A stretch of DNA of 60,561 nucleotides, filler included. It is 7 parts of 7 records of this genome, joined end to end, with 100 filler letters (N's around TTAATTAATTAA, not from the genome) between each part and the next. Parts side by side here need not be neighbours in the genome. Positions count along the whole stretch, not along the records: positions 37,191 to 42,281 come from SRR31156797_32366; 6 more parts are not named here. One strand, 5' to 3'. The notes beneath the pieces are model-generated. The model worked only from the letters and a program-made list of their open reading frames with translations. It was not told the origin of the DNA and made no database searches. Positions 1 through 60,561 of the stretch are shown here, in pieces (position 1 is the stretch's first letter; each line of letters opens with the position of its first letter). A program made the translations under genes and the position numbers.

Positions 1-76
1 ACGCCCGCGCTCCCGGATATAGCAAAATGGCAAGTTATTTAAGACCCGTTCCTTAACACCGTCAGACCATTGTATT

Positions 77-574
77 TTACTGTTCTGCCTCTTTTTTACC
101 GGGAAACTGTGTCCAGACCCGGACGGTTTTCTCATCCACACCAACGGGTATGCCCTGGGTATTGGTGGCACAATGACGGGTATAGCCCTTACAGATAATC
201 TGGTCATAGGTATGGCTTGTGATCACATAGTCAAACTGAAGCTTAACCCGTTCCAGGCTGGCGGGCCGGGTATGAATCCACATAAGGTCGTCATAAAACA
301 GCGGAGCAAAATAGTTCAGCTTGGTCTCAATGATGGGATAGACAAATCCGTTTTCCTCAATTTCCCGGTAGGCATAGGCAATATCCCGCATCAAAGCCGC
401 CCTGCCCTGCTCAAAAAATCTTAAATAATTGGCATGATAAACCACCTGGGAGCGGTCCGTGTCCGCATAAAGGGTTCTATGGCTGGTTCTGTGCCAAAAA
501 AACCCTGTGGTTTGGTCCTTTACATAAACGGTGTTTTCATCCGTAATTTCGGGTTTAAACGGTTTTGGTTTCAT
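77..574 (-). CDS. Acyl-CoA/ACP thioesterase, YbgC/FadM hot-dog family
   Basis: DTDRSQVVYHANYLRFFEQGR matches the 4HBT/YbgC motif. Start moved to ATG 574 (MKPKPF), which has AGGA upstream; the longer ORF overlaps the ketosynthase. Confidence 0.85.
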   Translation of the reverse strand: MKPKPFKPEITDENTVYVKDQTTGFFWHRTSHRTLYADTDRSQVVYHANYLRFFEQGRAALMRDIAYAYREIEENGFVYPIIETKLNYFAPLFYDDLMWIHTRPASLERVKLQFDYVITSHTYDQIICKGYTRHCATNTQGIPVGVDEKTVRVWTQFPGKKEAEQ

Positions 575-578
575 AATC

Positions 579-1844
579 CTACACCCCTTTGAATACGATA
601 CAGCAGTTGGTTCCGCCAAACCCGTAGGCATTGGACAAAAGAAAAGAGTGCGGATGGGCTCTGAAGGTATCCGGCACAACATCCAGGTCGTCAAAGTCAG
701 GGGTCGAGCGATGGTTGATGGTGGGAAGCACCATGCCCATCTGCATGGCCTCAATGCTTAATGCCGCCTCAATGGCGGCGGCAGCCCCCAGGGTATGGCC
801 GATCTGGGATTTGTTGGATGAGACGGGAATTTGCCCTAAATGATGTCCGAACACCTGCCTTAAACAGTCGGCCTCTGACAGGTCGCCCTTGAAGGTGGAG
901 GTCCCGTGGGCATTAATGTACTGGATATCCCGGGGGGCAATTTGCGCATCGTCAATGGCCTGGTGCATGGCCCGGACAATGGTTTCAAGATTGGGGCTGG
1001 TAAAATGAAAGGCATCCGAGGTCCAGCCCACCCCTGCCACTTCGGCCCGGGGTTTAAGGCCGTGGGCCTTTGCCACCTCTTCTGCGGCCAGTACCACCAC
1101 ACCACACCCTTCGGAGAGCACCATGCCCTTGCGGTCGCAGCTGAACGGACGGCTGGCCTGACCCGGGTCATCATAGGCCCGGTCTTGGGGATTGATTTTT
1201 ATGGTGGCACCCATATTGGCAAACCCCTGGACAATCTCCGGCACCAGTGGGGTGTCCACACCGCCGGCCAGGACAACATCCACATCACCGTCCCGGATCA
1301 TCCTGGCCCCCATGCCGATGGCATGGTTGCCCGACGCACACGCCCCCTGGGGGGAGAACAAAGGCCCTGTAAAGCCTAAATCAATACCGGCTTTGCTGGC
1401 CGGCATGTTGCCGCACAGGTTTGGCAAAAGATATGGACTGACCCGTAAAGGGCCTGCATTGGCATATTTTTCCGAAGCAATCCTGAAGGCATCCGTACCG
1501 TTCAGGGCGGAGCCCATCAGGCAGGCGGTCCGCCGACCGATATCGGGGGCCATGACAATGCCTGCATTGGCAAGGGCCTCCCGGCACACGGCCACAGTCA
1601 ACAGCACAAACGCCGCATTCCAATTATGGGCCTCTTTTTTTTCAAACATTCCGCTTGCCACGGGATCCCAGTCCGGGATCTCTCCCACCACATTGCTTAA
1701 GCATTTTACCTCACACCGGGTGATCTTTGTGAAGCCTGATTTGCCGGCCACAGCATTTTCAAAGGTCTGGTCAAAGGTAGCCCCCAACGGAGTGGCCGCC
1801 CCGTAGCCCAAGACAAAAACGCGCCTGTTCATTGGTGCTTTCAT
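579..1844 (-). CDS. fabF: Beta-ketoacyl-ACP synthase II-like (KS #1)
   Basis: Cys-His-His triad in GACASG, INAHGTST and GHTLGAA; C-terminal SNAYGFGGTN. Confidence 0.9.
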   Translation of the reverse strand: MKAPMNRRVFVLGYGAATPLGATFDQTFENAVAGKSGFTKITRCEVKCLSNVVGEIPDWDPVASGMFEKKEAHNWNAAFVLLTVAVCREALANAGIVMAPDIGRRTACLMGSALNGTDAFRIASEKYANAGPLRVSPYLLPNLCGNMPASKAGIDLGFTGPLFSPQGACASGNHAIGMGARMIRDGDVDVVLAGGVDTPLVPEIVQGFANMGATIKINPQDRAYDDPGQASRPFSCDRKGMVLSEGCGVVVLAAEEVAKAHGLKPRAEVAGVGWTSDAFHFTSPNLETIVRAMHQAIDDAQIAPRDIQYINAHGTSTFKGDLSEADCLRQVFGHHLGQIPVSSNKSQIGHTLGAAAAIEAALSIEAMQMGMVLPTINHRSTPDFDDLDVVPDTFRAHPHSFLLSNAYGFGGTNCCIVFKGV

Positions 1845-1957
1845 GGTCTTATCTCTATTTTTTTATAAGAAAGTTCCAATATGTTGTTAAATTACTTTCA
1901 TGCTTTGTTGTGGGGTGAACCCGGGCGTTGACAGGCCAGGTCAGCCCGTGGCTGTTT

Positions 1958-3208
1958 TCAACAATTTTGCAGTACAATACAGGCATTGCACCCACCGAAT
2001 CCAAATGCATTTTTCAACACATACGACTGGTCCAGGCGTCTTGCATTGTCTGCCACGCAGTCAAACGACATGTCAGGAGCCGGGTCATAGTTAATGGTGG
2101 GAAGAATCTGCCCGTCAATCATACCCTGGACGGCAAAAATGGTCTCAATGGCGCTGGATGCCCCCATGGCGTGGCCGATCATGGATTTATTGGCGGTCAC
2201 CGGCGGAATCTTTTCGCCAAACACCGCCGACAGCGCATCATACTCCACCTTGTCCCCCACCTGGGTGGCGGTGGCATGGGCATTGACACTGGAAACCGCT
2301 TGCGGGTCAATCCCGGCATGCCCAAGGCTTAATTCCATGCACCGGGTTACCGTTGGCAGATGGGGCGCCACCACATGGTGGGCATCCGAAGTCATACCCC
2401 ACCCGGCAAGGGCCACCTGATAGGCCAGGCCCCAGCTCTGGGCAAACTCCCGGGCTGCCAGGATCACGGCACCGGCCCCTTCGGAGACCACGAACCCCCG
2501 CCGGTTGTTTGAAAAAGGACGGCTTGCCGCCCGGGCCGGGACGCTTTCTCCGGGCTTTGGATAAAAGGTGCCGTTCATGGTGGAAAACCCGGCAATGATG
2601 GCAGGCACCAGGGCAAAATCCACGGCACCGCAGATGACCACATCACAAAGACCTTGTTCAATGAACATGGCGCCGATGATCATGGAGGTGGCCCCTGTGG
2701 CACAGGCTGAGATGGTGGCGGTGATGGGACCTGTGGCACCGGTAAGAATGGCGACCTTGCCCCCCACCATGTTGATGCAGGCATTGGGATTGGTAAAGGG
2801 CTTGGGCAACCGGTTCTCTCTGACCAGCCTGCGATCCGCTTCCAGCACGGCATCCACCCCGCCCAGGGCGGAACTGTAAGTAATGGCGATTCTGGGCGCA
2901 ATTTCAGGAGTAATTTCAATTCCGCTTCGTTCAATGGCCCGGGATGTGGTCAGCAGGGCATGCTTGAAAATAGGCGAGGTCCACTTGGTCCGTTCCCGGG
3001 GTTTGAGAAAAGGATAGTCCAGATCATCAATGCTTTCCACTTCCCCTGCAATACGCACGGGAAAGTTGTCATCCATGGGAAACCGGGTCAGCGGACCAAT
3101 ACCGCTGTCTCCATTCAGCGCCTTTTCCCAGGCGTCAGGCAACCGGGTTCCCAGGGCAGAAACCGCGTCATATCCCAGAATTACGGCCTGTCTGTTTGAT
3201 GCTCCCAA
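1958..3208 (-). CDS. Beta-ketoacyl-ACP synthase II-like (KS #2)
   Basis: SACATG, NAHATAT, GHAMGAS and NAFGFGG motifs. Confidence 0.88.
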   Translation of the reverse strand: MGASNRQAVILGYDAVSALGTRLPDAWEKALNGDSGIGPLTRFPMDDNFPVRIAGEVESIDDLDYPFLKPRERTKWTSPIFKHALLTTSRAIERSGIEITPEIAPRIAITYSSALGGVDAVLEADRRLVRENRLPKPFTNPNACINMVGGKVAILTGATGPITATISACATGATSMIIGAMFIEQGLCDVVICGAVDFALVPAIIAGFSTMNGTFYPKPGESVPARAASRPFSNNRRGFVVSEGAGAVILAAREFAQSWGLAYQVALAGWGMTSDAHHVVAPHLPTVTRCMELSLGHAGIDPQAVSSVNAHATATQVGDKVEYDALSAVFGEKIPPVTANKSMIGHAMGASSAIETIFAVQGMIDGQILPTINYDPAPDMSFDCVADNARRLDQSYVLKNAFGFGGCNACIVLQNC

Positions 3209-4020
3209 GGAGATGTCCTTTGTTTTTCAGTTAAAATAGCTCCGGCTTGTTCCATGAGCCCTGCCGTAGACACGTTTTCTTTATCATAATCCGGCTGGAT
3301 CGTACCGGCAAGTTCAACGCTGATGGTGCCGGAAAAATCGGTATGAAATAAAAATCGCCCGGGTGTGAAAAGTTTATCGGTATTGCGTATCACCAGTACA
3401 TTTATGGGGGCTCTGCAATACCTTGCCAGTTTAAACGCACCACTGTGAAATGCCAGAACACCTTTTCCGGCATTGCGGTTCCGGGTACCTTCGGGAAACA
3501 CAAAAAAGATACCGCCCTTTTCAAGAAAAGATGCAAGGGTCTTGGTCTGTTTTACCATCAGACCGGCCATCCGCCCCTTGGGCATGGACGGGATATAGCC
3601 TGCCGCCCTTAATACCCAACCGAACACCGGCACCTTGAAAAAGGTGGCTTTAACAACGGTTTTATGACGCCGGAACAAAGCGATCACCATCAAAGGATCC
3701 AGATAGGAGACATGGTTGCAGACAATGATACAATTTTCAAGACCTTTAACTTTGGGGTCAATGTGCAGACCAATGCCCGGCAAAGCCACGCGAACCAGGG
3801 CAAAAAAACCTTTGTAAAACAAAGAATTGAGACATTGGATGGCCGTTTCCCGGATGGGCGGACAAACAAAGGCGATCAGGTAAAACGGGGAAAAAAACAG
3901 AATAAATCCAAAAATAAAATAACCCCAAAGCAACAGTGTAATGACCAGATCCCGAATAAAAGACAGAAAAGGGCCCTTAGGTTTTTTTTCGTTCCCAGCG
4001 TTAGAAAATTGGGTTTCCAT
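3181..4020 (-). CDS. PlsC-like lysophospholipid acyltransferase
   Basis: NHVSYLD (HX4D) and FPEGTR motifs; N-terminal hydrophobic helix. Confidence 0.88.
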   Translation of the reverse strand: METQFSNAGNEKKPKGPFLSFIRDLVITLLLWGYFIFGFILFFSPFYLIAFVCPPIRETAIQCLNSLFYKGFFALVRVALPGIGLHIDPKVKGLENCIIVCNHVSYLDPLMVIALFRRHKTVVKATFFKVPVFGWVLRAAGYIPSMPKGRMAGLMVKQTKTLASFLEKGGIFFVFPEGTRNRNAGKGVLAFHSGAFKLARYCRAPINVLVIRNTDKLFTPGRFLFHTDFSGTISVELAGTIQPDYDKENVSTAGLMEQAGAILTEKQRTSPWEHQTDRP

Positions 4021-5255
4021 CAGTTAAATTTCTTTAATACAAGGGCGGTATTCACCCCGCCAAAGGCAAAGTTCTGAACGGATGCCGTGTTGATCTTCTC
4101 ATCCAACAGCTGCCTTGTATGGTTGATCATGGCACAGGATTCATCCACAGTGTCAAGATTAAGGGTGGCCGGGATAAACCCGTGCTTCATCATCATCAAC
4201 GTGATGATGGTCTCAATGGCCCCGCAGGCGGCAATGGTATGCCCCATATAGCTTTTCAGGGCCGTTACCCGTGTCTTATCGCCATACACATCATGGATGG
4301 CTTTTGCCTCAATGGTGTCTCCCTGGCGGGTGGCTGTGGCATGGGCGCTGATGAAATCGACATCCTCGCCGGCGATGCCGGCATCGGCCAGGGCCAGGGC
4401 CAACGTTTGGGTAATCCCCGCCAGGTTGGGCAAAATCATGTCCCCGCCGTTATTGTTGGTGGCAAATCCCACAACTTCGCCCAGGATGGTTGCACCGCGA
4501 TATGTGGCATGCTCCAGGGACTCCAGCACAAGGGCGCCGGCACCTTCTCCCACCACCAGACCGTCCCGCCGGCTGTCAAAGGGGCGCGGGGTAAGATGCG
4601 GGGTGTCATTGAACCGGATGGAGCAGGCCCGAAGGTTGTCAAAGACGGCCACGGTTGAGGTCTCATACTCATCGGCACCGCCGCACACCATGGCATCCTG
4701 CATGCCGAACCGGATGGCTTCGTATCCAAAACCAATGGACTGGCTGCTGGTGGTGCATGCCGTACACGGGCTGATGACCCGGCCGGATATGCCGAACATC
4801 TTTGTGATATTAACGGCCGTGGTGTGGGCCATGGATTTTAAAAAGTCGGCCGCATTGATGCCTGGATCGCCGTCTTTTCCGCCCTTAAAATAGGTTTTCA
4901 TGATCTCGCGCTGAACAAGGGGGCTGCCATGGATGGAGCCAAAAGCTACCCCGACCCGGCCGGAGGTCAAAAATTCTTTGTCCAGACCGGATTGTTCAAT
5001 GGCCCGCCGGGCGGATTCACAGGCAACAAAAGCCACCGGAGCCATTGTTTTTCGATGATTTCGTTCAAAGGGATATGTCTTGGGATAATCAATCCTGCCA
5101 TAGACACCGGACTGAATAAATCCGGACAAAAACCCGTCATCTTCAAGCTCTTTAACCCCGGAAATGCCTTGGGTCAAATGGCGGATGATCTCATCGTCCG
5201 TCTCCCCGATGGGGGAGATGACGCCATACCCTGTTATCACAACTCTGCGGTTCAT
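4020..5255 (-). CDS. Beta-ketoacyl-ACP synthase (KS #3)
   Basis: TACTTS, SAHATAT, GHTIAAC and NFAFGGVN motifs. Confidence 0.88.
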   Translation of the reverse strand: MNRRVVITGYGVISPIGETDDEIIRHLTQGISGVKELEDDGFLSGFIQSGVYGRIDYPKTYPFERNHRKTMAPVAFVACESARRAIEQSGLDKEFLTSGRVGVAFGSIHGSPLVQREIMKTYFKGGKDGDPGINAADFLKSMAHTTAVNITKMFGISGRVISPCTACTTSSQSIGFGYEAIRFGMQDAMVCGGADEYETSTVAVFDNLRACSIRFNDTPHLTPRPFDSRRDGLVVGEGAGALVLESLEHATYRGATILGEVVGFATNNNGGDMILPNLAGITQTLALALADAGIAGEDVDFISAHATATRQGDTIEAKAIHDVYGDKTRVTALKSYMGHTIAACGAIETIITLMMMKHGFIPATLNLDTVDESCAMINHTRQLLDEKINTASVQNFAFGGVNTALVLKKFN

Positions 5256-5261
5256 TTTTCC

Positions 5262-6644
5262 TTAGCCCTCATCCTTTTCAAACAAGGCCGCAACGGCAAC
5301 CCTGTCATACTTCCCGGAACGGGTCATGGGCATGTGGTCGACAACCTTGATCCTCCGGGGATGGGCTACGGCCTCAAGCCTGCCGGAAAGAAATTGCCGT
5401 ATATCCGCATGGGTGCAGTTGCCTTCCACAAGCACACAAATATCAAAGGCCCTGCCCTGGGGAACGGCCCGTGCCAGAACCAGGACATCCCTGATACCGT
5501 CCATTGTCTTTAAAACCGCCCCAACCTGATCCAGGTCTACCCGAATGCCGGCAATTTTTACAACCGTATCAGATCTGCCAAGGATGGCAAAGGTGTTGCC
5601 TGAACATTGTTCCACCCTGTCCGGCACCAGATAAAAACCCAAATCATCCCGAACAATTTCAGGGGAAATAAAAGGGGAACGAATCTTTAAAGTCCCTTGT
5701 GCAATATGGGTTTCAATGACGGTAAAAGGCGAGAAAAAGGTCTCGTTACGTCCCCGGCATCTAAAGGCAATACCGCCGGTTTCTGTTGACCCATAAACCT
5801 CCACGACAGGAACATTATTTCTCTGGCGAAAATCGTTTTCATCCGCCTCGTCCAGAACGCCTGCCGAAGAAAACGCCAGCCGCATGCCATGGTCCGGGAA
5901 GTCATGGCCTTTCAAGGCCCTGAAATGGGCCGGCACACTGACGAGAATGGTTGCCCCCGTATCCGTGACCAGATTGACAATCTCATGGGGAAACCCGCAG
6001 GTTTGATCGGCCACCCTTGCACCTGCCAGCAAAGGGGCTGCCACGGAAAACAACAGACCGTAGATATGATAAGGCGGCACCGTGGCAACCACCACATCAT
6101 CTTGACAGATATCATGCACACCCACATGGAACATGGCTTCACCAATGATATTTTCCACAGTCTTTGTCCATACGTTCGGTTTCCCGGTGGAGCCGCCGGT
6201 ATACAGTTTCAACAAAGGGGCATCCGGATCAATGGCGGCCCTTAAGGGTATGGGATCAGGGCTATGGTCATCCGGGGTAACGACAAATTCTTTAAAACGG
6301 TTGGGCAAGGTCCTGCCCGGATCGGTCACTACCCATGTATGTTCCGGGTCACTTGCCAGATCCATAAGCGCCCCGTCCGAAATGTCATGGGGCAAAATCA
6401 GTATGGGTCCGCCGGCCAGGGCAGCAAGAATAGCGGCAGCAATGACAGCCCTGTCCGTGGTAAATATGGCAAGGTATCGCCTCTGGGCACGTGTGGCAGG
6501 GCATCCGTCAAGAATGGCGTGGGCCATGGCATGGATATCTGCATAGGAGTACCGACCGCAAAAAGGTCTGTCAGACGCACCGTTCCCTTGGAAAAGATCG
6601 GCCACAGCCTGTTCAGTCAAAAAATAAAATCCATTCGTTTTCAT
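5262..6644 (-). CDS. AMP-binding acyl-CoA/ACP synthetase
   Basis: LYTGGSTGKP (A3), YGSTETGG (A5), GRSD and TRSGKYDR adenylation motifs. Confidence 0.85.
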   Translation of the reverse strand: MKTNGFYFLTEQAVADLFQGNGASDRPFCGRYSYADIHAMAHAILDGCPATRAQRRYLAIFTTDRAVIAAAILAALAGGPILILPHDISDGALMDLASDPEHTWVVTDPGRTLPNRFKEFVVTPDDHSPDPIPLRAAIDPDAPLLKLYTGGSTGKPNVWTKTVENIIGEAMFHVGVHDICQDDVVVATVPPYHIYGLLFSVAAPLLAGARVADQTCGFPHEIVNLVTDTGATILVSVPAHFRALKGHDFPDHGMRLAFSSAGVLDEADENDFRQRNNVPVVEVYGSTETGGIAFRCRGRNETFFSPFTVIETHIAQGTLKIRSPFISPEIVRDDLGFYLVPDRVEQCSGNTFAILGRSDTVVKIAGIRVDLDQVGAVLKTMDGIRDVLVLARAVPQGRAFDICVLVEGNCTHADIRQFLSGRLEAVAHPRRIKVVDHMPMTRSGKYDRVAVAALFEKDEG

Positions 6645-6850
6645 GAATCATTGACCCGGGCAAAAAAGTGCAGATGCCGTCAGGAAATATTTCAAAATTT
6701 TATACACCCGTAAATTATCCTTTTTTACACGCAAGGCCACAATGAAAGGCCATGGTAGATAAGAGGCTGTGAACTGTCAAGGATAAATCAGGGCGCCTTT
6801 GGGGTGATTTGCGCTTGTTACATGTGCTGATGAATGACTATTTTTAAAAA

Positions 6851-7768
6851 TCATTTAGCACTATTTTTTGAAAAATAATCAATTTCATTTTTGATCTCAT
6901 CTTTTTTCAACTTAACGGCCAACATGGAAAGAATTGTAGAAACAGGTGCGATAACGGCGATTGCAGCAAAAAGATAACCCAGAAAAAGCCGGACCCTGAA
7001 TTTTCGGGCGGGATTGCCTCTTTTCCCTTTCCTAAGAATAAATTTTGACCAGATTCTAAAAATTCTCTGGATACGTTTTTCAAAAAGTATATATTGCGGC
7101 ACCACAGTGACTGCGCCGTACTCATTAAGGGTTTGCTGGATAGGCCCGGGATCATTTTTCTCCAGGGCGTCCATCAGAATCCGGCCAAACTTCGAGGCGT
7201 CATGAATATCCTGGTCTGATATGCCTGCATCCGGCAAAAGCCCAAGACATATTTTTTTCTTCCCGGACAACATCCAAACGGCAATCGTTAGAACACCCAG
7301 CAGATTATTGGTTTTATCCCCAAGAACGATATTGCCGAACAAGCGGCCGCCTGATTTAATAATGTTTTGTTTAACTGTCTCATGGGCCAGCAGCCACATG
7401 TTTCTGCATCCTATGATTGTCAAAACAGGCCGGTCTTTCATAACCGTTGCTTCACGGGACTTGAGAAAAGCATTGATGGGCAAAGACGGGGCAAGAAACC
7501 AGACCTGGTATGCAAGAATGACTAAATCATAGTCATCATTCGGATCAAAATGAACAGGCTCTATTTCACAAGGTATCCCTTCGACAGATTCAGGAAAGAC
7601 ATCGCAAAACTGCGTAGCCGTCCATGGAAAAGGAAACGCTGGTTTTGGTTTGATCTGTTCATAAATAATAGAAACGGTTTCGTTCTTTTCGAAGGGCGCC
7701 GTTACAGACTTAACGATATCGGTCAATTGACCGGTTTGTGAATAGTGTATAATAAGTATTTTTTTCAT
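6851..7768 (-). CDS. darA: Dialkylresorcinol-condensing enzyme DarA-like
   Basis: N-terminal KKILIIHYSQTGQL, FPFPW, LAYQVWFLAPSLP and GCRNMW are recalled as DarA family motifs; about 305 aa. Confidence 0.72.
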   Translation of the reverse strand: MKKILIIHYSQTGQLTDIVKSVTAPFEKNETVSIIYEQIKPKPAFPFPWTATQFCDVFPESVEGIPCEIEPVHFDPNDDYDLVILAYQVWFLAPSLPINAFLKSREATVMKDRPVLTIIGCRNMWLLAHETVKQNIIKSGGRLFGNIVLGDKTNNLLGVLTIAVWMLSGKKKICLGLLPDAGISDQDIHDASKFGRILMDALEKNDPGPIQQTLNEYGAVTVVPQYILFEKRIQRIFRIWSKFILRKGKRGNPARKFRVRLFLGYLFAAIAVIAPVSTILSMLAVKLKKDEIKNEIDYFSKNSAK

Positions 7769-7838
7769 TTTGCTATAATTTGTCTGAGGGTTTTCACATT
7801 AACAAAAACTTGATCATCGACAGGTTGTTACGGAATAG

Positions 7839-7938
7839 NNNNNNNNNNNNNNNNNNNNNNNNNNNNNNNNNNNNNNNNNNNNTTAATTAATTAANNNNNN
7901 NNNNNNNNNNNNNNNNNNNNNNNNNNNNNNNNNNNNNN
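7839..7938. other. Artificial contig spacer
   Basis: N44-TTAATTAATTAA-N44; base composition changes abruptly across it. Confidence 0.98.
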
Positions 7939-7939
7939 A

Positions 7940-8422
7940 CCAAATAGTTTAAGTGGTGGACAAAAACAAAGAGTAAGTCTTTGTAGAGCAATGATGAATA
8001 AACCAAAACTTTTACTTATGGATGAGCCCTTGTCTGCTCTTGACCCAAATATGAGAACAAAACTACAAAATGAGATTCTACAACTTCATAAAGAGTTTAA
8101 TACTACAACAATAATGGTAAGTCACGACCCAAGTGAAATATATAGATTAAGTAATAAAGTTGTTGTACTAAACCAAGGACAAATAGAAAAAATTGGAAAA
8201 GCAAAAGATATCTTGCTAAAAACTACAGGAAGTGCCAAATTTTCACTAGAAGGGGAACTTCTTGATATAACAAAGGTTGATGTTATTTATATAGCAATTG
8301 TTGCAATTGGTCAACAAATAGTAGAGGTTGTAATAAGTAACGAAGAAGCAGAAAATCTAAGAATAGGGGAAAAAGTGAGTGTTAGTACAAAAGCTTTTGC
8401 TCCACAAATCAATCAAAAGTGA
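7940..8422 (+). CDS. modC: Molybdate ABC transporter ATPase, 5'-truncated
   Basis: LSGGQKQR signature (in frame upstream of the listed ORF), LLLMDEP Walker B, C-terminal TOBE-like domain; adjacent to modD. Confidence 0.8.
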   Translation, partial: PNSLSGGQKQRVSLCRAMMNKPKLLLMDEPLSALDPNMRTKLQNEILQLHKEFNTTTIMVSHDPSEIYRLSNKVVVLNQGQIEKIGKAKDILLKTTGSAKFSLEGELLDITKVDVIYIAIVAIGQQIVEVVISNEEAENLRIGEKVSVSTKAFAPQINQK

Positions 8423-8428
8423 GTCAAT

Positions 8429-9277
8429 ATGTTTAATTTATCTATTAATGAGTTAGAAAAATATATCCAAGATGATATCCCTTATGATGATTTAACTACA
8501 AGTTTACAAAAATGTAAGGATACAAAAGCCCAACTTGAAGTATATACAAGAGACGATATTGTAGTATCTTGCACAGAAGAAGCAGCAAAAATTGCACAAC
8601 TTCTAAATTGTGAAGTTGAGTTTTTTCTTCCCTCATCTACTAAAATAAAAAAAGAAACTACCCTTTTAAAATACTCAGGAGATTATGAAGATATACACAA
8701 AGCTTGGAGGTTAACTCAAATTCTTTTAGAATATAGTTGTAAAATCTCAACTCAAGCAACCCTTATGAAAGAAAAAATAGAAGAAGTAAATAAAAAATGT
8801 GAACTTCTAACAACTAGAAAAACTTTCCCTTTTTCTAAGAGGTTTTGTATAAAAGCTGCCATTGCAGGTGGTGCTAGCCCTCATAGATTAGGACTTTCAG
8901 AATCTATTTTATTTTTTGATGCTCACAGACTAATATACAAAAACAATGAAGAGTTTTATCAAGAACTAAAAAAAATAAAAAAATCTACGAGTGAAAAGAA
9001 AATAGCCGTAGAGAGTGAAGATTATGAGGATTGCATAAAACTAATGGAAGCTAATGTGGACACTTTGCAATTGGATAAAATTGATGCAAATACTCTAGAA
9101 AAAATAATATCTTACAAAAATGTAAACCACCCAAATGTAAAAATTTTAGTTGCAGGAGGGATTAATCTATCAAATGTTCAAGAGTATGCAAAATACCAAA
9201 TTGATGGAGTTGTTACAAGTTCAATCTACTTAAGTGGACTTTCAAATTTAAGTAGCAAAATCAAACTAATAAAATAA
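8429..9277 (+). CDS. modD: ModD (quinolinate phosphoribosyltransferase-like)
   Basis: DDIPYDDLTT, TTRKTFP, HRLGLSESIL, LQLDK and AGGIN motifs; follows modC. Confidence 0.85.
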   Translation: MFNLSINELEKYIQDDIPYDDLTTSLQKCKDTKAQLEVYTRDDIVVSCTEEAAKIAQLLNCEVEFFLPSSTKIKKETTLLKYSGDYEDIHKAWRLTQILLEYSCKISTQATLMKEKIEEVNKKCELLTTRKTFPFSKRFCIKAAIAGGASPHRLGLSESILFFDAHRLIYKNNEEFYQELKKIKKSTSEKKIAVESEDYEDCIKLMEANVDTLQLDKIDANTLEKIISYKNVNHPNVKILVAGGINLSNVQEYAKYQIDGVVTSSIYLSGLSNLSSKIKLIK

Positions 9278-9293
9278 CGGAATGTTAATTGCA
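9278..9293 (+). promoter_or_regulatory. sigma54 -24/-12 promoter
   Basis: CGGAATGTTAATTGCA, exact GG-N10-GC spacing with TTGC; intergenic, in a nifA locus. Confidence 0.7.
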
Positions 9294-9323
9294 ATGTGTA
9301 TAAAAAAATAAAGGGAGACAATT

Positions 9324-9416
9324 ATGGAAGTGGAAAAAATTTTATTTCCCATAGTATTGATTACTTACATTGCTGGAATAATAATATATACAAACTATCG
9401 GCATAAAAAGGGATAA
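9324..9416 (+). CDS. 30-aa single-TM small protein MEVEKILFPIVLITYIAGIIIYTNYRHKKG
   Basis: RBS AAGGGAGA before the ATG; hydrophobic core and basic tail; lies directly downstream of a sigma54 promoter. Too short for the ORF track. Confidence 0.65.
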   Translation: MEVEKILFPIVLITYIAGIIIYTNYRHKKG

Positions 9417-9423
9417 AATTTAA

Positions 9424-9439
9424 CGGAACACTTTTTGCA
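9424..9439 (+). promoter_or_regulatory. sigma54 -24/-12 promoter
   Basis: CGGAACACTTTTTGCA, GG-N10-GC, close to the TGGCAC-N5-TTGC consensus. Confidence 0.75.
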
Positions 9440-9471
9440 TATACTTTAATACCTTTTGTAAATTAGATTTT

Positions 9472-9512
9472 AAAAGAGTAAGGAACTAATGCCTCCTTAC
9501 TCTTTTATTTTT
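9472..9512 (+). terminator. Strong hairpin plus U-tract in the aldo/keto reductase leader
   Basis: AAAAGAGTAAGGA-actaatgcc-TCCTTACTCTTTT followed by ATTTTT. Confidence 0.55.
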
Positions 9513-9540
9513 ACAAAAAAAAGAAAAGGAAATAATTTTT

Positions 9541-10653
9541 ATGCAAGCAGCAACATCTCAAGCAACACATAATTTCGCAAAAAAATTTTCTAACTACAAA
9601 GACTTTTATATTCACAATAATAATTTAATATTTTCAAAGTTAGGACTTGGAACTTTTAATAAAGAACCATATAAAGAAGAGAACTATGTTTTTCATTATA
9701 TTGAAGGTGTAAAAGCAGCAATTAGAAATGGTATAAACTTAATAGATACTGCAAGTAATTATAGATATGGACAAAGTGAAAAAGAGATAGGGATTGCTCT
9801 TAAAGAGTTAATGGACGAAAATGAGATAATTAGAGAAGAATTAATAATCTGTTCAAAGGGTGGATTTATCCAACTTGATTACCCTTTTCCTGAAGACCCA
9901 TATAAATGGATTGATGAAAATATCATAAAAACAAAACTTGCAACAATAGAAGATATAGAACTTGACCAACACTGCTTCAGTGCAGATTTTATAGAGTGGT
10001 CATGTAAAAAATCTTTGGAAAATATAGGTATTGATTGCTTTGACATCTATTATCTACATAATCCAGAGATTCAATTAATGAAACTAGGTAAAACAAAATT
10101 CCTTAAAAGAGTAGAATCAGTTTTTAAAAGATTTGAAAAAATGGCTGATATGGGACTTATAAAATATTATGGAGTTGCTACTTGGAACGGTTTTATAAAT
10201 GATAGATTATCAGATGAACTTTTAAATCTTGAAGACTTTGTTGAAATAGCTCAAAAAGTTGCTGGAGATAACCATAGATTTAAATATATTCAAACTCCAT
10301 TTAACATAGGTAAAACATCTATGTACTCTTTACCTACACAAAAAGTAAATGGTGAAGATTGTTCTTTAGTTCAAGCAGCTTACAGATTGGATATTGGGAT
10401 TATTTCAAGTTCATCTTTACTTCAAATGAATCTATTTAAAAAATCATTTAATCCAGAAACTGGTTACTTACTTGACCCAAAAATGGTTTTAAAAAATGAT
10501 ATACAATTGGCTTTACAATTTGTTCGTTCAACACCAGGGGTTATTAGCTCTTTATTTGCATCAAAAGCTCCTATTCATATCAAAGAAAACCTTGAGATTA
10601 CAAAAATCAAAGCAACGCCTAGAGCAAACTATGATTTAATGTATCGAGTTTAA
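9541..10653 (+). CDS. Aldo/keto reductase
   Basis: LGLGT, IDTASNY, ICSKGG and DIYYLHNP motifs. Confidence 0.88.
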   Translation: MQAATSQATHNFAKKFSNYKDFYIHNNNLIFSKLGLGTFNKEPYKEENYVFHYIEGVKAAIRNGINLIDTASNYRYGQSEKEIGIALKELMDENEIIREELIICSKGGFIQLDYPFPEDPYKWIDENIIKTKLATIEDIELDQHCFSADFIEWSCKKSLENIGIDCFDIYYLHNPEIQLMKLGKTKFLKRVESVFKRFEKMADMGLIKYYGVATWNGFINDRLSDELLNLEDFVEIAQKVAGDNHRFKYIQTPFNIGKTSMYSLPTQKVNGEDCSLVQAAYRLDIGIISSSSLLQMNLFKKSFNPETGYLLDPKMVLKNDIQLALQFVRSTPGVISSLFASKAPIHIKENLEITKIKATPRANYDLMYRV

Positions 10654-10662
10654 GAGGTATTC

Positions 10663-12309
10663 ATGATATATGATGTAATAGTTGTTGGTGGGGGTATTGC
10701 AGGACTGATGGCTGCAATTGAAGCAAAAACAGAAACAAACAAAGTAGCAATTATCACAAAAGGAAATATCTTTAAATCAAACTCTGCTATGGCAAGTGGT
10801 GGGATAAATGCTGTATTGGACCCTGAAGATAAAGATTCAATCGAGTCTCATATTGAAGATACATTTAAATCTTCAAAAGGTTTAGCAGATAGAAAAAGTA
10901 TCACATACATGTGTAAAAGAGCATCTGAGATAATCTCAAAACTTGTAAGTTATGGAGTACCTTTTGATAGAGATGACAAGGGTAATATTGCGCAAAGACC
11001 ATTTGGTGGAGCAGGGATAAACAGAACCTGTTATGTTGGAGATAAAACCGGTGGGGCAATTACACAAGCTTTAATAAAAAAAGCAAAAGATATTGGTATA
11101 AAATTTCTTGTAAATACCTATGTGATGAACTTAGCAACTCATGAAAATAAAATCTGTGGAGTTATTGCACTTAGAAAAATAGATTCTACTGTTCTTGTTT
11201 ATCCTGCAAAATCAGTAGTTTTAGCAGGTGGTGGATATGCAGGGATATTTAGAGGCAATTCTACAAATGCACAAGATTATACAGGTGATTTACTTGCAGT
11301 TGCACTCAGAGTTGGTTTAGCCCTAAAAGATATGGAGTTTATCCAATTTCACCCAACTGGAATTGCAAAAACCAACTACCTTGTAACTGAAGCTGCAAGG
11401 GGAGAGGGTGGTTACCTTATAAATAGCGATGGGGAAAGGTTTGTAAATGAACTTGATACAAGAGATAAAATTGCAAAAGCTATTTTAGAGCAAAAACAAA
11501 AAGGGCAAAAAGTTTATATAGACCTAAGACATTTAGGGTTAGAAGAGATACAAAAAAAACTTCCTTCACTTTATACAGTTGCATTTAATCAAGTTGGGAT
11601 CGATATTAGCACTGAATTATTGGAGATAAAACCTGTAGCTCATTATACAATGGGTGGAGTAGATTGCAATATGACAGAAACTAAAATTGCAGGTTTATTT
11701 GTATGTGGAGAGATGGCTGCAAATGGGATTCATGGAGCAAATAGACTTGGAGGAAACTCATTACTAGAAGGTACAGTATTTGGGGAACTAGCAGGTAAAA
11801 AGGCTTTAGATTATACAAAAATTACAGACTTTCAACCTATTGATTACAATGATGTAATTAAAGATATTATGATAGTTGATAAAATTTTTGCAGGAGAAAC
11901 ATCAAAAAACTTTAATGCAATCAGAATTTCACTTGGAAACTCTATGTTTAATGATGTAGGAATAATTAGAAGTAAAGAAAGCCTAGTTAAAGCTTTTGAT
12001 TACGCTAAATATCTAAGAAATCAATCTTACTCTTTACATTGCATAAGTAAAGAAAGAAGAAATAATGTTGAATTAATCTCTATTTTAGAGTTAAGAAATG
12101 CACTAGAAGTTTCTGAAGCTGTAATCTTAGCAGCTAAAAAAAGAAAAGAGAGTAGAGGTGCACACCATAGAAGTGATTATGAAAACACTGAAGAAAAATA
12201 TCAAAAACATCTTTTAATAAGAGAGGTAAAAAAAGGTTACTTCAAAATTGAATTTGAAGAAAAAGACCTACTAAATAGATTTAGGAATTTAATTTTAAAT
12301 AAGGAGTAA
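10663..12309 (+). CDS. FAD-dependent oxidoreductase, SdhA/FrdA/NadB family
   Basis: GGGIAG, QFHPT, TEAARGEGG, HYTMGG, HGANRLGGNSL and ESRGAH motifs; no sdhB/C nearby. Confidence 0.85.
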   Translation: MIYDVIVVGGGIAGLMAAIEAKTETNKVAIITKGNIFKSNSAMASGGINAVLDPEDKDSIESHIEDTFKSSKGLADRKSITYMCKRASEIISKLVSYGVPFDRDDKGNIAQRPFGGAGINRTCYVGDKTGGAITQALIKKAKDIGIKFLVNTYVMNLATHENKICGVIALRKIDSTVLVYPAKSVVLAGGGYAGIFRGNSTNAQDYTGDLLAVALRVGLALKDMEFIQFHPTGIAKTNYLVTEAARGEGGYLINSDGERFVNELDTRDKIAKAILEQKQKGQKVYIDLRHLGLEEIQKKLPSLYTVAFNQVGIDISTELLEIKPVAHYTMGGVDCNMTETKIAGLFVCGEMAANGIHGANRLGGNSLLEGTVFGELAGKKALDYTKITDFQPIDYNDVIKDIMIVDKIFAGETSKNFNAIRISLGNSMFNDVGIIRSKESLVKAFDYAKYLRNQSYSLHCISKERRNNVELISILELRNALEVSEAVILAAKKRKESRGAHHRSDYENTEEKYQKHLLIREVKKGYFKIEFEEKDLLNRFRNLILNKE

Positions 12310-12311
12310 AA

Positions 12312-12521
12312 ATGGCAAAAGTAATGCTTAGAGAAGACAATGGTGTAATATATTTTTATGTTGCAAAAAAAGATATGGAAGAAACAATAGAGACTCTAGA
12401 GTTTGATAGTGAAAATGAATGGGGTGGAGAAGTTGAACTTTCAAATGGGGAAACTTGGTGGATTCAACCAGGTCCCAAAAACTTACCAAAAGAAGAAGTT
12501 TGCAAAAAAATTGCTGACTAG
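12312..12521 (+). CDS. nifT: NifT/FixU
   Basis: KVMLR...YVAKKDMEE...WGGEVELSNG..W motif; 69 aa. Confidence 0.88.
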   Translation: MAKVMLREDNGVIYFYVAKKDMEETIETLEFDSENEWGGEVELSNGETWWIQPGPKNLPKEEVCKKIAD

Positions 12522-12533
12522 TCATTCATTACT

Positions 12534-12569
12534 GGGTATTTTATACACATAAATAACTATAAAATACCC
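12534..12569. promoter_or_regulatory. 12-bp perfect inverted repeat between nifT and nifA (terminator or operator)
   Basis: GGGTATTTTATA-N12-TATAAAATACCC. Confidence 0.5.
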
Positions 12570-12637
12570 TTAAATTTATATTATAATATATACTAATTAT
12601 ACAGTCTTAATTTTCAAACTACAAAAGGAGTTCAAAA

Positions 12638-14185
12638 ATGGCATTAATGGATAAATCTGCATGTGAGCTATGTTTAACTACAAAAGAATTAACAACATTA
12701 TATGATATAGCATTAATCATGGCAAACAATTATGATTTAAAAACATCTCTTGAGAAATCAATGAGAATATTGAAAAACTCTCTACATTTGACAAACTGTA
12801 CAGTACATCTTCTTGAAGAAGAAGAGCTTTCAGTATTTGCCTCAGCAGAACTCTCAACAATACAAAAAAAACTTGCATCTTATAAGTTGGGTGAAGGAGT
12901 AACTGGTGTTGCTGCTGAATCAAAAGAACCTGTAGTAGTAGAAAATATCCATAGTGATTCATTATTTTTAAATAAGTCTGGAAAAAAAGATTTTAATAAT
13001 CTTTCTTATGTAGCTGTACCTCTTTTAGTAGAGGATGAAACAATTGGTGTATTAGGTGCCGCATTAACAAAAACTACAGAGATTGGATTTGAAGACTGTG
13101 TTAGGATATTGACAATTATTGCATCAATATTTGCACAATCTATCTATTCGTTCCAATTAAACAACAGAGAAAAAGAGAGATTAAAAGAATTGAAACTTTA
13201 TTATAAAATGGAGTGGGATTCAAAAGTTCACAACTTTGGTGATATTATTGGGGATAGCCCTAAAATGGAACAGGTTTTCCAAATAATCCAAAGAATTGCA
13301 CAATCAGATGTAACAGTTTTAGTAAGGGGAGAAACTGGAACAGGTAAAGAATTAGTGGCTGCTGCTATTCACAAAAGAAGTAAAAGACAAGATGAACCAT
13401 TTATTAAATTAAATTGTGCCGCAATTACAGATACCCTACTTGAAAGTGAACTTTTTGGTCATGAAAAAGGTGCCTTTACCGATGCAAGAGAAACAAGAAA
13501 AGGTAGATTTGAATTAGCAGATGGCGGAACACTATTTTTAGATGAGATAGGAGATATTTCTGCTTCTGCACAAGTAAAATTATTAAGAGTTTTACAAGAA
13601 AGAGAGTTTGAAAGAGTTGGGGGAAGTAAAACAATAAAAGTAAATGTTAGACTTGTTGCAGCAACAAACCGAAACCTAGAACAAATGGTAAAAGATGGTA
13701 AGTTTAGAGAAGATTTATATTATAGACTAAATGTTATACCTATTGACTTACCACCAGTAAGAGAAAGGGGAGATGATATTAGACAACTTGTTGAATTCTT
13801 CCTTGAAAGAGCAATTAGGAACCATAAAAAAAGAGTTACTATCACAGAAGAAGCTATGAGTATATTGCAAAACTATCCATGGCCAGGAAATGTACGAGAA
13901 CTTGAAAATACCATAGAAAGAATTGTATTGATGGGTACAGAGACAGGTATTACAAAAATGGATATGTTGTTATTACTTCCTGCACTTAATGATATTAATC
14001 TAAAAAAAGAGTACAAAACTATTCCTATGGAGAATAAAACTCTTGAAGAGATTGAAAAAGAAGCTATTGAAACAGCATTGGAGAATAATAATTTCAATCA
14101 ATCACATGCAGCAAAAGAGTTAGGAATCACACTTAGACAAATCGGCTATAAAATTAAAAAATATGGGATTTCAAATGAAATATAA
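12638..14185 (+). CDS. nifA: NifA-type sigma54 activator (GAF-AAA+-HTH)
   Basis: N-terminal GAF, GETGTGKE, ESELFGHEKGAFTDA, WPGNVRELEN and a NifA-like HTH (LGITLRQIGYKIKK); nif context. Confidence 0.85.
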   Translation: MALMDKSACELCLTTKELTTLYDIALIMANNYDLKTSLEKSMRILKNSLHLTNCTVHLLEEEELSVFASAELSTIQKKLASYKLGEGVTGVAAESKEPVVVENIHSDSLFLNKSGKKDFNNLSYVAVPLLVEDETIGVLGAALTKTTEIGFEDCVRILTIIASIFAQSIYSFQLNNREKERLKELKLYYKMEWDSKVHNFGDIIGDSPKMEQVFQIIQRIAQSDVTVLVRGETGTGKELVAAAIHKRSKRQDEPFIKLNCAAITDTLLESELFGHEKGAFTDARETRKGRFELADGGTLFLDEIGDISASAQVKLLRVLQEREFERVGGSKTIKVNVRLVAATNRNLEQMVKDGKFREDLYYRLNVIPIDLPPVRERGDDIRQLVEFFLERAIRNHKKRVTITEEAMSILQNYPWPGNVRELENTIERIVLMGTETGITKMDMLLLLPALNDINLKKEYKTIPMENKTLEEIEKEAIETALENNNFNQSHAAKELGITLRQIGYKIKKYGISNEI

Positions 14186-14684
14186 AAATGAAACCTTTGA
14201 GATTACAGATGAGATTATAGATATTGGCTATATGGCAGAAGATGTTGATGTAGAAGATATTCAAGAAAAAGAATTTACAATAAAAAAAGCAAGTTCAAAC
14301 AGAATGATTCAAATCTTTTTTTCATTTCCTAATTTCGAAGATTTCAAAAAAGAGATTCTTGAAATTGATAATTTTATGGCAGATGCACAAATAGAAATCT
14401 TTACTTATATCTTTTTTGAAAAGAGTCTAGATTTACCCAATTTTAAAAAACTAATTCCCGTTTTTGATATAAATGATGAGTTTGGTGACATGTACGGAAC
14501 GAAAATTGTAAGTGGTACTTTTGAGAATAAATTAACAAAAGCTCTATTTATAATTGGAAAAGATGGAGCTATTTATCATATTGATATACCAGAAGACTTA
14601 GAAACTCCCCTGAATATGGATAGAGTTAGAGTTGAATTAAACAAGGTATATCAATCCTACACGGGAGTTGGTTGTCATGGATGA
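14175..14684 (+). CDS. Thiol-peroxidase/redoxin-fold protein lacking catalytic Cys
   Basis: EFGDMYG...LTKALFIIGKDGAIYH resembles the Tpx C-terminal half; the only Cys is in the C-terminal GVGCHG. Confidence 0.55.
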   Translation: MKYKNETFEITDEIIDIGYMAEDVDVEDIQEKEFTIKKASSNRMIQIFFSFPNFEDFKKEILEIDNFMADAQIEIFTYIFFEKSLDLPNFKKLIPVFDINDEFGDMYGTKIVSGTFENKLTKALFIIGKDGAIYHIDIPEDLETPLNMDRVRVELNKVYQSYTGVGCHG

Positions 14685-15504
14685 TATAGTTGAAAAGTTA
14701 AAAAATGGTTCCTTAATACCATTTTTAGGAATGGGAGTCTTTGAAGGAACACTTGCTAATGATGGAACATCTCTACCATTTGATAGTGACTCAATGATTC
14801 TTGCCTTAAATAATGGAAGAGCAATGAGCCCTAGACTTATGTATGAATATAGTCGTGCAGCGATGAGTTTAGAACAAAGAAAAGGTAGAGAATTTATCAT
14901 ACAAATGACAAATCATATCTACAGTTCAAAAGAGTATGAACTACCAAAAGTATTTACTTGGTTAAAAGAGTTTAAACCTAAATATGTGATAGATACTACA
15001 TTGGACGATTCATTACAAAAAATATATGATGATTGTGACCACTTTCTTATTACTGGAGTATCAAGAATAACTGCTGATTACGACAGATTTATAATCTACA
15101 AATATGAAGTTTCAAAAGGTGAATATACAAAAGTAGAAAAAGAGGCATTAAGTCTTGATTTTCCTATTTTATTTAAACCTATGGGTTCGACTAAACCTGA
15201 AATGAATTTTATCATCTCTGATGCTGATTTTGTTGATTGGTTAACAGAAGCTATGGGAGGTTATGCAATACCTCCAATCTTAAAAGATTATAGAAAAGAT
15301 AAAGAATATTTATTTATGGGTGTTGACTTTTCTAGAGATACTTTTAGAATGGTAGCAAATGAAGTAACAATTGGTCTTAAAGGTGGACTTACACTTTTAA
15401 ATAAAGAAGAATTAACAAAAAAAGAGGAAAAATTTATCAAAACTCACTTATTAGAAAATATGAATATGAGCATTGATGAATTCATAAATAACTATGGAAA
15501 ATAA
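14677..15504 (+). CDS. SIR2-like (SIR2_2) protein
   Basis: LIPFLGMGV, VIDTTLD, LFKPMGS and LFMGVDF correspond to the sirtuin-like GAG, TTNYD, KxHG and LFLGYS motifs. Confidence 0.7.
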   Translation: MDDIVEKLKNGSLIPFLGMGVFEGTLANDGTSLPFDSDSMILALNNGRAMSPRLMYEYSRAAMSLEQRKGREFIIQMTNHIYSSKEYELPKVFTWLKEFKPKYVIDTTLDDSLQKIYDDCDHFLITGVSRITADYDRFIIYKYEVSKGEYTKVEKEALSLDFPILFKPMGSTKPEMNFIISDADFVDWLTEAMGGYAIPPILKDYRKDKEYLFMGVDFSRDTFRMVANEVTIGLKGGLTLLNKEELTKKEEKFIKTHLLENMNMSIDEFINNYGK

Positions 15505-16747
15505 AAATAGCACATGTGATTTCTGCGGGAAACAAATAAAAGAAGTTAAAAAGATATTTAGTAGTGAAGCTGCACATATTTGTGATGAATGTGTATCAAT
15601 GTGTTCAACAGTTTTAGAAAAAGAAGCAATTCAAACATCTAAAAAAGAGTTCCAAAAGGGACTAAATGTTCCAATGAAAATCAAAGAACATTTAGACGAA
15701 TATGTAATTGGTCAAGATGATGCAAAAAAAGTTCTTGCAGTTGCTTTATATAATCACTATAAAAGAATTGATAAACCTATTATAAAAAATGTTGAAATTG
15801 AAAAATCTAACATAATGCTTGTAGGACCTACAGGTTCAGGTAAAACTCTTTTAGCTAAATCCTTAGCTAGAATCATGGATGTACCTTTTGCAGTTGCAGA
15901 TGCAACAGCATTAACAGAAGCTGGTTATGTTGGTGAAGATGTTGAATCTATTCTTTCAAGACTACTTGCTGCTGCTGATTTTGATATAGAAAAAGCAAAA
16001 AGAGGTATTATCTATATAGATGAAATTGATAAAATTGCTAACAAAAGTGAAAGTGCTACAAGTGGTAGAGATGTAAGTGGAGAGGGAGTTCAACAAGGAC
16101 TTCTAAAAATCTTAGAGGGTGCAGATGTTTATGTTCCTGTAAAAGGAAGTAGAAAAAACTCAACTGCTGAAACTGTACTATTTGATACTACTCATGTTTT
16201 ATTTATCTGTGGTGGGGCTTTTGTTGGTCTTAGAAAAGATAAAGAGAAAGAAAAAGCTTCAGTTATGGGTTTTGTAAATGGTAAAGATAAAGAGGAAGAA
16301 AAAAAAGAAATAGAGCCAAAAGAGCTTATCAACTTTGGTCTTATTCCAGAATTTATGGGAAGAATTCCTGTAATTGCAGAACTTGATAAATTATCTAAAG
16401 AGGATTTAGTAAGAGTTCTAAAAGAACCTAAAAATGCAATTACTAAACAGTATGAGATATTATTTGAACTTGATGGAGTTGACTTAAGTTTTAGTGATGA
16501 TGCATTAGATGAGATTGCAGAAATTGCAGTTGAAAAAGATGTTGGGGCAAGAGGACTTAGAGGTATTATTGAAAAAATAATGTTACCTTTACAATATACA
16601 ATTCCATCAGAAAAAAACTTAGACACATGTACTATTACAAGAGATTATATAAATAAAGAAAAAGAAATCGAGTTAACTTACAAAAAAGAATCGGATAAAA
16701 AAACATCGGATACAAAAGAGATTAACTACAATGACCTTAAAAAATAA
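15494..16747 (+). CDS. clpX: ClpX ATPase (nif-associated copy)
   Basis: C4 zinc finger, GPTGSGKT, GYVG, IDEIDK and RDVSGEGVQQ motifs; no clpP adjacent. Confidence 0.92.
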   Translation: MENKNSTCDFCGKQIKEVKKIFSSEAAHICDECVSMCSTVLEKEAIQTSKKEFQKGLNVPMKIKEHLDEYVIGQDDAKKVLAVALYNHYKRIDKPIIKNVEIEKSNIMLVGPTGSGKTLLAKSLARIMDVPFAVADATALTEAGYVGEDVESILSRLLAAADFDIEKAKRGIIYIDEIDKIANKSESATSGRDVSGEGVQQGLLKILEGADVYVPVKGSRKNSTAETVLFDTTHVLFICGGAFVGLRKDKEKEKASVMGFVNGKDKEEEKKEIEPKELINFGLIPEFMGRIPVIAELDKLSKEDLVRVLKEPKNAITKQYEILFELDGVDLSFSDDALDEIAEIAVEKDVGARGLRGIIEKIMLPLQYTIPSEKNLDTCTITRDYINKEKEIELTYKKESDKKTSDTKEINYNDLKK

Positions 16748-17195
16748 TCTAGAGATTTATATTGCTGAACCAAAGGATATAAAATCCTTGGTTCTTCTAC
16801 TTAAACAACTATTTGAAATAGAAAAAGACTTCAAATTTGATGAAGAAACACACAAAAAAGGCTTAAGCTTACTTCTAAAAAAAGATGAAGCAATAATAGT
16901 CATAGCTAAATTTAAAAATGAAATTGTTGCTATGGTAACAATGCAAACTATTATATCTACAGCAGTTGGAGCAAAAACTGGTCTTATTGAAGATTTTATT
17001 GTATGTGAAGGTTTTAGAAATATGAGTATAGGAACTTACCTTTTTGAATTTTTAAAAATCTATGCAAAAAAACATCAAATAAAAAGATTGCAGCTAGTAT
17101 GTGATAACGATAATACAAATGCAAAAGAGTTTTATACAAAAAAATCATTTAAAAAATCTAACCTCAGCGCTTGGTATAAGCATTTACTAGACTAA
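16731..17195 (+). CDS. GNAT acetyltransferase
   Basis: FRNMSIG acetyl-CoA motif and NTNAKEFYTKKSF. Confidence 0.8.
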   Translation: MTLKNNLEIYIAEPKDIKSLVLLLKQLFEIEKDFKFDEETHKKGLSLLLKKDEAIIVIAKFKNEIVAMVTMQTIISTAVGAKTGLIEDFIVCEGFRNMSIGTYLFEFLKIYAKKHQIKRLQLVCDNDNTNAKEFYTKKSFKKSNLSAWYKHLLD

Positions 17196-17211
17196 AGGAA
17201 TAGTTCTTGCA
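17196..17211 (+). promoter_or_regulatory. sigma54 -24/-12 promoter of ferredoxin
   Basis: AGGAATAGTTCTTGCA, GG-N10-GC. Confidence 0.65.
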
Positions 17212-17247
17212 AATATTTTTTTAGAATTTTATAGTGAAGGATGAAAA

Positions 17248-17634
17248 ATGGCAGTAAGAATTACAGAAGAGTGTATTAGTTGTGAAGCATGTGCTCCTGA
17301 GTGTCCAGTTGCAGCAATCTTAGAAGAAGGTCATGAAAAGAACCCTTATGATGATTACTTTTATGTAAAACCAGAGTCGTGTGTTGAATGTGTTGATCAT
17401 GCAGATGCACCAAGATGTGCAGAAGCTTGCCCTACTGAAGGAGCTATTGTTTGGGATATGCCTTATACTGCAGAGTTTAATGAATATTATTCAGAAAAAA
17501 ATGAAGAGGGTGTTTATAAAATTAGAGAGCATAAGAAAAAAGGTCTTATGTTACCAGAAGTTAAAGAACAAAAATTTATTGCTGATATCTCTATGGCTGA
17601 CAGAGAAGAAGCAGCAAATGTTCAAGATTTTTAA
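17248..17634 (+). CDS. 2[4Fe-4S] ferredoxin, FdxN-like
   Basis: CISCEACAPECP and CVECVDHADAPRCAEACP, the latter with the long spacer typical of FdxN. Confidence 0.85.
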   Translation: MAVRITEECISCEACAPECPVAAILEEGHEKNPYDDYFYVKPESCVECVDHADAPRCAEACPTEGAIVWDMPYTAEFNEYYSEKNEEGVYKIREHKKKGLMLPEVKEQKFIADISMADREEAANVQDF

Positions 17635-17659
17635 TCTTGAACTTCCATTTTTGTTAGAT

Positions 17660-17687
17660 AATTCATTGGTGATAACACCAATGAATT
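17660..17687. terminator. Hairpin between convergent genes
   Basis: AATTCATTGGTG-ataa-CACCAATGAATT. Confidence 0.65.
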
Positions 17688-17693
17688 TACCTA

Positions 17694-18365
17694 CTAAATC
17701 TCTTTTTTAATAAGTTTATAACCCACTCCTCGAATATTTACAATCATTCCACTTTTTAGTTTCTTTTGAAGTTTATGAATCATACTTCTCATACTAACAG
17801 CTTCCATCTCTTTATTGTCCCAAACATATTCATGAATCATCTCTGAAGTTACTGTTTTGTTTAGATTATTGATAAATAATGTTAAAAGAAGTTTCTCTTT
17901 TTGGGTTAAAACTATCTCGTGGGAATGTTTATATAAAGTTTGGTCTTGAAGATTAAAACTTATTCCAAAACCTAAATCAATAACATCTTTATCTACATCA
18001 TTGTTTAGTATTGTTTTTATATGATATTTTATATGTAGCATCAATTCTTCCAGTTCAAAGGGCTTTTTTAGATAATCATTACAACCTAAATCATAGGCTT
18101 TTGAGATGTTATCAATATCAAGTTGTGCACTTACAATAATAACAGGCAAATTACCCTGAACTTTTCTTATTTGCTCTAAAACTTCATGTCCTGAAAACCC
18201 TGGAACATTTATATCTAAAATATACAAATCATATTTGTTATTTAAAACATGAGTCATAGCATCATAACCATCATCAACACTAGTTACAAAAAAGCCTCTA
18301 TCTTCCAAAGCATTACAAATAAGTCTATTTAATGAAAAATCATCTTCTAATAAAAATATCTTCAT
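17694..18365 (-). CDS. OmpR-family response regulator
   Basis: REC domain (LLEDD, LDINVP, KPF) plus winged HTH (NIRGVGY). Confidence 0.92.
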   Translation of the reverse strand: MKIFLLEDDFSLNRLICNALEDRGFFVTSVDDGYDAMTHVLNNKYDLYILDINVPGFSGHEVLEQIRKVQGNLPVIIVSAQLDIDNISKAYDLGCNDYLKKPFELEELMLHIKYHIKTILNNDVDKDVIDLGFGISFNLQDQTLYKHSHEIVLTQKEKLLLTLFINNLNKTVTSEMIHEYVWDNKEMEAVSMRSMIHKLQKKLKSGMIVNIRGVGYKLIKKEI

Positions 18366-19420
18366 ATATCACTCTTTACAATGGAATTAATATTAAATAT
18401 AAACTTTGTTCCAATATTTTTAGTACTTTCCACCTCAACACGAATGTTATATTTATCGCAAATCTCTTTTACAATATTTAATCCTAAACCAAGACCAAGC
18501 TTTTTGCTTGATTGTTGATAGTATGCATCAAACACTTTTGAAGTATCTTCTATACCAATACCAAAATCTTCAATAACTATTAGATAGTTATCATTTTCTT
18601 TTCCAAAAAATAGATTTATTTCACCCGATTCTTTACTATATTTTATGGCATTACTTAGAGTATTATCAATCACTCTTTCAAATTCATATTTATTCATAAA
18701 TATATCTAACTCTTCACTGTATCCTAAATCTATATGGATATCTTTTGTGTTTGCCAACTCATCAAAAAACTGAACTCTAGAACTTATAAAATCTAAAAGA
18801 TTGATTTGAGAAACCTTATACTCTCTACTCTCTTTTTTAATCTTATAAGATAAATCCCCATATATGGAAGAGAGGGTTTTAACAGATGCTTTTATAGCTT
18901 CTACTTGTTTTGAAGGTCCATGTTCTTTCTCAATTAACTCGCTATTTAAAGATATTATAGATACAGGAGTATTCATCTCATGCATAATCTTTTTTACAAA
19001 CAAATCTTGTTGTTCTAAGAGTCTTGCAATCATAATTTTACTTTTATGGATTTGAAGTTGTGTTTTTATTCTAGCTTGTATCTCTTTAGGTTCAAAAGGT
19101 TTAGTTATATAATCAACTCCACCCTCTTCAAAAGCTTTTACTTTATCCTCTACACTATCTAAAGCTGAAATAAATATAATAGGAACCTCTTTAAGTCTTT
19201 CCTCTTTTTTAAATAGTCTACAAAGTTCATAACCATCTATTTCTGGCATTTTTATATCTAATAAAATTAAATCAGGAGTGTTTAGTTTAGCAGCCTCCAA
19301 AGCCATCATTGCATCAGGTGTTGCTCTTATATCATACTCTTCATCTTTCAATACTTTGTTCAAGTATTGTAGGTTTTCTAACTTGTCATCTACAATCAAT
19401 ATAGTATACTTTTTAGTCAT
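18362..19420 (-). CDS. Hybrid REC-histidine kinase
   Basis: N-terminal REC, HEMNTP, NAIKYS and GLGLGL; start taken at MTKKY. Confidence 0.9.
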   Translation of the reverse strand: MTKKYTILIVDDKLENLQYLNKVLKDEEYDIRATPDAMMALEAAKLNTPDLILLDIKMPEIDGYELCRLFKKEERLKEVPIIFISALDSVEDKVKAFEEGGVDYITKPFEPKEIQARIKTQLQIHKSKIMIARLLEQQDLFVKKIMHEMNTPVSIISLNSELIEKEHGPSKQVEAIKASVKTLSSIYGDLSYKIKKESREYKVSQINLLDFISSRVQFFDELANTKDIHIDLGYSEELDIFMNKYEFERVIDNTLSNAIKYSKESGEINLFFGKENDNYLIVIEDFGIGIEDTSKVFDAYYQQSSKKLGLGLGLNIVKEICDKYNIRVEVESTKNIGTKFIFNINSIVKSDI

Positions 19421-19491
19421 ATAACCTCTAATATCTAATAAAATTTTGGTTATTATAACTGAAAAAAAGAGAAAGAAAATAAACAACCTGT

Positions 19492-22125
19492 ATGAAACTT
19501 AAACAACTATTTATTCTTTTACTTATCATAAACAGTGGTACTTTGATTAGTGTGGTATTTATATTAAGTGAATACCAAAGAGCAGTAAGTCAACTTGAAG
19601 ATGCCTATAAGATGCAACATCGTTCTTTGGTTCTAGCTGATGAACTAAGACAAAGTAGTGATGATTTAACAAGAATGGCAAGAACCCATGTAATTACAGG
19701 GAAAGAGATGTTTAAAGAGCAGTTTCATACTGTACTTGATATCAGAAACGGAAAAAAACCTAGACCAAAATACTACAATAGAATATTTTGGGATTTTTAT
19801 ACTCTAGATGGAAGTAAAGCAAAACTAGATGGACCACAAATTCCCCTTAGAACACTTATGAAAGAAGCGGGATTTCCTGAAGAGGAACTGTCTTTATTAT
19901 ATGAATCACAAAAAGAATCAGATGATTTAACTAACCTCGAAACAAAAGCAATGAATGCAATAAAGGGAATTTTTCAAGATAGAAATGGAAACTACACCAT
20001 AAAAAAAGAACCAGATTTTAAACTGGCTAGAGAGATTATGCATTCAGATGAATACCATAAAGCAAAAATTGCTATTATGAAACCTCTAAATGAGTTTTAT
20101 AAAGCCTTCGAATCAAGAACACAACTAAGAGTTGATGAAGCTCATGAAACAGTAAAAGATATGGAGACTTATCTTTCTATTGCTGTTTTATTTTTAATTG
20201 TTCTTTTTGTATTTTCTTTTATATTTATTGTATTGCATAGGATTATTCATCCTATCGAGATGTTAAATAAAAGTATGCTCAAGTTATCAAAAAATGATAT
20301 GGATATAGACTTGCCTCAAAAAGTGTTTATGGATGAAGTTAGTGAGATGATTGGAGCAGTTGAAGTATTTAAAGACAATGCAATACAACTTATAGAATCA
20401 CAAAAACAAAACAAAAGACTTTTAGACTTAGCAGGAGAAGGAATTTTTGGACTAGATGCAAAAGGAAGATTTATCTTTGTAAACCCAATGGCATCTGAAC
20501 TTTTGGGTTATAGTTCAAAAGACTTAATAGGAAAATATATAAATAAAACTATTGGGAAACATCTATTCTCTAAAGGTGCACAACAAAAAGAGAGACTAAT
20601 GTTAATCCAAAAAGAGGAACAAACTTTTATCTCTAAAAAAGGTAAAGAGTTCCCAATTGATTATGTTAGTACTCCAATTTACTCAAATAACTCAACTGTA
20701 TTAGAGGGTTCTGTTGTTGTTTTTTCAGACATAACAAAAAGAAAAGAGTATGAAAACCAATTAAAAAAAGCCACAATAGAAGCACAAAAAGCAAATAGAT
20801 CAAAATCAATATTTCTTACAAATATGTCACATGAGTTAAGAACACCTCTAAATGCAATTCTTGGGTTTACCTCTTTATTGAAAAAGTCTAAAAAAATTGA
20901 TGAAGCAGAAAAACAAAATATTAATACAATCTATACTAGTGGTCAACACCTACTTTCACTTATAAATGAGATACTTGAATTTGCAAAAATAGAAGCAGGA
21001 AAAATAAATATAAATGAAAATGAGTTTAATCTCCATAGATTACTTGATGATATAAAGTCGATGTTTACATCAAGGTGTGAAGCCAAAGGTTTAAACTTTT
21101 CACTAAATATAGATAAATCTGTACCAAACTATATAAAGTGTGATGAAAAAAGATTAAAACAAATTCTAATAAACATACTAGGAAATGCTCTAAAATTTAC
21201 CCAAGAAGGTTCTATTACCACTATTATAAGTTCAAATAACCAAGAGCTGTTTATCTCTGTTAATGATACAGGAATAGGTATGGGTCAAGAGGCTTTAAAA
21301 ATAGTATTTAAACCCTTTGAACAAATAGAAGAGAAAACACATAAACATGAAGGAACTGGTCTAGGTCTTGCTATTACTAAAGAACTTATAGAAAAAATGG
21401 GTGGAACAATTCAAGTAAGAAGTGAAGTAAACAAAGGAAGTAGTTTTAACTTTAGTATAAAAATTGAAAAAATAGATTTTATATATGAAAATGAAAAAAT
21501 AAAAGAGAGTGTAATAAAAATAAAAAATGCAAAAGATATTAATATCTTAGTTGCAGATGATACAAAAGCAAATAGAGACTTACTAGTTCAACTTTTAAAC
21601 TCATATAATATAAAAACAAGCCAAGCAAAAGATGGGCAAGAGGTATTAAAAAAAGTAGAAGATACAAACTTTGATTTAATATTTATGGATATTTTGATGC
21701 CAAACCTTGATGGAATAGAAACAACAAAAATACTAAAAGCAAAAGACACAACAAAAAATATTCCAATTATAGCTATCTCAGCAAATGTATTTGAGGATGA
21801 TAAACAAAAAGCTTTACAAAGTGGAGCTGATCTTTTCTTACCTAAACCTTTTGAAGAAAAAGATATTACAAATAGTCTACAAAAATGTTTAGATATAGAG
21901 TTTGAATATGAACACAAAAGCAACACTTCTTCAAAAACTCCAGTTTTAGAAAAAGATTTAGCAACAAAAATTAACGACTTAGCAACAAAACTAGATGGTA
22001 ACTCTATCTTAAAATTATTAGAAGAAAACTCTATTGATGAACATACAAAAGGTATTATTACGGAGCTTATAAACCAATTCCAGTTTAATGAACTCTCTAA
22101 ATTATGCACATCAATGTATAAATAA
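19492..22125 (+). CDS. Membrane hybrid sensor kinase (TM-periplasmic-HAMP-PAS-HisKA-HATPase-REC)
   Basis: Two TM segments, PAS, SHELRTPL, NALKFT, GTGLGL and a C-terminal REC. Confidence 0.92.
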   Translation: MKLKQLFILLLIINSGTLISVVFILSEYQRAVSQLEDAYKMQHRSLVLADELRQSSDDLTRMARTHVITGKEMFKEQFHTVLDIRNGKKPRPKYYNRIFWDFYTLDGSKAKLDGPQIPLRTLMKEAGFPEEELSLLYESQKESDDLTNLETKAMNAIKGIFQDRNGNYTIKKEPDFKLAREIMHSDEYHKAKIAIMKPLNEFYKAFESRTQLRVDEAHETVKDMETYLSIAVLFLIVLFVFSFIFIVLHRIIHPIEMLNKSMLKLSKNDMDIDLPQKVFMDEVSEMIGAVEVFKDNAIQLIESQKQNKRLLDLAGEGIFGLDAKGRFIFVNPMASELLGYSSKDLIGKYINKTIGKHLFSKGAQQKERLMLIQKEEQTFISKKGKEFPIDYVSTPIYSNNSTVLEGSVVVFSDITKRKEYENQLKKATIEAQKANRSKSIFLTNMSHELRTPLNAILGFTSLLKKSKKIDEAEKQNINTIYTSGQHLLSLINEILEFAKIEAGKININENEFNLHRLLDDIKSMFTSRCEAKGLNFSLNIDKSVPNYIKCDEKRLKQILINILGNALKFTQEGSITTIISSNNQELFISVNDTGIGMGQEALKIVFKPFEQIEEKTHKHEGTGLGLAITKELIEKMGGTIQVRSEVNKGSSFNFSIKIEKIDFIYENEKIKESVIKIKNAKDINILVADDTKANRDLLVQLLNSYNIKTSQAKDGQEVLKKVEDTNFDLIFMDILMPNLDGIETTKILKAKDTTKNIPIIAISANVFEDDKQKALQSGADLFLPKPFEEKDITNSLQKCLDIEFEYEHKSNTSSKTPVLEKDLATKINDLATKLDGNSILKLLEENSIDEHTKGIITELINQFQFNELSKLCTSMYK

Positions 22126-22157
22126 CATACAGCTATTTTTAAATGTTTTCAAAAAAA

Positions 22158-22188
22158 CAACACTAAGGCAACACAACTAATCTATACT
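22158..22188 (+). promoter_or_regulatory. Direct-repeat activator site plus -10 box of urtA
   Basis: CAACAC-taagg-CAACAC (11-bp period), then TATACT at 22183-22188. Confidence 0.5.
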
Positions 22189-22232
22189 TCTTCCAAAGAA
22201 TATCAAAAGATATTTAATTCAAAGGAGTAAAA

Positions 22233-23510
22233 ATGAAAAAGATGCTTGCAAAATCTTTGTCGGTTGCTGCAATTGTTGCTATGAGTACATTTGCTCAAGC
22301 TGCGGATACAATTAAAGTTGGTGTTTTACACTCTCTTTCTGGAACTATGGCGATTTCAGAAACAACACTTAAAGATACAGTGTTAATGCTTATTGATGAG
22401 CAAAATAAAAAAGGTGGGGTTCTTGGTAAAAAATTAGAGCCTGTAGTTGTTGACCCAGCTTCAAACTGGCCTTTATTTGCTGAAAAAATGAGAGGTTTAC
22501 TAACAAAAGATAAAGTTGATGTAACTTTCGGTTGTTGGACTTCTGTTTCTAGAAAATCTGTTCTTCCAGTTGTTGAAGAGTTAAATGGTTTATTATTCTA
22601 CCCTGTACAATATGAAGGTGAAGAATCTTCTAAAAATGTATTCTATACAGGTGCTGCGCCAAACCAACAAGCTATTCCTGCAGTTGATTACTTAATGAAC
22701 GAAGTTGGTGTTAAAAGATGGGTTTTAGCTGGTACTGACTATGTTTATCCAAGAACAACTAATAAAATCTTAGAAGCTTATTTAAAAGCTAAAGGTGTTG
22801 CTGCATCTGATATCATGATTAACTATACTCCATTTGGACACTCTGACTGGCAAAGTATTGTAAGTGACATCAAAAAATTTGGTTCAGCTGGTAAGAAAAC
22901 AGCTGTTGTTTCAACAATCAATGGTGACGCAAATGTTCCTTTCTATAAAGAATTAGCAAACCAAGGAATTAGTGCAGAAAATATTCCAGTTGTTGCATTC
23001 TCAGTTGGTGAAGAAGAATTATCAGGTATTGATACTAAACCTTTAGTTGGTCACTTAGCAGCGTGGAACTACTTCCAAAGTGCAGAGTCTGATTTAAATG
23101 ACAAATTCATCTCTACTTGGAAAAAATTCATTAAAAATGATAAAAGAGTTACAAACGACCCTATGGAAGCTACATATATCGGTTTCAACCTTTGGGTAAA
23201 AGCTGTTGAAAAAGCTGGTACTACTGATGTTGATGCTGTAAGTAAAGCTATTATTGGTCTTGAGGTTCCTAACTTAACTGGTGGAACTGCTAAAATGCTT
23301 AAAAACCACCACTTAACAAAACCAGTATTAATTGGTGAGATTCAAGAAGATGGTCAATTCGAAACTGTATACTCAACTGAAGAAGTTCCAGGTGACGCTT
23401 GGTCAGATTTCTTACCATCATCTAAAGATGTAATTGCTGACTGGACAGAACCAGTAAATTGTGGTAACTACAATACTGTAACTAAAAAGTGTTCAGGTCA
23501 AAACTACTAA
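22233..23510 (+). CDS. urtA: Urea ABC transporter substrate-binding protein
   Basis: Signal peptide; KVGVLHSLSGTMAISE, FGCWTSVSRKSV, YPVQYEG and TINGDAN motifs. Confidence 0.92.
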   Translation: MKKMLAKSLSVAAIVAMSTFAQAADTIKVGVLHSLSGTMAISETTLKDTVLMLIDEQNKKGGVLGKKLEPVVVDPASNWPLFAEKMRGLLTKDKVDVTFGCWTSVSRKSVLPVVEELNGLLFYPVQYEGEESSKNVFYTGAAPNQQAIPAVDYLMNEVGVKRWVLAGTDYVYPRTTNKILEAYLKAKGVAASDIMINYTPFGHSDWQSIVSDIKKFGSAGKKTAVVSTINGDANVPFYKELANQGISAENIPVVAFSVGEEELSGIDTKPLVGHLAAWNYFQSAESDLNDKFISTWKKFIKNDKRVTNDPMEATYIGFNLWVKAVEKAGTTDVDAVSKAIIGLEVPNLTGGTAKMLKNHHLTKPVLIGEIQEDGQFETVYSTEEVPGDAWSDFLPSSKDVIADWTEPVNCGNYNTVTKKCSGQNY

Positions 23511-23516
23511 AAATCT

Positions 23517-23563
23517 AAAAAAAGAGAGGGGTTTATCTCCTACTTATTTCTCCTCTCTTTTTT
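23517..23563 (+). terminator. Hairpin after urtA
   Basis: AAAAAAGAGAGG...CCTCTCTTTTTT inverted repeat. Confidence 0.55.
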
Positions 23564-23578
23564 ACAAAAGGTACTCAC

Positions 23579-23928
23579 ATGAAAATCAATATCCTAAAAA
23601 TAATTTTTCTTAATTTATTTTTTATCTCTTCATTGTTCGCAAATTTTGAACAAGATATTACAAAACTACAAACAAATAGTTTAAAAGCAAAACAAAAAGT
23701 AGTTGTTGATCTTGCTGAAAATTATGCAGATGATGACAGAACAAATCTATTACTTACAAAAATAAAAGATGGAGATTTATATTACATAAAATCTTCAAAA
23801 GAGTTTGTAATCTTAGAAAAAAAACAAGGAAGTACATACTTCACTAAAAACTTTCTAGATGGTAAAACTTTAGAACCACAAAATAGAAAAAACTTTTCAA
23901 AAGTAAAAACAAACAATAAATTAAGAAG
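23579..23928 (+). CDS. urtB: Urea ABC permease N-terminal region, 3'-truncated
   Basis: Signal peptide, position after urtA, and the ...NNKLR motif of the UrtB periplasmic extension. Confidence 0.6.
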
Positions 23929-24028
23929 NNNNNNNNNNNNNNNNNNNNNNNNNNNNNNNNNNNNNNNNNNNNTTAATTAATTAANNNNNNNNNNNNNNNN
24001 NNNNNNNNNNNNNNNNNNNNNNNNNNNN
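23929..24028. other. Artificial contig spacer
   Basis: N-run with TTAATTAATTAA. Confidence 0.98.
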
Positions 24029-24029
24029 T

Positions 24030-24620
24030 ATAGGGGGAGGCTTCCCCTCGGGCAAAGGGCTGTGGGACTGGACGGATACCACCGAAAAGGGAGTCCTCCA
24101 CTGGGGCCCCTCCGGAGGCGGGGCGGTCGTAGGGCTCTTCAATTTCAGAAACGAATCCTTCCGTATAGAAACGGGTGTCAGCTTCGTCCATCTGAGGGGA
24201 GAGCAGAGCCTGGGGGACAGCCGGTTCGAGTATATGCAGAATACCATAGAGATTCCCGTCCTCTATAAAAAACGGCTCCCCTTTCCCGATAGCGACTGGT
24301 TCCTGGGGGGAGGGGCCGTTCTCATGCTCAATCCCATAGAAGCCCGGAGAACCGAGACGAAGGACGGGGATAAGACGAAGACCTATAGCGCACCCGGCAA
24401 CAGGTTCATGCTGGGCCTGCAACTGGGCCTGGATTGGAAGTTCAGAAACCGGAAAGCCCACGACTGGATGCTCTCCCTCCACTACACCCATCCCCTGACC
24501 TCTCCCGACTTTACATTCGAAAAGACGGGCAGCGGCAACATACGGCTGAACAGGGCGGATCTGAGCTTCACCTACCTCTATTCCCCGGCCGCGAACTTCC
24601 CCCGCAGGAGGGTTCGATGA
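24030..24620 (+). CDS. Outer-membrane beta-barrel-like protein, 5'-truncated (paralog 1)
   Basis: Frame is open from the contig edge (IGGGFPSGKGLWDWTDTTE...IETGVSF...IEIP); alternating aromatic/hydrophobic strands. Confidence 0.6.
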   Translation: MGGGFPSGKGLWDWTDTTEKGVLHWGPSGGGAVVGLFNFRNESFRIETGVSFVHLRGEQSLGDSRFEYMQNTIEIPVLYKKRLPFPDSDWFLGGGAVLMLNPIEARRTETKDGDKTKTYSAPGNRFMLGLQLGLDWKFRNRKAHDWMLSLHYTHPLTSPDFTFEKTGSGNIRLNRADLSFTYLYSPAANFPRRRVR

Positions 24621-25261
24621 GAAGGCGGCTTTTCCTGCTCGTCCTGCTGGCGGCGGCACTGTCTCCGTCCCTGTATGCGGGAACCCTCCATTTCGGGGCC
24701 GAGGCCGTCATGGGAACCGCCATAGGAACGGGCAAAGGCTACTGGGACTGGACGGACAAAACAGAAGACACCCTGAGAGATCCCTTCGTGTTCAACGGCG
24801 GAGGCTCACTGCTGATACTGGCTGATCTTTCACCCCTTTTCCAGCTGGAAACCGGAGTCAGTTACTACGTCAACCGCTGCAAGATAGAGAACGACGGGAT
24901 CACCCGGATCTACAGGCAGGACAGCCTGGACATTCCCCTGGGCCTCAGGATGTTCTTCCGGCGGGGACGCCGCGGCCTGTATGCCAAAGGAGCCGCGGCC
25001 CTGACCATACTGATGAATAACGCCTCTTTTGAGGATGAAGACGGGGACGACGATCTTTTCAGTTCCTCCGTCCCCGGGCAGCGCTACCACGCGAGCCTGC
25101 AGGCAGGCCTGGGCTACCAGAGAGAGTTCAAATACGGGATCTGGCAGATTGAGGGCCGGTACGCCAATTTCTACACCTCCCCCGATTACGAGCGCGCGGA
25201 CGGCACCACAGGGGATGTACGCTTTCACAGGATACAGCTGGCCTTCGGATGGTTTTACTGA
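24617..25261 (+). CDS. Outer-membrane beta-barrel (PorT/OmpA-like) protein (paralog 2)
   Basis: Signal peptide MRRRLFLLVLLAAALSPSLYA; GKGYWDWTDKTE, LETGVSY and LDIP; C-terminal aromatic FGWFY. Confidence 0.65.
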   Translation: MRRRLFLLVLLAAALSPSLYAGTLHFGAEAVMGTAIGTGKGYWDWTDKTEDTLRDPFVFNGGGSLLILADLSPLFQLETGVSYYVNRCKIENDGITRIYRQDSLDIPLGLRMFFRRGRRGLYAKGAAALTILMNNASFEDEDGDDDLFSSSVPGQRYHASLQAGLGYQREFKYGIWQIEGRYANFYTSPDYERADGTTGDVRFHRIQLAFGWFY

Positions 25262-25316
25262 AACCAAGGCTACCGGAGGGAGGGGCGTTTAAGACTGGAA
25301 ATCCCCGAAAAAAAGG

Positions 25317-26069
25317 CTAGGACGAACTGCGGCACCGCCAGCTGGCAAACATACGGCAGACCTCTTTGCCGTCCCTCTCTCTTACGAAGCTATAAATGAA
25401 ACTATCATTGTCCAGAGAGCTGCTCTTCAGGATCAAACGGTCTCCAAAGACCGTCTCTCCCAGAAAGGCGATGTTGAGATCGGCCAGTTCCATCCGGCTC
25501 AGGAACTCTTTGTCCTGATAGATCATCAACCAGACCAGATAGCGAATGTTGTTGACATGGTGATTATAATCAAGATCGGCCAGGGAGACCTCAACCACCG
25601 CCTCTTTGCCGTCATAGACGTCAGGAGAAGGTACCTTCCCCGGCCTGGCGTCCTCCCAGGCGGACAGATCGGGACTGGCGGGGAAGTCCTTTCCCAACTC
25701 ATCCATACGAACGGGCCTGCGACTCTCCACGTCAATCAGCGCCCAGTGGCTGCTGGCCCTGGCGCAGAGACGGCCGGCTTCGTCTTTTATCCGAAAATCA
25801 CGGTGAGCCTTGAAGCCTTTCAGGCTCCTGGCCCATGTCTCTGCGGTCAGTTCCTCAGGCCAGCAGGGGTAGGCCTCGAAGCGGACCGCCATACCCGAAA
25901 GAACCCAGGAGCATCCGTGCTCGTTCATCAACTGGGGGACAGACATGCCGTAGGGGATGCACTGCCGGCTTGCGACCTCCTGAAAATAGTCGAGCATGGC
26001 CGGCGGCGTTACCCTCAAGAGGGGATCGCATTCACTGTGTCTGCTCATAAACTGCTGCGAAAATACCAT
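25317..26069 (-). CDS. Acyl-ACP thioesterase (FatA/B-like)
   Basis: DLDYNHHVNNIRY motif and double hot-dog fold; start ATG 26069 with AAGGAG RBS. Confidence 0.88.
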   Translation of the reverse strand: MVFSQQFMSRHSECDPLLRVTPPAMLDYFQEVASRQCIPYGMSVPQLMNEHGCSWVLSGMAVRFEAYPCWPEELTAETWARSLKGFKAHRDFRIKDEAGRLCARASSHWALIDVESRRPVRMDELGKDFPASPDLSAWEDARPGKVPSPDVYDGKEAVVEVSLADLDYNHHVNNIRYLVWLMIYQDKEFLSRMELADLNIAFLGETVFGDRLILKSSSLDNDSFIYSFVRERDGKEVCRMFASWRCRSSS

Positions 26070-26369
26070 GGTGGTTGACTCCTTCGGGATGGAATTCGGA
26101 CAAAAGAAAGTCCAGGGCATTGTACCCCCGCCGGCCCCGGCCATCAAGGGAGGGACAGGACAGAGCGAATACGGACGCGGCGACAAGACTGTATCCGATG
26201 TCACAACGACCTCCCTCAAAACCTTAGCCCTGGCGGATAATTTTCATAAAAAACTGACAGTTTTACTTCTCTTCATTGTTAGAGAGTTGAATAGCTCTCT
26301 ATGAGAGGATACAACAATAGCAGGAAACGGCTCCCTTAACGGTGAGCCCGATAGACGGAGGGTAGTCAA

Positions 26370-26849
26370 CTGGCTGTCAATGTGGAAGAACTCTATACCA
26401 AATACGGCCCCATGGTCCTGAGAAGATGCCGAAACATGCTGAGGGACGAAGAGAGAGCCCTGGACGCCATGCAGGATGTGTTCGTCAAAGTCCTGGACAA
26501 AAGGCAGAAACTCAAGAACAACTATCCTTCCAGCCTGCTCTACACCATGGCGACCAACCACTGTCTCAATATAATGCGAAGGGAGAGCAGATTCAGCGAA
26601 GACGATAAAATCCTGGAGCGCATCGTCAGTTCCGAGGTCCTGGAGGAAAGGGCGACGAACAGGCTCTTTCTCGATCAGCTGTTCAACAGTCAGAAACCAT
26701 CCACCAGGACCATGGCCTTCCTCCACTACCGCGACGGACTGACCCTGGAGGAGACGGCCGAACTGACGGGATTGTCGGTCTCCGGCGTACGAAGGCGTTT
26801 GCGAAAACTACGGGAAGCCGGATTATTGATGGAGGGAAGTGCATTATGA
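26370..26849 (+). CDS. ECF sigma factor
   Basis: Region 2 (DAMQDVFVK, LYTMATNHCLN) and region 4 HTH (GLTLEETAELTGLSVSGVRRRL). Start is CTG 26370 (GGAGG RBS) or GTG 26382. Confidence 0.9.
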   Translation: MAVNVEELYTKYGPMVLRRCRNMLRDEERALDAMQDVFVKVLDKRQKLKNNYPSSLLYTMATNHCLNIMRRESRFSEDDKILERIVSSEVLEERATNRLFLDQLFNSQKPSTRTMAFLHYRDGLTLEETAELTGLSVSGVRRRLRKLREAGLLMEGSAL

Positions 26850-27619
26850 AGAATAAGAATCTAAAGATGGAATTGTATAAGCTGAATGAAATGCCCTCCG
26901 GCTGGACCGTCGAAAACGACGTCGAAGCCGCAGAAGCCCTGGAAGACCTCAAGCGCTCGGACAGGGAGATCCTGGAACGCTACAAACCCTCGGACATGGC
27001 CCGGGCCATCGAGAGCAGAGCGAAAAAGAGCGCAAAGGATCAGCGTGATGACAAGGTCGTCGGAATCGGGCGAATGATGGCGGTACGGGTTTTGATCCCC
27101 GCGGCCGCAGCGGCTGTCCTAGCCCTGAGCGTCCTTCTCCCTGTGCGGACTTCCGATCCGACGGCCCCGGTTGAGGAGATCCGGATCAAGGGAGCCGCAG
27201 AACCCGAATTGAAGGTCTATCGCCGATCGGGAGAGGAGTCGGAACTCCTTGATCCGGAAAGCAGTGCAGGAGAAAGCGATCTGCTCCAGCTCAGCTACAG
27301 CGTTAAGGAGTCCGCATTCGGTCTGATCATCTCCATAGACGGGAGGGGCGTCGTAACGCGTCATCTCCCAGAAGAGGGCGCTGACTCCCCCAGACTAGAG
27401 ACCGGAGGGGAGAGGTTCCTCCCCTACTCCTATGAACTGGACGACGCTCCCGGCTTCGAGACCTTCTACCTTATCATATCCGCGTCCCCCTTCTCCACCG
27501 AAAAAGTAATGGACGCGGCCGCTCGGGCGGCGGAGAACGGGCAGGTCGTACAGGATATACCTACCCTTACGGGAAATGATAAGCTTGATCAACTGAGCAT
27601 ATCGATAAGGAAAGACTAG
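26846..27619 (+). CDS. Putative membrane anti-sigma factor (ActD-like / DUF4384-like C-domain)
   Basis: ATGA overlap with sigma; cytoplasmic N-terminus, single TM, IRIKG, and C-terminal IISIDGRGVVTRHLP...LPYSYELDDAPGFETF. Confidence 0.65.
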   Translation: MKNKNLKMELYKLNEMPSGWTVENDVEAAEALEDLKRSDREILERYKPSDMARAIESRAKKSAKDQRDDKVVGIGRMMAVRVLIPAAAAAVLALSVLLPVRTSDPTAPVEEIRIKGAAEPELKVYRRSGEESELLDPESSAGESDLLQLSYSVKESAFGLIISIDGRGVVTRHLPEEGADSPRLETGGERFLPYSYELDDAPGFETFYLIISASPFSTEKVMDAAARAAENGQVVQDIPTLTGNDKLDQLSISIRKD

Positions 27620-29712
27620 ATGATCCTCCCATTTTTAAAACGAATGATTCCCGTATCAGCGCTGTTCGTGCTGGCCATGGGGATCGAAGCCTCACCCCTG
27701 GAAATACGTCGCTTCGGAATCTTCATAGGGGCCAACGACGGAGGATCCGAACGGCAGAGGCTTCTCTACGCCGGGGACGACGCCCGAAAAATGGCCGAGA
27801 CCATGCACGACATAGGGGGCATTGCCGAGAGGGACGGCATCCTCCTCCTCGATCCCAGCGCCCGGGAGATCCGAGAGGAGCTGCAACGCCTCATTCGTCA
27901 GGTCAGAGGCGCCGAGAGCCGGGTAAGGCGAACAGAGCTGATGTTTTACTATTCGGGCCACTCCGACGATAAGGGGCTACTGGTCCAGGAAGACAGAATT
28001 TCCTACAGAGAAATCCGCGGGGAACTGGAGAAATCAGGAGCCAATGTGAAGGTCGCTATTCTGGACTCCTGCTCATCCGGCGCCATTACGCGTATGAAGG
28101 GGGGACGGAGGCGCTCTCCTTTTCTCTTCGACGAATCCTCCTCTATGGAAGGGCATGCCTTCCTTACCTCCAGCTCTGAGGACGAACTCTCACAGGAGTC
28201 TGATCAGATCGAAGCCTCCTTCTTCACCCACTACCTTATATCGGGACTGAGGGGAGCGGCAGACAGCACGGGGGACGGACGGGTCACACTGAACGAGATA
28301 TATGAACACACCTTCGACGAAACCCTCTCCCGCACCGAATCCACTATCGGAGGCCCCCAGCACCCGGCCTACGAGATCCAGCTCAGCGGCACGGGAGATC
28401 TGGTGCTGACTGACCTGACAGAGCCCAGCGCAGCGCTTCAACTCTCTGGAGAACTGGAGGGCCGCTTCGTCATACGAACGCCCCAGGGCCGTCTTATTGC
28501 CGAGTTCACCAAACTTCGCGGCGCCACCATGAAGCTGGCTCTCCCCGCAGGAGCCTACACCATACACAAAACCCCGAACGCCGAGCAGCGGGATCTGGAG
28601 ACGGACAGGCTGCAGAGCACCGCCCTGAGGCTGAACCGGAATGCCCAGATCTACCTGACGAACCGGGATTTCAGATCGGCAGAGCTGGAGCGCACCCGCT
28701 TCCGGGGAGACGACGATCCCCCCGAAGGAAACAGGGCATACGTCTTTACCCCCTATCCCGGCAAGGACCTCCCTGAGATAGGAGAAGATGATATCGTCGT
28801 ATTTCAGGGAGGCCTTATAGGCTCCCGGGCCCCCCGGATAGGAGGAGCCCAGCTCTCCTTGCTTTACAACGAGACAGAGATGACCAGCTGGGGTGCCCAG
28901 GCCTCAATAATCTTTAACAAGGCGTCTTCGGACTTCTCAGGCATCCAGCTCTCTTATATCTTTAATCTGGCCCAATCCGAATTCAAAGGCTTCCAGTACA
29001 GCGGAATCTTTAACAGGACTTCATCGGATTTTTCAGGCATCCAGCTCTCCTCTGTCTTTAACCTGGCCCATTCCGAATTCAAAGGCCTCCAGTACAGCGG
29101 AGTCTTCAACAGGGCGGGACAGCCTTCGACAGGGATTCAGATCGCCGGACTCTTCAATACGGCTGCCGAGATACGGGGTGTCCAGCTGGGGGGCCTGTTC
29201 AATCAGAGCTCCTATATAGAGGGGCTTCAGATCGCACCCGTCAACATAGCCGGGACCTCCAGAGGCTTCCGAATCGGCGTGGTGAACATAGCCAGGGAGA
29301 TGTACGGCCTCCCTCTGGGACTGGTCAACATATCACGGAACGGCATTATGGACGGCGGGATGTGGTATGAGTTCGCAGGAGGATCAAACCGCCTCTTTCT
29401 GAGTTTCCAGTCGGGAACCGACAGGATCTATACCCTTCTCTATTGGGGCAACGGCAGCAATAACTTTTTCCATGACCTGGACGAAGCGACCTGGGGTGTC
29501 CACCTGGGAATACGCATCCCCCTCGGCCCTCTGGAATTCGATATGGATACAGGCGTCAAGCAGTGCTATGGAGACAAGAGAGAGGGAGACTTCGCCATGA
29601 TCCATTCGGCACGGGCCGTGGTGGCTCTCAAATGGGTGGGATTCTATACGGGTATATCCATGGACTTCCGCTACCCCGGCCAGGAGGACTCGGAACTCTT
29701 CAGCGGATCATC
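27620..29712 (+). CDS. Exported caspase-like (C14) peptidase with LA_2272-like surface repeats, 3'-truncated
   Basis: Signal peptide, YYSGHS and ILDSCSSG His-Cys dyad, SFFTHYLISGLRGAAD, then GxQxxxxFN repeats and beta-strand-rich C-terminus. Confidence 0.85.
28911..29102 (+). repeat. 96-bp in-frame tandem duplication (2 copies) within the caspase gene
   Basis: Units start at 28911 and 29007 and encode FNKASSDFSGIQLSYIFNLAQSEFKGFQYSGI and FNRTSSDFSGIQLSSVFNLAHSEFKGLQYSGV. Confidence 0.9.
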
Positions 29713-29812
29713 NNNNNNNNNNNNNNNNNNNNNNNNNNNNNNNNNNNNNNNNNNNNTTAATTAATTAANNNNNNNNNNNNNNNNNNNNNNNNNNNNNNNN
29801 NNNNNNNNNNNN
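29713..29812. other. Artificial contig spacer
   Basis: N-run with TTAATTAATTAA. Confidence 0.98.
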
Positions 29813-30091
29813 GTTGAAAAGCAGGGCGGCCCAGAAAGCAGCCAGCAGGAGAGTGCAAAGCGAAGCAGCGCCAGGCATGAATCGGCCGGTGATCAATAAA
29901 ATGCCGATAATCAGCTCCAGCCAGGGAAGAATAATAGCAGTTATATTGATCAGGCTTCCGGGCAGGATCTGATAGTTGTGTATAATTTCCGCAAAGGCTT
30001 GTGGATGGGAGATTTTGTCCAGAGCGGCATAGACGAAAATACTACCCAATGACATCATCAAAACACGCTCGATTATCCCGCGCTGTTTCAT
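29813..30091 (-). CDS. MauE/DoxX family membrane protein, 3'-truncated
   Basis: GSIFVYAALDKI.HPQAFAEIIHNYQILP...LPWLE motif. Confidence 0.8.
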
Positions 30092-30588
30092 GAGCCGCTC
30101 CCTTCAACAGGCAACTCAGCTTCCGACCAAAGTGTCCATCCATTTACCAGAACACGGACGTCAGAGAAACCTTTCTCCAGGAGAGCCAAGGCTAAATCAT
30201 GGCTCAGTTCACACATATTACCGTCGCAGTATGTAATAATCGGCGTTTTTTTGACGACGCTATTAAGCCATTGCTCATATAGAACTTCAAATTGTTCCGC
30301 AGGGATATTTCGCGAGCCCTTGATGTGACCCATTTCATACCAGACGTCAGGCCTAGCATCTAGGAATAGGGCTTTTCCCGATTCATGGAGAGCCTTGGCC
30401 TCCTCCAGGGATATGGTCAGACTCTTGCCTTCGGGTGAGGACATACGGGCTTCAGCCGACCAGTCCCCGACCAGTCCCAGATTATTGGTTCTGAATTGAT
30501 TGAATGCCATACCGATGAGCACGGATATCAGTGTAATTAACACTGCCTGGCGCAAGGCCGTCTTGAAAAATTCGTTTTCAATCTTCAA
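30088..30588 (-). CDS. Membrane-anchored rhodanese domain protein
   Basis: FLDARP...GHIKGS, YCDGNMC and LVNGWTLW motifs; N-terminal TM. Confidence 0.85.
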   Translation of the reverse strand: MKIENEFFKTALRQAVLITLISVLIGMAFNQFRTNNLGLVGDWSAEARMSSPEGKSLTISLEEAKALHESGKALFLDARPDVWYEMGHIKGSRNIPAEQFEVLYEQWLNSVVKKTPIITYCDGNMCELSHDLALALLEKGFSDVRVLVNGWTLWSEAELPVEGSGS

Positions 30589-30694
30589 TTTGACTTCAAC
30601 CTCTTTTTGGGGCAGGTGGTTATTCGGACCTGATGATAATAGAATCCCTTCAGGCCGCGCTTTGACTATGCCGTAGGTTTGAAAGTAGTTGAAA

Positions 30695-31130
30695 TCAGAT
30701 AAGCAGGCTTGATTTAATGATAAAAACTTCTATGAAAGAAATGTTGGGAGGATGTTGCGGCTCTAATATCGGGGTCGGCTGATTGATTATTGTTTTTGGA
30801 TCGTCCTTTGACAACGCCGTCTGCATTTCAAATCTTGTGAAATTGTAAGTAATCAGGCAACCGCTTTTCCCGGTGTGGTAAGGCAGGCATCGACAATCCC
30901 GACCCGGATCCCTTAATGGATCCGGGGGTGGATTATATACATAGAGTATTTGAAGGCATTCTCCAGGGGCGTCAGGCGCCCGATTCATCGGCGTCTTCGC
31001 GCATGATGAACAATCCCCTCCACAGGCTGAGGCCGTCGATGGTCCTGCTGCCATTAACGCCAACACCGCACTCAATGTTAGGGCTATCAGGAGAATGACT
31101 CGAAACAAACCGATTAACCTTTCAACGATA
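30695..31130 (-). CDS. Cys-rich exported hypothetical protein (start uncertain)
   Basis: Hydrophobic signal-like stretch, ACGGDCSSC, further Cys, and Pro-rich C-terminus ending FIIKSSLLI. The listed ORF start overlaps acr3 and is unlikely. Confidence 0.5.
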
Positions 31131-31176
31131 TTAAAAACAATATTGCTCCTATTGGAAATAGCTGTCAATACTGTTC

Positions 31177-32271
31177 TCAGCTTGAAGGTTTGCAGGTCAT
31201 GTGGCAGACGCCCAAAGGAGTGTCCACGGCATAAGGAAAATATTTTCTTTTGAACCAAAGGGCGACATTAACCAGACCGATGAGAACCGGCACTTCGACC
31301 AGCGGCCCGATAACCGCGGCAAAAGCCTGGCCCGAATCAATGCCGAAAACCGCTACGGCCACGGCTATAGCCAGCTCAAAATTGTTCGAAGCAGCCGTAA
31401 AGCTCAGAGTGGTTGATTGTTCGTAAGTAGCCCCGACTTTCATGGATAGAATAAAAGATACAAAAAACATGGCCAGAAAGTATATGCACAGGGGTATGGC
31501 CACGCGAACAACATCCAGCGGGAGCTGAACTATGAATTCGCCCTTTAACGAAAACATGACCAGGATCGTGAACAACAATGCGATCAACGTGATCGGGCTG
31601 ATTTTGGGGATGAACCTGTTTTCATACCATTCCTCCCCCTTGATCTTAAGCCCTATGATCCTGGTTACAATGCCGCCGATAAAAGGTATTCCCAGGTAAA
31701 TAAAGACGCTTTCCGCTATCTGCCCGATGGATATATCCACCTGGATTCCCTTGAGGCCGAGCCATTCCGGAAGCACTGTAATAAAGATGTAAGCGTACAC
31801 CGAAAAGAAAAGAACCTGAAAAATAGAGTTAAAAGCAACCAGTCCCGCGCAATATTCCCTGTCGCCGGATGCCAGATCGTTCCAGACAATTACCATGGCA
31901 ATGCATCGGGCCAGCCCGATAAGAATAAGCCCGACCATGTACTCGTGATGGCCGGACAGAAAAGCAATGGCCAGCAGGAACATAAGTATCGGACCAATCA
32001 CCCAGTTTTGAATTAGAGACAGCACCAGGACTTTATAGTTTCTGAAAACGTGACCCAGTTTTTCATATTTGACCTTGGCCAGGGGCGGGTACATCATCAG
32101 GATCAGGCCGACAGCAATCGGAATGTTTGTGGTTCCTACCTGGAAAAAGTTAATGACCTCTCTGATTCCGGGAAATAAATAACCCCACATGACCCCGATA
32201 AACATGGCCAGAAAAATCCACAATGTCAGAAACCGATCCAAAAACGATAGTCTTTTTACAGAGGACTCCAT
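31177..32271 (-). CDS. acr3: Acr3 arsenite efflux transporter
   Basis: [39 protein letters not shown] and GPLVEVP motifs; start taken at MESSVK. Confidence 0.95.
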
Positions 32272-32386
32272 ATCCTCTCTCCTTTGAAATACTAAGTTTG
32301 AATGTTTCAACTTCGGCCGAACCCATCACTTGGAACCCGGCTAGTAAATTTGTGGAATGCATCTTTTTAAATCGGCGTGCCGACGC

Positions 32387-32911
32387 CTAATCGTTAAACT
32401 GAAATCCCGACAAATACTGCCGGAGTTTTTCTTTTTTTTCATCACCCAATTGAGGGCAGTCCTCCGCACCCTTAATACCATCCACGGCCCGGGCGGAAAA
32501 AACCATGCAGGTCGGAAGGCCGCATTCCCTACAGTTGGTTCCGGGCAGCAAACGCAAAATTTCTATGAGCTTCGGCCGGGGTGCGCTCCCGTAACTTGGC
32601 TCAATGGATTCGCGATTATCCCAGGCTTCGTTGATCTCACGTTTAAGCCATTCCAATATCTTATCCGTTTCCTCTTCATCCTTAAGTGCGTTTACCGCGA
32701 TGCGATCGTGATGAACCGTGATCAAACGGCCATGAACCTTGAATGTTACGGACGGAGGGTCATTGATGTAAGTAAACCCGCCAAGGGTTGAGTTGAGGTA
32801 AGGCAGAGCCTCGCCCACGTTTTCATGCAACCAGGCAATGCAATGCAGGGATTCAAAACTTGGATTGCATTCTGCACGGAAAATCTCTTTTCTGTAGCCC
32901 TTTAAAAGCAT
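32387..32911 (-). CDS. Fe-S binding protein (RnfB/AcsC-type 4Fe-4S C-terminal domain)
   Basis: LPGTNCRECGLPTCMVF...DCPQL. Confidence 0.8.
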   Translation of the reverse strand: MLLKGYRKEIFRAECNPSFESLHCIAWLHENVGEALPYLNSTLGGFTYINDPPSVTFKVHGRLITVHHDRIAVNALKDEEETDKILEWLKREINEAWDNRESIEPSYGSAPRPKLIEILRLLPGTNCRECGLPTCMVFSARAVDGIKGAEDCPQLGDEKKEKLRQYLSGFQFND

Positions 32912-32977
32912 GATGTCTCCCCTTAATATAGATGAGCGGAGCGGCTCTTCGACAAGCCGCCCCTTGCTTACATTTCT

Positions 32978-33211
32978 CTAAGACTTAATCCAGCCGATAA
33001 CATCGGCCTTACTGGGAACCTTGCCCACCGCCTTGACCTGGCCGTCAATAATGACGGCCGGCGTACCGAAAACTCCGGATTTGGCTATTTCCATGGTGTC
33101 GGAAACTTTTATTACATCCGCGTCCACGCCGGACTCGGCAACCGCTTCCCTGACTATCTCCTCGGCTTGCTTACACCTGGCGCAACCGGGACCTAATACT
33201 TTAATTTCCAT
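32978..33211 (-). CDS. Small redox-active disulfide protein (MTH895-type thioredoxin)
   Basis: IKVLGPGCARC...GTPAVIIDG. Confidence 0.88.
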   Translation of the reverse strand: MEIKVLGPGCARCKQAEEIVREAVAESGVDADVIKVSDTMEIAKSGVFGTPAVIIDGQVKAVGKVPSKADVIGWIKS

Positions 33212-33242
33212 TATTATATCCTCCATGACCTTTTATTGCTTT

Positions 33243-34415
33243 TTAAGTGAAAAATGTTCCGTACAGCACTCCGGCTATTGTCGAAAGAACCACGATAATG
33301 CCGGAGAACACTGCTGTCTTCTTCCATCCCATAACGCCCCCGATGACCAGCATATTGGGAAGCGAAAGGGCCGGGCCGGCCAACAAAAGCGCCAGGGCGG
33401 GCCCCTTACCCATTCCCGCGCCCAAAAGCCCTTGAAGAATGGGCACTTCTGTGAGTGTGGCGAAATACATCAGGGCGCCGGAAATCGAGGCGAACAGGTT
33501 GGCCCAAAGGGAGTTGCCTCCGACCAGGTTCTGCACCCAGGATTCCGGAATCAAGGCCGGATGACCGGGTCGTCCCAGCAGGAAGCCCGCCACCAAAACG
33601 CCGCCCCACAGTAAAGGGAAAATTTGTTTCATAAACCACCAGGTGGAATCCACCCAGGTTTTCAGCTCCTGCTTCTTAAACCAGGACTTGAGAATCAAAC
33701 CCAGCACGACCAGCAAGCCGCCCGTGATGTACCATTTTGCTGAAAAAATAGCCGGCCAGAGCCCCGTGGATCCGGGAGCAGGTTTGGCGAACGCCGCGAA
33801 AATAAGGATCAGAACCATGACCAGCAGGTATAATCCATCCTGCCAAAGCGCCCTGCCGCCTTCCTCTTCATCCGGTAAATATATTTCTCCGGCCGCTCTT
33901 TCAGCGTCGTCCTTCCTGAATATCACGGCCATGAGCAGGCCGGTGACGATAGCGAAAATAATAGCTCCGATCGCTCGGGCCAAACCAAGCTCCCAGCCCA
34001 GTATTCTGGCGGTCAAAACAATCGCCAGCACGTTGATTGCCGGGCCGGAATAGAGAAAAGCCGTGGCCGGTCCAATCCCGGCCCCCCGGCTGTATATGCC
34101 GGCGAATAGCGGCAACACCGTGCAGGAGCATACGGCCAGAATGGTTCCTGAAACCGAAGCCACTCCATAAGAAATAATCTTTTTGGCCTGGGCGCCGAAA
34201 TACTTCAATACCGAAGCCTGGGACACGAACGTGGCAATGGCCCCGGCGATAAAAAAAGCAGGAATAAGACAGGTCAACACATGCTCGCGTGCATATTCCT
34301 GCAACATCATGAAGGCTTCCAGCCCGGACTGGCGTATGACCGGACTGCTCCAGGGAACGAAATAGGCGGCCAGAAAAATGCCGATCAGAATGAGTAATTT
34401 ATAAGTTTCTTTCAA
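33243..34415 (-). CDS. arsP: ArsP/DUF318 permease
   Basis: LAVCSCTVLP, FLYSGPAIN, YFATLTEVP and GPALSLP motifs. Confidence 0.85.
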   Translation of the reverse strand: MKETYKLLILIGIFLAAYFVPWSSPVIRQSGLEAFMMLQEYAREHVLTCLIPAFFIAGAIATFVSQASVLKYFGAQAKKIISYGVASVSGTILAVCSCTVLPLFAGIYSRGAGIGPATAFLYSGPAINVLAIVLTARILGWELGLARAIGAIIFAIVTGLLMAVIFRKDDAERAAGEIYLPDEEEGGRALWQDGLYLLVMVLILIFAAFAKPAPGSTGLWPAIFSAKWYITGGLLVVLGLILKSWFKKQELKTWVDSTWWFMKQIFPLLWGGVLVAGFLLGRPGHPALIPESWVQNLVGGNSLWANLFASISGALMYFATLTEVPILQGLLGAGMGKGPALALLLAGPALSLPNMLVIGGVMGWKKTAVFSGIIVVLSTIAGVLYGTFFT

Positions 34416-34434
34416 TTTTATTTCCTCATTGGCC

Positions 34435-34456
34435 TATTTGGCAAATTCGCCAAATA
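34435..34456. promoter_or_regulatory. Putative ArsR operator, copy 2
   Basis: TATTTGGC-aaattc-GCCAAATA, upstream of the permease. Confidence 0.7.
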
Positions 34457-34476
34457 AAGCCCAAAAAAAAACTACC

Positions 34477-34797
34477 TCAACCCAGCATTCTGAGCTGTGT
34501 GGTAACGTTGTCGCGCATGACTGTTTCAACGCAGTCAAAGAAGTTCAAGACGCAAGGCGCGGTGAGGCGGTAATATACTTGCAAGCCTCTTTTGTCGGTG
34601 TCGACGATGCCGGCGTTTTTAAGCAATGACAAGTGTTTTGAAACCGTTGAAGTGTCTGCCCCGATCATGTCGGTTAATTCGCAGACGCACCGTTCGCCCT
34701 TGGATAGTTCATCGAGGATAAAGAGCCGTGTCGGATGCGCCATTGCTTTCATGATTTTGGCGCGTGCTTCGAATTTGGCTTTAGTTTGGATATCCAT
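34477..34797 (-). CDS. arsR: ArsR/SmtB transcriptional repressor
   Basis: KAMAHPTRL, ERCVCEL and STVSKHLSLLKNAG motifs. Confidence 0.92.
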   Translation of the reverse strand: MDIQTKAKFEARAKIMKAMAHPTRLFILDELSKGERCVCELTDMIGADTSTVSKHLSLLKNAGIVDTDKRGLQVYYRLTAPCVLNFFDCVETVMRDNVTTQLRMLG

Positions 34798-34823
34798 AAT
34801 CATCCTTATCTCTCAATCTTTCT

Positions 34824-34859
34824 TATTTGGCAATATAGCCAAATAGTCGAAAATGTCAA
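34824..34859 (-). promoter_or_regulatory. arsR promoter with overlapping operator, copy 1
   Basis: Minus-strand TTGACA (34859-34854)-N16-TATATT; TATTTGGC-aatata-GCCAAATA at 34824-34845 straddles the -10 box. Confidence 0.75.
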
Positions 34860-34994
34860 GCGCGTTTTATAATCATTAAATGTTTTTTATGACCGTAATA
34901 TTGATTAGAGGAATATTGTCATAAAAAAGAACATGTTAATAGATAGAGTCAGGCCTTCCCCTAAAAAGCCGGGCCCCCGGACTTTCCAAACCCA

Positions 34995-37090
34995 CTAATC
35001 TGCTTCCTCTTCTTGCCCAGCCATGACCTCCGATTTGTCGCCGCCCACAATAGACCGGATATGAATATCTCTCTGGGGAAAGGCAATTTCTATACCGCGT
35101 TCCCGAAATAGCCGGTCGATCTCGAAACGGACCGCGGTTTCAACCCTAAGCATACTCTCCACGTCGGTCCAGATTCGAAGCTTAAAAATCAGGGCGCTGT
35201 CTCCGAAATCGGTGAACAAAACATCAGGCGCCGGGTAATTCCGAACCTTGGGCGCATCCCGGGCTATTTCCAGCAGAGTATCTCTTGCCAGGTTCACATC
35301 GGAACCGTAAGCAACACCGACAATAATTTCCCGGCGCAATCTTTTATCCTTGAAACTCCAATTTTTCACCTGGCTGCTGACAAACTCGGAATTGGGAATA
35401 ATCAGTGAGGCGTTGTCGTAAGTCTGAACAACAGTAGCCCGAACCTGAATCTTTTTTACCGTGGCCCATACCCCGTTTACCTCGACTTCGTCTCCTACCT
35501 GGATAGGCCTTTCGAAAAGAAGGATTATTCCGGAAATAAAGTTGTTGAAAATATTCTGCAGACCAAAACCAAGCCCAATGCCCAGGGCGCCGAAGGCCAC
35601 GGCCAGAGTAGCCGTATCCAGGCCGAAAACATGCAAGGCCGTAATGATTCCTATGAACCAGATAACATAGACGGTAATGGTCGTTATCGAATCCTGAAGA
35701 CCGACCTCCAGCCCGCTGCGGGTAAGATATTTATTTTGAAAAATCCATCGCCAAAGCCGGACAACTGCGTGGGCGGCCGCAAGCACCAGGGCCGCATAAA
35801 TAAGTCCCAGCAGGCTGAATTTCATGGCGCCGATTTCCAGGGGCCAGCCGAGAACCTCGTAGATTCTTGCTATAACAGCCTTTTGACCTCCCCAGGCCAG
35901 GATGATGACCACTACCAACGATACCAGCCATACAATCTGTCCTATTCTTAAAATCAGCCACTGGAGAGGATATTCATCATGAAGATATTCGTCGCTTTCT
36001 ACAGCGCGTTTTTCCCGGTAATAAAAGTCCCATTCTTTAATCAAAAGAAAAAAAACAGCCCACCAGATAATGACCATTGTTGTGCGGCCCCAGGACAGGA
36101 GCCAGTGTACGGCCAGCGATCCGTAGCCGATCATTTCAAAAAGCAGGGCTGCGCCGGCAATTAAATAACATATTGCCTTGCCCGCGGGGTTCACCAGTAT
36201 CCATCCGCGACTGGGCGTCTTATCCGAAACATTAAGACCGGATATCGAATCATCATTCCAGAAACTGAAAACCCAGGTCAAAAACCAGATCTCAAATACC
36301 AGCCGGGCGATAATCAAAAAACCTTGCGCCCCGGGAAGAACAAAATCGATAAAAAGATAAAACCAGCAAAAACGGCGAACCGTCTTTATAAGCCTTAACA
36401 GAAGCGCAGCCGTTTTAAGAGGAAGTGCAATTTTCTCAGGCCGCAGAGAAATGAATAATATCGCCCACCGCGTCACCAGGGCCGTTAATAATATGAAAGT
36501 CAAAAATCGAAGAAAAGGGGTTATGGCATACAGGTCGTCTATCCGTGAATACAAATATAAGATCAGTGTGACGCCCCCGAGTACAAATGAGAGGGCAGTC
36601 ACCCGAAGCATCAGCAAGTGCCAGGGCCCGAGACGCTCGACGACGGGATTATTCTCAATTCGGGCTACGGCCCTGCGCACCCTCCTTAAAAGGAAAAAAG
36701 CTACACCGAATACAATAATCAAGGAAATTAAAACCAAACCCGCGCTTTGCCATAATTCCCTCCCCTTGGCGATCCAAAATTCGGGTTTAATAACTTCCTG
36801 GAACCGCTCATAGAGACTCATGGCCTCTTTTTCAAGCAAAGGCAGAACGCCGATAGTGATCGGGCTTTTTCGCCGCTCAAATAACCTGCGGCTTTTCCGT
36901 TGTTCCAGCGAGCTTTCAAGTTTTGTGGAAAGAGATAAAAAGGATTCATTGAGTTTCGTGATCAAGTCGAGACGGCCGGATATGGTTTGCTCCAGCTTTA
37001 CAAGCAATTTCTCTTTTTCAATGAGGATGCCGGACAACTCCCGGGCAAGATTCAGTAAAGCTAGAGCAGGTTCACTCTTAGCCTTTATTT
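34995..37090 (-). CDS. MscS/MscK-family mechanosensitive channel, 5'-truncated
   Basis: GIGLGFGLQNIFNNFISG, ERPIQVGD, IIPNS, GVAYGSD and IAFPQRD motifs. Confidence 0.92.
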
Positions 37091-37190
37091 NNNNNNNNNN
37101 NNNNNNNNNNNNNNNNNNNNNNNNNNNNNNNNNNTTAATTAATTAANNNNNNNNNNNNNNNNNNNNNNNNNNNNNNNNNNNNNNNNNNNN
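37091..37190. other. Artificial contig spacer
   Basis: N-run with TTAATTAATTAA. Confidence 0.98.
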
Positions 37191-37374
37191 TTCGTCCACT
37201 ATATGAAGGTTTTACAGTATCAACCATTTCGATCAAAAGAGGTTTTAACAAACTATCTATTTCAGACTGATTCTCAACAACATTGATATTTATTGGGCTG
37301 TTATCGCCTGTACTGATAGCTGCAATACCTGAACCCGCTACTTCTTGATTTATATCTTCAGCCATTTTCTTCAT
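37191..37374 (-). CDS. Hypothetical protein with N-terminal G/S/N/I-rich motif, 3'-truncated
   Basis: Starts at the stop of the upstream gene; open to the contig edge; N-terminus INQEVAGSGIAAISTGDNSPINI. Confidence 0.65.
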
Positions 37375-37691
37375 TTATTCTTAGTGATTTTGATAGTTGC
37401 AGAATCACCAGTACTAATAACACCAATCCCATTATCAGATACTGATTGTTGGATTTCAGGATTCTTCTCCTGCTTTGATCTTACAAAAGCTATGATAAAA
37501 GCTAATAGACTAATAAATGTTAAGCTGAGAAATAACAACATTAATATAAATGTTTGGTCACCACTCAATTTACTAAAGATTGCAAGTCCAAGCCATTCCT
37601 TATAGAGACCAAAAAAAATGAATGCTCCAATAGCACTCACACCACCAACTGCAAGTGCAGCTTTCCAAAATTTGTCCATATGATTCTCCAA
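37371..37691 (-). CDS. Two-TM small membrane protein with C-terminal G/S/N/I-rich motif
   Basis: Two hydrophobic helices, then IQQSVSDNGIGVISTGDSATIKI at the C-terminus; ATG start probably 37679 (MDKFW). Confidence 0.75.
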   Translation of the reverse strand: MENHMDKFWKAALAVGGVSAIGAFIFFGLYKEWLGLAIFSKLSGDQTFILMLLFLSLTFISLLAFIIAFVRSKQEKNPEIQQSVSDNGIGVISTGDSATIKITKNK

Positions 37692-37967
37692 TGAGTGCTG
37701 ATTTTTTACAATTCAGGTAACTATTTGCATTATTATCGTCTAAAATGAGCAAGAAGTCATGTATAAAATAATTACATGATTGAGTACACCCCATGACAAA
37801 CCTGAATGTGGTAATTTTTCGCTATTCAGTTCTGCTGGAGGGACTGGTTTGACTTCTTCATTTTATAGGGTAATTTAGACGGCCCATGATTCTCACTCTT
37901 TTGTAGCATTTTATTACTATCTATGATTCCCGGGAGCGGGGAAATTATATTTAAGCAACATGTTGAA

Positions 37968-39110
37968 TTATAGTTTATTACTCTTACCAAGATTACACCG
38001 ATCACATAAGGTTTGAAGATTCCCCATCTCCGTCTTACCTCCCTTAGAGACAGGAATAATATGATCAATATGCAATTTCACATTATCACTAGCTGATGAT
38101 CCACATATTTGACATTTATAGTTATCACGTTTTAAAACATCATATCTTAAAGACTGATTCATCATTGAACGCTCTTTGTTGATTTGATATTGTCGGGTTG
38201 ATCTGAATTCAAGCTCGTTTCTCACTTTGCTATGCAATAGCAATAAATTTGAATAATCAATTGTTAAGGTACTGCTGTAATGATTTCGTCCTTTTGGACT
38301 TGTATATCTAATACTATAAATGATTGTAGATTCTGAAATCGGTTTCTTTAACTTGACCTTTTCAAATTGCTTGTACTCTAAATTGAAAAATCTTTTTTGA
38401 GAAATGCCCCAAGGATTTTTCCTATATGAAATGTTATTCTTTTGGGCATATAAGTCTTCACATTTGGTCATGTAATCTGAGTATGATTTGATATTATTCT
38501 GCATTTTCTCGATAAGGCTATCATAAAAATAGATTTGCTCTTCAATAATAAGACTCATAAAGGCAGTAGGATCAAAACGATCATATTGAGCTTTTGAATC
38601 ACAATTATGTATATATGAATACTCTCGTTTAACATCTGTATTAAATTGAGTCTTAGAATTCTGATCCATTACAGACTTGATTAACTCGCTGTTCTTAAAT
38701 ACAAATCTTTTTTGAATCGATATGATGATGAAAAATAGCAGAAAAACTAACAGCACCGAAATTGATACTTTGACTACTAATTCATTTTCTAGGATTTTAA
38801 GACTTTTAGGTTCTTCTACAACTTTTGGTTCAATGTAGATTAGAAACTTCTTTGCAACATATCCCTTCTCAATCCTCACATTCGAAATATGAGCCCAGCC
38901 ATTTTCTGATGAATGGACCAGAACTGATTCACCTTTTTTTAAAACAGTAATCACATCATATTCCATCCCTGCCCCAGAGCGAACATTAAGATCTTGTTCG
39001 ACTTTAAATTGAGCGGAATCTGAAAAAGAAATATCGGGTATAAAAATAAGAAATAGTATAACCAATGTCTTTATTCTCGATTTCAATTTCCATTGCATAG
39101 ATGACTCCAA
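37968..39110 (-). CDS. SH3b-TM-HNH endonuclease
   Basis: Signal-like N-terminus, LNVRSGAG...GWAHI...GYVAKKF (SH3b), TM helix, and RDNYKCQICG...LHIDHIIPVSKGG...NLQTLCDRCNLGK (HNH). Confidence 0.85.
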   Translation of the reverse strand: MESSMQWKLKSRIKTLVILFLIFIPDISFSDSAQFKVEQDLNVRSGAGMEYDVITVLKKGESVLVHSSENGWAHISNVRIEKGYVAKKFLIYIEPKVVEEPKSLKILENELVVKVSISVLLVFLLFFIIISIQKRFVFKNSELIKSVMDQNSKTQFNTDVKREYSYIHNCDSKAQYDRFDPTAFMSLIIEEQIYFYDSLIEKMQNNIKSYSDYMTKCEDLYAQKNNISYRKNPWGISQKRFFNLEYKQFEKVKLKKPISESTIIYSIRYTSPKGRNHYSSTLTIDYSNLLLLHSKVRNELEFRSTRQYQINKERSMMNQSLRYDVLKRDNYKCQICGSSASDNVKLHIDHIIPVSKGGKTEMGNLQTLCDRCNLGKSNKL

Positions 39111-39640
39111 TCTTGTAGGTATTTTTGAATATCAAACTCATCCAATCCCAATCCCTTTGACAGATACAACGGATGATGAGGATGACCCTTCTTCAATATC
39201 TTTCCAATTGAATACCACCGGCAATCAGAACCAAGAATAGAATAGATATCTTTCAGACAGGGAATGAGGTACTTCCTTTTATCGATCAGTCCTCCCCAAG
39301 CAGCCCATATGTCATATTGTCCTCTGAAATACTTCTTAATCTCGGACAAGTTCCTCTGATGGATTTTCACATCCATTTCCTTATGCATATCATTTGGATT
39401 TGTTGCTCTCTGGGGATAGAGATTAATCATCAGCCAGGAGTCATAACCCAGAACCAATGCTCTATTGCGAACCTGGATTAGGGTATTATCAAGATTGTCC
39501 GGTTCTGCTGTACTGGGATTCACTCCCACACAGATTAAAGGATTATCACCCTTCTCTCCGAGTATGAAGCGTTCTTTGTTGTCAGGGCTGTTGCTGTATA
39601 TCCAGTTGCGATAAATCTTACTATTCTGATTCAATTTCAA
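39083..39640 (-). CDS. DUF1643 family protein
   Basis: VGVNPSTA, NLYPQRATNP, WAAWG and GHPHHPLY motifs. Confidence 0.8.
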   Translation of the reverse strand: MKLNQNSKIYRNWIYSNSPDNKERFILGEKGDNPLICVGVNPSTAEPDNLDNTLIQVRNRALVLGYDSWLMINLYPQRATNPNDMHKEMDVKIHQRNLSEIKKYFRGQYDIWAAWGGLIDKRKYLIPCLKDIYSILGSDCRWYSIGKILKKGHPHHPLYLSKGLGLDEFDIQKYLQDWSHLCNGN

Positions 39641-40520
39641 TATTCCTTAAAGCCTCAAAATGGTTTCTCCTCATATGCGCAATATCATTCTTAGAAGAAA
39701 TAGACATGATGTTATACACTCCCATATTTTTAACGATATCTAGTCTGGTAGAGCTTACTCCGCAAAATCTTACTATGTTAATTCCAACAACAATATTCAG
39801 CCATAGCCCCCTTCTTTGACCATGCTTCAGGCGAATAAAGATGTCATCATACTGAACTGATAATACAAATAGACTTAAGTAAGGAAGAGATATAATCATA
39901 AGAAAAATCGGATATATAAAACTTCTCAGAGTGGCAATATCAGCAAAATTCCTGAAATCATATATTCCCATATATATTGAATGAATAATTACAATGGCAC
40001 CCATAATGGTTATTAGCCCAGTAGTAATCTTCTTAACTGGAGCATGTTGAGCGTCCTTTGCAGACAATGTATCAATCAAAACGATTAATGCAGTAAAAGG
40101 TATCAAAATGAGTTCTGCAATTAATGAAAAGGGATAACTGCTGATAACAAATTCTAGCACAACTAGTAATTTTAAATTATCAAGAATTAGATTCGACCAG
40201 AATCTATTCTCACTGTACTTAGTAGAAGCCTGAAAACCAGTAACAATCCCTGAAAAGAGGAACCACATTATTGTATCTTTGAGAAGTGAAAACTCCCAGT
40301 AATCATGTATATAAAGAAGTCCCAGTACAAGCAACATATACAAAATGAAGCTTAAATAATATGCAAGAAGCTTACCTGCCATTCCTGCTTTGACAACTGA
40401 AAACAAGCTCTTCCTTATCTTTGATTTCGAAGAAGCTAGAATAAAGAGAAGGAAAAACCAGATGAATACAGCAATCTCACGAGAAGAGAATAATTCCTGA
40501 ATTTTATGCATTGGCAACAA
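39621..40520 (-). CDS. Multi-TM hypothetical membrane protein
   Basis: Several hydrophobic segments; overlaps both neighbours. Confidence 0.7.
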   Translation of the reverse strand: MLPMHKIQELFSSREIAVFIWFFLLFILASSKSKIRKSLFSVVKAGMAGKLLAYYLSFILYMLLVLGLLYIHDYWEFSLLKDTIMWFLFSGIVTGFQASTKYSENRFWSNLILDNLKLLVVLEFVISSYPFSLIAELILIPFTALIVLIDTLSAKDAQHAPVKKITTGLITIMGAIVIIHSIYMGIYDFRNFADIATLRSFIYPIFLMIISLPYLSLFVLSVQYDDIFIRLKHGQRRGLWLNIVVGINIVRFCGVSSTRLDIVKNMGVYNIMSISSKNDIAHMRRNHFEALRNIEIESE

Positions 40521-40926
40521 ACTTATCTGGATATTTCTTTACAATAGCCTCTTTTAAACTCTCAAATATGATTATCAACTCAGAGAACGCTAGTGTTATT
40601 CTTGGTCCCCGATCTGAATTAATAGTGATTTCAGATATCCTTCCTGTAAGTTCATCACCTCTATCTTTAAAATTTCTATGAGTCTTATGTGACAAGCCAT
40701 TTCTTATATTATCCAAATATTTTTTTATTTCTCTATATTTACGATTTTGAATTTTTGGAAGCTCACCAATATCTGAAAGATCGATTATGTACTTGGAATC
40801 AGGTTTTATTGCAGAAAGGATGTTCAATAGAACACCACAAATAAGTGTAAATTCGTGATTTATTCGAGTCTTTGAATCTTCATATATTTCAATAGACCTG
40901 ATTGCAAAATCAATATTATCTTCCAT
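40504..40926 (-). CDS. HEPN-family putative ribonuclease
   Basis: RNGLSH (R-x4-H) in a small helical protein; DFAIRS...HEFTLIC pattern recalls the pEK499_p136-type HEPN. Confidence 0.6.
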   Translation of the reverse strand: MEDNIDFAIRSIEIYEDSKTRINHEFTLICGVLLNILSAIKPDSKYIIDLSDIGELPKIQNRKYREIKKYLDNIRNGLSHKTHRNFKDRGDELTGRISEITINSDRGPRITLAFSELIIIFESLKEAIVKKYPDKFVANA

Positions 40927-40942
40927 TTGCATATTATGCTCC

Positions 40943-41686
40943 TCAAAAACTATATTTCACAGGATTCGCAGCACCGCGTTTCCGAAACCTATCAGGCACC
41001 CTCTTCCTCATATACAACTCTTTCAGAGCCCTCTCAGCTTCTTCACCGACAAAGGCAATCCGACCAGGCACGTTCTCTCCAAACTCTGGAAAGTTTTCCA
41101 CATTAGCTTCCATCCATTTTAAAGGCTTAAAGACTCCAACAATCATTCCCTGGATAACGGCAAGGACGTATTCGACATCTTCAACTTTCTTCTTGCTAAT
41201 CTTCCATGAGAAGCGAGTAGCATTGTATATACCACGCTCTGAAGCCAAACGATTAATGGTGATCATCAGGCATTTATGCTCAAATACTGCTTCCTCAGCA
41301 GCATACTTGTCCATAATCTCTTTAGCATTCATTGGCCCATAGTCATTGCTGCCAGTTCCACCCATGATATTAGTAACACCAGGATATGCATCTATGAGAG
41401 AAGCTTCCACCTCAAATGACATCTGCTCATCCATCCCATGTCGGTGGATAACATGGATAACATTCAATCCAGAATTATGAATCTCGCGGATTGTTTGAAG
41501 CTTATCACTCACTTCATCTGATTCCTCAGTAGCCAGGGCATCCTTCATATGATTGAATACACGGTTACCCTTCCCCTTACCAACATAGAAGGTTTCTCCA
41601 TTGCGGGGATCTATAAGGCGATAAACATAGTATTTGATTTCTTCTATGACTTCAGGCGGGAATTCTGTTAGTTCTGTGTGGCTCAT
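40943..41686 (-). CDS. LEM-3-like GIY-YIG nuclease
   Basis: YYVYRLIDPRNGETFYVGKGKGNRVFNH and EVEASLID motifs; start taken at MSHTEL. Confidence 0.85.
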   Translation of the reverse strand: MSHTELTEFPPEVIEEIKYYVYRLIDPRNGETFYVGKGKGNRVFNHMKDALATEESDEVSDKLQTIREIHNSGLNVIHVIHRHGMDEQMSFEVEASLIDAYPGVTNIMGGTGSNDYGPMNAKEIMDKYAAEEAVFEHKCLMITINRLASERGIYNATRFSWKISKKKVEDVEYVLAVIQGMIVGVFKPLKWMEANVENFPEFGENVPGRIAFVGEEAERALKELYMRKRVPDRFRKRGAANPVKYSF

Positions 41687-41766
41687 GAGGAAAGGATAAC
41701 AGATGATCAGGAATGAAGCATGTATTTTATATACAATTCCAATTTTTCTTCTTATGATATTAATCA

Positions 41767-42281
41767 ATGAAATTTACACCTGTACAGATTTTCAAAATGT
41801 TCAAACCATTCTTCAAATTTAAGAGTTATTTAAAAGATTACAGCAAAGATATCTCAATCTCTCGAATCTTTCCGATGGAATACTTTGCGGACCTTATTCT
41901 TAGAAGTAACCTTGTTTTTGTAAAACCTCACCTGTGGGATGATCCACTTGAGAGCCATTTTCTAAAAAAGTCAGAACGGGAAATACGTTGGAATGGAACT
42001 AACCTCTATGGAATTTGCTGGACAGAACAAAAAGATATCGATCATCTGTGGGAAAAGTATTGCCCTGATGGAGTTGGAGTTCGTGTTTATTCAAACCTTC
42101 AGTACATTGATGAAGCTATAATTGGAATGAATTGGTTGTATAAGGCAAAAGATCGCTATTCCGGTAATGTCCGGTATCTATCTAAAAAGACAGTACGCGG
42201 CTACATTGAATCAGACTTCGTCTCAAAGAGTAACACTGGTTCTGATACTGCATACATGAGAGCTCACTGCTTATTCTACAA
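41767..42281 (+). CDS. DUF2971-like protein, 3'-truncated
   Basis: WDDPLE, GICWT, LWEKY and GVRV match the NDPFE/CFS/MWxxY/GxxI pattern; start uncertain. Confidence 0.6.
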
Positions 42282-42381
42282 NNNNNNNNNNNNNNNNNNN
42301 NNNNNNNNNNNNNNNNNNNNNNNNNTTAATTAATTAANNNNNNNNNNNNNNNNNNNNNNNNNNNNNNNNNNNNNNNNNNNN
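42282..42381. other. Artificial contig spacer
   Basis: N-run with TTAATTAATTAA. Confidence 0.98.
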
Positions 42382-42633
42382 GTTTTGCATGTGTTTTCCG
42401 TAACGGTTCATAAACTTATCAACACGTCCGGCAGTATCCACAAGTTTCGATTTTCCGGTGTAGAAAGGATGCGAAGTGTTCGAAATTTCCAGTTTGTAAA
42501 CAGGATATTCCACTCCGTCAATAGTTTCTGTCTCTTTTGTATCAACAGTAGAGCGGGTAATAAAAGTATGTCCGTTCGACATATCTTTAAAAGCTACCAA
42601 TCTGTATCCCTTTGGATGAATGTCTTTTTTCAT
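42382..42633 (-). CDS. rpmE2: 50S ribosomal protein L31 type B (zinc-independent), stop not seen
   Basis: MKKDIHP...SHPFYTGK..VDTAGRVDKF; no Cys. Confidence 0.95.
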
Positions 42634-42716
42634 TTTGCTTTATTTTTGCTTGAATGGTTACATTTCCCTTAAGCAATCCATTCGTCTTGTTATACTTTAA
42701 TCTAATTTTCGGCCTG

Positions 42717-42724
42717 CAAAGATA
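42717..42724 (-). promoter_or_regulatory. Bacteroidota -7 promoter element
   Basis: TATCTTTG (TAnnTTTG) upstream of rpmE2. Confidence 0.6.
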
Positions 42725-42788
42725 TATATACTTTATAACTTTCCAAAAACTTATCTTATTTATTTGCTTATTAATTAAGTTGTTAATC

Positions 42789-43955
42789 CTAGTTAAGTAA
42801 AGGAGCTTTAATAACCTTTTTACTACGGTCGAACATATAGCGCATGGTATAATGTGTTTTAGCTTTTTTTGCACCGGTAGCTTCGTATATTGCAATAATC
42901 TTCGGATTAAAATCACCTGCCCAGGAAAGCTCAACTTCGGAATAATGTTTATGCGAATTCTTTTTCATTATCTGTTCCTGGTGCCAGAAAATTCCGGATT
43001 CGATACCCGAACGCTGATATTTTGCATCCACCCCCATTAAAAAGATTCGGGTTCGGTTTATCGTTCTAGTCTTTTTGTAATACAAGAACTTCAGAATCCC
43101 CATGAAGTTCAGCTTTCCCTTCAGTTTTCGAAGGATCTGGTTAAAATCTGGAATCATTACAAACATCGCAATTGGTTTTTCACCATCGTAAGCAAACCAA
43201 ATCATTTCCGGATCAAGAATGGCTTTCGACTCTTTCAGGAAATCTCTTAAATCATCCGGATCAAGCGGTTTATAATGCTCGTGCGACGACCAGGCTCCAT
43301 CGTAAACCTCGCAGAAATCTTTTACAAACTTTTCGGTTTCGGAATAATTAAAGTGTTTGAAATTATATTGTGGTTTTTTAGCTACCCAGCCAGCAATTTT
43401 CCAAAATCGCTCCGGAAAGGGAACGGTATAATCCAGATGAAAACAATATTGTTCGAAATATACTTCAAATCCAAAATCACGAAATAACTTTTGGTAGTAC
43501 TCCGGGTTATAAGGCATACCAAAACCCTGCGGCATAAAACCATCAACCAACAATCCCCAGTTTATATAGTTTTCACCAAAATTTATAGGACCATCCATGG
43601 CTTCCATGCCATTCTCCTTGTTCCATTTAACAGCTGCTTCAAACAATGTATTTGCAGCCTCCTGGTTATTTACACATTCGAAAAAACCACATCCTCCGGT
43701 AGGCTGCTCATAGGTTTTCGACAGGTTAAAATTTACAAATGCTGCAATACGCCCCAGGAGTTCTCCCTTGTCGCCGAGCAATACCCAACGAATTGCTTTA
43801 CCGTTGCGAAAAGTTTTATTTTTTTTTGGATCAAAAATATCTTCAACCATCCCTTGCAATGGTGCAGCCCAGTTATTATCGTTCTTGTAAATCAGGTGCG
43901 GAACCTTATGAAATTGTTTACGGGTTTTCTTATCTGTTACTTCAATTAATTGCAT
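42789..43955 (-). CDS. YghO-like GNAT acyltransferase (paralog 2)
   Basis: GRIAAF, GFFEC, GPINF, MPYNPEYY and ELSW motifs. Confidence 0.78.
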   Translation of the reverse strand: MQLIEVTDKKTRKQFHKVPHLIYKNDNNWAAPLQGMVEDIFDPKKNKTFRNGKAIRWVLLGDKGELLGRIAAFVNFNLSKTYEQPTGGCGFFECVNNQEAANTLFEAAVKWNKENGMEAMDGPINFGENYINWGLLVDGFMPQGFGMPYNPEYYQKLFRDFGFEVYFEQYCFHLDYTVPFPERFWKIAGWVAKKPQYNFKHFNYSETEKFVKDFCEVYDGAWSSHEHYKPLDPDDLRDFLKESKAILDPEMIWFAYDGEKPIAMFVMIPDFNQILRKLKGKLNFMGILKFLYYKKTRTINRTRIFLMGVDAKYQRSGIESGIFWHQEQIMKKNSHKHYSEVELSWAGDFNPKIIAIYEATGAKKAKTHYTMRYMFDRSKKVIKAPLLN

Positions 43956-44003
43956 CGTTTAATTTTTGGCCAAATTACTTAATTCGCATAAAAAAACTAC
44001 TTT

Positions 44004-45167
44004 TTATTCAATTATAGGTGCGCGAACAAAATCTTTGTCCCGATCAAATAAATAGCGCATTGTACAATGCGTTTGAGTTTGCCGGGCACCAAATGATTTA
44101 AACAAAGCAATCATCTTTGGATTAAAGTCTCCAACCCAACTCATTTCCATATCGTTATACCAATATTTTTTCAGCATAACTTTTTTTAAGTGATAAAAAA
44201 TGGCCGACTCTATTCCTTTGCCCTGGTAGCCCGGAACAATACCAAGCACTATCACTCGGCAACGGGTAATAACCTTCCGTTTCTTGAGGTATAATAATTT
44301 TAAAATCTGCCAAAAATTTAACTTTCCTGTTTTCAATCTTTTCAGGATTTGATTGAGATCGAGAATTTGCATAAAAAATCCTATAGGTTTTCCATTATGA
44401 TAGGCATACCAAATAAATTCCTCATCGAGAATAATTTTAGCATTGTGAATTAATTCTTTTAGCTGCTGAAATACCAGAGGTTTGTAATTTCCATGCCCTC
44501 TCCAGGCCTTTTGATGAATCTCAATAAAATCCCGAATATATTTTTCACTGTTCTTAAATGAAAAAGTCTCGAAAGTATATCCAGGTTTGTGGGCTACCCA
44601 CTCAGCTATTTTCCAAAAACGTTCAGGAAGGTCGGGGTTTGTGATATCAAGCGAATAAGAATATTGGTTGTAATAGGTTTTAAAACCATACGATTCAAAC
44701 AGTTTTTTGTAATAGGGAGGATTATATTGCATTCCAAAAGTTTGCGGCTTAAAACCATCGGTCAGCATTCCCCAAAAAAAGAAATTTTCTTCGAAATTAA
44801 CTGGCCCATCCATGGCTTCCATACCATGCTCAAACAACCAGTTGCGAGCGGTATCAAAAAGTGCAAATGCTGCTACTTCATCATCAATGCATTCGAAAAA
44901 ACCACAACATCCCGTTAGCTGATCATAACCCGAAGCGTAATCCTCGTCGTAAAACGCAGCTATACGGCCAACAAAGCCACTACCCTTTTTTAAAAGCCAC
45001 CGTTTTGCTTCTCCTTTGGAAAAACGTGCATTTTTTTTCGGATCAAAGGTATCCTCAACCATCATTTTTAGCTGTGGTATCCAGTTGCAATCGTTTTTAT
45101 AAATGCTTTCAGTAACCTTGTGAAATTCATCTACCAACCTTGGTGTGGTAACCTGAATAACCTGCAT
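44004..45167 (-). CDS. YghO-like GNAT acyltransferase (paralog 1)
   Basis: GRIAAF, GFFEC, GPVNF, YNPPYY, YQGKGI and EMSW motifs. Confidence 0.78.
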   Translation of the reverse strand: MQVIQVTTPRLVDEFHKVTESIYKNDCNWIPQLKMMVEDTFDPKKNARFSKGEAKRWLLKKGSGFVGRIAAFYDEDYASGYDQLTGCCGFFECIDDEVAAFALFDTARNWLFEHGMEAMDGPVNFEENFFFWGMLTDGFKPQTFGMQYNPPYYKKLFESYGFKTYYNQYSYSLDITNPDLPERFWKIAEWVAHKPGYTFETFSFKNSEKYIRDFIEIHQKAWRGHGNYKPLVFQQLKELIHNAKIILDEEFIWYAYHNGKPIGFFMQILDLNQILKRLKTGKLNFWQILKLLYLKKRKVITRCRVIVLGIVPGYQGKGIESAIFYHLKKVMLKKYWYNDMEMSWVGDFNPKMIALFKSFGARQTQTHCTMRYLFDRDKDFVRAPIIE

Positions 45168-45229
45168 GATATAATTTGAATTTAAGTGGAACAGGTATCG
45201 AAAATAATAATTTGAAACAAAAAATAAAA

Positions 45230-45263
45230 AACAGGCTTACCCCGTAACCAGGATAAGCCTGTT
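45230..45263 (-). terminator. Rho-independent terminator of the YccA-family gene
   Basis: AACAGGCTTA...TAAGCCTGTT hairpin followed on the minus strand by a T-run. Confidence 0.7.
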
Positions 45264-45285
45264 AATATATTTCAGATTTTTCTAA

Positions 45286-46056
45286 TTAATCGCGACTTGC
45301 AATCTTAGACAACAATCGTAGTATTTCGATGTACAACCAAATTAATGTTACCATTAAACCAAAGGCTCCGTACCATTCCATGTACTTTGGAGCACCTTGC
45401 GCCGAAGCATTTTCGATAAATGCAAAATCGAGTACGAGGTTTAAGGCGGCAATCGCCACTACTACAAGGCTAATTCCTATACTTAAATTGCTATTGCCAT
45501 GCAAAAATGAAGTATCCATACCAAACATTCCTCCGATAAAGCTCACCAAATAAAGCAAGGCAATACCGCCTGTTGCCGCAAAAAGGCCCATTGCAAATTT
45601 GCGGGTTACTTTAATTATCCCTGAACGGTACAAAAACAACATAACCATAAATACTGCCAGTGTTAACATAACTGCGCGCATCACAATTCCTTCGTATTGC
45701 GAATTAAATAATGCTGAAATACCTCCCAAAAACAAACCTTCCAGGATGGCGTAAATCGGGGCCGAGATACCGGCACTTTTCGGACGAAAAGCAGTTACCA
45801 AAGCTGCAACCAAACCACCAATTCCTCCTACAGCAAGCCAGGGAGTTACCACCGCCATAACATTTTCAGGATTTGTTGCAAGCGCATCAAAAAACTTGTT
45901 CCATGTAAAAACAGCTCCGGCAACAACCAGTAAAAGCATCAATGCCGTTTTATTTACTGTACCATTAACCGTCATTACATCCGACTGTGTTGTATAGTTC
46001 CTGCTAAAAACATTTTCTTTTAAAACAGGGTTTGAAGATTTCGTAATATTCATCAT
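45286..46056 (-). CDS. Bax inhibitor-1/YccA family membrane protein
   Basis: SSNPV, MTVNGTVNKT and GAPKYMEWYGAFGLMVTLIWLYIEILRLL motifs. Confidence 0.9.
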   Translation of the reverse strand: MMNITKSSNPVLKENVFSRNYTTQSDVMTVNGTVNKTALMLLLVVAGAVFTWNKFFDALATNPENVMAVVTPWLAVGGIGGLVAALVTAFRPKSAGISAPIYAILEGLFLGGISALFNSQYEGIVMRAVMLTLAVFMVMLFLYRSGIIKVTRKFAMGLFAATGGIALLYLVSFIGGMFGMDTSFLHGNSNLSIGISLVVVAIAALNLVLDFAFIENASAQGAPKYMEWYGAFGLMVTLIWLYIEILRLLSKIASRD

Positions 46057-46182
46057 AGTAATTATAGTTTAAAATTTAATATTCAAAGATTATCAGCTTT
46101 GAACAGTGAGTTCATTTTTAACAAAACATCTGCCATTAAGTTTTTTTTATGACAGCTTTACAGTTAAATAAAGTTAAAGCAA

Positions 46183-46887
46183 TTAACTCCGGAAACGTTC
46201 CTGAATGTAATCACTGCTTAATTCTTCAAACAGTTGCTCTCCCAATCTGGTGGAAATTTCCGAATCGCTTAATTGAAAAGTCTTTGATAACTCGACACAA
46301 TACTGATTCAGTTGCTCAGATCTCGATCCCAGAGCCAATACTGCCCGATAAAGGGGTGTAAAAAGCTGCTCGTCTCTTGCCAGCGTTGGTAACTCATCAA
46401 AAAAAGGTTCAAACATTTCATCAATGGCATTTTTTTCTGTAATTGCCAATCGTCCCATCAAGTGAACTCCGGTAAATCGTACGATGTGTTTTTTACCACG
46501 GCACCACTCCAAAGCTTTTACAAACGCAAACTTACTTTTCACCCAAAGATTGGTAGAAGCTTGTTCTGCAATTTCCGTATTCTCAAAACCTTTTGTCCAG
46601 AAATCCATTTGCTCTTCACTTACTTCATCCGGTTCATCCAGTAAAGTTGCCATAATCATTGTTTCGCGCCATTGTTTGTTCCAAAGCTTTAAGGCCAATA
46701 AATGATCATTCTCAAAGTTTTGGGCCATTTCGCGTAAATCGAGTAAGGAAACTCCCCAGTTCAATTTATAGGATACCCCCTGACTGCTCATTGTTTCAGA
46801 TACCTCACCACTCTGACGAAGCTTTATCATCTTTAAAAGTTTCTGAAACTTTTTTTCGGTTTCCTGATTATCGATAATAAAATCCAT
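46183..46887 (-). CDS. DNA alkylation repair (AlkD-like HEAT-repeat) protein
   Basis: NWGVSLLDLREMA, LALKLW and RETMIMATLL motifs. Confidence 0.72.
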   Translation of the reverse strand: MDFIIDNQETEKKFQKLLKMIKLRQSGEVSETMSSQGVSYKLNWGVSLLDLREMAQNFENDHLLALKLWNKQWRETMIMATLLDEPDEVSEEQMDFWTKGFENTEIAEQASTNLWVKSKFAFVKALEWCRGKKHIVRFTGVHLMGRLAITEKNAIDEMFEPFFDELPTLARDEQLFTPLYRAVLALGSRSEQLNQYCVELSKTFQLSDSEISTRLGEQLFEELSSDYIQERFRS

Positions 46888-47037
46888 ACTTTTCTAATTC
46901 ACTACTAGATACTGAAAAAATTAAATCACAAAAATATACAATGCATTGGTATTTCTTCGTTTTCGGAGAAAAGCTTAAACAAAGCAAATATTTTTTTATC
47001 ATATTTACCTAAAATATTGACACCGGGCTTTAACTGC

Positions 47038-48375
47038 ATGAAGTTTTTCAACAAAATATCTTCCAAATTTAACCAAAGTGAATTCTTCCGAAATATTGCA
47101 TCGCTTTTTACAGGAATGTTTATTGCACGCATTGTTCCGTTTGTATTTGCGCTGGTAATAGCACGTTTATACGCCCCGGAAGAGTTTGGTGATTTTATTC
47201 TTTTTCTAACCATTGCCTCGGTTCTTTCTATAATCTCAACCGGGAAATTCGAAAAAGCAATAATACTGGTTGATACCCCGGATGATAAAAAGCAAATAGG
47301 AAGCTTTGCCCAGAAAATTAATTCCGGCGTAAACATTTTGGCGATGCTTATTGCTGTCTTAATTATCTTTTTTCTAAATCTTCCGATCCACCAAAAAATA
47401 AATCTCCTGTTGGTTCCGCTATATTCTTATTTTTTTAGTGCTATTCAACTTATCCGAAACATTTACATTAGCAAGAAACAGTTTAACCAACTTTCGGTGT
47501 TAGAGGTTAGCAGAGCTGTTTTAACCGGAGTTTTACAATGCGCCTTTTTTATGTTTCCGTCTACCGGTTTATTTTTAGGAGCAGTTGCTGCCCAGTTTCT
47601 TACCTTTATTATCTTTTCTATTAAAGTTAAAGAAGCCAGTATGTTTTGTTTCGGAAAGTTTAATTTCGACGAAAAGAAGTTGGCACAACGTTACATCAAA
47701 TTTCCGAAATACTCCATTGTTTCAGAAGCTATGAATTTTGTAAGCAGCCAGCTACCCGTGTTTTTATTCAAACCATTTTTTGGAAGTCAGATGCTGGGAT
47801 TGTACTCCTTTTCACACCGTTACATTAGTGTTCCGGTGCAATTACTAAGTATATCCATTTCCAGTGTTTATATACAGAATGCAAAAACACTAATTCAATC
47901 GCCGGCCAATTTAGCTGATTTAACTTTTTCGTTGTTTCGGAAACAGGTGCTTGTTGGCACTCTTCCGTTTCTGGTTCTTGGGCTTTGGGGGCAACAAATT
48001 TTTTCTATTATTTTTGGTAACGACTGGGCCTATTCTGGTTATCTCGCACAAATTATTTCACCCTGGTTGTTTTTAGTTATGCTGGGTTCTCCTCTTTCTG
48101 CTATTCTTATTGTAAAAGAAAAACAAAACATTTCAATGTGGTTTAATATTTTACTTCTTCTTGCAAGAGTAATCAGTTTATTAATTGGCGGATTGGTTTA
48201 TAAAGATGTTGTTTTAACCGTAGCATTGTATAGTTTCTCGGGTTTTGCATTCTTTACCTTTCTAACCATTTATTCATTGCATTTGGCTGGAGTAAAATTA
48301 AAAAATGCCGGATTTTACTTTTTAAAAGTTTTGCTCTTTATTTTACCGGTTGCATTAATTAAAATATGGTTCTAA
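47038..48375 (+). CDS. Polysaccharide flippase (Wzx-like)
   Basis: ARLYAPEEFG, RYIKFPKYS and LGLYS motifs; about 12 TM segments. Confidence 0.82.
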   Translation: MKFFNKISSKFNQSEFFRNIASLFTGMFIARIVPFVFALVIARLYAPEEFGDFILFLTIASVLSIISTGKFEKAIILVDTPDDKKQIGSFAQKINSGVNILAMLIAVLIIFFLNLPIHQKINLLLVPLYSYFFSAIQLIRNIYISKKQFNQLSVLEVSRAVLTGVLQCAFFMFPSTGLFLGAVAAQFLTFIIFSIKVKEASMFCFGKFNFDEKKLAQRYIKFPKYSIVSEAMNFVSSQLPVFLFKPFFGSQMLGLYSFSHRYISVPVQLLSISISSVYIQNAKTLIQSPANLADLTFSLFRKQVLVGTLPFLVLGLWGQQIFSIIFGNDWAYSGYLAQIISPWLFLVMLGSPLSAILIVKEKQNISMWFNILLLLARVISLLIGGLVYKDVVLTVALYSFSGFAFFTFLTIYSLHLAGVKLKNAGFYFLKVLLFILPVALIKIWF

Positions 48376-48377
48376 CA

Positions 48378-49919
48378 ATGCAATACTTAAATAAATACAA
48401 CTGGACTACAAACAACAAACTGTCTGTTGTTGGTTACGCGTGGTTCGAAAAGCAATACCTTGAGAAAAACAATTTTCTTCTTTCAGCACAAAACCGTATT
48501 TCAGATTTTAACCAGTTCCGGAACTTTGTAAAAAAACTGAATGGACAATTTTCAATCATAGTTACCAAAGAGAACGAAGTCTGGGCAACTTGTTGTCATA
48601 CCTGGTCATTCCCCCTTTTTTACAAAAAATCTCAGAATTTTTTTGAAATCAGCGATCAGCCAGAAATACTTCAAAAAAACAAAGAAGATACCAGAATCGG
48701 TTCTTTTGCAGCAGCCTACTTTTTACAGTTTGGCGTTACGCCTCTCAACCAAACTTTAAATGAAACAATTACTCAACTGAAACCAGGTGAAATTGTTTGT
48801 CTGAATAGAGCTGGAGAACTGGTGTTATCTGATATTTCTTTGGAGTTTCCGTTTCAACCAAAGCAATCGGGTACTATCGGCGAAACAGCAAAACATTTAA
48901 CTACAGTCTTCGAAAGATATTATGAACAAATAAAAAACAAGCAGGTTTTACTACCTCTTACCGGAGGTTACGACTCCAGGCTGCTGGCCTGTCTTTTGGC
49001 AGAATTTGGTCACAAAAATGTTTTATGTGCTACCTGGGGAAGAAAGAATAACAAAGAAAAAAGAACAGCACAAAAAGTTGCCAAAAAGCTGGGATTTAAG
49101 TACAATTTTATCGAATACAACGAGGAATTAATCAAAGATTACCTGAACGATAAAACTTTTAAAAACTATATAAAACATGCCGCACACTGGTCCTCGATGC
49201 CTTACCTGCAGGATTATTTTGCCGTAAAACACTTATCTGAAAATAACCATTCAAACAGAAATACAATTGTAATGCCCGGACATCCGGGAGATTTTCTTCG
49301 TGGAGCACACCTTAATCAATCCATTCTGCAGCTTAAAAAAGAAAAACTGGGAGCTGTTCTTTCCAATACGCTTGGCACCTCACTTCTCCAAAACAAAAAG
49401 TTTAAATCCGATTTGCAGGATTACCTCGAACAGCACCTGATGGAACCTAATAACTTTTCGCCCGCGAGAACATACGAAATGTGGGATTTACAGGAGCGAC
49501 AATGTAAATTTATAAGCAACTCAAACCAGGTTTATTCATTTTTTGGAATTGAGGTAAAAATGCCACTCTTTGACAAACAGAATCTATTCTTTTTTCAAAC
49601 TATTGATGCCAACAACCAAAATAGGGAGAAGCTTTACAATAAAACACTGGAAGATTTCTTTTTCAAAAAAATGTCTCTTGGGTTTGACTTAAAAACTACT
49701 CCTAAGCAAAAAATATCGAGTTGGGAAGGATGGAAAAACAGAATTATCAGTTTGGCACCTCATGGTTTAAAAACTCACTATTACCCTATGGAAGATGGTA
49801 TTTTTTACCGTGAAATCACCCAACAACTTCAGAAAAACTTAAAAGTGAAACACCCACTTAAACCACATTTCTTTAATGCCTATATTGTACAATGGTATCT
49901 CCATTTTCTCAACAAATAA
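48378..49919 (+). CDS. Asparagine synthase-related protein
   Basis: LNGQFS, LPLTGGYDSR (PP-loop) and GHPGDFLRG motifs. Confidence 0.72.
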   Translation: MQYLNKYNWTTNNKLSVVGYAWFEKQYLEKNNFLLSAQNRISDFNQFRNFVKKLNGQFSIIVTKENEVWATCCHTWSFPLFYKKSQNFFEISDQPEILQKNKEDTRIGSFAAAYFLQFGVTPLNQTLNETITQLKPGEIVCLNRAGELVLSDISLEFPFQPKQSGTIGETAKHLTTVFERYYEQIKNKQVLLPLTGGYDSRLLACLLAEFGHKNVLCATWGRKNNKEKRTAQKVAKKLGFKYNFIEYNEELIKDYLNDKTFKNYIKHAAHWSSMPYLQDYFAVKHLSENNHSNRNTIVMPGHPGDFLRGAHLNQSILQLKKEKLGAVLSNTLGTSLLQNKKFKSDLQDYLEQHLMEPNNFSPARTYEMWDLQERQCKFISNSNQVYSFFGIEVKMPLFDKQNLFFFQTIDANNQNREKLYNKTLEDFFFKKMSLGFDLKTTPKQKISSWEGWKNRIISLAPHGLKTHYYPMEDGIFYREITQQLQKNLKVKHPLKPHFFNAYIVQWYLHFLNK

Positions 49920-49981
49920 TTTGGAATATAGCTAAGTTCTCTTCATTTCATTTTTAGTTATATTTGTTAAAAACGAAAAAC

Positions 49982-51118
49982 ATGATCCCATTAAAAGGCT
50001 GGGCCCGCAATACCCTTTTTATCATTGGACTACTTTTTATCATCTTCCTGATATGGTATTTCAGCTCCATCGTAACTTACATCCTTATATCCGTTGTACT
50101 TTCTTTTCTTGGCCGACCACTGGTTCGTTGGCTAATGAGGATTAAATATAAAAGGTTTAGTATTCCGAAGGGGCTTGCCGCTTTTATTACCCTTTTTACG
50201 CTTTGGGTTGTATTCATCTCGTTTTTTCGGTTTATGATACCGCTATTAATCAGCGAGGTAGAAACCCTTTCACAGATTGACTTTACCTTGGTTTTGAACT
50301 CAATAGAAGAACCTCTATTAAATTTAATGCAGCTTTTTAGTAAAGATCCGGTGGCTATCGAATCGCAGAATTTTCTCGATATCGTTACAGAGAATCTTGG
50401 AGCTCAAATTGATTTTTCGCAGGTCTCAAACTGGTTTGGCCTAATTGCCGGAACCATCGGAGAACTATTGATCGCTTTTTTCTCAGTTTCATTCATCACC
50501 TTTTTCTTTCTGAAAGATGAAACCATGTTTCGTAAGTTTATCATACTACTCGTCCCTACCCGCTTTGAAAATAATGCATCGCATATTTTAGATTCAGTAT
50601 CGTATTTGTTACGCCGATACTTTATCGGGCTATTGTTTGAAGTTTTTATGGTGATGTTACTCGACACCATTGGATTAACAATTATTGGTATTGAGTTTGA
50701 ACATGCCGTAGTAATTGGTCTTTTTTGTGGAATGTTTAATGTAATTCCTTACCTGGGGCCCTGGATGGGAGCAGCACTTGGCTTGTTAATTGGGGCCGCA
50801 ATACACATTAACCTGGACTTTATGAGTGAAGTTCTGCCAACAATGGGTTGGATGACTCTTGTTTTCCTGTCGGTACAAATTATCGACAACGTGTTATTTC
50901 AGCCACTAATTTATTCCAGCAGTGTAAAGGCTCACCCTCTGGAAATTTTCCTTGTAATTATGGCAGCAGGAAGTATGGCAGGAATCGTCGGAATGATTCT
51001 GGCAATTCCAGTCTATACCATAATAAGAGTGATTGGTAATGAGTTTTTCGATAACATGAAAATAGTGCGAAAAATTACGGAGAATCTCGACCAGGAAGAA
51101 TCTCAAAAACAAGAATAA
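49982..51118 (+). CDS. AI-2E family transporter
   Basis: FNVIPYLGP, QIIDN..FQP and HPLEI...GMILAIP motifs; TATATTTG -7 element at 49959-49966 supports the ATG 49982 start. Confidence 0.88.
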   Translation: MIPLKGWARNTLFIIGLLFIIFLIWYFSSIVTYILISVVLSFLGRPLVRWLMRIKYKRFSIPKGLAAFITLFTLWVVFISFFRFMIPLLISEVETLSQIDFTLVLNSIEEPLLNLMQLFSKDPVAIESQNFLDIVTENLGAQIDFSQVSNWFGLIAGTIGELLIAFFSVSFITFFFLKDETMFRKFIILLVPTRFENNASHILDSVSYLLRRYFIGLLFEVFMVMLLDTIGLTIIGIEFEHAVVIGLFCGMFNVIPYLGPWMGAALGLLIGAAIHINLDFMSEVLPTMGWMTLVFLSVQIIDNVLFQPLIYSSSVKAHPLEIFLVIMAAGSMAGIVGMILAIPVYTIIRVIGNEFFDNMKIVRKITENLDQEESQKQE

Positions 51119-51342
51119 ATCCTTTATCAAGAATAAAGATTGATTTATTTCAAATGATAAACATAATCAATTAAAATCGCCGAACATAAAATATCCCCGT
51201 ACGTAAAAAACCAACACTATATCAAACATTAAGGTCTTTTTATTGTTAATAGATTAATTAGATTACAGGCCTTTATTTATTACTAAACTTAATAGAATGA
51301 GAGAACTCTTATTTGAGGGAAGTTTTATAAGAAATAAACCAT

Positions 51343-51442
51343 NNNNNNNNNNNNNNNNNNNNNNNNNNNNNNNNNNNNNNNNNNNNTTAATTAATTAANN
51401 NNNNNNNNNNNNNNNNNNNNNNNNNNNNNNNNNNNNNNNNNN
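51343..51442. other. Artificial contig spacer
   Basis: N-run with TTAATTAATTAA. Confidence 0.98.
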
Positions 51443-51669
51443 CTGACCCCATCGATACGAGCGAAGCAAATTCAGCCTGCGTCTTCCTGCATCGATGCCT
51501 ATACCGCCGCCTGACCCTGATTACAATTAAACCGCAGCCATCCTTAGGTACGACAGCCTGTCCCCTTAAGGAAGTCTCCCCGCCCTGATATACAAGCTAT
51601 AAACGCGCTCATGACACCATTCCTGGGACGACTGGCATATAAACGGGATTTTAAAATCGGCCGACTCCC

Positions 51670-52515
51670 TTACTGCAGCCCGAACAAAGTTGCGGCGTTA
51701 TTTCCGAGGACCTGTTGTTTTTCGGCTTCCGGCAGCCCGGACTCGTCAAGGTCCTTGAAATAGCGGGCCGGTTTCAAAAGCGGATAGTCGCTGCCCAGGA
51801 GCACCCTGGGAAGAACGCCGGTGACATGGGCCACCCGGTACACGGCAGGATCGTAGAGGAACGGGGAGGCTGCGGTATCGAACCAGATGTTCTTCAGCAC
51901 CTCCTTTGTCTCCCGCTTCATGAGGTTATAAAAAATGATACCGCCCCCCCAGTGGGCCAGCACGATATTGTTTTCAGGAAAGCGCTCGGCAAGGGCGTAG
52001 ATCTGCTCCAGGGTCACCATCGTCTTGCCGGGATAGTAGTGCCCCACAGGCTCGTTGGTGTGGATCATCACCGGCATATTACCCCAGGCCCTGCAGATCT
52101 CCATGATGGGTTCCAGGCGATCCAGGGCAAGCTCATCGATGCCGGAAAGGTAAAAGGCAAGCTCCCCCACCCCGGAAAGCCCTGCATCCAGACAGCGTTC
52201 CGTCTCTCCGGCAGCCCCCTTCCAGGAAAGATCGAAACAGGCCAGTCCCTTCAACCTGCCGGGATAGTTCCTCACCGACTCGATGATATAGTCGTTGTTG
52301 AGCTGGACAAGCTCCGGATCCTTCCAGGGAAAACCGAACACCACCGAGACATCCACCCCCTGGTCATCCATGGTGCGGATCAACTCATCGGCCCCCACCA
52401 GCCTGGATTTGGGGGATTCGTAGAGCAGTTTGAAGGCCGGCTCTCGTGCGCAGCACTCGTTGCGTTGGGAGCAGATGGTCTCAGGAAAAATATGCGTATG
52501 ACAATCGATGATCAC
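51670..52515 (-). CDS. Amidohydrolase_2 family metallohydrolase
   Basis: IDCHTH, GVGE, IH, LAHWGGG and GSDYP motifs. Confidence 0.85.
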   Translation of the reverse strand: MIIDCHTHIFPETICSQRNECCAREPAFKLLYESPKSRLVGADELIRTMDDQGVDVSVVFGFPWKDPELVQLNNDYIIESVRNYPGRLKGLACFDLSWKGAAGETERCLDAGLSGVGELAFYLSGIDELALDRLEPIMEICRAWGNMPVMIHTNEPVGHYYPGKTMVTLEQIYALAERFPENNIVLAHWGGGIIFYNLMKRETKEVLKNIWFDTAASPFLYDPAVYRVAHVTGVLPRVLLGSDYPLLKPARYFKDLDESGLPEAEKQQVLGNNAATLFGLQ

Positions 52516-52629
52516 TTTAACACCTCCGTCTTGAACCGTTTCCGCTTAGGGTTTCAACCATCAAATAGATATTGATAATTTAATTCCCTTTACATATAAT
52601 ATTCCTTTTTTGCAAACAAGGGATTGTTT

Positions 52630-53295
52630 ATGACCATGAAATACTATCCAGTGAACCTTGATATCAATGACAGGGACTGCCTGGTCGTTGGCGGCGGCAA
52701 AGTCGGGGTCAGAAAAGCCAGGACCCTTGCCCGGTGCGGCGCCAGGGTCACGGTGGTAAGCCAGGCGTTTGACCCGGCGCTTCGGGAATCCTGCCCCGGC
52801 GCCATCAGCCTGAAAGAAAAGGCGTACCAGAGCCAGGATCTTGACGGCATGTTTCTCGTCATCGGGGCAACGGACAGCAGGGAGCTCAACCTGGCCATTG
52901 CCAGGGACGCCCGGGAGCAAGGCGTCCTGTTCAACGGGGCCGACCTGCCCGAACAGAGCAATTTCATCGTGCCCGCCGTGGTCAACCGGGGAGACCTCAC
53001 CATTGCGGTCTCCACATCGGGCAACAGCCCGGCCTTTGCAAGGAGAATCAAGCAGGACCTGGAACAACAATTTGGGCCGGAATACCAGGCGTTTCTCTCC
53101 CTCATGGGTAAAATCAGAACCCGGCTCCTGGCCCAGGGCCACGCCCCGGACGAGCACCGGCGGATTTTCAGGAAACTCATCAACGGAGAGTTGTTCGACC
53201 TGGTGAAGGAAAGCGACCACGAACAGATAGACCATCTCCTTGTTGACCTCCTTGGCAAGGAATACCGGAATTTTTTCCAGAAAGGAGACCTATGA
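52630..53295 (+). CDS. Precorrin-2 dehydrogenase/sirohydrochlorin ferrochelatase (SirC/CysG N-terminal type)
   Basis: YYPVNL, VVGGGKVG.RK and AVSTSGNSP motifs. Confidence 0.9.
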   Translation: MTMKYYPVNLDINDRDCLVVGGGKVGVRKARTLARCGARVTVVSQAFDPALRESCPGAISLKEKAYQSQDLDGMFLVIGATDSRELNLAIARDAREQGVLFNGADLPEQSNFIVPAVVNRGDLTIAVSTSGNSPAFARRIKQDLEQQFGPEYQAFLSLMGKIRTRLLAQGHAPDEHRRIFRKLINGELFDLVKESDHEQIDHLLVDLLGKEYRNFFQKGDL

Positions 53296-54128
53296 CACTG
53301 GCCAGCAGCGAACATGCCCTGTTCATCATCACCACTGCCATCTATCTTATGAGCACGGCAGGCTACACCCTGTACCTGATTATTCAAAAAGAGAAATTCC
53401 AGCACGCGGCCTTTGGACTCATGTGCCTGGGCGCCCTGGTCCACGCCGTGACCACGGGCCTCAACACCTGGGGCATGGGCACCCTGCCGGTTCACAATCT
53501 CCACCAGAACCTATCCATTGCCGCCCTGGTCCTTGCCGTGGCCTTCATCGTCCTGAAATTCAAGTTCAACCTGAAGATCCTGGGCATCTTCACCGCCCCC
53601 CTGGTACTGATCATGATGACGGCGGCCGTGGTTCTCCCGGAAAGCCAGCCGGTGGTCGAATCGACCCTCAAGGGCTTCTGGCTCGTCTCCCACATCATCC
53701 TGATTTTTGCAGGAGAGGCCGCCCTGGCCCTGGCCTGCGGGGCTGCCATGCTCTATCTTCTCCAGGAGCGGGCGATCAAAGAGAAGAAGCGGGGCTTTTT
53801 TTACAAGCGCCTGCCCTCCCTGGACCTATTGGACTCAACCAGTTACTCATGTTTGATCACGGGATTCACCATGCTCACCATGGGCCTGATCACAGGTCTT
53901 GTCTATGCCAAGTCGGTCTGGGGTAGGTTCTGGGACTGGGACCCCAAGGAGATCTGGTCGGCCGTGACCTGGCTGGTCTACGCCGCCATCCTCCACGGCC
54001 GTCTCACCTCGGGCTGGAGGGGCCGACGCTCCGCCATCATGACCATTGTCGGATTTGCCGTTCTCGTCTTCACCTTTCTCGGAGTTAATCTCCTCATCGG
54101 TGGGCATCATCAAGTTTTTACAAAATAG
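53292..54128 (+). CDS. ccsA: Cytochrome c biogenesis CcsA / HemX-like membrane protein
   Basis: WGRFWDWDPKE (WWD domain), conserved His residues, multiple TM segments. Confidence 0.85.
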   Translation: MTLASSEHALFIITTAIYLMSTAGYTLYLIIQKEKFQHAAFGLMCLGALVHAVTTGLNTWGMGTLPVHNLHQNLSIAALVLAVAFIVLKFKFNLKILGIFTAPLVLIMMTAAVVLPESQPVVESTLKGFWLVSHIILIFAGEAALALACGAAMLYLLQERAIKEKKRGFFYKRLPSLDLLDSTSYSCLITGFTMLTMGLITGLVYAKSVWGRFWDWDPKEIWSAVTWLVYAAILHGRLTSGWRGRRSAIMTIVGFAVLVFTFLGVNLLIGGHHQVFTK

Positions 54129-54139
54129 TTAGGAACCGC

Positions 54140-55426
54140 ATGCCAGAAATCATCCTCATTGGACTCAACCATAAAACAGCGCCCGTAGAGCTGAGGGAGT
54201 GCCTCTCGTTCACAACCGACCAGTCCCGGGACGCCCTTGAAACACTTCAAACGCAAGCATCCGTCAAGGAGGCCCTGATCTTCTCCACCTGCAACCGGAT
54301 GGAAATCCTGTTTGTACCGGCTAACGGGACCGCCACCGATTCGGTGATCCGGTTCCTCTCGGAGAGTAAGGATATTCCGGAGGCGGACTTCAAGGATTCC
54401 CTCTATATTTATGAAGGCGATGACGCCGTAAAGCACCTGTTCAGGGTTGCGTCAAGCCTGGACTCCATGATCGTGGGCGAGCCCCAGATCCTGGGCCAGG
54501 TCAAAAAGGCCTATAAACACACGGTTGCCAACAATGGCTCGGGCGCCATCCTCAACCGGCTCATGCACAAGGCATTCAGCATTGCCAAGCGGGTCAGAAA
54601 AGAGACCGGCATCGGAGACAACGCGGTTTCCATCTCCTATGCCGCGGTTGAGCTTGCCAACAAGATCTTCAGCGATCTTGGCAAACGGAGCGTCATGCTC
54701 ATCGGCGCCGGCGAGATGGCGGAACTTGCCGTGGAACACCTGATCTCAAACGGCGTACAGACAATCATCGTGGCAAACCGTACCTTTGCCAACGCCGTGA
54801 CCCTGGCTGAGAGATTCAATGGCCAGGCCGTGAAATTCGAGGAGATGGAGGCCTATCTCAAGGATGTGGACATCATTATCAGCTCCACCGGCGCCACCGA
54901 GTTTGTGCTGACCCAAAAACAGGTGAAAGATGCCATGGGCCATCGAAAGAACCGCCCCCTCTTCTTCATCGACATTGCCGTCCCAAGGGACCTGGATCCC
55001 GCCATCAACCGGCTCAGCAACGCCTACCTTTATGATATCGACGACCTTCAGAACCTTGTGAACGACAACCTTGAAGAGAGGCATCGTGAGGCACTCAAGG
55101 GGGAGCGGCTGGTGGAAGAGGCAGTGATCAAATTCCGCTGGTGGCTCGACAGCCTTGCCGTGGTCCCCACCATCAAGGGCATCAAGGAGAAGCTGGAGTG
55201 CATTGCCGATGCGGAAACAGACAAGACCCTTTCAAAATTGAACTCCCTCTCCCCGGAGGAGGCCGACGCCGTCAAAAGGATGACCAGGGCCATTGCGCGA
55301 AAAATCATGCACGACCCCATCCTCTTTCTCAAAAACACGGGTGACCACCGGGACGACACCCATTATCTAAGCGTGGCCAGACACCTGTTCAACCTGGATG
55401 CGGCATTGGAAGGAAAAAAGGAGTAG
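54140..55426 (+). CDS. hemA: Glutamyl-tRNA reductase
   Basis: GLNHKTAPVELRE, STCNR, SLDSMIVGEPQILGQ, GAGEM and DIAVPRD motifs. Confidence 0.96.
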   Translation: MPEIILIGLNHKTAPVELRECLSFTTDQSRDALETLQTQASVKEALIFSTCNRMEILFVPANGTATDSVIRFLSESKDIPEADFKDSLYIYEGDDAVKHLFRVASSLDSMIVGEPQILGQVKKAYKHTVANNGSGAILNRLMHKAFSIAKRVRKETGIGDNAVSISYAAVELANKIFSDLGKRSVMLIGAGEMAELAVEHLISNGVQTIIVANRTFANAVTLAERFNGQAVKFEEMEAYLKDVDIIISSTGATEFVLTQKQVKDAMGHRKNRPLFFIDIAVPRDLDPAINRLSNAYLYDIDDLQNLVNDNLEERHREALKGERLVEEAVIKFRWWLDSLAVVPTIKGIKEKLECIADAETDKTLSKLNSLSPEEADAVKRMTRAIARKIMHDPILFLKNTGDHRDDTHYLSVARHLFNLDAALEGKKE

Positions 55427-55436
55427 TTTTTTACAC

Positions 55437-55466
55437 TTTACATTAAAGAAGGAATCAGAGTATAAT
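55437..55466 (+). promoter_or_regulatory. sigma70-like promoter of dksA-rnc
   Basis: TTTACA-N18-TATAAT. Confidence 0.45.
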
Positions 55467-55516
55467 AATCAACTTAAATTTTGATCAGAAGTAACCCAAA
55501 GCAAAGGATGAAGAAA

Positions 55517-55879
55517 ATGAACGATAAAGACCTGAGTTTTTTTAAGAATCTTTTAGCTGACCGACTTAATGACCTGCTCTCCCATGCCGACAACACCGTG
55601 ACCGGCATGACCGTCCCAAAAGAGAACTTTGCAGATCCAACTGATCGGGCCTCCCATGAGGCGAACCGTAACTTCGAACTTAGAATCAGGGACAGGGAAC
55701 ACAAACTGATCAAAAAGGTTAAGAAGGCTATAAAACGAATCGAAGACGGGACCTTTGGCCTGTGCGAATCCTGCGGCGAGGATATTTCCATCGCAAGGCT
55801 CAAGGCACGGCCCGTCACAACCCAGTGTATCGACTGCAAAACAAGGGAGGAAGTCCTTGAGAAAGCCCTTGGCATATAA
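55517..55879 (+). CDS. dksA: RNA polymerase-binding protein DksA
   Basis: DPTDRA (DxxDxA), RIRDRE, and C4 zinc finger CESC...CIDC. Confidence 0.92.
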   Translation: MNDKDLSFFKNLLADRLNDLLSHADNTVTGMTVPKENFADPTDRASHEANRNFELRIRDREHKLIKKVKKAIKRIEDGTFGLCESCGEDISIARLKARPVTTQCIDCKTREEVLEKALGI

Positions 55880-55891
55880 CAGGAAACCTAA

Positions 55892-57454
55892 TTGATAGAT
55901 CTTCATATTCACTCCACCGCGTCAGACGGATCGTTCTCCCCCGGGGAGATCGTGAAAACGGCAGTAGATACAGGCATAAACGCCATTGCCATCACAGACC
56001 ACGACACGACAGACGGCGTGCGCCTGGTCATTGAAGCGGGGGTTCCCCAATCCCTGGAACTGATAACGGGCATCGAGATCAGCGCCCATCCCATGCCTGG
56101 GTTTGAAAGCAACGGCAGCTTCCATATCCTGGGATACGGCTTCAGCATCTACGACAGGCAGCTGAACCTCGCCCTTGAACGGCTCAAGCAGGCCAGGGCG
56201 GATCGAAACCCCAGGATCATCCAAAAGCTCAACGGGCTCGGCTGTGATCTCACCCTTGACGAGGTGGAAGCGCTCTGCGGCCCGGGCCAGACCGGACGGC
56301 CCCACATCGCCCAGGCCATGGTGAAGCGCGGGTTTGTCGACTCCTTTGACCAGGCCTTTGACCAATTTCTTGCCACGGGCAAGCCCGCCTATGTGGACAA
56401 GGACCGGCTCACCTGCCAGGAGGCCATCGACCTCATCCTCAACGCCGGCGGGATGCCTGTCCTGGCCCATCCCGGACTCATCGACCTGGGTGACAACACC
56501 TCCATCAAGCCCCTTGTGAACAAGCTTGTCAAAATGGGTCTCAGGGGACTCGAGGTCTACTACACCGATCATTCGGAAAAACAGACCGCCTACTTTGCCG
56601 ACCTTGCCCGCCAGTTCGACCTACTCGCAACGGGCGGATCGGATTTCCACGGCAGCATGAAACAGGGGGTCGTCATGGGAACGGGTGCCGGCGATCTCTA
56701 TGTTGACGACGCGCTTTACCAGGAACTTGTCAAGGATGTGGACAACCTGAGAGAAGCCTTTCCAAGGCTCGAACTTCTCGAGGAGAACCTGGGCCACAGG
56801 TTCAAGGACAGATCCCTTCTCGACAATGCCCTCCGCCACAGCTCCTATGTCAACGAACTCCAGGATAAGACGGTTGCCGACAACCAGCGCCTTGAATTCA
56901 TGGGAGACGCGGTACTGGGCCTCACCATCGGCCAGATGCTCATGGAGAAATACCCGGATATACACGAAGGAAGCCTTTCCAAGGCAAGGGCAAGCCTTGT
57001 GAGCGAAGCCGGGCTCGCCTGCATGGCCCGCCAGATCGACCTTGGCCGGTTCATCCTCCTTGGCAAGGGAGAAAGAATCTCCCGGGGCTCTGAAAAAAGC
57101 TCCATCCTTGCCGACGCGTTTGAGGCGGTGATGGCCGCCATCTACCTTGATGCGGGATTCGACGCGACCTACACCCTGGTCAAAAGTCACTTCAGCGCCA
57201 AGGTTGAACACATCAACTCTACGCCGGAAATCGAGGATTTCAAAAGCATGCTCCAGGAGTATGTCCAGGAAAAGGGAAACAAGGCGCCCAGCTACAACAT
57301 CCGAAAAGAGTCCGGGCCGGACCATGACAAGACCTTTGCAATCGCGGTCCATGTCGGCGACATCGAATCCCTTGGATGTGGAAAAAGCAAAAAGGCGGCG
57401 GAACAGGATGCCGCCCGGAACGCCCTGAAAAGTCTCAAAGCACGCAACCGTTGA
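55892..57454 (+). CDS. rnc: PHP-domain / ribonuclease III fusion
   Basis: N-terminal PHP (IDLHIHSTASDG, ITDHD, GRPH, LAHP, GGSDFHG), then RNase III (NQRLEFMGDAVL, ADAFEA) and dsRBD (KSMLQE, GPDHDK, SKKAAEQDAA), all in one frame. Confidence 0.92.
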   Translation: MIDLHIHSTASDGSFSPGEIVKTAVDTGINAIAITDHDTTDGVRLVIEAGVPQSLELITGIEISAHPMPGFESNGSFHILGYGFSIYDRQLNLALERLKQARADRNPRIIQKLNGLGCDLTLDEVEALCGPGQTGRPHIAQAMVKRGFVDSFDQAFDQFLATGKPAYVDKDRLTCQEAIDLILNAGGMPVLAHPGLIDLGDNTSIKPLVNKLVKMGLRGLEVYYTDHSEKQTAYFADLARQFDLLATGGSDFHGSMKQGVVMGTGAGDLYVDDALYQELVKDVDNLREAFPRLELLEENLGHRFKDRSLLDNALRHSSYVNELQDKTVADNQRLEFMGDAVLGLTIGQMLMEKYPDIHEGSLSKARASLVSEAGLACMARQIDLGRFILLGKGERISRGSEKSSILADAFEAVMAAIYLDAGFDATYTLVKSHFSAKVEHINSTPEIEDFKSMLQEYVQEKGNKAPSYNIRKESGPDHDKTFAIAVHVGDIESLGCGKSKKAAEQDAARNALKSLKARNR

Positions 57455-58494
57455 GACCGGACACGCTAAAGCAAAAACCCCTGGTCATCCCGATCTTCAT
57501 CCCCCACCGGGGATGCCCCCATCAGTGTGCGTTCTGCAACCAATCCATCATCACAAATGAACAGGCCATGCTGCCGGATCGAAACCGGATCCGGCAGGAG
57601 GTCGACACCTATCTCCAATACAGGGGAAGCCGGAACCGGGTGCAGCTCGCCTTTTTCGGCGGCACCTTCCTGGGCCTTCCACCGGAGGAAACCCGGGCGC
57701 TGCTCGGGATCGCCCGGGAACTTGTGACCGAAAATAAAATCGACAGCGTCCGGTGTTCAACCCGGCCCGACACCATCACCCCGGAACGCCTTGACCTGGC
57801 CGCAAAATTCTCCCTCACCACCGTGGAGCTGGGGGTCCAGTCCATGGACGACCAGGTGCTGTCCACGGCCAGAAGAGGACACACGGCCAGGGACACCGAA
57901 AATGCGGCAAGGCTTCTCCGGAACCATGGCATGGAAACAGGCATGCAGATGATGGTGGGACTTCCCGGAGACACCGACGCAAGCGCCATGGAAACCGCCC
58001 GGGCCATAGCGGCCCTCAGGCCCGCTTTTGTCCGAATCTACCCCCTGATGGTGCTGAAGCACAGCCTGATCCACCAGTGGCACACCCGGGGAAACTACAC
58101 ACCCATGTCCCTTGATCACTGCGTGGCGCTGGTGGCGGCCCTTTACCGGATCTTTGAGAAAAACGAAATTCCGGTGATCCGCATGGGGCTGCAGGCATCG
58201 GAGATCCTCCAGGATGAGGACGCCATGGTGGCCGGCCCCTGGCACCCGGCCTTCGGGCACCTGGTCTTTTCACGATTGATGCTGGACAAAACCCTGGCCC
58301 TGGTGGAAACCCTCCCGGGCGCCGGAACCAGCCGGACCATTTCCTTAGGCGTCCACCCCGCGTCGGAATCCCGGCTCCGGGGGGACCGCAACCACAACAT
58401 GAAGCAGCTGAAAGCGTGCTACCCCTTGGCGGACTTTAAAATTGTCCGGGATCCGTCCCTTGCCCCGGACACTGTCGCAATAGCTCCTGCCTGA
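57451..58494 (+). CDS. Radical SAM protein (Elp3/YhcC-like, commonly downstream of rnc)
   Basis: IPIFIPHRGCPHQCAFCNQ, STRPD, ELGVQS and GPWHPAFG motifs; TTG start overlapping the rnc stop. Confidence 0.88.
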   Translation: MRPDTLKQKPLVIPIFIPHRGCPHQCAFCNQSIITNEQAMLPDRNRIRQEVDTYLQYRGSRNRVQLAFFGGTFLGLPPEETRALLGIARELVTENKIDSVRCSTRPDTITPERLDLAAKFSLTTVELGVQSMDDQVLSTARRGHTARDTENAARLLRNHGMETGMQMMVGLPGDTDASAMETARAIAALRPAFVRIYPLMVLKHSLIHQWHTRGNYTPMSLDHCVALVAALYRIFEKNEIPVIRMGLQASEILQDEDAMVAGPWHPAFGHLVFSRLMLDKTLALVETLPGAGTSRTISLGVHPASESRLRGDRNHNMKQLKACYPLADFKIVRDPSLAPDTVAIAPA

Positions 58495-58505
58495 CAATAT
58501 AACAA

Positions 58506-58531
58506 GGGGACAGATTTAAAAATCTGCCCCC
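58506..58531. repeat. REP-like palindrome / terminator between convergent genes
   Basis: GGGGACAGATTT-aa-AAATCTGCCCCC; a second hairpin CTCCTGC-ctga-GCAGGAG lies at 58563-58580. Confidence 0.55.
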
Positions 58532-58589
58532 CTGGCATTCATTAAAAAAACTTCTCCCTGTGCTCCTGCCTGAGCAGGAGACCGTCACC

Positions 58590-60561
58590 TTATATCCCGG
58601 ATTTGTACAGATCGTCCGACTCAGTCGCCACCCCGGGCAGGGGCGTCTTCATGGTCGGGACCGTTCCTTCCTTAAAACACTCGAACAGGGTCTTTTCAGA
58701 CGATTCATTGGGAAGCAGTCCGGTCTTGGCGTCGATCTTGGCAAACACGATTCCCTCGGGAACGTTAAAGGTTCGTACGGGCCTTCCATCCAGGGCGCCC
58801 TTCATATAGTCGAGCCAGATGGGGCTTGCCGCCCTGGAACCGGTTTCACCCTTCCCAAGGGACCGCTCATTGTCAAATCCCACCCACACACCGGTTGTGT
58901 ACCTGGGGGTATATCCGAGAAACCAGGCGTCATTGAGATTATTCGTGGTGCCTGTCTTGCCCGCCGCAGGCCGGCCCAGGGCCCTTGCCCGCCAGCCGGT
59001 TCCCGACTTCACCACGCTCTCGAGCATGCTGGTCATGATATAGGCGGTGCTCATGTCCATGACCTTCTCCCGCTTGAGCTGGGAAGATTCGATCACATTG
59101 CCGTTCCGGTCTTCGATACGTGTGATAAACACAGGCTCCACCCGGTAGCCAAGGTTGGAAAAAACCGCATAGGAATTGACGATCTCAAGCAGGGAGACCC
59201 CGGAGGACCCAAGCGATATGGACAGATCCCGGTTGATGTGGGAATTGATCCCGAGCTTTCTTGCGTAGTCGATCACATAGTCGATGCCGATATCCTGGAG
59301 AATCTTTACGGTGACCACGTTCCTGGATTTCTTCAGGGCGTAGCGCAACAGGGTGGGCCCGTAAAACTTCTCCTTATAGTTATGGGGTTTCCATACAAAG
59401 TCCCGTTCCCTGTCCGTGAACACCACGGGACTGTCAATGATCATGGTGGACGCGGTATACCCCTTGTCAAGGGCCGCCGCAAAAATCACAGGCTTAAAGG
59501 AACTGCCCGCCTGGCGCCGGGACTGGATGGCCCGGTTGAACTGGCTGTCCCGGTAGTCCCTGCCCCCGATCATCGCCTTGACATGACCGGTCTCGGCCTC
59601 GATGCTCAACAGGGCCGCCTGGGCCAGGGGCTCCTGTTCCAGGGAGAACTGCCGTTCCTCATCTCCCTCCTCCGGTTCGACAGCCTTGACAAGCACCACA
59701 TCCCCGATTTCCAGCACCTCTTTCGGGGATTTCACCCGGGTCTCCCAATAGGCCACCTCCGGGTTGGGGTGCCTTGCCCATTTGAGGGCCTTTGCCGGGA
59801 TCACCCCCCGGACATTGCCCACCCGGACATGGGCCGCCTCATCGGTGACATCCACGACAACCCCCTGGTAAAGGGTCTCCAACCCAGGGACGCCGGTCTC
59901 CATGGCGGCGGCCACATCGGAGCAGAAGGACTCCACTTCCAGCATAGCCAGATGTTTGACAGGCCCCCTGTATCCCTGGCGCCGGTCCATATCCCTCAAT
60001 CCGGTGACCACCGATTTCCGGGCGATCTTCTGCAGCTCGATATCCACGGCCGTATGGATCTGAAGCCCCTGGGTATAAAGGGCGTCCTTGCCGTACTTCT
60101 CCTCCACGTAGCGCCTGACATGTTCGGTATAACAGGGCACCCGCTCGATGAACCAGTTCTTCCGCGGCTTGATGTCAAGCTCGGTGTTGATGGCCTCGGT
60201 GGCCTCGAGGTTGGTGATATAACCATCCTCCTTCATCCGGTTCAACACGTAAATCTGCCGCTGCCTGGCCCGCTCCGCATGCCGGAACGGGGAATACCGG
60301 CTCGGCGCCTGGGGCAATCCCGCAAGCATGGAACACTCCGCAAGGTTCATCTCCTTTGCGTGCTTGCCAAAGTAATTTTCACTGGCCGCCTCCACCCCGT
60401 AGGCGCCATGGCCCAGATAGATCTGGTTCAGATAGAGATAAAGGATCTCGTCCTTGGTAAAGGTCTTGTCGATGCGGTAGGCAAGGATCGCCTCCTTAAT
60501 CTTTCGCTCATAGGTCCGCGCCGGCGTCAGAAAAAAGGATTTGGTCACCTGCTGGGTGATG
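58590..60561 (-). CDS. mrcA: Penicillin-binding protein 1A, 5'-truncated
   Basis: Transglycosylase RKIKE and YLNQIYLG; transpeptidase SSFK, SRN and KTG. Confidence 0.93.
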   Translation of the reverse strand, partial: ITQQVTKSFFLTPARTYERKIKEAILAYRIDKTFTKDEILYLYLNQIYLGHGAYGVEAASENYFGKHAKEMNLAECSMLAGLPQAPSRYSPFRHAERARQRQIYVLNRMKEDGYITNLEATEAINTELDIKPRKNWFIERVPCYTEHVRRYVEEKYGKDALYTQGLQIHTAVDIELQKIARKSVVTGLRDMDRRQGYRGPVKHLAMLEVESFCSDVAAAMETGVPGLETLYQGVVVDVTDEAAHVRVGNVRGVIPAKALKWARHPNPEVAYWETRVKSPKEVLEIGDVVLVKAVEPEEGDEERQFSLEQEPLAQAALLSIEAETGHVKAMIGGRDYRDSQFNRAIQSRRQAGSSFKPVIFAAALDKGYTASTMIIDSPVVFTDRERDFVWKPHNYKEKFYGPTLLRYALKKSRNVVTVKILQDIGIDYVIDYARKLGINSHINRDLSISLGSSGVSLLEIVNSYAVFSNLGYRVEPVFITRIEDRNGNVIESSQLKREKVMDMSTAYIMTSMLESVVKSGTGWRARALGRPAAGKTGTTNNLNDAWFLGYTPRYTTGVWVGFDNERSLGKGETGSRAASPIWLDYMKGALDGRPVRTFNVPEGIVFAKIDAKTGLLPNESSEKTLFECFKEGTVPTMKTPLPGVATESDDLYKSGI

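Follow-up and report, generated by a model that had tools for sequence, protein, structure and literature searches.

Two small overlapping genes, here called A and B, lie on the minus strand between positions 37191 and 37691 of the window, the whole stretch of 60,561 nucleotides (nt) that was analysed. Gene A (37371-37691, minus strand) is an open reading frame (ORF) encoding a small protein with two transmembrane (TM) helices and a C-terminal motif. Read from TTG 37691, the product is 106 amino acids (aa) long, and from ATG 37679 it is 102 aa; judging from the sequence, the ATG is probably the true start, because a GGAG lies 6 nt upstream of it and a length of 102 aa matches the homologues P0001-P0003, which are all 102 aa and 71-88% identical to A. 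In the 106-aa numbering, TM helix 1 spans approximately residues 8-31 (37599-37670, minus strand) and TM helix 2 approximately residues 44-73 (37473-37562, minus strand; top pLDDT 78-83), each marked by a Kyte-Doolittle window and by a helix in the AlphaFold2 model, in which helices run from 3 to 34 and from 44 to 73 and the tail, residues 74-106, is of low confidence. Searches of Pfam (at significant level), PADLOC and NCBIfam returned no family for A and no recognisable toxin or pore family, and Pfam gave no RHIM or HET-s match at E ≤ 0.1. The 2-TM module of A recurs with other tails attached in another cassette of two genes, which fits a portable effector module, and A can be considered a putative membrane effector.

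The stop codon of A and the start codon of B, at 37374, overlap in an ATGA (37371-37374, minus strand) suggestive of translational coupling. The first 61 codons of B (37191-37374, minus strand) are present, in line with the roughly 60 aa that the initial annotation had seen, and comprise the motif and the beginning of an ABC-3C CTD10 domain; the first helix of this domain (SEIDSLLKPLLIEMVDTVKPSYSGR..., 37191-37269, minus strand) aligns to helix 33-50 in the model of a full-length B protein from the homologous locus L001. Gene B is cut at this point because an artificial linker (N44-TTAATTAATTAA-N44, 37091-37190, unstranded) joins contigs in the window, and not for a biological reason. The ORF at 34995-37037 is not the neighbour of B, as it sits beyond the linker on another contig. 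The contig that carries A and B measures 5.1 kb and also holds a PD-T4-3 homologue (E=2.3e-109) and an HNH nuclease, and the defence-island setting proposed earlier holds for this contig.

The tail of A and the head of B share a G/N/S-rich motif of 23 aa, reading IQQSVSDNGIGVISTGDSATIKI at 37454-37386 in A and INQEVAGSGIAAISTGDNSPINI at 37353-37285 in B, with 12 of 23 residues identical in a gapless alignment; sequences, positions and identities were thus reproduced exactly as first annotated. Local alignment of the A tail to the B head delimits the coupling motif as EIQQSVSDNGIGVISTGDSATIKI in A (37386-37457, minus strand; residues 79-102, after which the protein closes with the basic TKNK) and as DINQEVAGSGIAAISTGDNSPINI in B (37285-37356, minus strand; residues 7-30). 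BLASTP aligns the two window proteins at E=4e-6 with 12/25 identities, and their Smith-Waterman score of 60 was reached by none of 5000 shuffles, which averaged 23.6 (sd 4.3). At the nucleotide level the motif segments are 60% identical and use the same codon at 6 of the 12 identical residues, and the codons of the common ISTGD core do differ as had been claimed (att/atc, act/aca and ggt/ggc). Within motif class i, the 12 A proteins keep G95 without exception and G88 nearly so, G23 is nearly invariant in a 22-row alignment of B proteins, and the G-x6-G spacing is equal on the A side and the B side. The motif regions are of low confidence in the monomer models of both proteins, which is compatible with a cross-beta motif, and a complex prediction with three B heads (residues 1-40) and one A tail (residues 71-106), run without controls, scored 0.08 and 0.11, where the mark is 0.34, and counts neither for nor against binding.

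The nature of B was established through its full-length relatives. A word-indexed search for longer relatives with the 61-aa fragment gave 20 candidates and none at E ≤ 0.01, and the family was reached instead via the L001 protein of 196 aa, to which the fragment is 67% identical over 58 aa. Scanning genome contigs with the single L001 B protein matched only itself, and a phmmer search with it against 1.84 billion representatives gave 93 matches, namely 81 proteins of 170-230 aa, four fused forms carrying Trypsin, Mrr or SMEK domains, six fragments and two spurious repeat proteins. The matches P0024 (3655 aa) and P0090 (1212 aa) were discarded as compositional, as they consist of many short stretches (23 and 5, respectively); P0024 is a long repeat protein. 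Pfam CTD10 was detected at E ≤ 0.01 in 51 of the 64 family members scanned, and the L001 protein itself scores 21.8 bits, under the cut-off of 28.1; PADLOC and NCBIfam gave no family for B. Ahead of the C-terminal domain (CTD), B carries a motif segment of about 30 residues and no N-terminal enzymatic or other effector domain, and 77 of the 81 short forms have, within their first 45 residues, a 20-aa window with at least 50% G/N/S/T/Q/D. The model of L001 B (pLDDT 80) is of low confidence over residues 1-30 and helical from 33 to 186. Compared with 48,161 PDB representatives, its best two matches were LmuA chains, both over their C-terminal domains (9nxx_A, Z 6.6 with 122 residues aligned; 9hqx_A, Z 6.4 with 119; next Z 4.7), Z 6.4-6.6 being a range that, according to the structure tool's own note, helical bundles can reach by chance. 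Foldseek gave no PDB match for the model at E ≤ 0.001, the best being 9a6c_B at E 0.02. Among solved structures, the modelled fold of the helical domain of B is closest to the LmuA oligomerisation domain, and from sequence and model B is predicted to be an effector-less LmuA-like adaptor consisting of the motif and a CTD10 domain.

These homologues also revealed the genes that follow. Altogether, 27 distinct genome loci were found, 25 with a short B and two with an HNH-type domain fused to CTD10. Those 25 encode, in this order, a small TM protein that ends in a motif, the motif-CTD10 protein of about 196 aa, the middle component MC6 and a DUF2326 ABC/SMC-like ATPase, and no further conserved gene accompanies the operon in any of them. 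In L001, A-like and B-like genes precede genes for MC6 (47.7 bits against a cut-off of 27.2) and for a DUF2326 ATPase (44.4 bits against 28.7). Both components were also above their cut-offs in all four further loci tested (5/5 with L001), and over these five loci the MC6 scores range from 47.7 to 65.8 bits. The middle-component ORF between B and the ATPase gene encodes 76-93 aa in the short-adaptor loci listed and 99 aa in L036, and the ATPase measures about 560-570 aa, with a Walker A motif (GNKIGKST) visible in L001. The ATPases match PADLOC PDC-M68B at E values of 2.6e-17 to 2.3e-34 and the LmuB models more weakly (E 2e-8 to 1e-5). In the 21 loci measured, the distance from the A stop to the B start lies between -35 and +5 nt. 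Twelve CTD10 loci (L009-L020), outside the loci examined, occur in 9 of 401 genomes of the phylum of L001. By reading only, type I R-M-like ORFs were seen beside L001 and Gabija-like ORFs beside L026.

For the window genes, operon membership is taken from the homologues, because the window holds just 61 codons of B; tblastn of the L001 B, MC6 and ATPase proteins against the window retrieved the B fragment and one spurious match, a B hit at 30160-30279 that was set aside as it lies inside an opposite-strand gene of another contig. By this homology, A and B are predicted to head an anti-phage operon of four genes and of the ABC-3C (short-Lamassu) type. The original proposal of a sensor and effector pair stands in part, as a small membrane protein does lie upstream in an anti-phage context. 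It fails for B, which is not an NLR, TPR or ATPase sensor: no NACHT, NB-ARC or TPR domain was found, and the homologues consist of the motif and CTD10. The sensor is instead predicted to be the MC6 and DUF2326 ABC/SMC-like ATPase pair, encoded directly downstream in every complete homologous locus.

The motif pair is conserved together with the operon. Across 24 scored pairs (23 genome loci, drawn from the 25 with a short adaptor, and the window), every locus has a small upstream ORF whose tail matches the head of B, so that the condition named at the outset as fatal to the proposal, homologues without motif or partner, was encountered in none. The A-like ORFs encode 45-134 aa as called, and two of the 24 proteins (L032 and L033) have no TM segment at the hydrophobicity threshold. 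The two motifs also co-vary within pairs, which had been proposed as a test: cognate pairs score 52.9 on average and non-cognate pairs 25.2, none of 20000 re-pairings of the 24 pairs reached the observed sum, and the cognate partner ranks between first and fifth of 24. Within class i, the observed sum was reached by 7 of 40320 permutations, or by 1 of 720 when each clade is represented by a single locus, and within the NQQAG-type class by 1 of 720; in the Bacillota motif class, the true partners cannot be told apart from re-paired ones (6 of 24 permutations). The motifs fall into four families or more, which stay matched within their loci; these loci span six phyla (our own assignment) of mostly unicellular bacteria. 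Seventeen of the 24 pairs score at least 40, the threshold of Dyrka et al., and seven fall below it, of which five stand weakly above shuffles (L042, 13; L022, 16; L043, 18; L032, 40; L054, 102 of 2000). The L001 pair has a Smith-Waterman score of 63, reached by none of 5000 shuffles, and gives no BLASTP alignment at E ≤ 100. Over all pairs, the codons agree at 105 of the 226 identical residues, and the nucleotide sequences are 49-64% identical; given these differing codons, the likeness appears to be kept at the protein level. In composition, the motifs resemble those of amyloid signalling, with 56% G/N/S/T/Q/D, 29% aliphatic residues and 1.3% proline.

It is very likely, in our judgement, that A and B form one effector split into two proteins and coupled by their shared motif. 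One half would be A, a tiny membrane protein with two TM helices and a cytoplasmic G/N/S-rich tail of about 23 aa, and the other B, in which the motif takes the place that an enzyme domain occupies in other family members, ahead of the helical CTD10; as the adaptor itself lacks a killing domain, the shared tag probably serves to connect membrane protein and sensor. In the solved Lamassu complexes, LmuB2 and LmuC hold the C-terminal oligomerisation domain of LmuA captive, and according to Li et al. (bioRxiv 10.1101/2025.03.14.643221) liberation of this sequestered domain followed by its oligomerisation activates the effector. By analogy, the complex of MC6 and the DUF2326 ATPase may sequester the CTD of B as a monomer in the resting state, and sensing of phage or plasmid DNA by the ATPase would free B to oligomerise through CTD10. 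Following the accepted model of amyloid signalling described by Ibarlosa et al., where receptor oligomerisation nucleates a shared motif and the Bab/Agp system works in phage defence, the clustered N-terminal motifs of B could then nucleate an in-register cross-beta (amyloid-like) assembly, which the homologous A tails would join, so that the TM helices of A cluster and the membrane is breached in an abortive infection. Such a triggered cross-beta templating step is, taken by itself, evenly balanced between true and false. As a whole, the sequence of a split Lamassu effector, adaptor oligomerisation, cross-beta assembly and recruitment of the membrane protein is the best explanation at hand and a fairly probable one. 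That these loci make up a whole short Lamassu/ABC-3C clade, perhaps the one described in print as effector-less, with a prion-like cross-beta output in which a motif of about 20 residues converts many copies of a membrane microprotein into a lethal assembly, is more tentative and falls slightly short of an even chance.

The strongest competitor holds that the motifs form a stable beta-zipper from synthesis onwards, making A-B a non-covalently joined LmuA with a membrane hairpin; the whole complex would then sit at the membrane, where CTD-driven oligomerisation bundles the TM helices and neither templating nor amplification takes place. The spacing of the A and B genes fits this well, as in all 21 loci measured they overlap or are separated by 5 nt at most, which favours co-translation and a fixed stoichiometry, and the Trypsin, Mrr, SMEK and HNH relatives hold a covalent effector at the very position of the motif. 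Furthermore, the published model, as far as it is set out in the available text, needs only the oligomerisation of freed LmuA, and a constitutive zipper accounts for the same comparative data without amyloid. However, the interface of a hetero-dimer need not be homotypic, and here the same motif stands on both sides in every class, with mirrored changes that are what in-register stacking requires. The G/N/S/Q-rich, proline-poor composition and the low confidence of the monomer models likewise agree with known amyloid-signalling motifs, although they are compatible with a zipper too. On this balance, a constitutive tether is a minority reading, rather unlikely and still the first to be weighed against templated assembly.

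A more distant option is that A is not a killer at all and works as an anchor in the membrane, as a regulator or as an input device, for instance by localising or restraining the adaptor or by sensing perturbation of the membrane or envelope, with the output lying elsewhere or consisting only of DNA binding by the ATPase. This would sit with the lack of a recognisable toxin or pore family in A, and one short-Lamassu clade is regarded in the available text of PMC12663957 as having lost its effector, even if that may be another clade. Against it, all 25 short-adaptor loci lack any further conserved gene next to the operon, the motif is placed exactly where relatives have their effector domain, and the 2-TM module recurs in a second cassette. 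Small proteins with one or two TM segments are, moreover, common abortive-infection effectors, and we consider a non-killing role for A improbable. Finally, the view that the likeness of the motifs arose by chance, by gene conversion or by a recent tandem duplication, or belongs to a generic linker of low complexity with no part in pairing, can draw on the compositional bias of both segments, which makes them easy to align, and on the empty composition-corrected BLASTP for the L001 pair, but it has next to no probability given that 0/5000 shuffles reach the window score, that the pair recurs in 24/24 scored loci of six phyla with at least four matched motif families, and that the same codon is used at only 105/226 identical residues.

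If the split effector with cross-beta assembly is correct, several consequences follow. Lamassu counts among the most common defence families of bacteria, and the loci described here would be the first case in which an SMC/ABC ATPase, and not an NLR or TPR receptor, drives amyloid signalling. Amyloid signalling would extend across bacteria, beyond filamentous organisms and one E. coli system, with at least four undescribed motif families in unicellular bacteria of six phyla, and the pairs would provide naturally orthogonal, co-evolving tags for studying the specificity and thresholding of such switches. For annotation, whatever the mechanism, these systems will be labelled incomplete by any defence finder that passes over ORFs of about 45-134 aa. 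ABC-3C was reportedly defined by Krishnan et al. in 2020 (NAR), which, like the Lamassu supplements, lay outside the literature search; that search found no publication on a motif-coupled Lamassu effector, and among the matches listed none joins amyloid signalling, antiphage defence and an ABC ATPase.

Among known systems, the Bacillus subtilis pair YydB-YydD, whose YydD we take to be a DUF2326-type ATPase, is a weak match. Chain 9a6c_B of its integrative model (PDB 9a6c) aligns to B with a TM-score of 0.52 on the query over 179 columns, yet it is 481 aa long compared with 196 aa for B, and no motif pair is known in YydB-YydD. Much closer are the short Lamassu/ABC-3C systems with a fused effector, such as Salmonella enterica LmuACB (PDB 9hqx) and V. 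cholerae DdmABC, which show the same order of CTD protein, middle component and ATPase. They share the CTD domain, as B is a Pfam CTD10 protein structurally closest to the C-terminal domain of LmuA, and the activation logic proposed here (a sequestered CTD, its liberation and its oligomerisation) is borrowed from them as described in the published account. Yet, in the present loci a motif of about 25 aa replaces the enzymatic N-terminal domain, a tiny membrane protein with the same motif is the product of an additional, fourth gene, and the ATPase matches PDC-M68B, an untested PADLOC candidate, far better than LmuB.

A branch of short Lamassu termed clade O has been described, with more than 100 sequences from over 40 species, in which the effector domain of LmuA seems to have been lost and LmuC and LmuB are intact (PMC12663957, PNAS 2025). 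The likeness lies in a short, CTD-only LmuA, and HNH and SMEK, reported in the same article as effectors specific to short Lamassu, are also among the fused relatives of B. The available text on clade O names neither an upstream membrane microprotein nor a shared motif. The B family and clade O may be the same clade; if so, our data suggest that the effector was not lost but moved to an easily missed membrane gene, and that it is re-attached via a matched tag of about 23 residues.

With regard to amyloid signalling, the layout of a motif at the C-terminus of an effector and at the N-terminus of a receptor is the same as in the Bell/BASS1-10/NLR and HET-S/NWD2 pairs (Dyrka et al., bioRxiv 10.1101/2020.01.06.895854), which are likewise encoded by close, collinear genes, and 17/24 pairs here reach the score of at least 40 used there. 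The differences are that no NACHT or NB-ARC receptor is present here, that A, a predicted 2-TM hairpin, gave no Pfam match to a Bell or HeLo domain, that the Bell/BASS/NLR hosts are filamentous bacteria, Actinobacteria or Cyanobacteria and ours are mostly unicellular bacteria of six phyla, and that amyloid formation has been shown for BASS/HET-S motifs, whereas for the present motifs it is proposed. The available text of Ibarlosa et al. (bioRxiv 10.1101/2024.11.07.622273) makes no mention of ABC, Lamassu or SMC, and PMC12261475 none of ABC or Lamassu. The system reported by the former, Bab/Agp (BASS11) of E. coli ECOR25, is similar in design: it too consists of adjacent collinear genes, for a membrane-targeting effector of about 100 aa with a C-terminal motif of about 20 aa and for a partner with the same motif at its N-terminus, and acts in phage defence by cell death. 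As described there, the partner is a 1094-aa TPR-GreA/B-C-PIN sensor and the effector a Bell-related helical domain, whereas here the partner is predicted to be an LmuA-like protein of 196 aa that serves an ATPase complex as its adaptor, and the effector a hairpin with one or two TM segments that belongs to no family.

The A/B gene pair is carried on the 5.1-kb piece at 37191-42281 of the concatenated window, whose seven contigs are glued at six junctions, each an N44-TTAATTAATTAA-N44 linker (7839-7938, 23929-24028, 29713-29812, 37091-37190, 42282-42381 and 51343-51442). Gene A was called at 37691-37371 on the minus strand (106 aa), its more likely start being the ATG at 37679 (102 aa), as a GGAG lies 6 nt upstream and the homologues P0001-P0003 are 102 aa long. 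The protein consists of two hydrophobic helices, approximately residues 8-31 and 44-73, followed by a polar tail. Gene B starts at 37374 on the minus strand in an ATGA overlap with the stop codon of A and enters the linker after 61 codons. Since the linker at 37091-37190 lies between contigs, an ORF beyond it belongs to another contig than B; this applies to the membrane ORF of 680 aa at 34995-37037, which is not a neighbor of gene B. The contig at 29813-37090 looks, from its ORFs, like an arsenic-resistance cluster unrelated to A/B, with an ArsR-like regulator, an ACR3-like permease, other permease-like membrane proteins and rhodanese-like and thioredoxin-like proteins.

As proposed in the initial annotation, the end of A and the beginning of B share a motif (37454-37386 and 37353-37285), and this observation is confirmed: the two 23-residue stretches align ungapped with 12/23 identities, BLASTP of A against B gives E=4e-6, and the Smith-Waterman score is 60, compared to 23.6 ± 4.3 for shuffled sequences, none of which attained 60 in 5000 shuffles. 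The ISTGD codons of the two motifs differ, as annotated, only at synonymous third positions, and only six of the 12 identical residues use the same codon.

The 61-aa fragment of B found no relative at E≤0.01 in a word-indexed search, and protein A found five, three of 102 aa keeping the motif and two sharing the 2-TM module with longer, unrelated tails. Scanning species-representative genomes with an alignment of A relatives led to six loci. At L001, a locus of a Spirochaetia MAG, three genes come after the A-like gene. The first encodes a protein of 196 aa with 67% identity to the B of the window over 58 residues; the product of the second, 90 aa long, matches Pfam MC6 (47.7 bits, cut-off 27.2), and that of the third, 565 aa long, matches DUF2326 (44.4 bits, cut-off 28.7). 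Searching with the L001 proteins, the remaining operon genes were absent from the rest of the window. MC6 is a middle component of ABC-three-component (ABC-3C) systems, which one review equates with the Lamassu superfamily, describing LmuA as the effector, which bears a docking domain at its C-terminus, LmuC as the middle component and LmuB as the SMC-like ATPase (PMC10586767).

Using phmmer, the 196-aa protein of L001 had 93 matches among 1.84 billion representatives, 81 of them being 170-230 aa long, six fragments and four longer; two were set aside as spurious repeat proteins. The four longer members carry a Trypsin, Mrr_cat or SMEK_N domain ahead of the same C-terminal domain. Pfam CTD10 (“C-terminal domain 10 of ABC-3C systems”) was matched by 51 of 64 scanned members, the L001 protein itself scoring 21.8 bits, under the 28.1 cut-off. 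Its AlphaFold2 model (mean pLDDT 80) displays an all-helical domain at residues 33-186, preceded by low-confidence residues 1-30 with two short strands. Foldseek against the PDB gave no match at E≤0.001 for this model, the best being an integrative model of B. subtilis YydB (E 0.02). When the model was aligned exhaustively to 48,161 PDB representatives, the top two matches were LmuA chains, both across their C-terminal domains, 9nxx_A at Z 6.6 and 9hqx_A (Salmonella LmuACB complex) at Z 6.4, scores that are modest for helical proteins by the tool's own warning but consistent with the CTD10 assignment; the third-best reached Z 4.7. Based on the Pfam family and this fold match, B is read as an LmuA-type protein, predicted to combine a docking/oligomerization domain with a short motif in place of an enzyme domain.

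A G/N/S/T/Q/D-rich window occurs within the first 45 residues of 77 of the 81 short B-family members, and at least four motif families can be distinguished by eye: GIAxxxxGxxSPxxI, to which the window belongs, xGxNNQQAGxDIxN, NxGVMAGxVxGGI and GxxNxxAGxDI. Two pattern scans of species-representative genomes, together with L001, gave 27 distinct loci, 25 with a short-form B and two (L046, L051) with CTD10 fused to an HNH-type domain. The scored set comprised 23 genome loci and the window; the two short-form loci outside it are L034, a second copy in the genome of L033, and L036, which has a disrupted B frame and visible matching motifs. In all 23 scored genome loci and the window, a small-protein gene (45-134 aa as called, some starts being uncertain) lies directly upstream of B, and its product has a hydrophobic N-terminal part and a last ~20-30 residues resembling the head of its own B. 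Downstream of B there is always a middle-component-sized ORF and then an ATPase of ~560-570 aa; MC6 and DUF2326 were confirmed in four of four further loci tested, and the L001 arrangement was repeated in two metagenome loci. By record title, and with our own phylum assignments, the hosts include the Spirochaetia MAG, ten Gammaproteobacteria, Bdellovibrionales/Oligoflexia MAGs, a Myxococcus, four Bacillota and five Bacteroidota.

Some of these loci have further features. L033 and L034 lie ~215 kb apart on one Bdellovibrionales MAG contig with identical B, middle-component and ATPase ORFs. In front of each copy lies a large ORF, and the two large ORFs share their C-terminus, so the operon seems to be carried by a repeated element. 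The Oligoflexia MAG (L036, 1290-2228) has both the small TM ORF and the motif at the head of B, but the frame of B appears shifted between motif and C-terminal domain; the gene may be truly frameshifted or a pseudogene, or the assembly may be in error. On a Halovibrio plasmid (L026, 855-4428), the operon adjoins an ATPase and UvrD-like helicase pair that, from its ORFs, looks like Gabija, and ORFs beside the L001 operon (3816-7691) look like type I restriction-modification subunits.

Comparing A tails (last 36 aa) with B heads (first 45 aa) across 24 loci, the mean score was 52.9 for cognate and 25.2 for non-cognate pairs, and none of 20000 random re-pairings attained the observed sum. The cognate head ranked first in ten loci, second in seven and third to fifth in seven, and the heads outscoring it came nearly always from close relatives. 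Within the motif class of the window, 7/40320 permutations attained the observed sum (1/720 with one locus per clade), as did 1/720 within the NQQAG-type class and 6/24 among the four Bacillota loci, where cognate pairing was without resolution. A score of at least 40, the criterion for conserved Bell/NLR motif pairs (Dyrka et al., 10.1101/2020.01.06.895854), was attained by 17 of the 24 pairs, and seven scored below 40. For L054, L032, L043, L022 and L042, 13 to 102 of 2000 shuffles attained the pair score, and BLASTP did not align the L001 pair. In the aligned motif segments, G/N/S/T/Q/D make up 56%, aliphatic residues 29% and proline 1.3%. Where tail and head have the same residue, the codon is also the same at only 105 of 226 positions, and the nucleotide sequences are 49-64% identical. 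The likeness is therefore held by protein-level selection and does not stem from a recent duplication or from gene conversion.

Two known schemes can be combined into a mechanism for A/B. In Salmonella Lamassu, two LmuB subunits and a single LmuC are described as keeping the C-terminal oligomerization domain of LmuA sequestered; once freed, LmuA tetramerizes and its effector domains are brought together, a scheme the authors suggest may extend to non-nuclease effectors (10.1101/2025.03.14.643221). In amyloid signaling, an oligomerized receptor nucleates a short motif, which then acts as a template for its counterpart on an effector that targets the membrane; Bab/Agp of E. coli, with a ~20-residue motif, shows that this operates in phage defense (10.1101/2024.11.07.622273). 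By analogy, the MC6-ATPase complex would hold the CTD10 of B until sensing frees B and CTD10 oligomerizes; the clustered N-terminal motifs could then form an in-register beta assembly joined by the A tails, bundling the A TM helices into a membrane lesion. Since both ends of A are basic, the positive-inside rule would place its tail in the cytoplasm. The leading alternative, which we regard as rather unlikely, is that a constitutive beta-zipper simply re-attaches A as a membrane “domain” to LmuA. Amyloid templating between the B and A motifs is a hypothesis, and the main argument for stacking over a complementary interface is that the motifs are homotypic and mirrored.

The surroundings of A may also be considered. 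A GIY-YIG protein of 274 aa (40943-41767, minus strand) matches Pfam LEM-3_GIY-YIG and the PADLOC PD-T4-3 model (E=2.3e-109), marking the 5.1-kb contig as a defense neighborhood. Upstream of A, overlapping minus-strand genes (37968-39110, 39083-39640, 39621-40520 and 40504-40932) form a run. One product, 380 aa long, combines an SH3 domain and a hydrophobic stretch with an HNH nuclease at the C-terminus; the others are a DUF1643 protein and two proteins without family, one of 299 aa and multi-TM and one of 142 aa. This run (37968-40932) could be another defense cassette. Elsewhere, the N-terminal 2-TM module of A is found joined to a helical tail of ~100 aa that matches no Pfam family (L002 7998-8769, L004 7983-8767, L056-L058 and L061-L065). 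The next gene in every case encodes a protein of 70-72 aa with a zinc-ribbon-like CPxCxGSGR motif at its end, and the two genes make up a separate recurrent cassette reusing the membrane module.

The initial annotation thus had the logic right in proposing an immune module whose membrane effector is coupled through a motif, while the partner, proposed as an amyloid-signaling sensor, is instead an LmuA adaptor that lacks an effector domain and belongs to a Lamassu-type ATPase system. No publication was found tying Lamassu/ABC-3C to shared motifs, amyloid signaling or membrane microproteins, and prior mention is possible. With amyloid-signaling pairs, the A/B loci have the gene and motif layout in common, but their NLR or TPR receptor is absent and their Bell/HeLo effector type is not seen in A. 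With ABC-3C/short Lamassu, they share three defining features, the ATPase, the middle component and the C-terminal domain, whereas the fourth, a fused effector domain, is absent from B. The description of clade O, a short Lamassu clade reported as seemingly having lost the LmuA effector domain (PMC12663957), fits the A/B family. The A/B system would link two active fields and, if clade O and this family are the same, A would give back an effector to a clade that has been described as having none.
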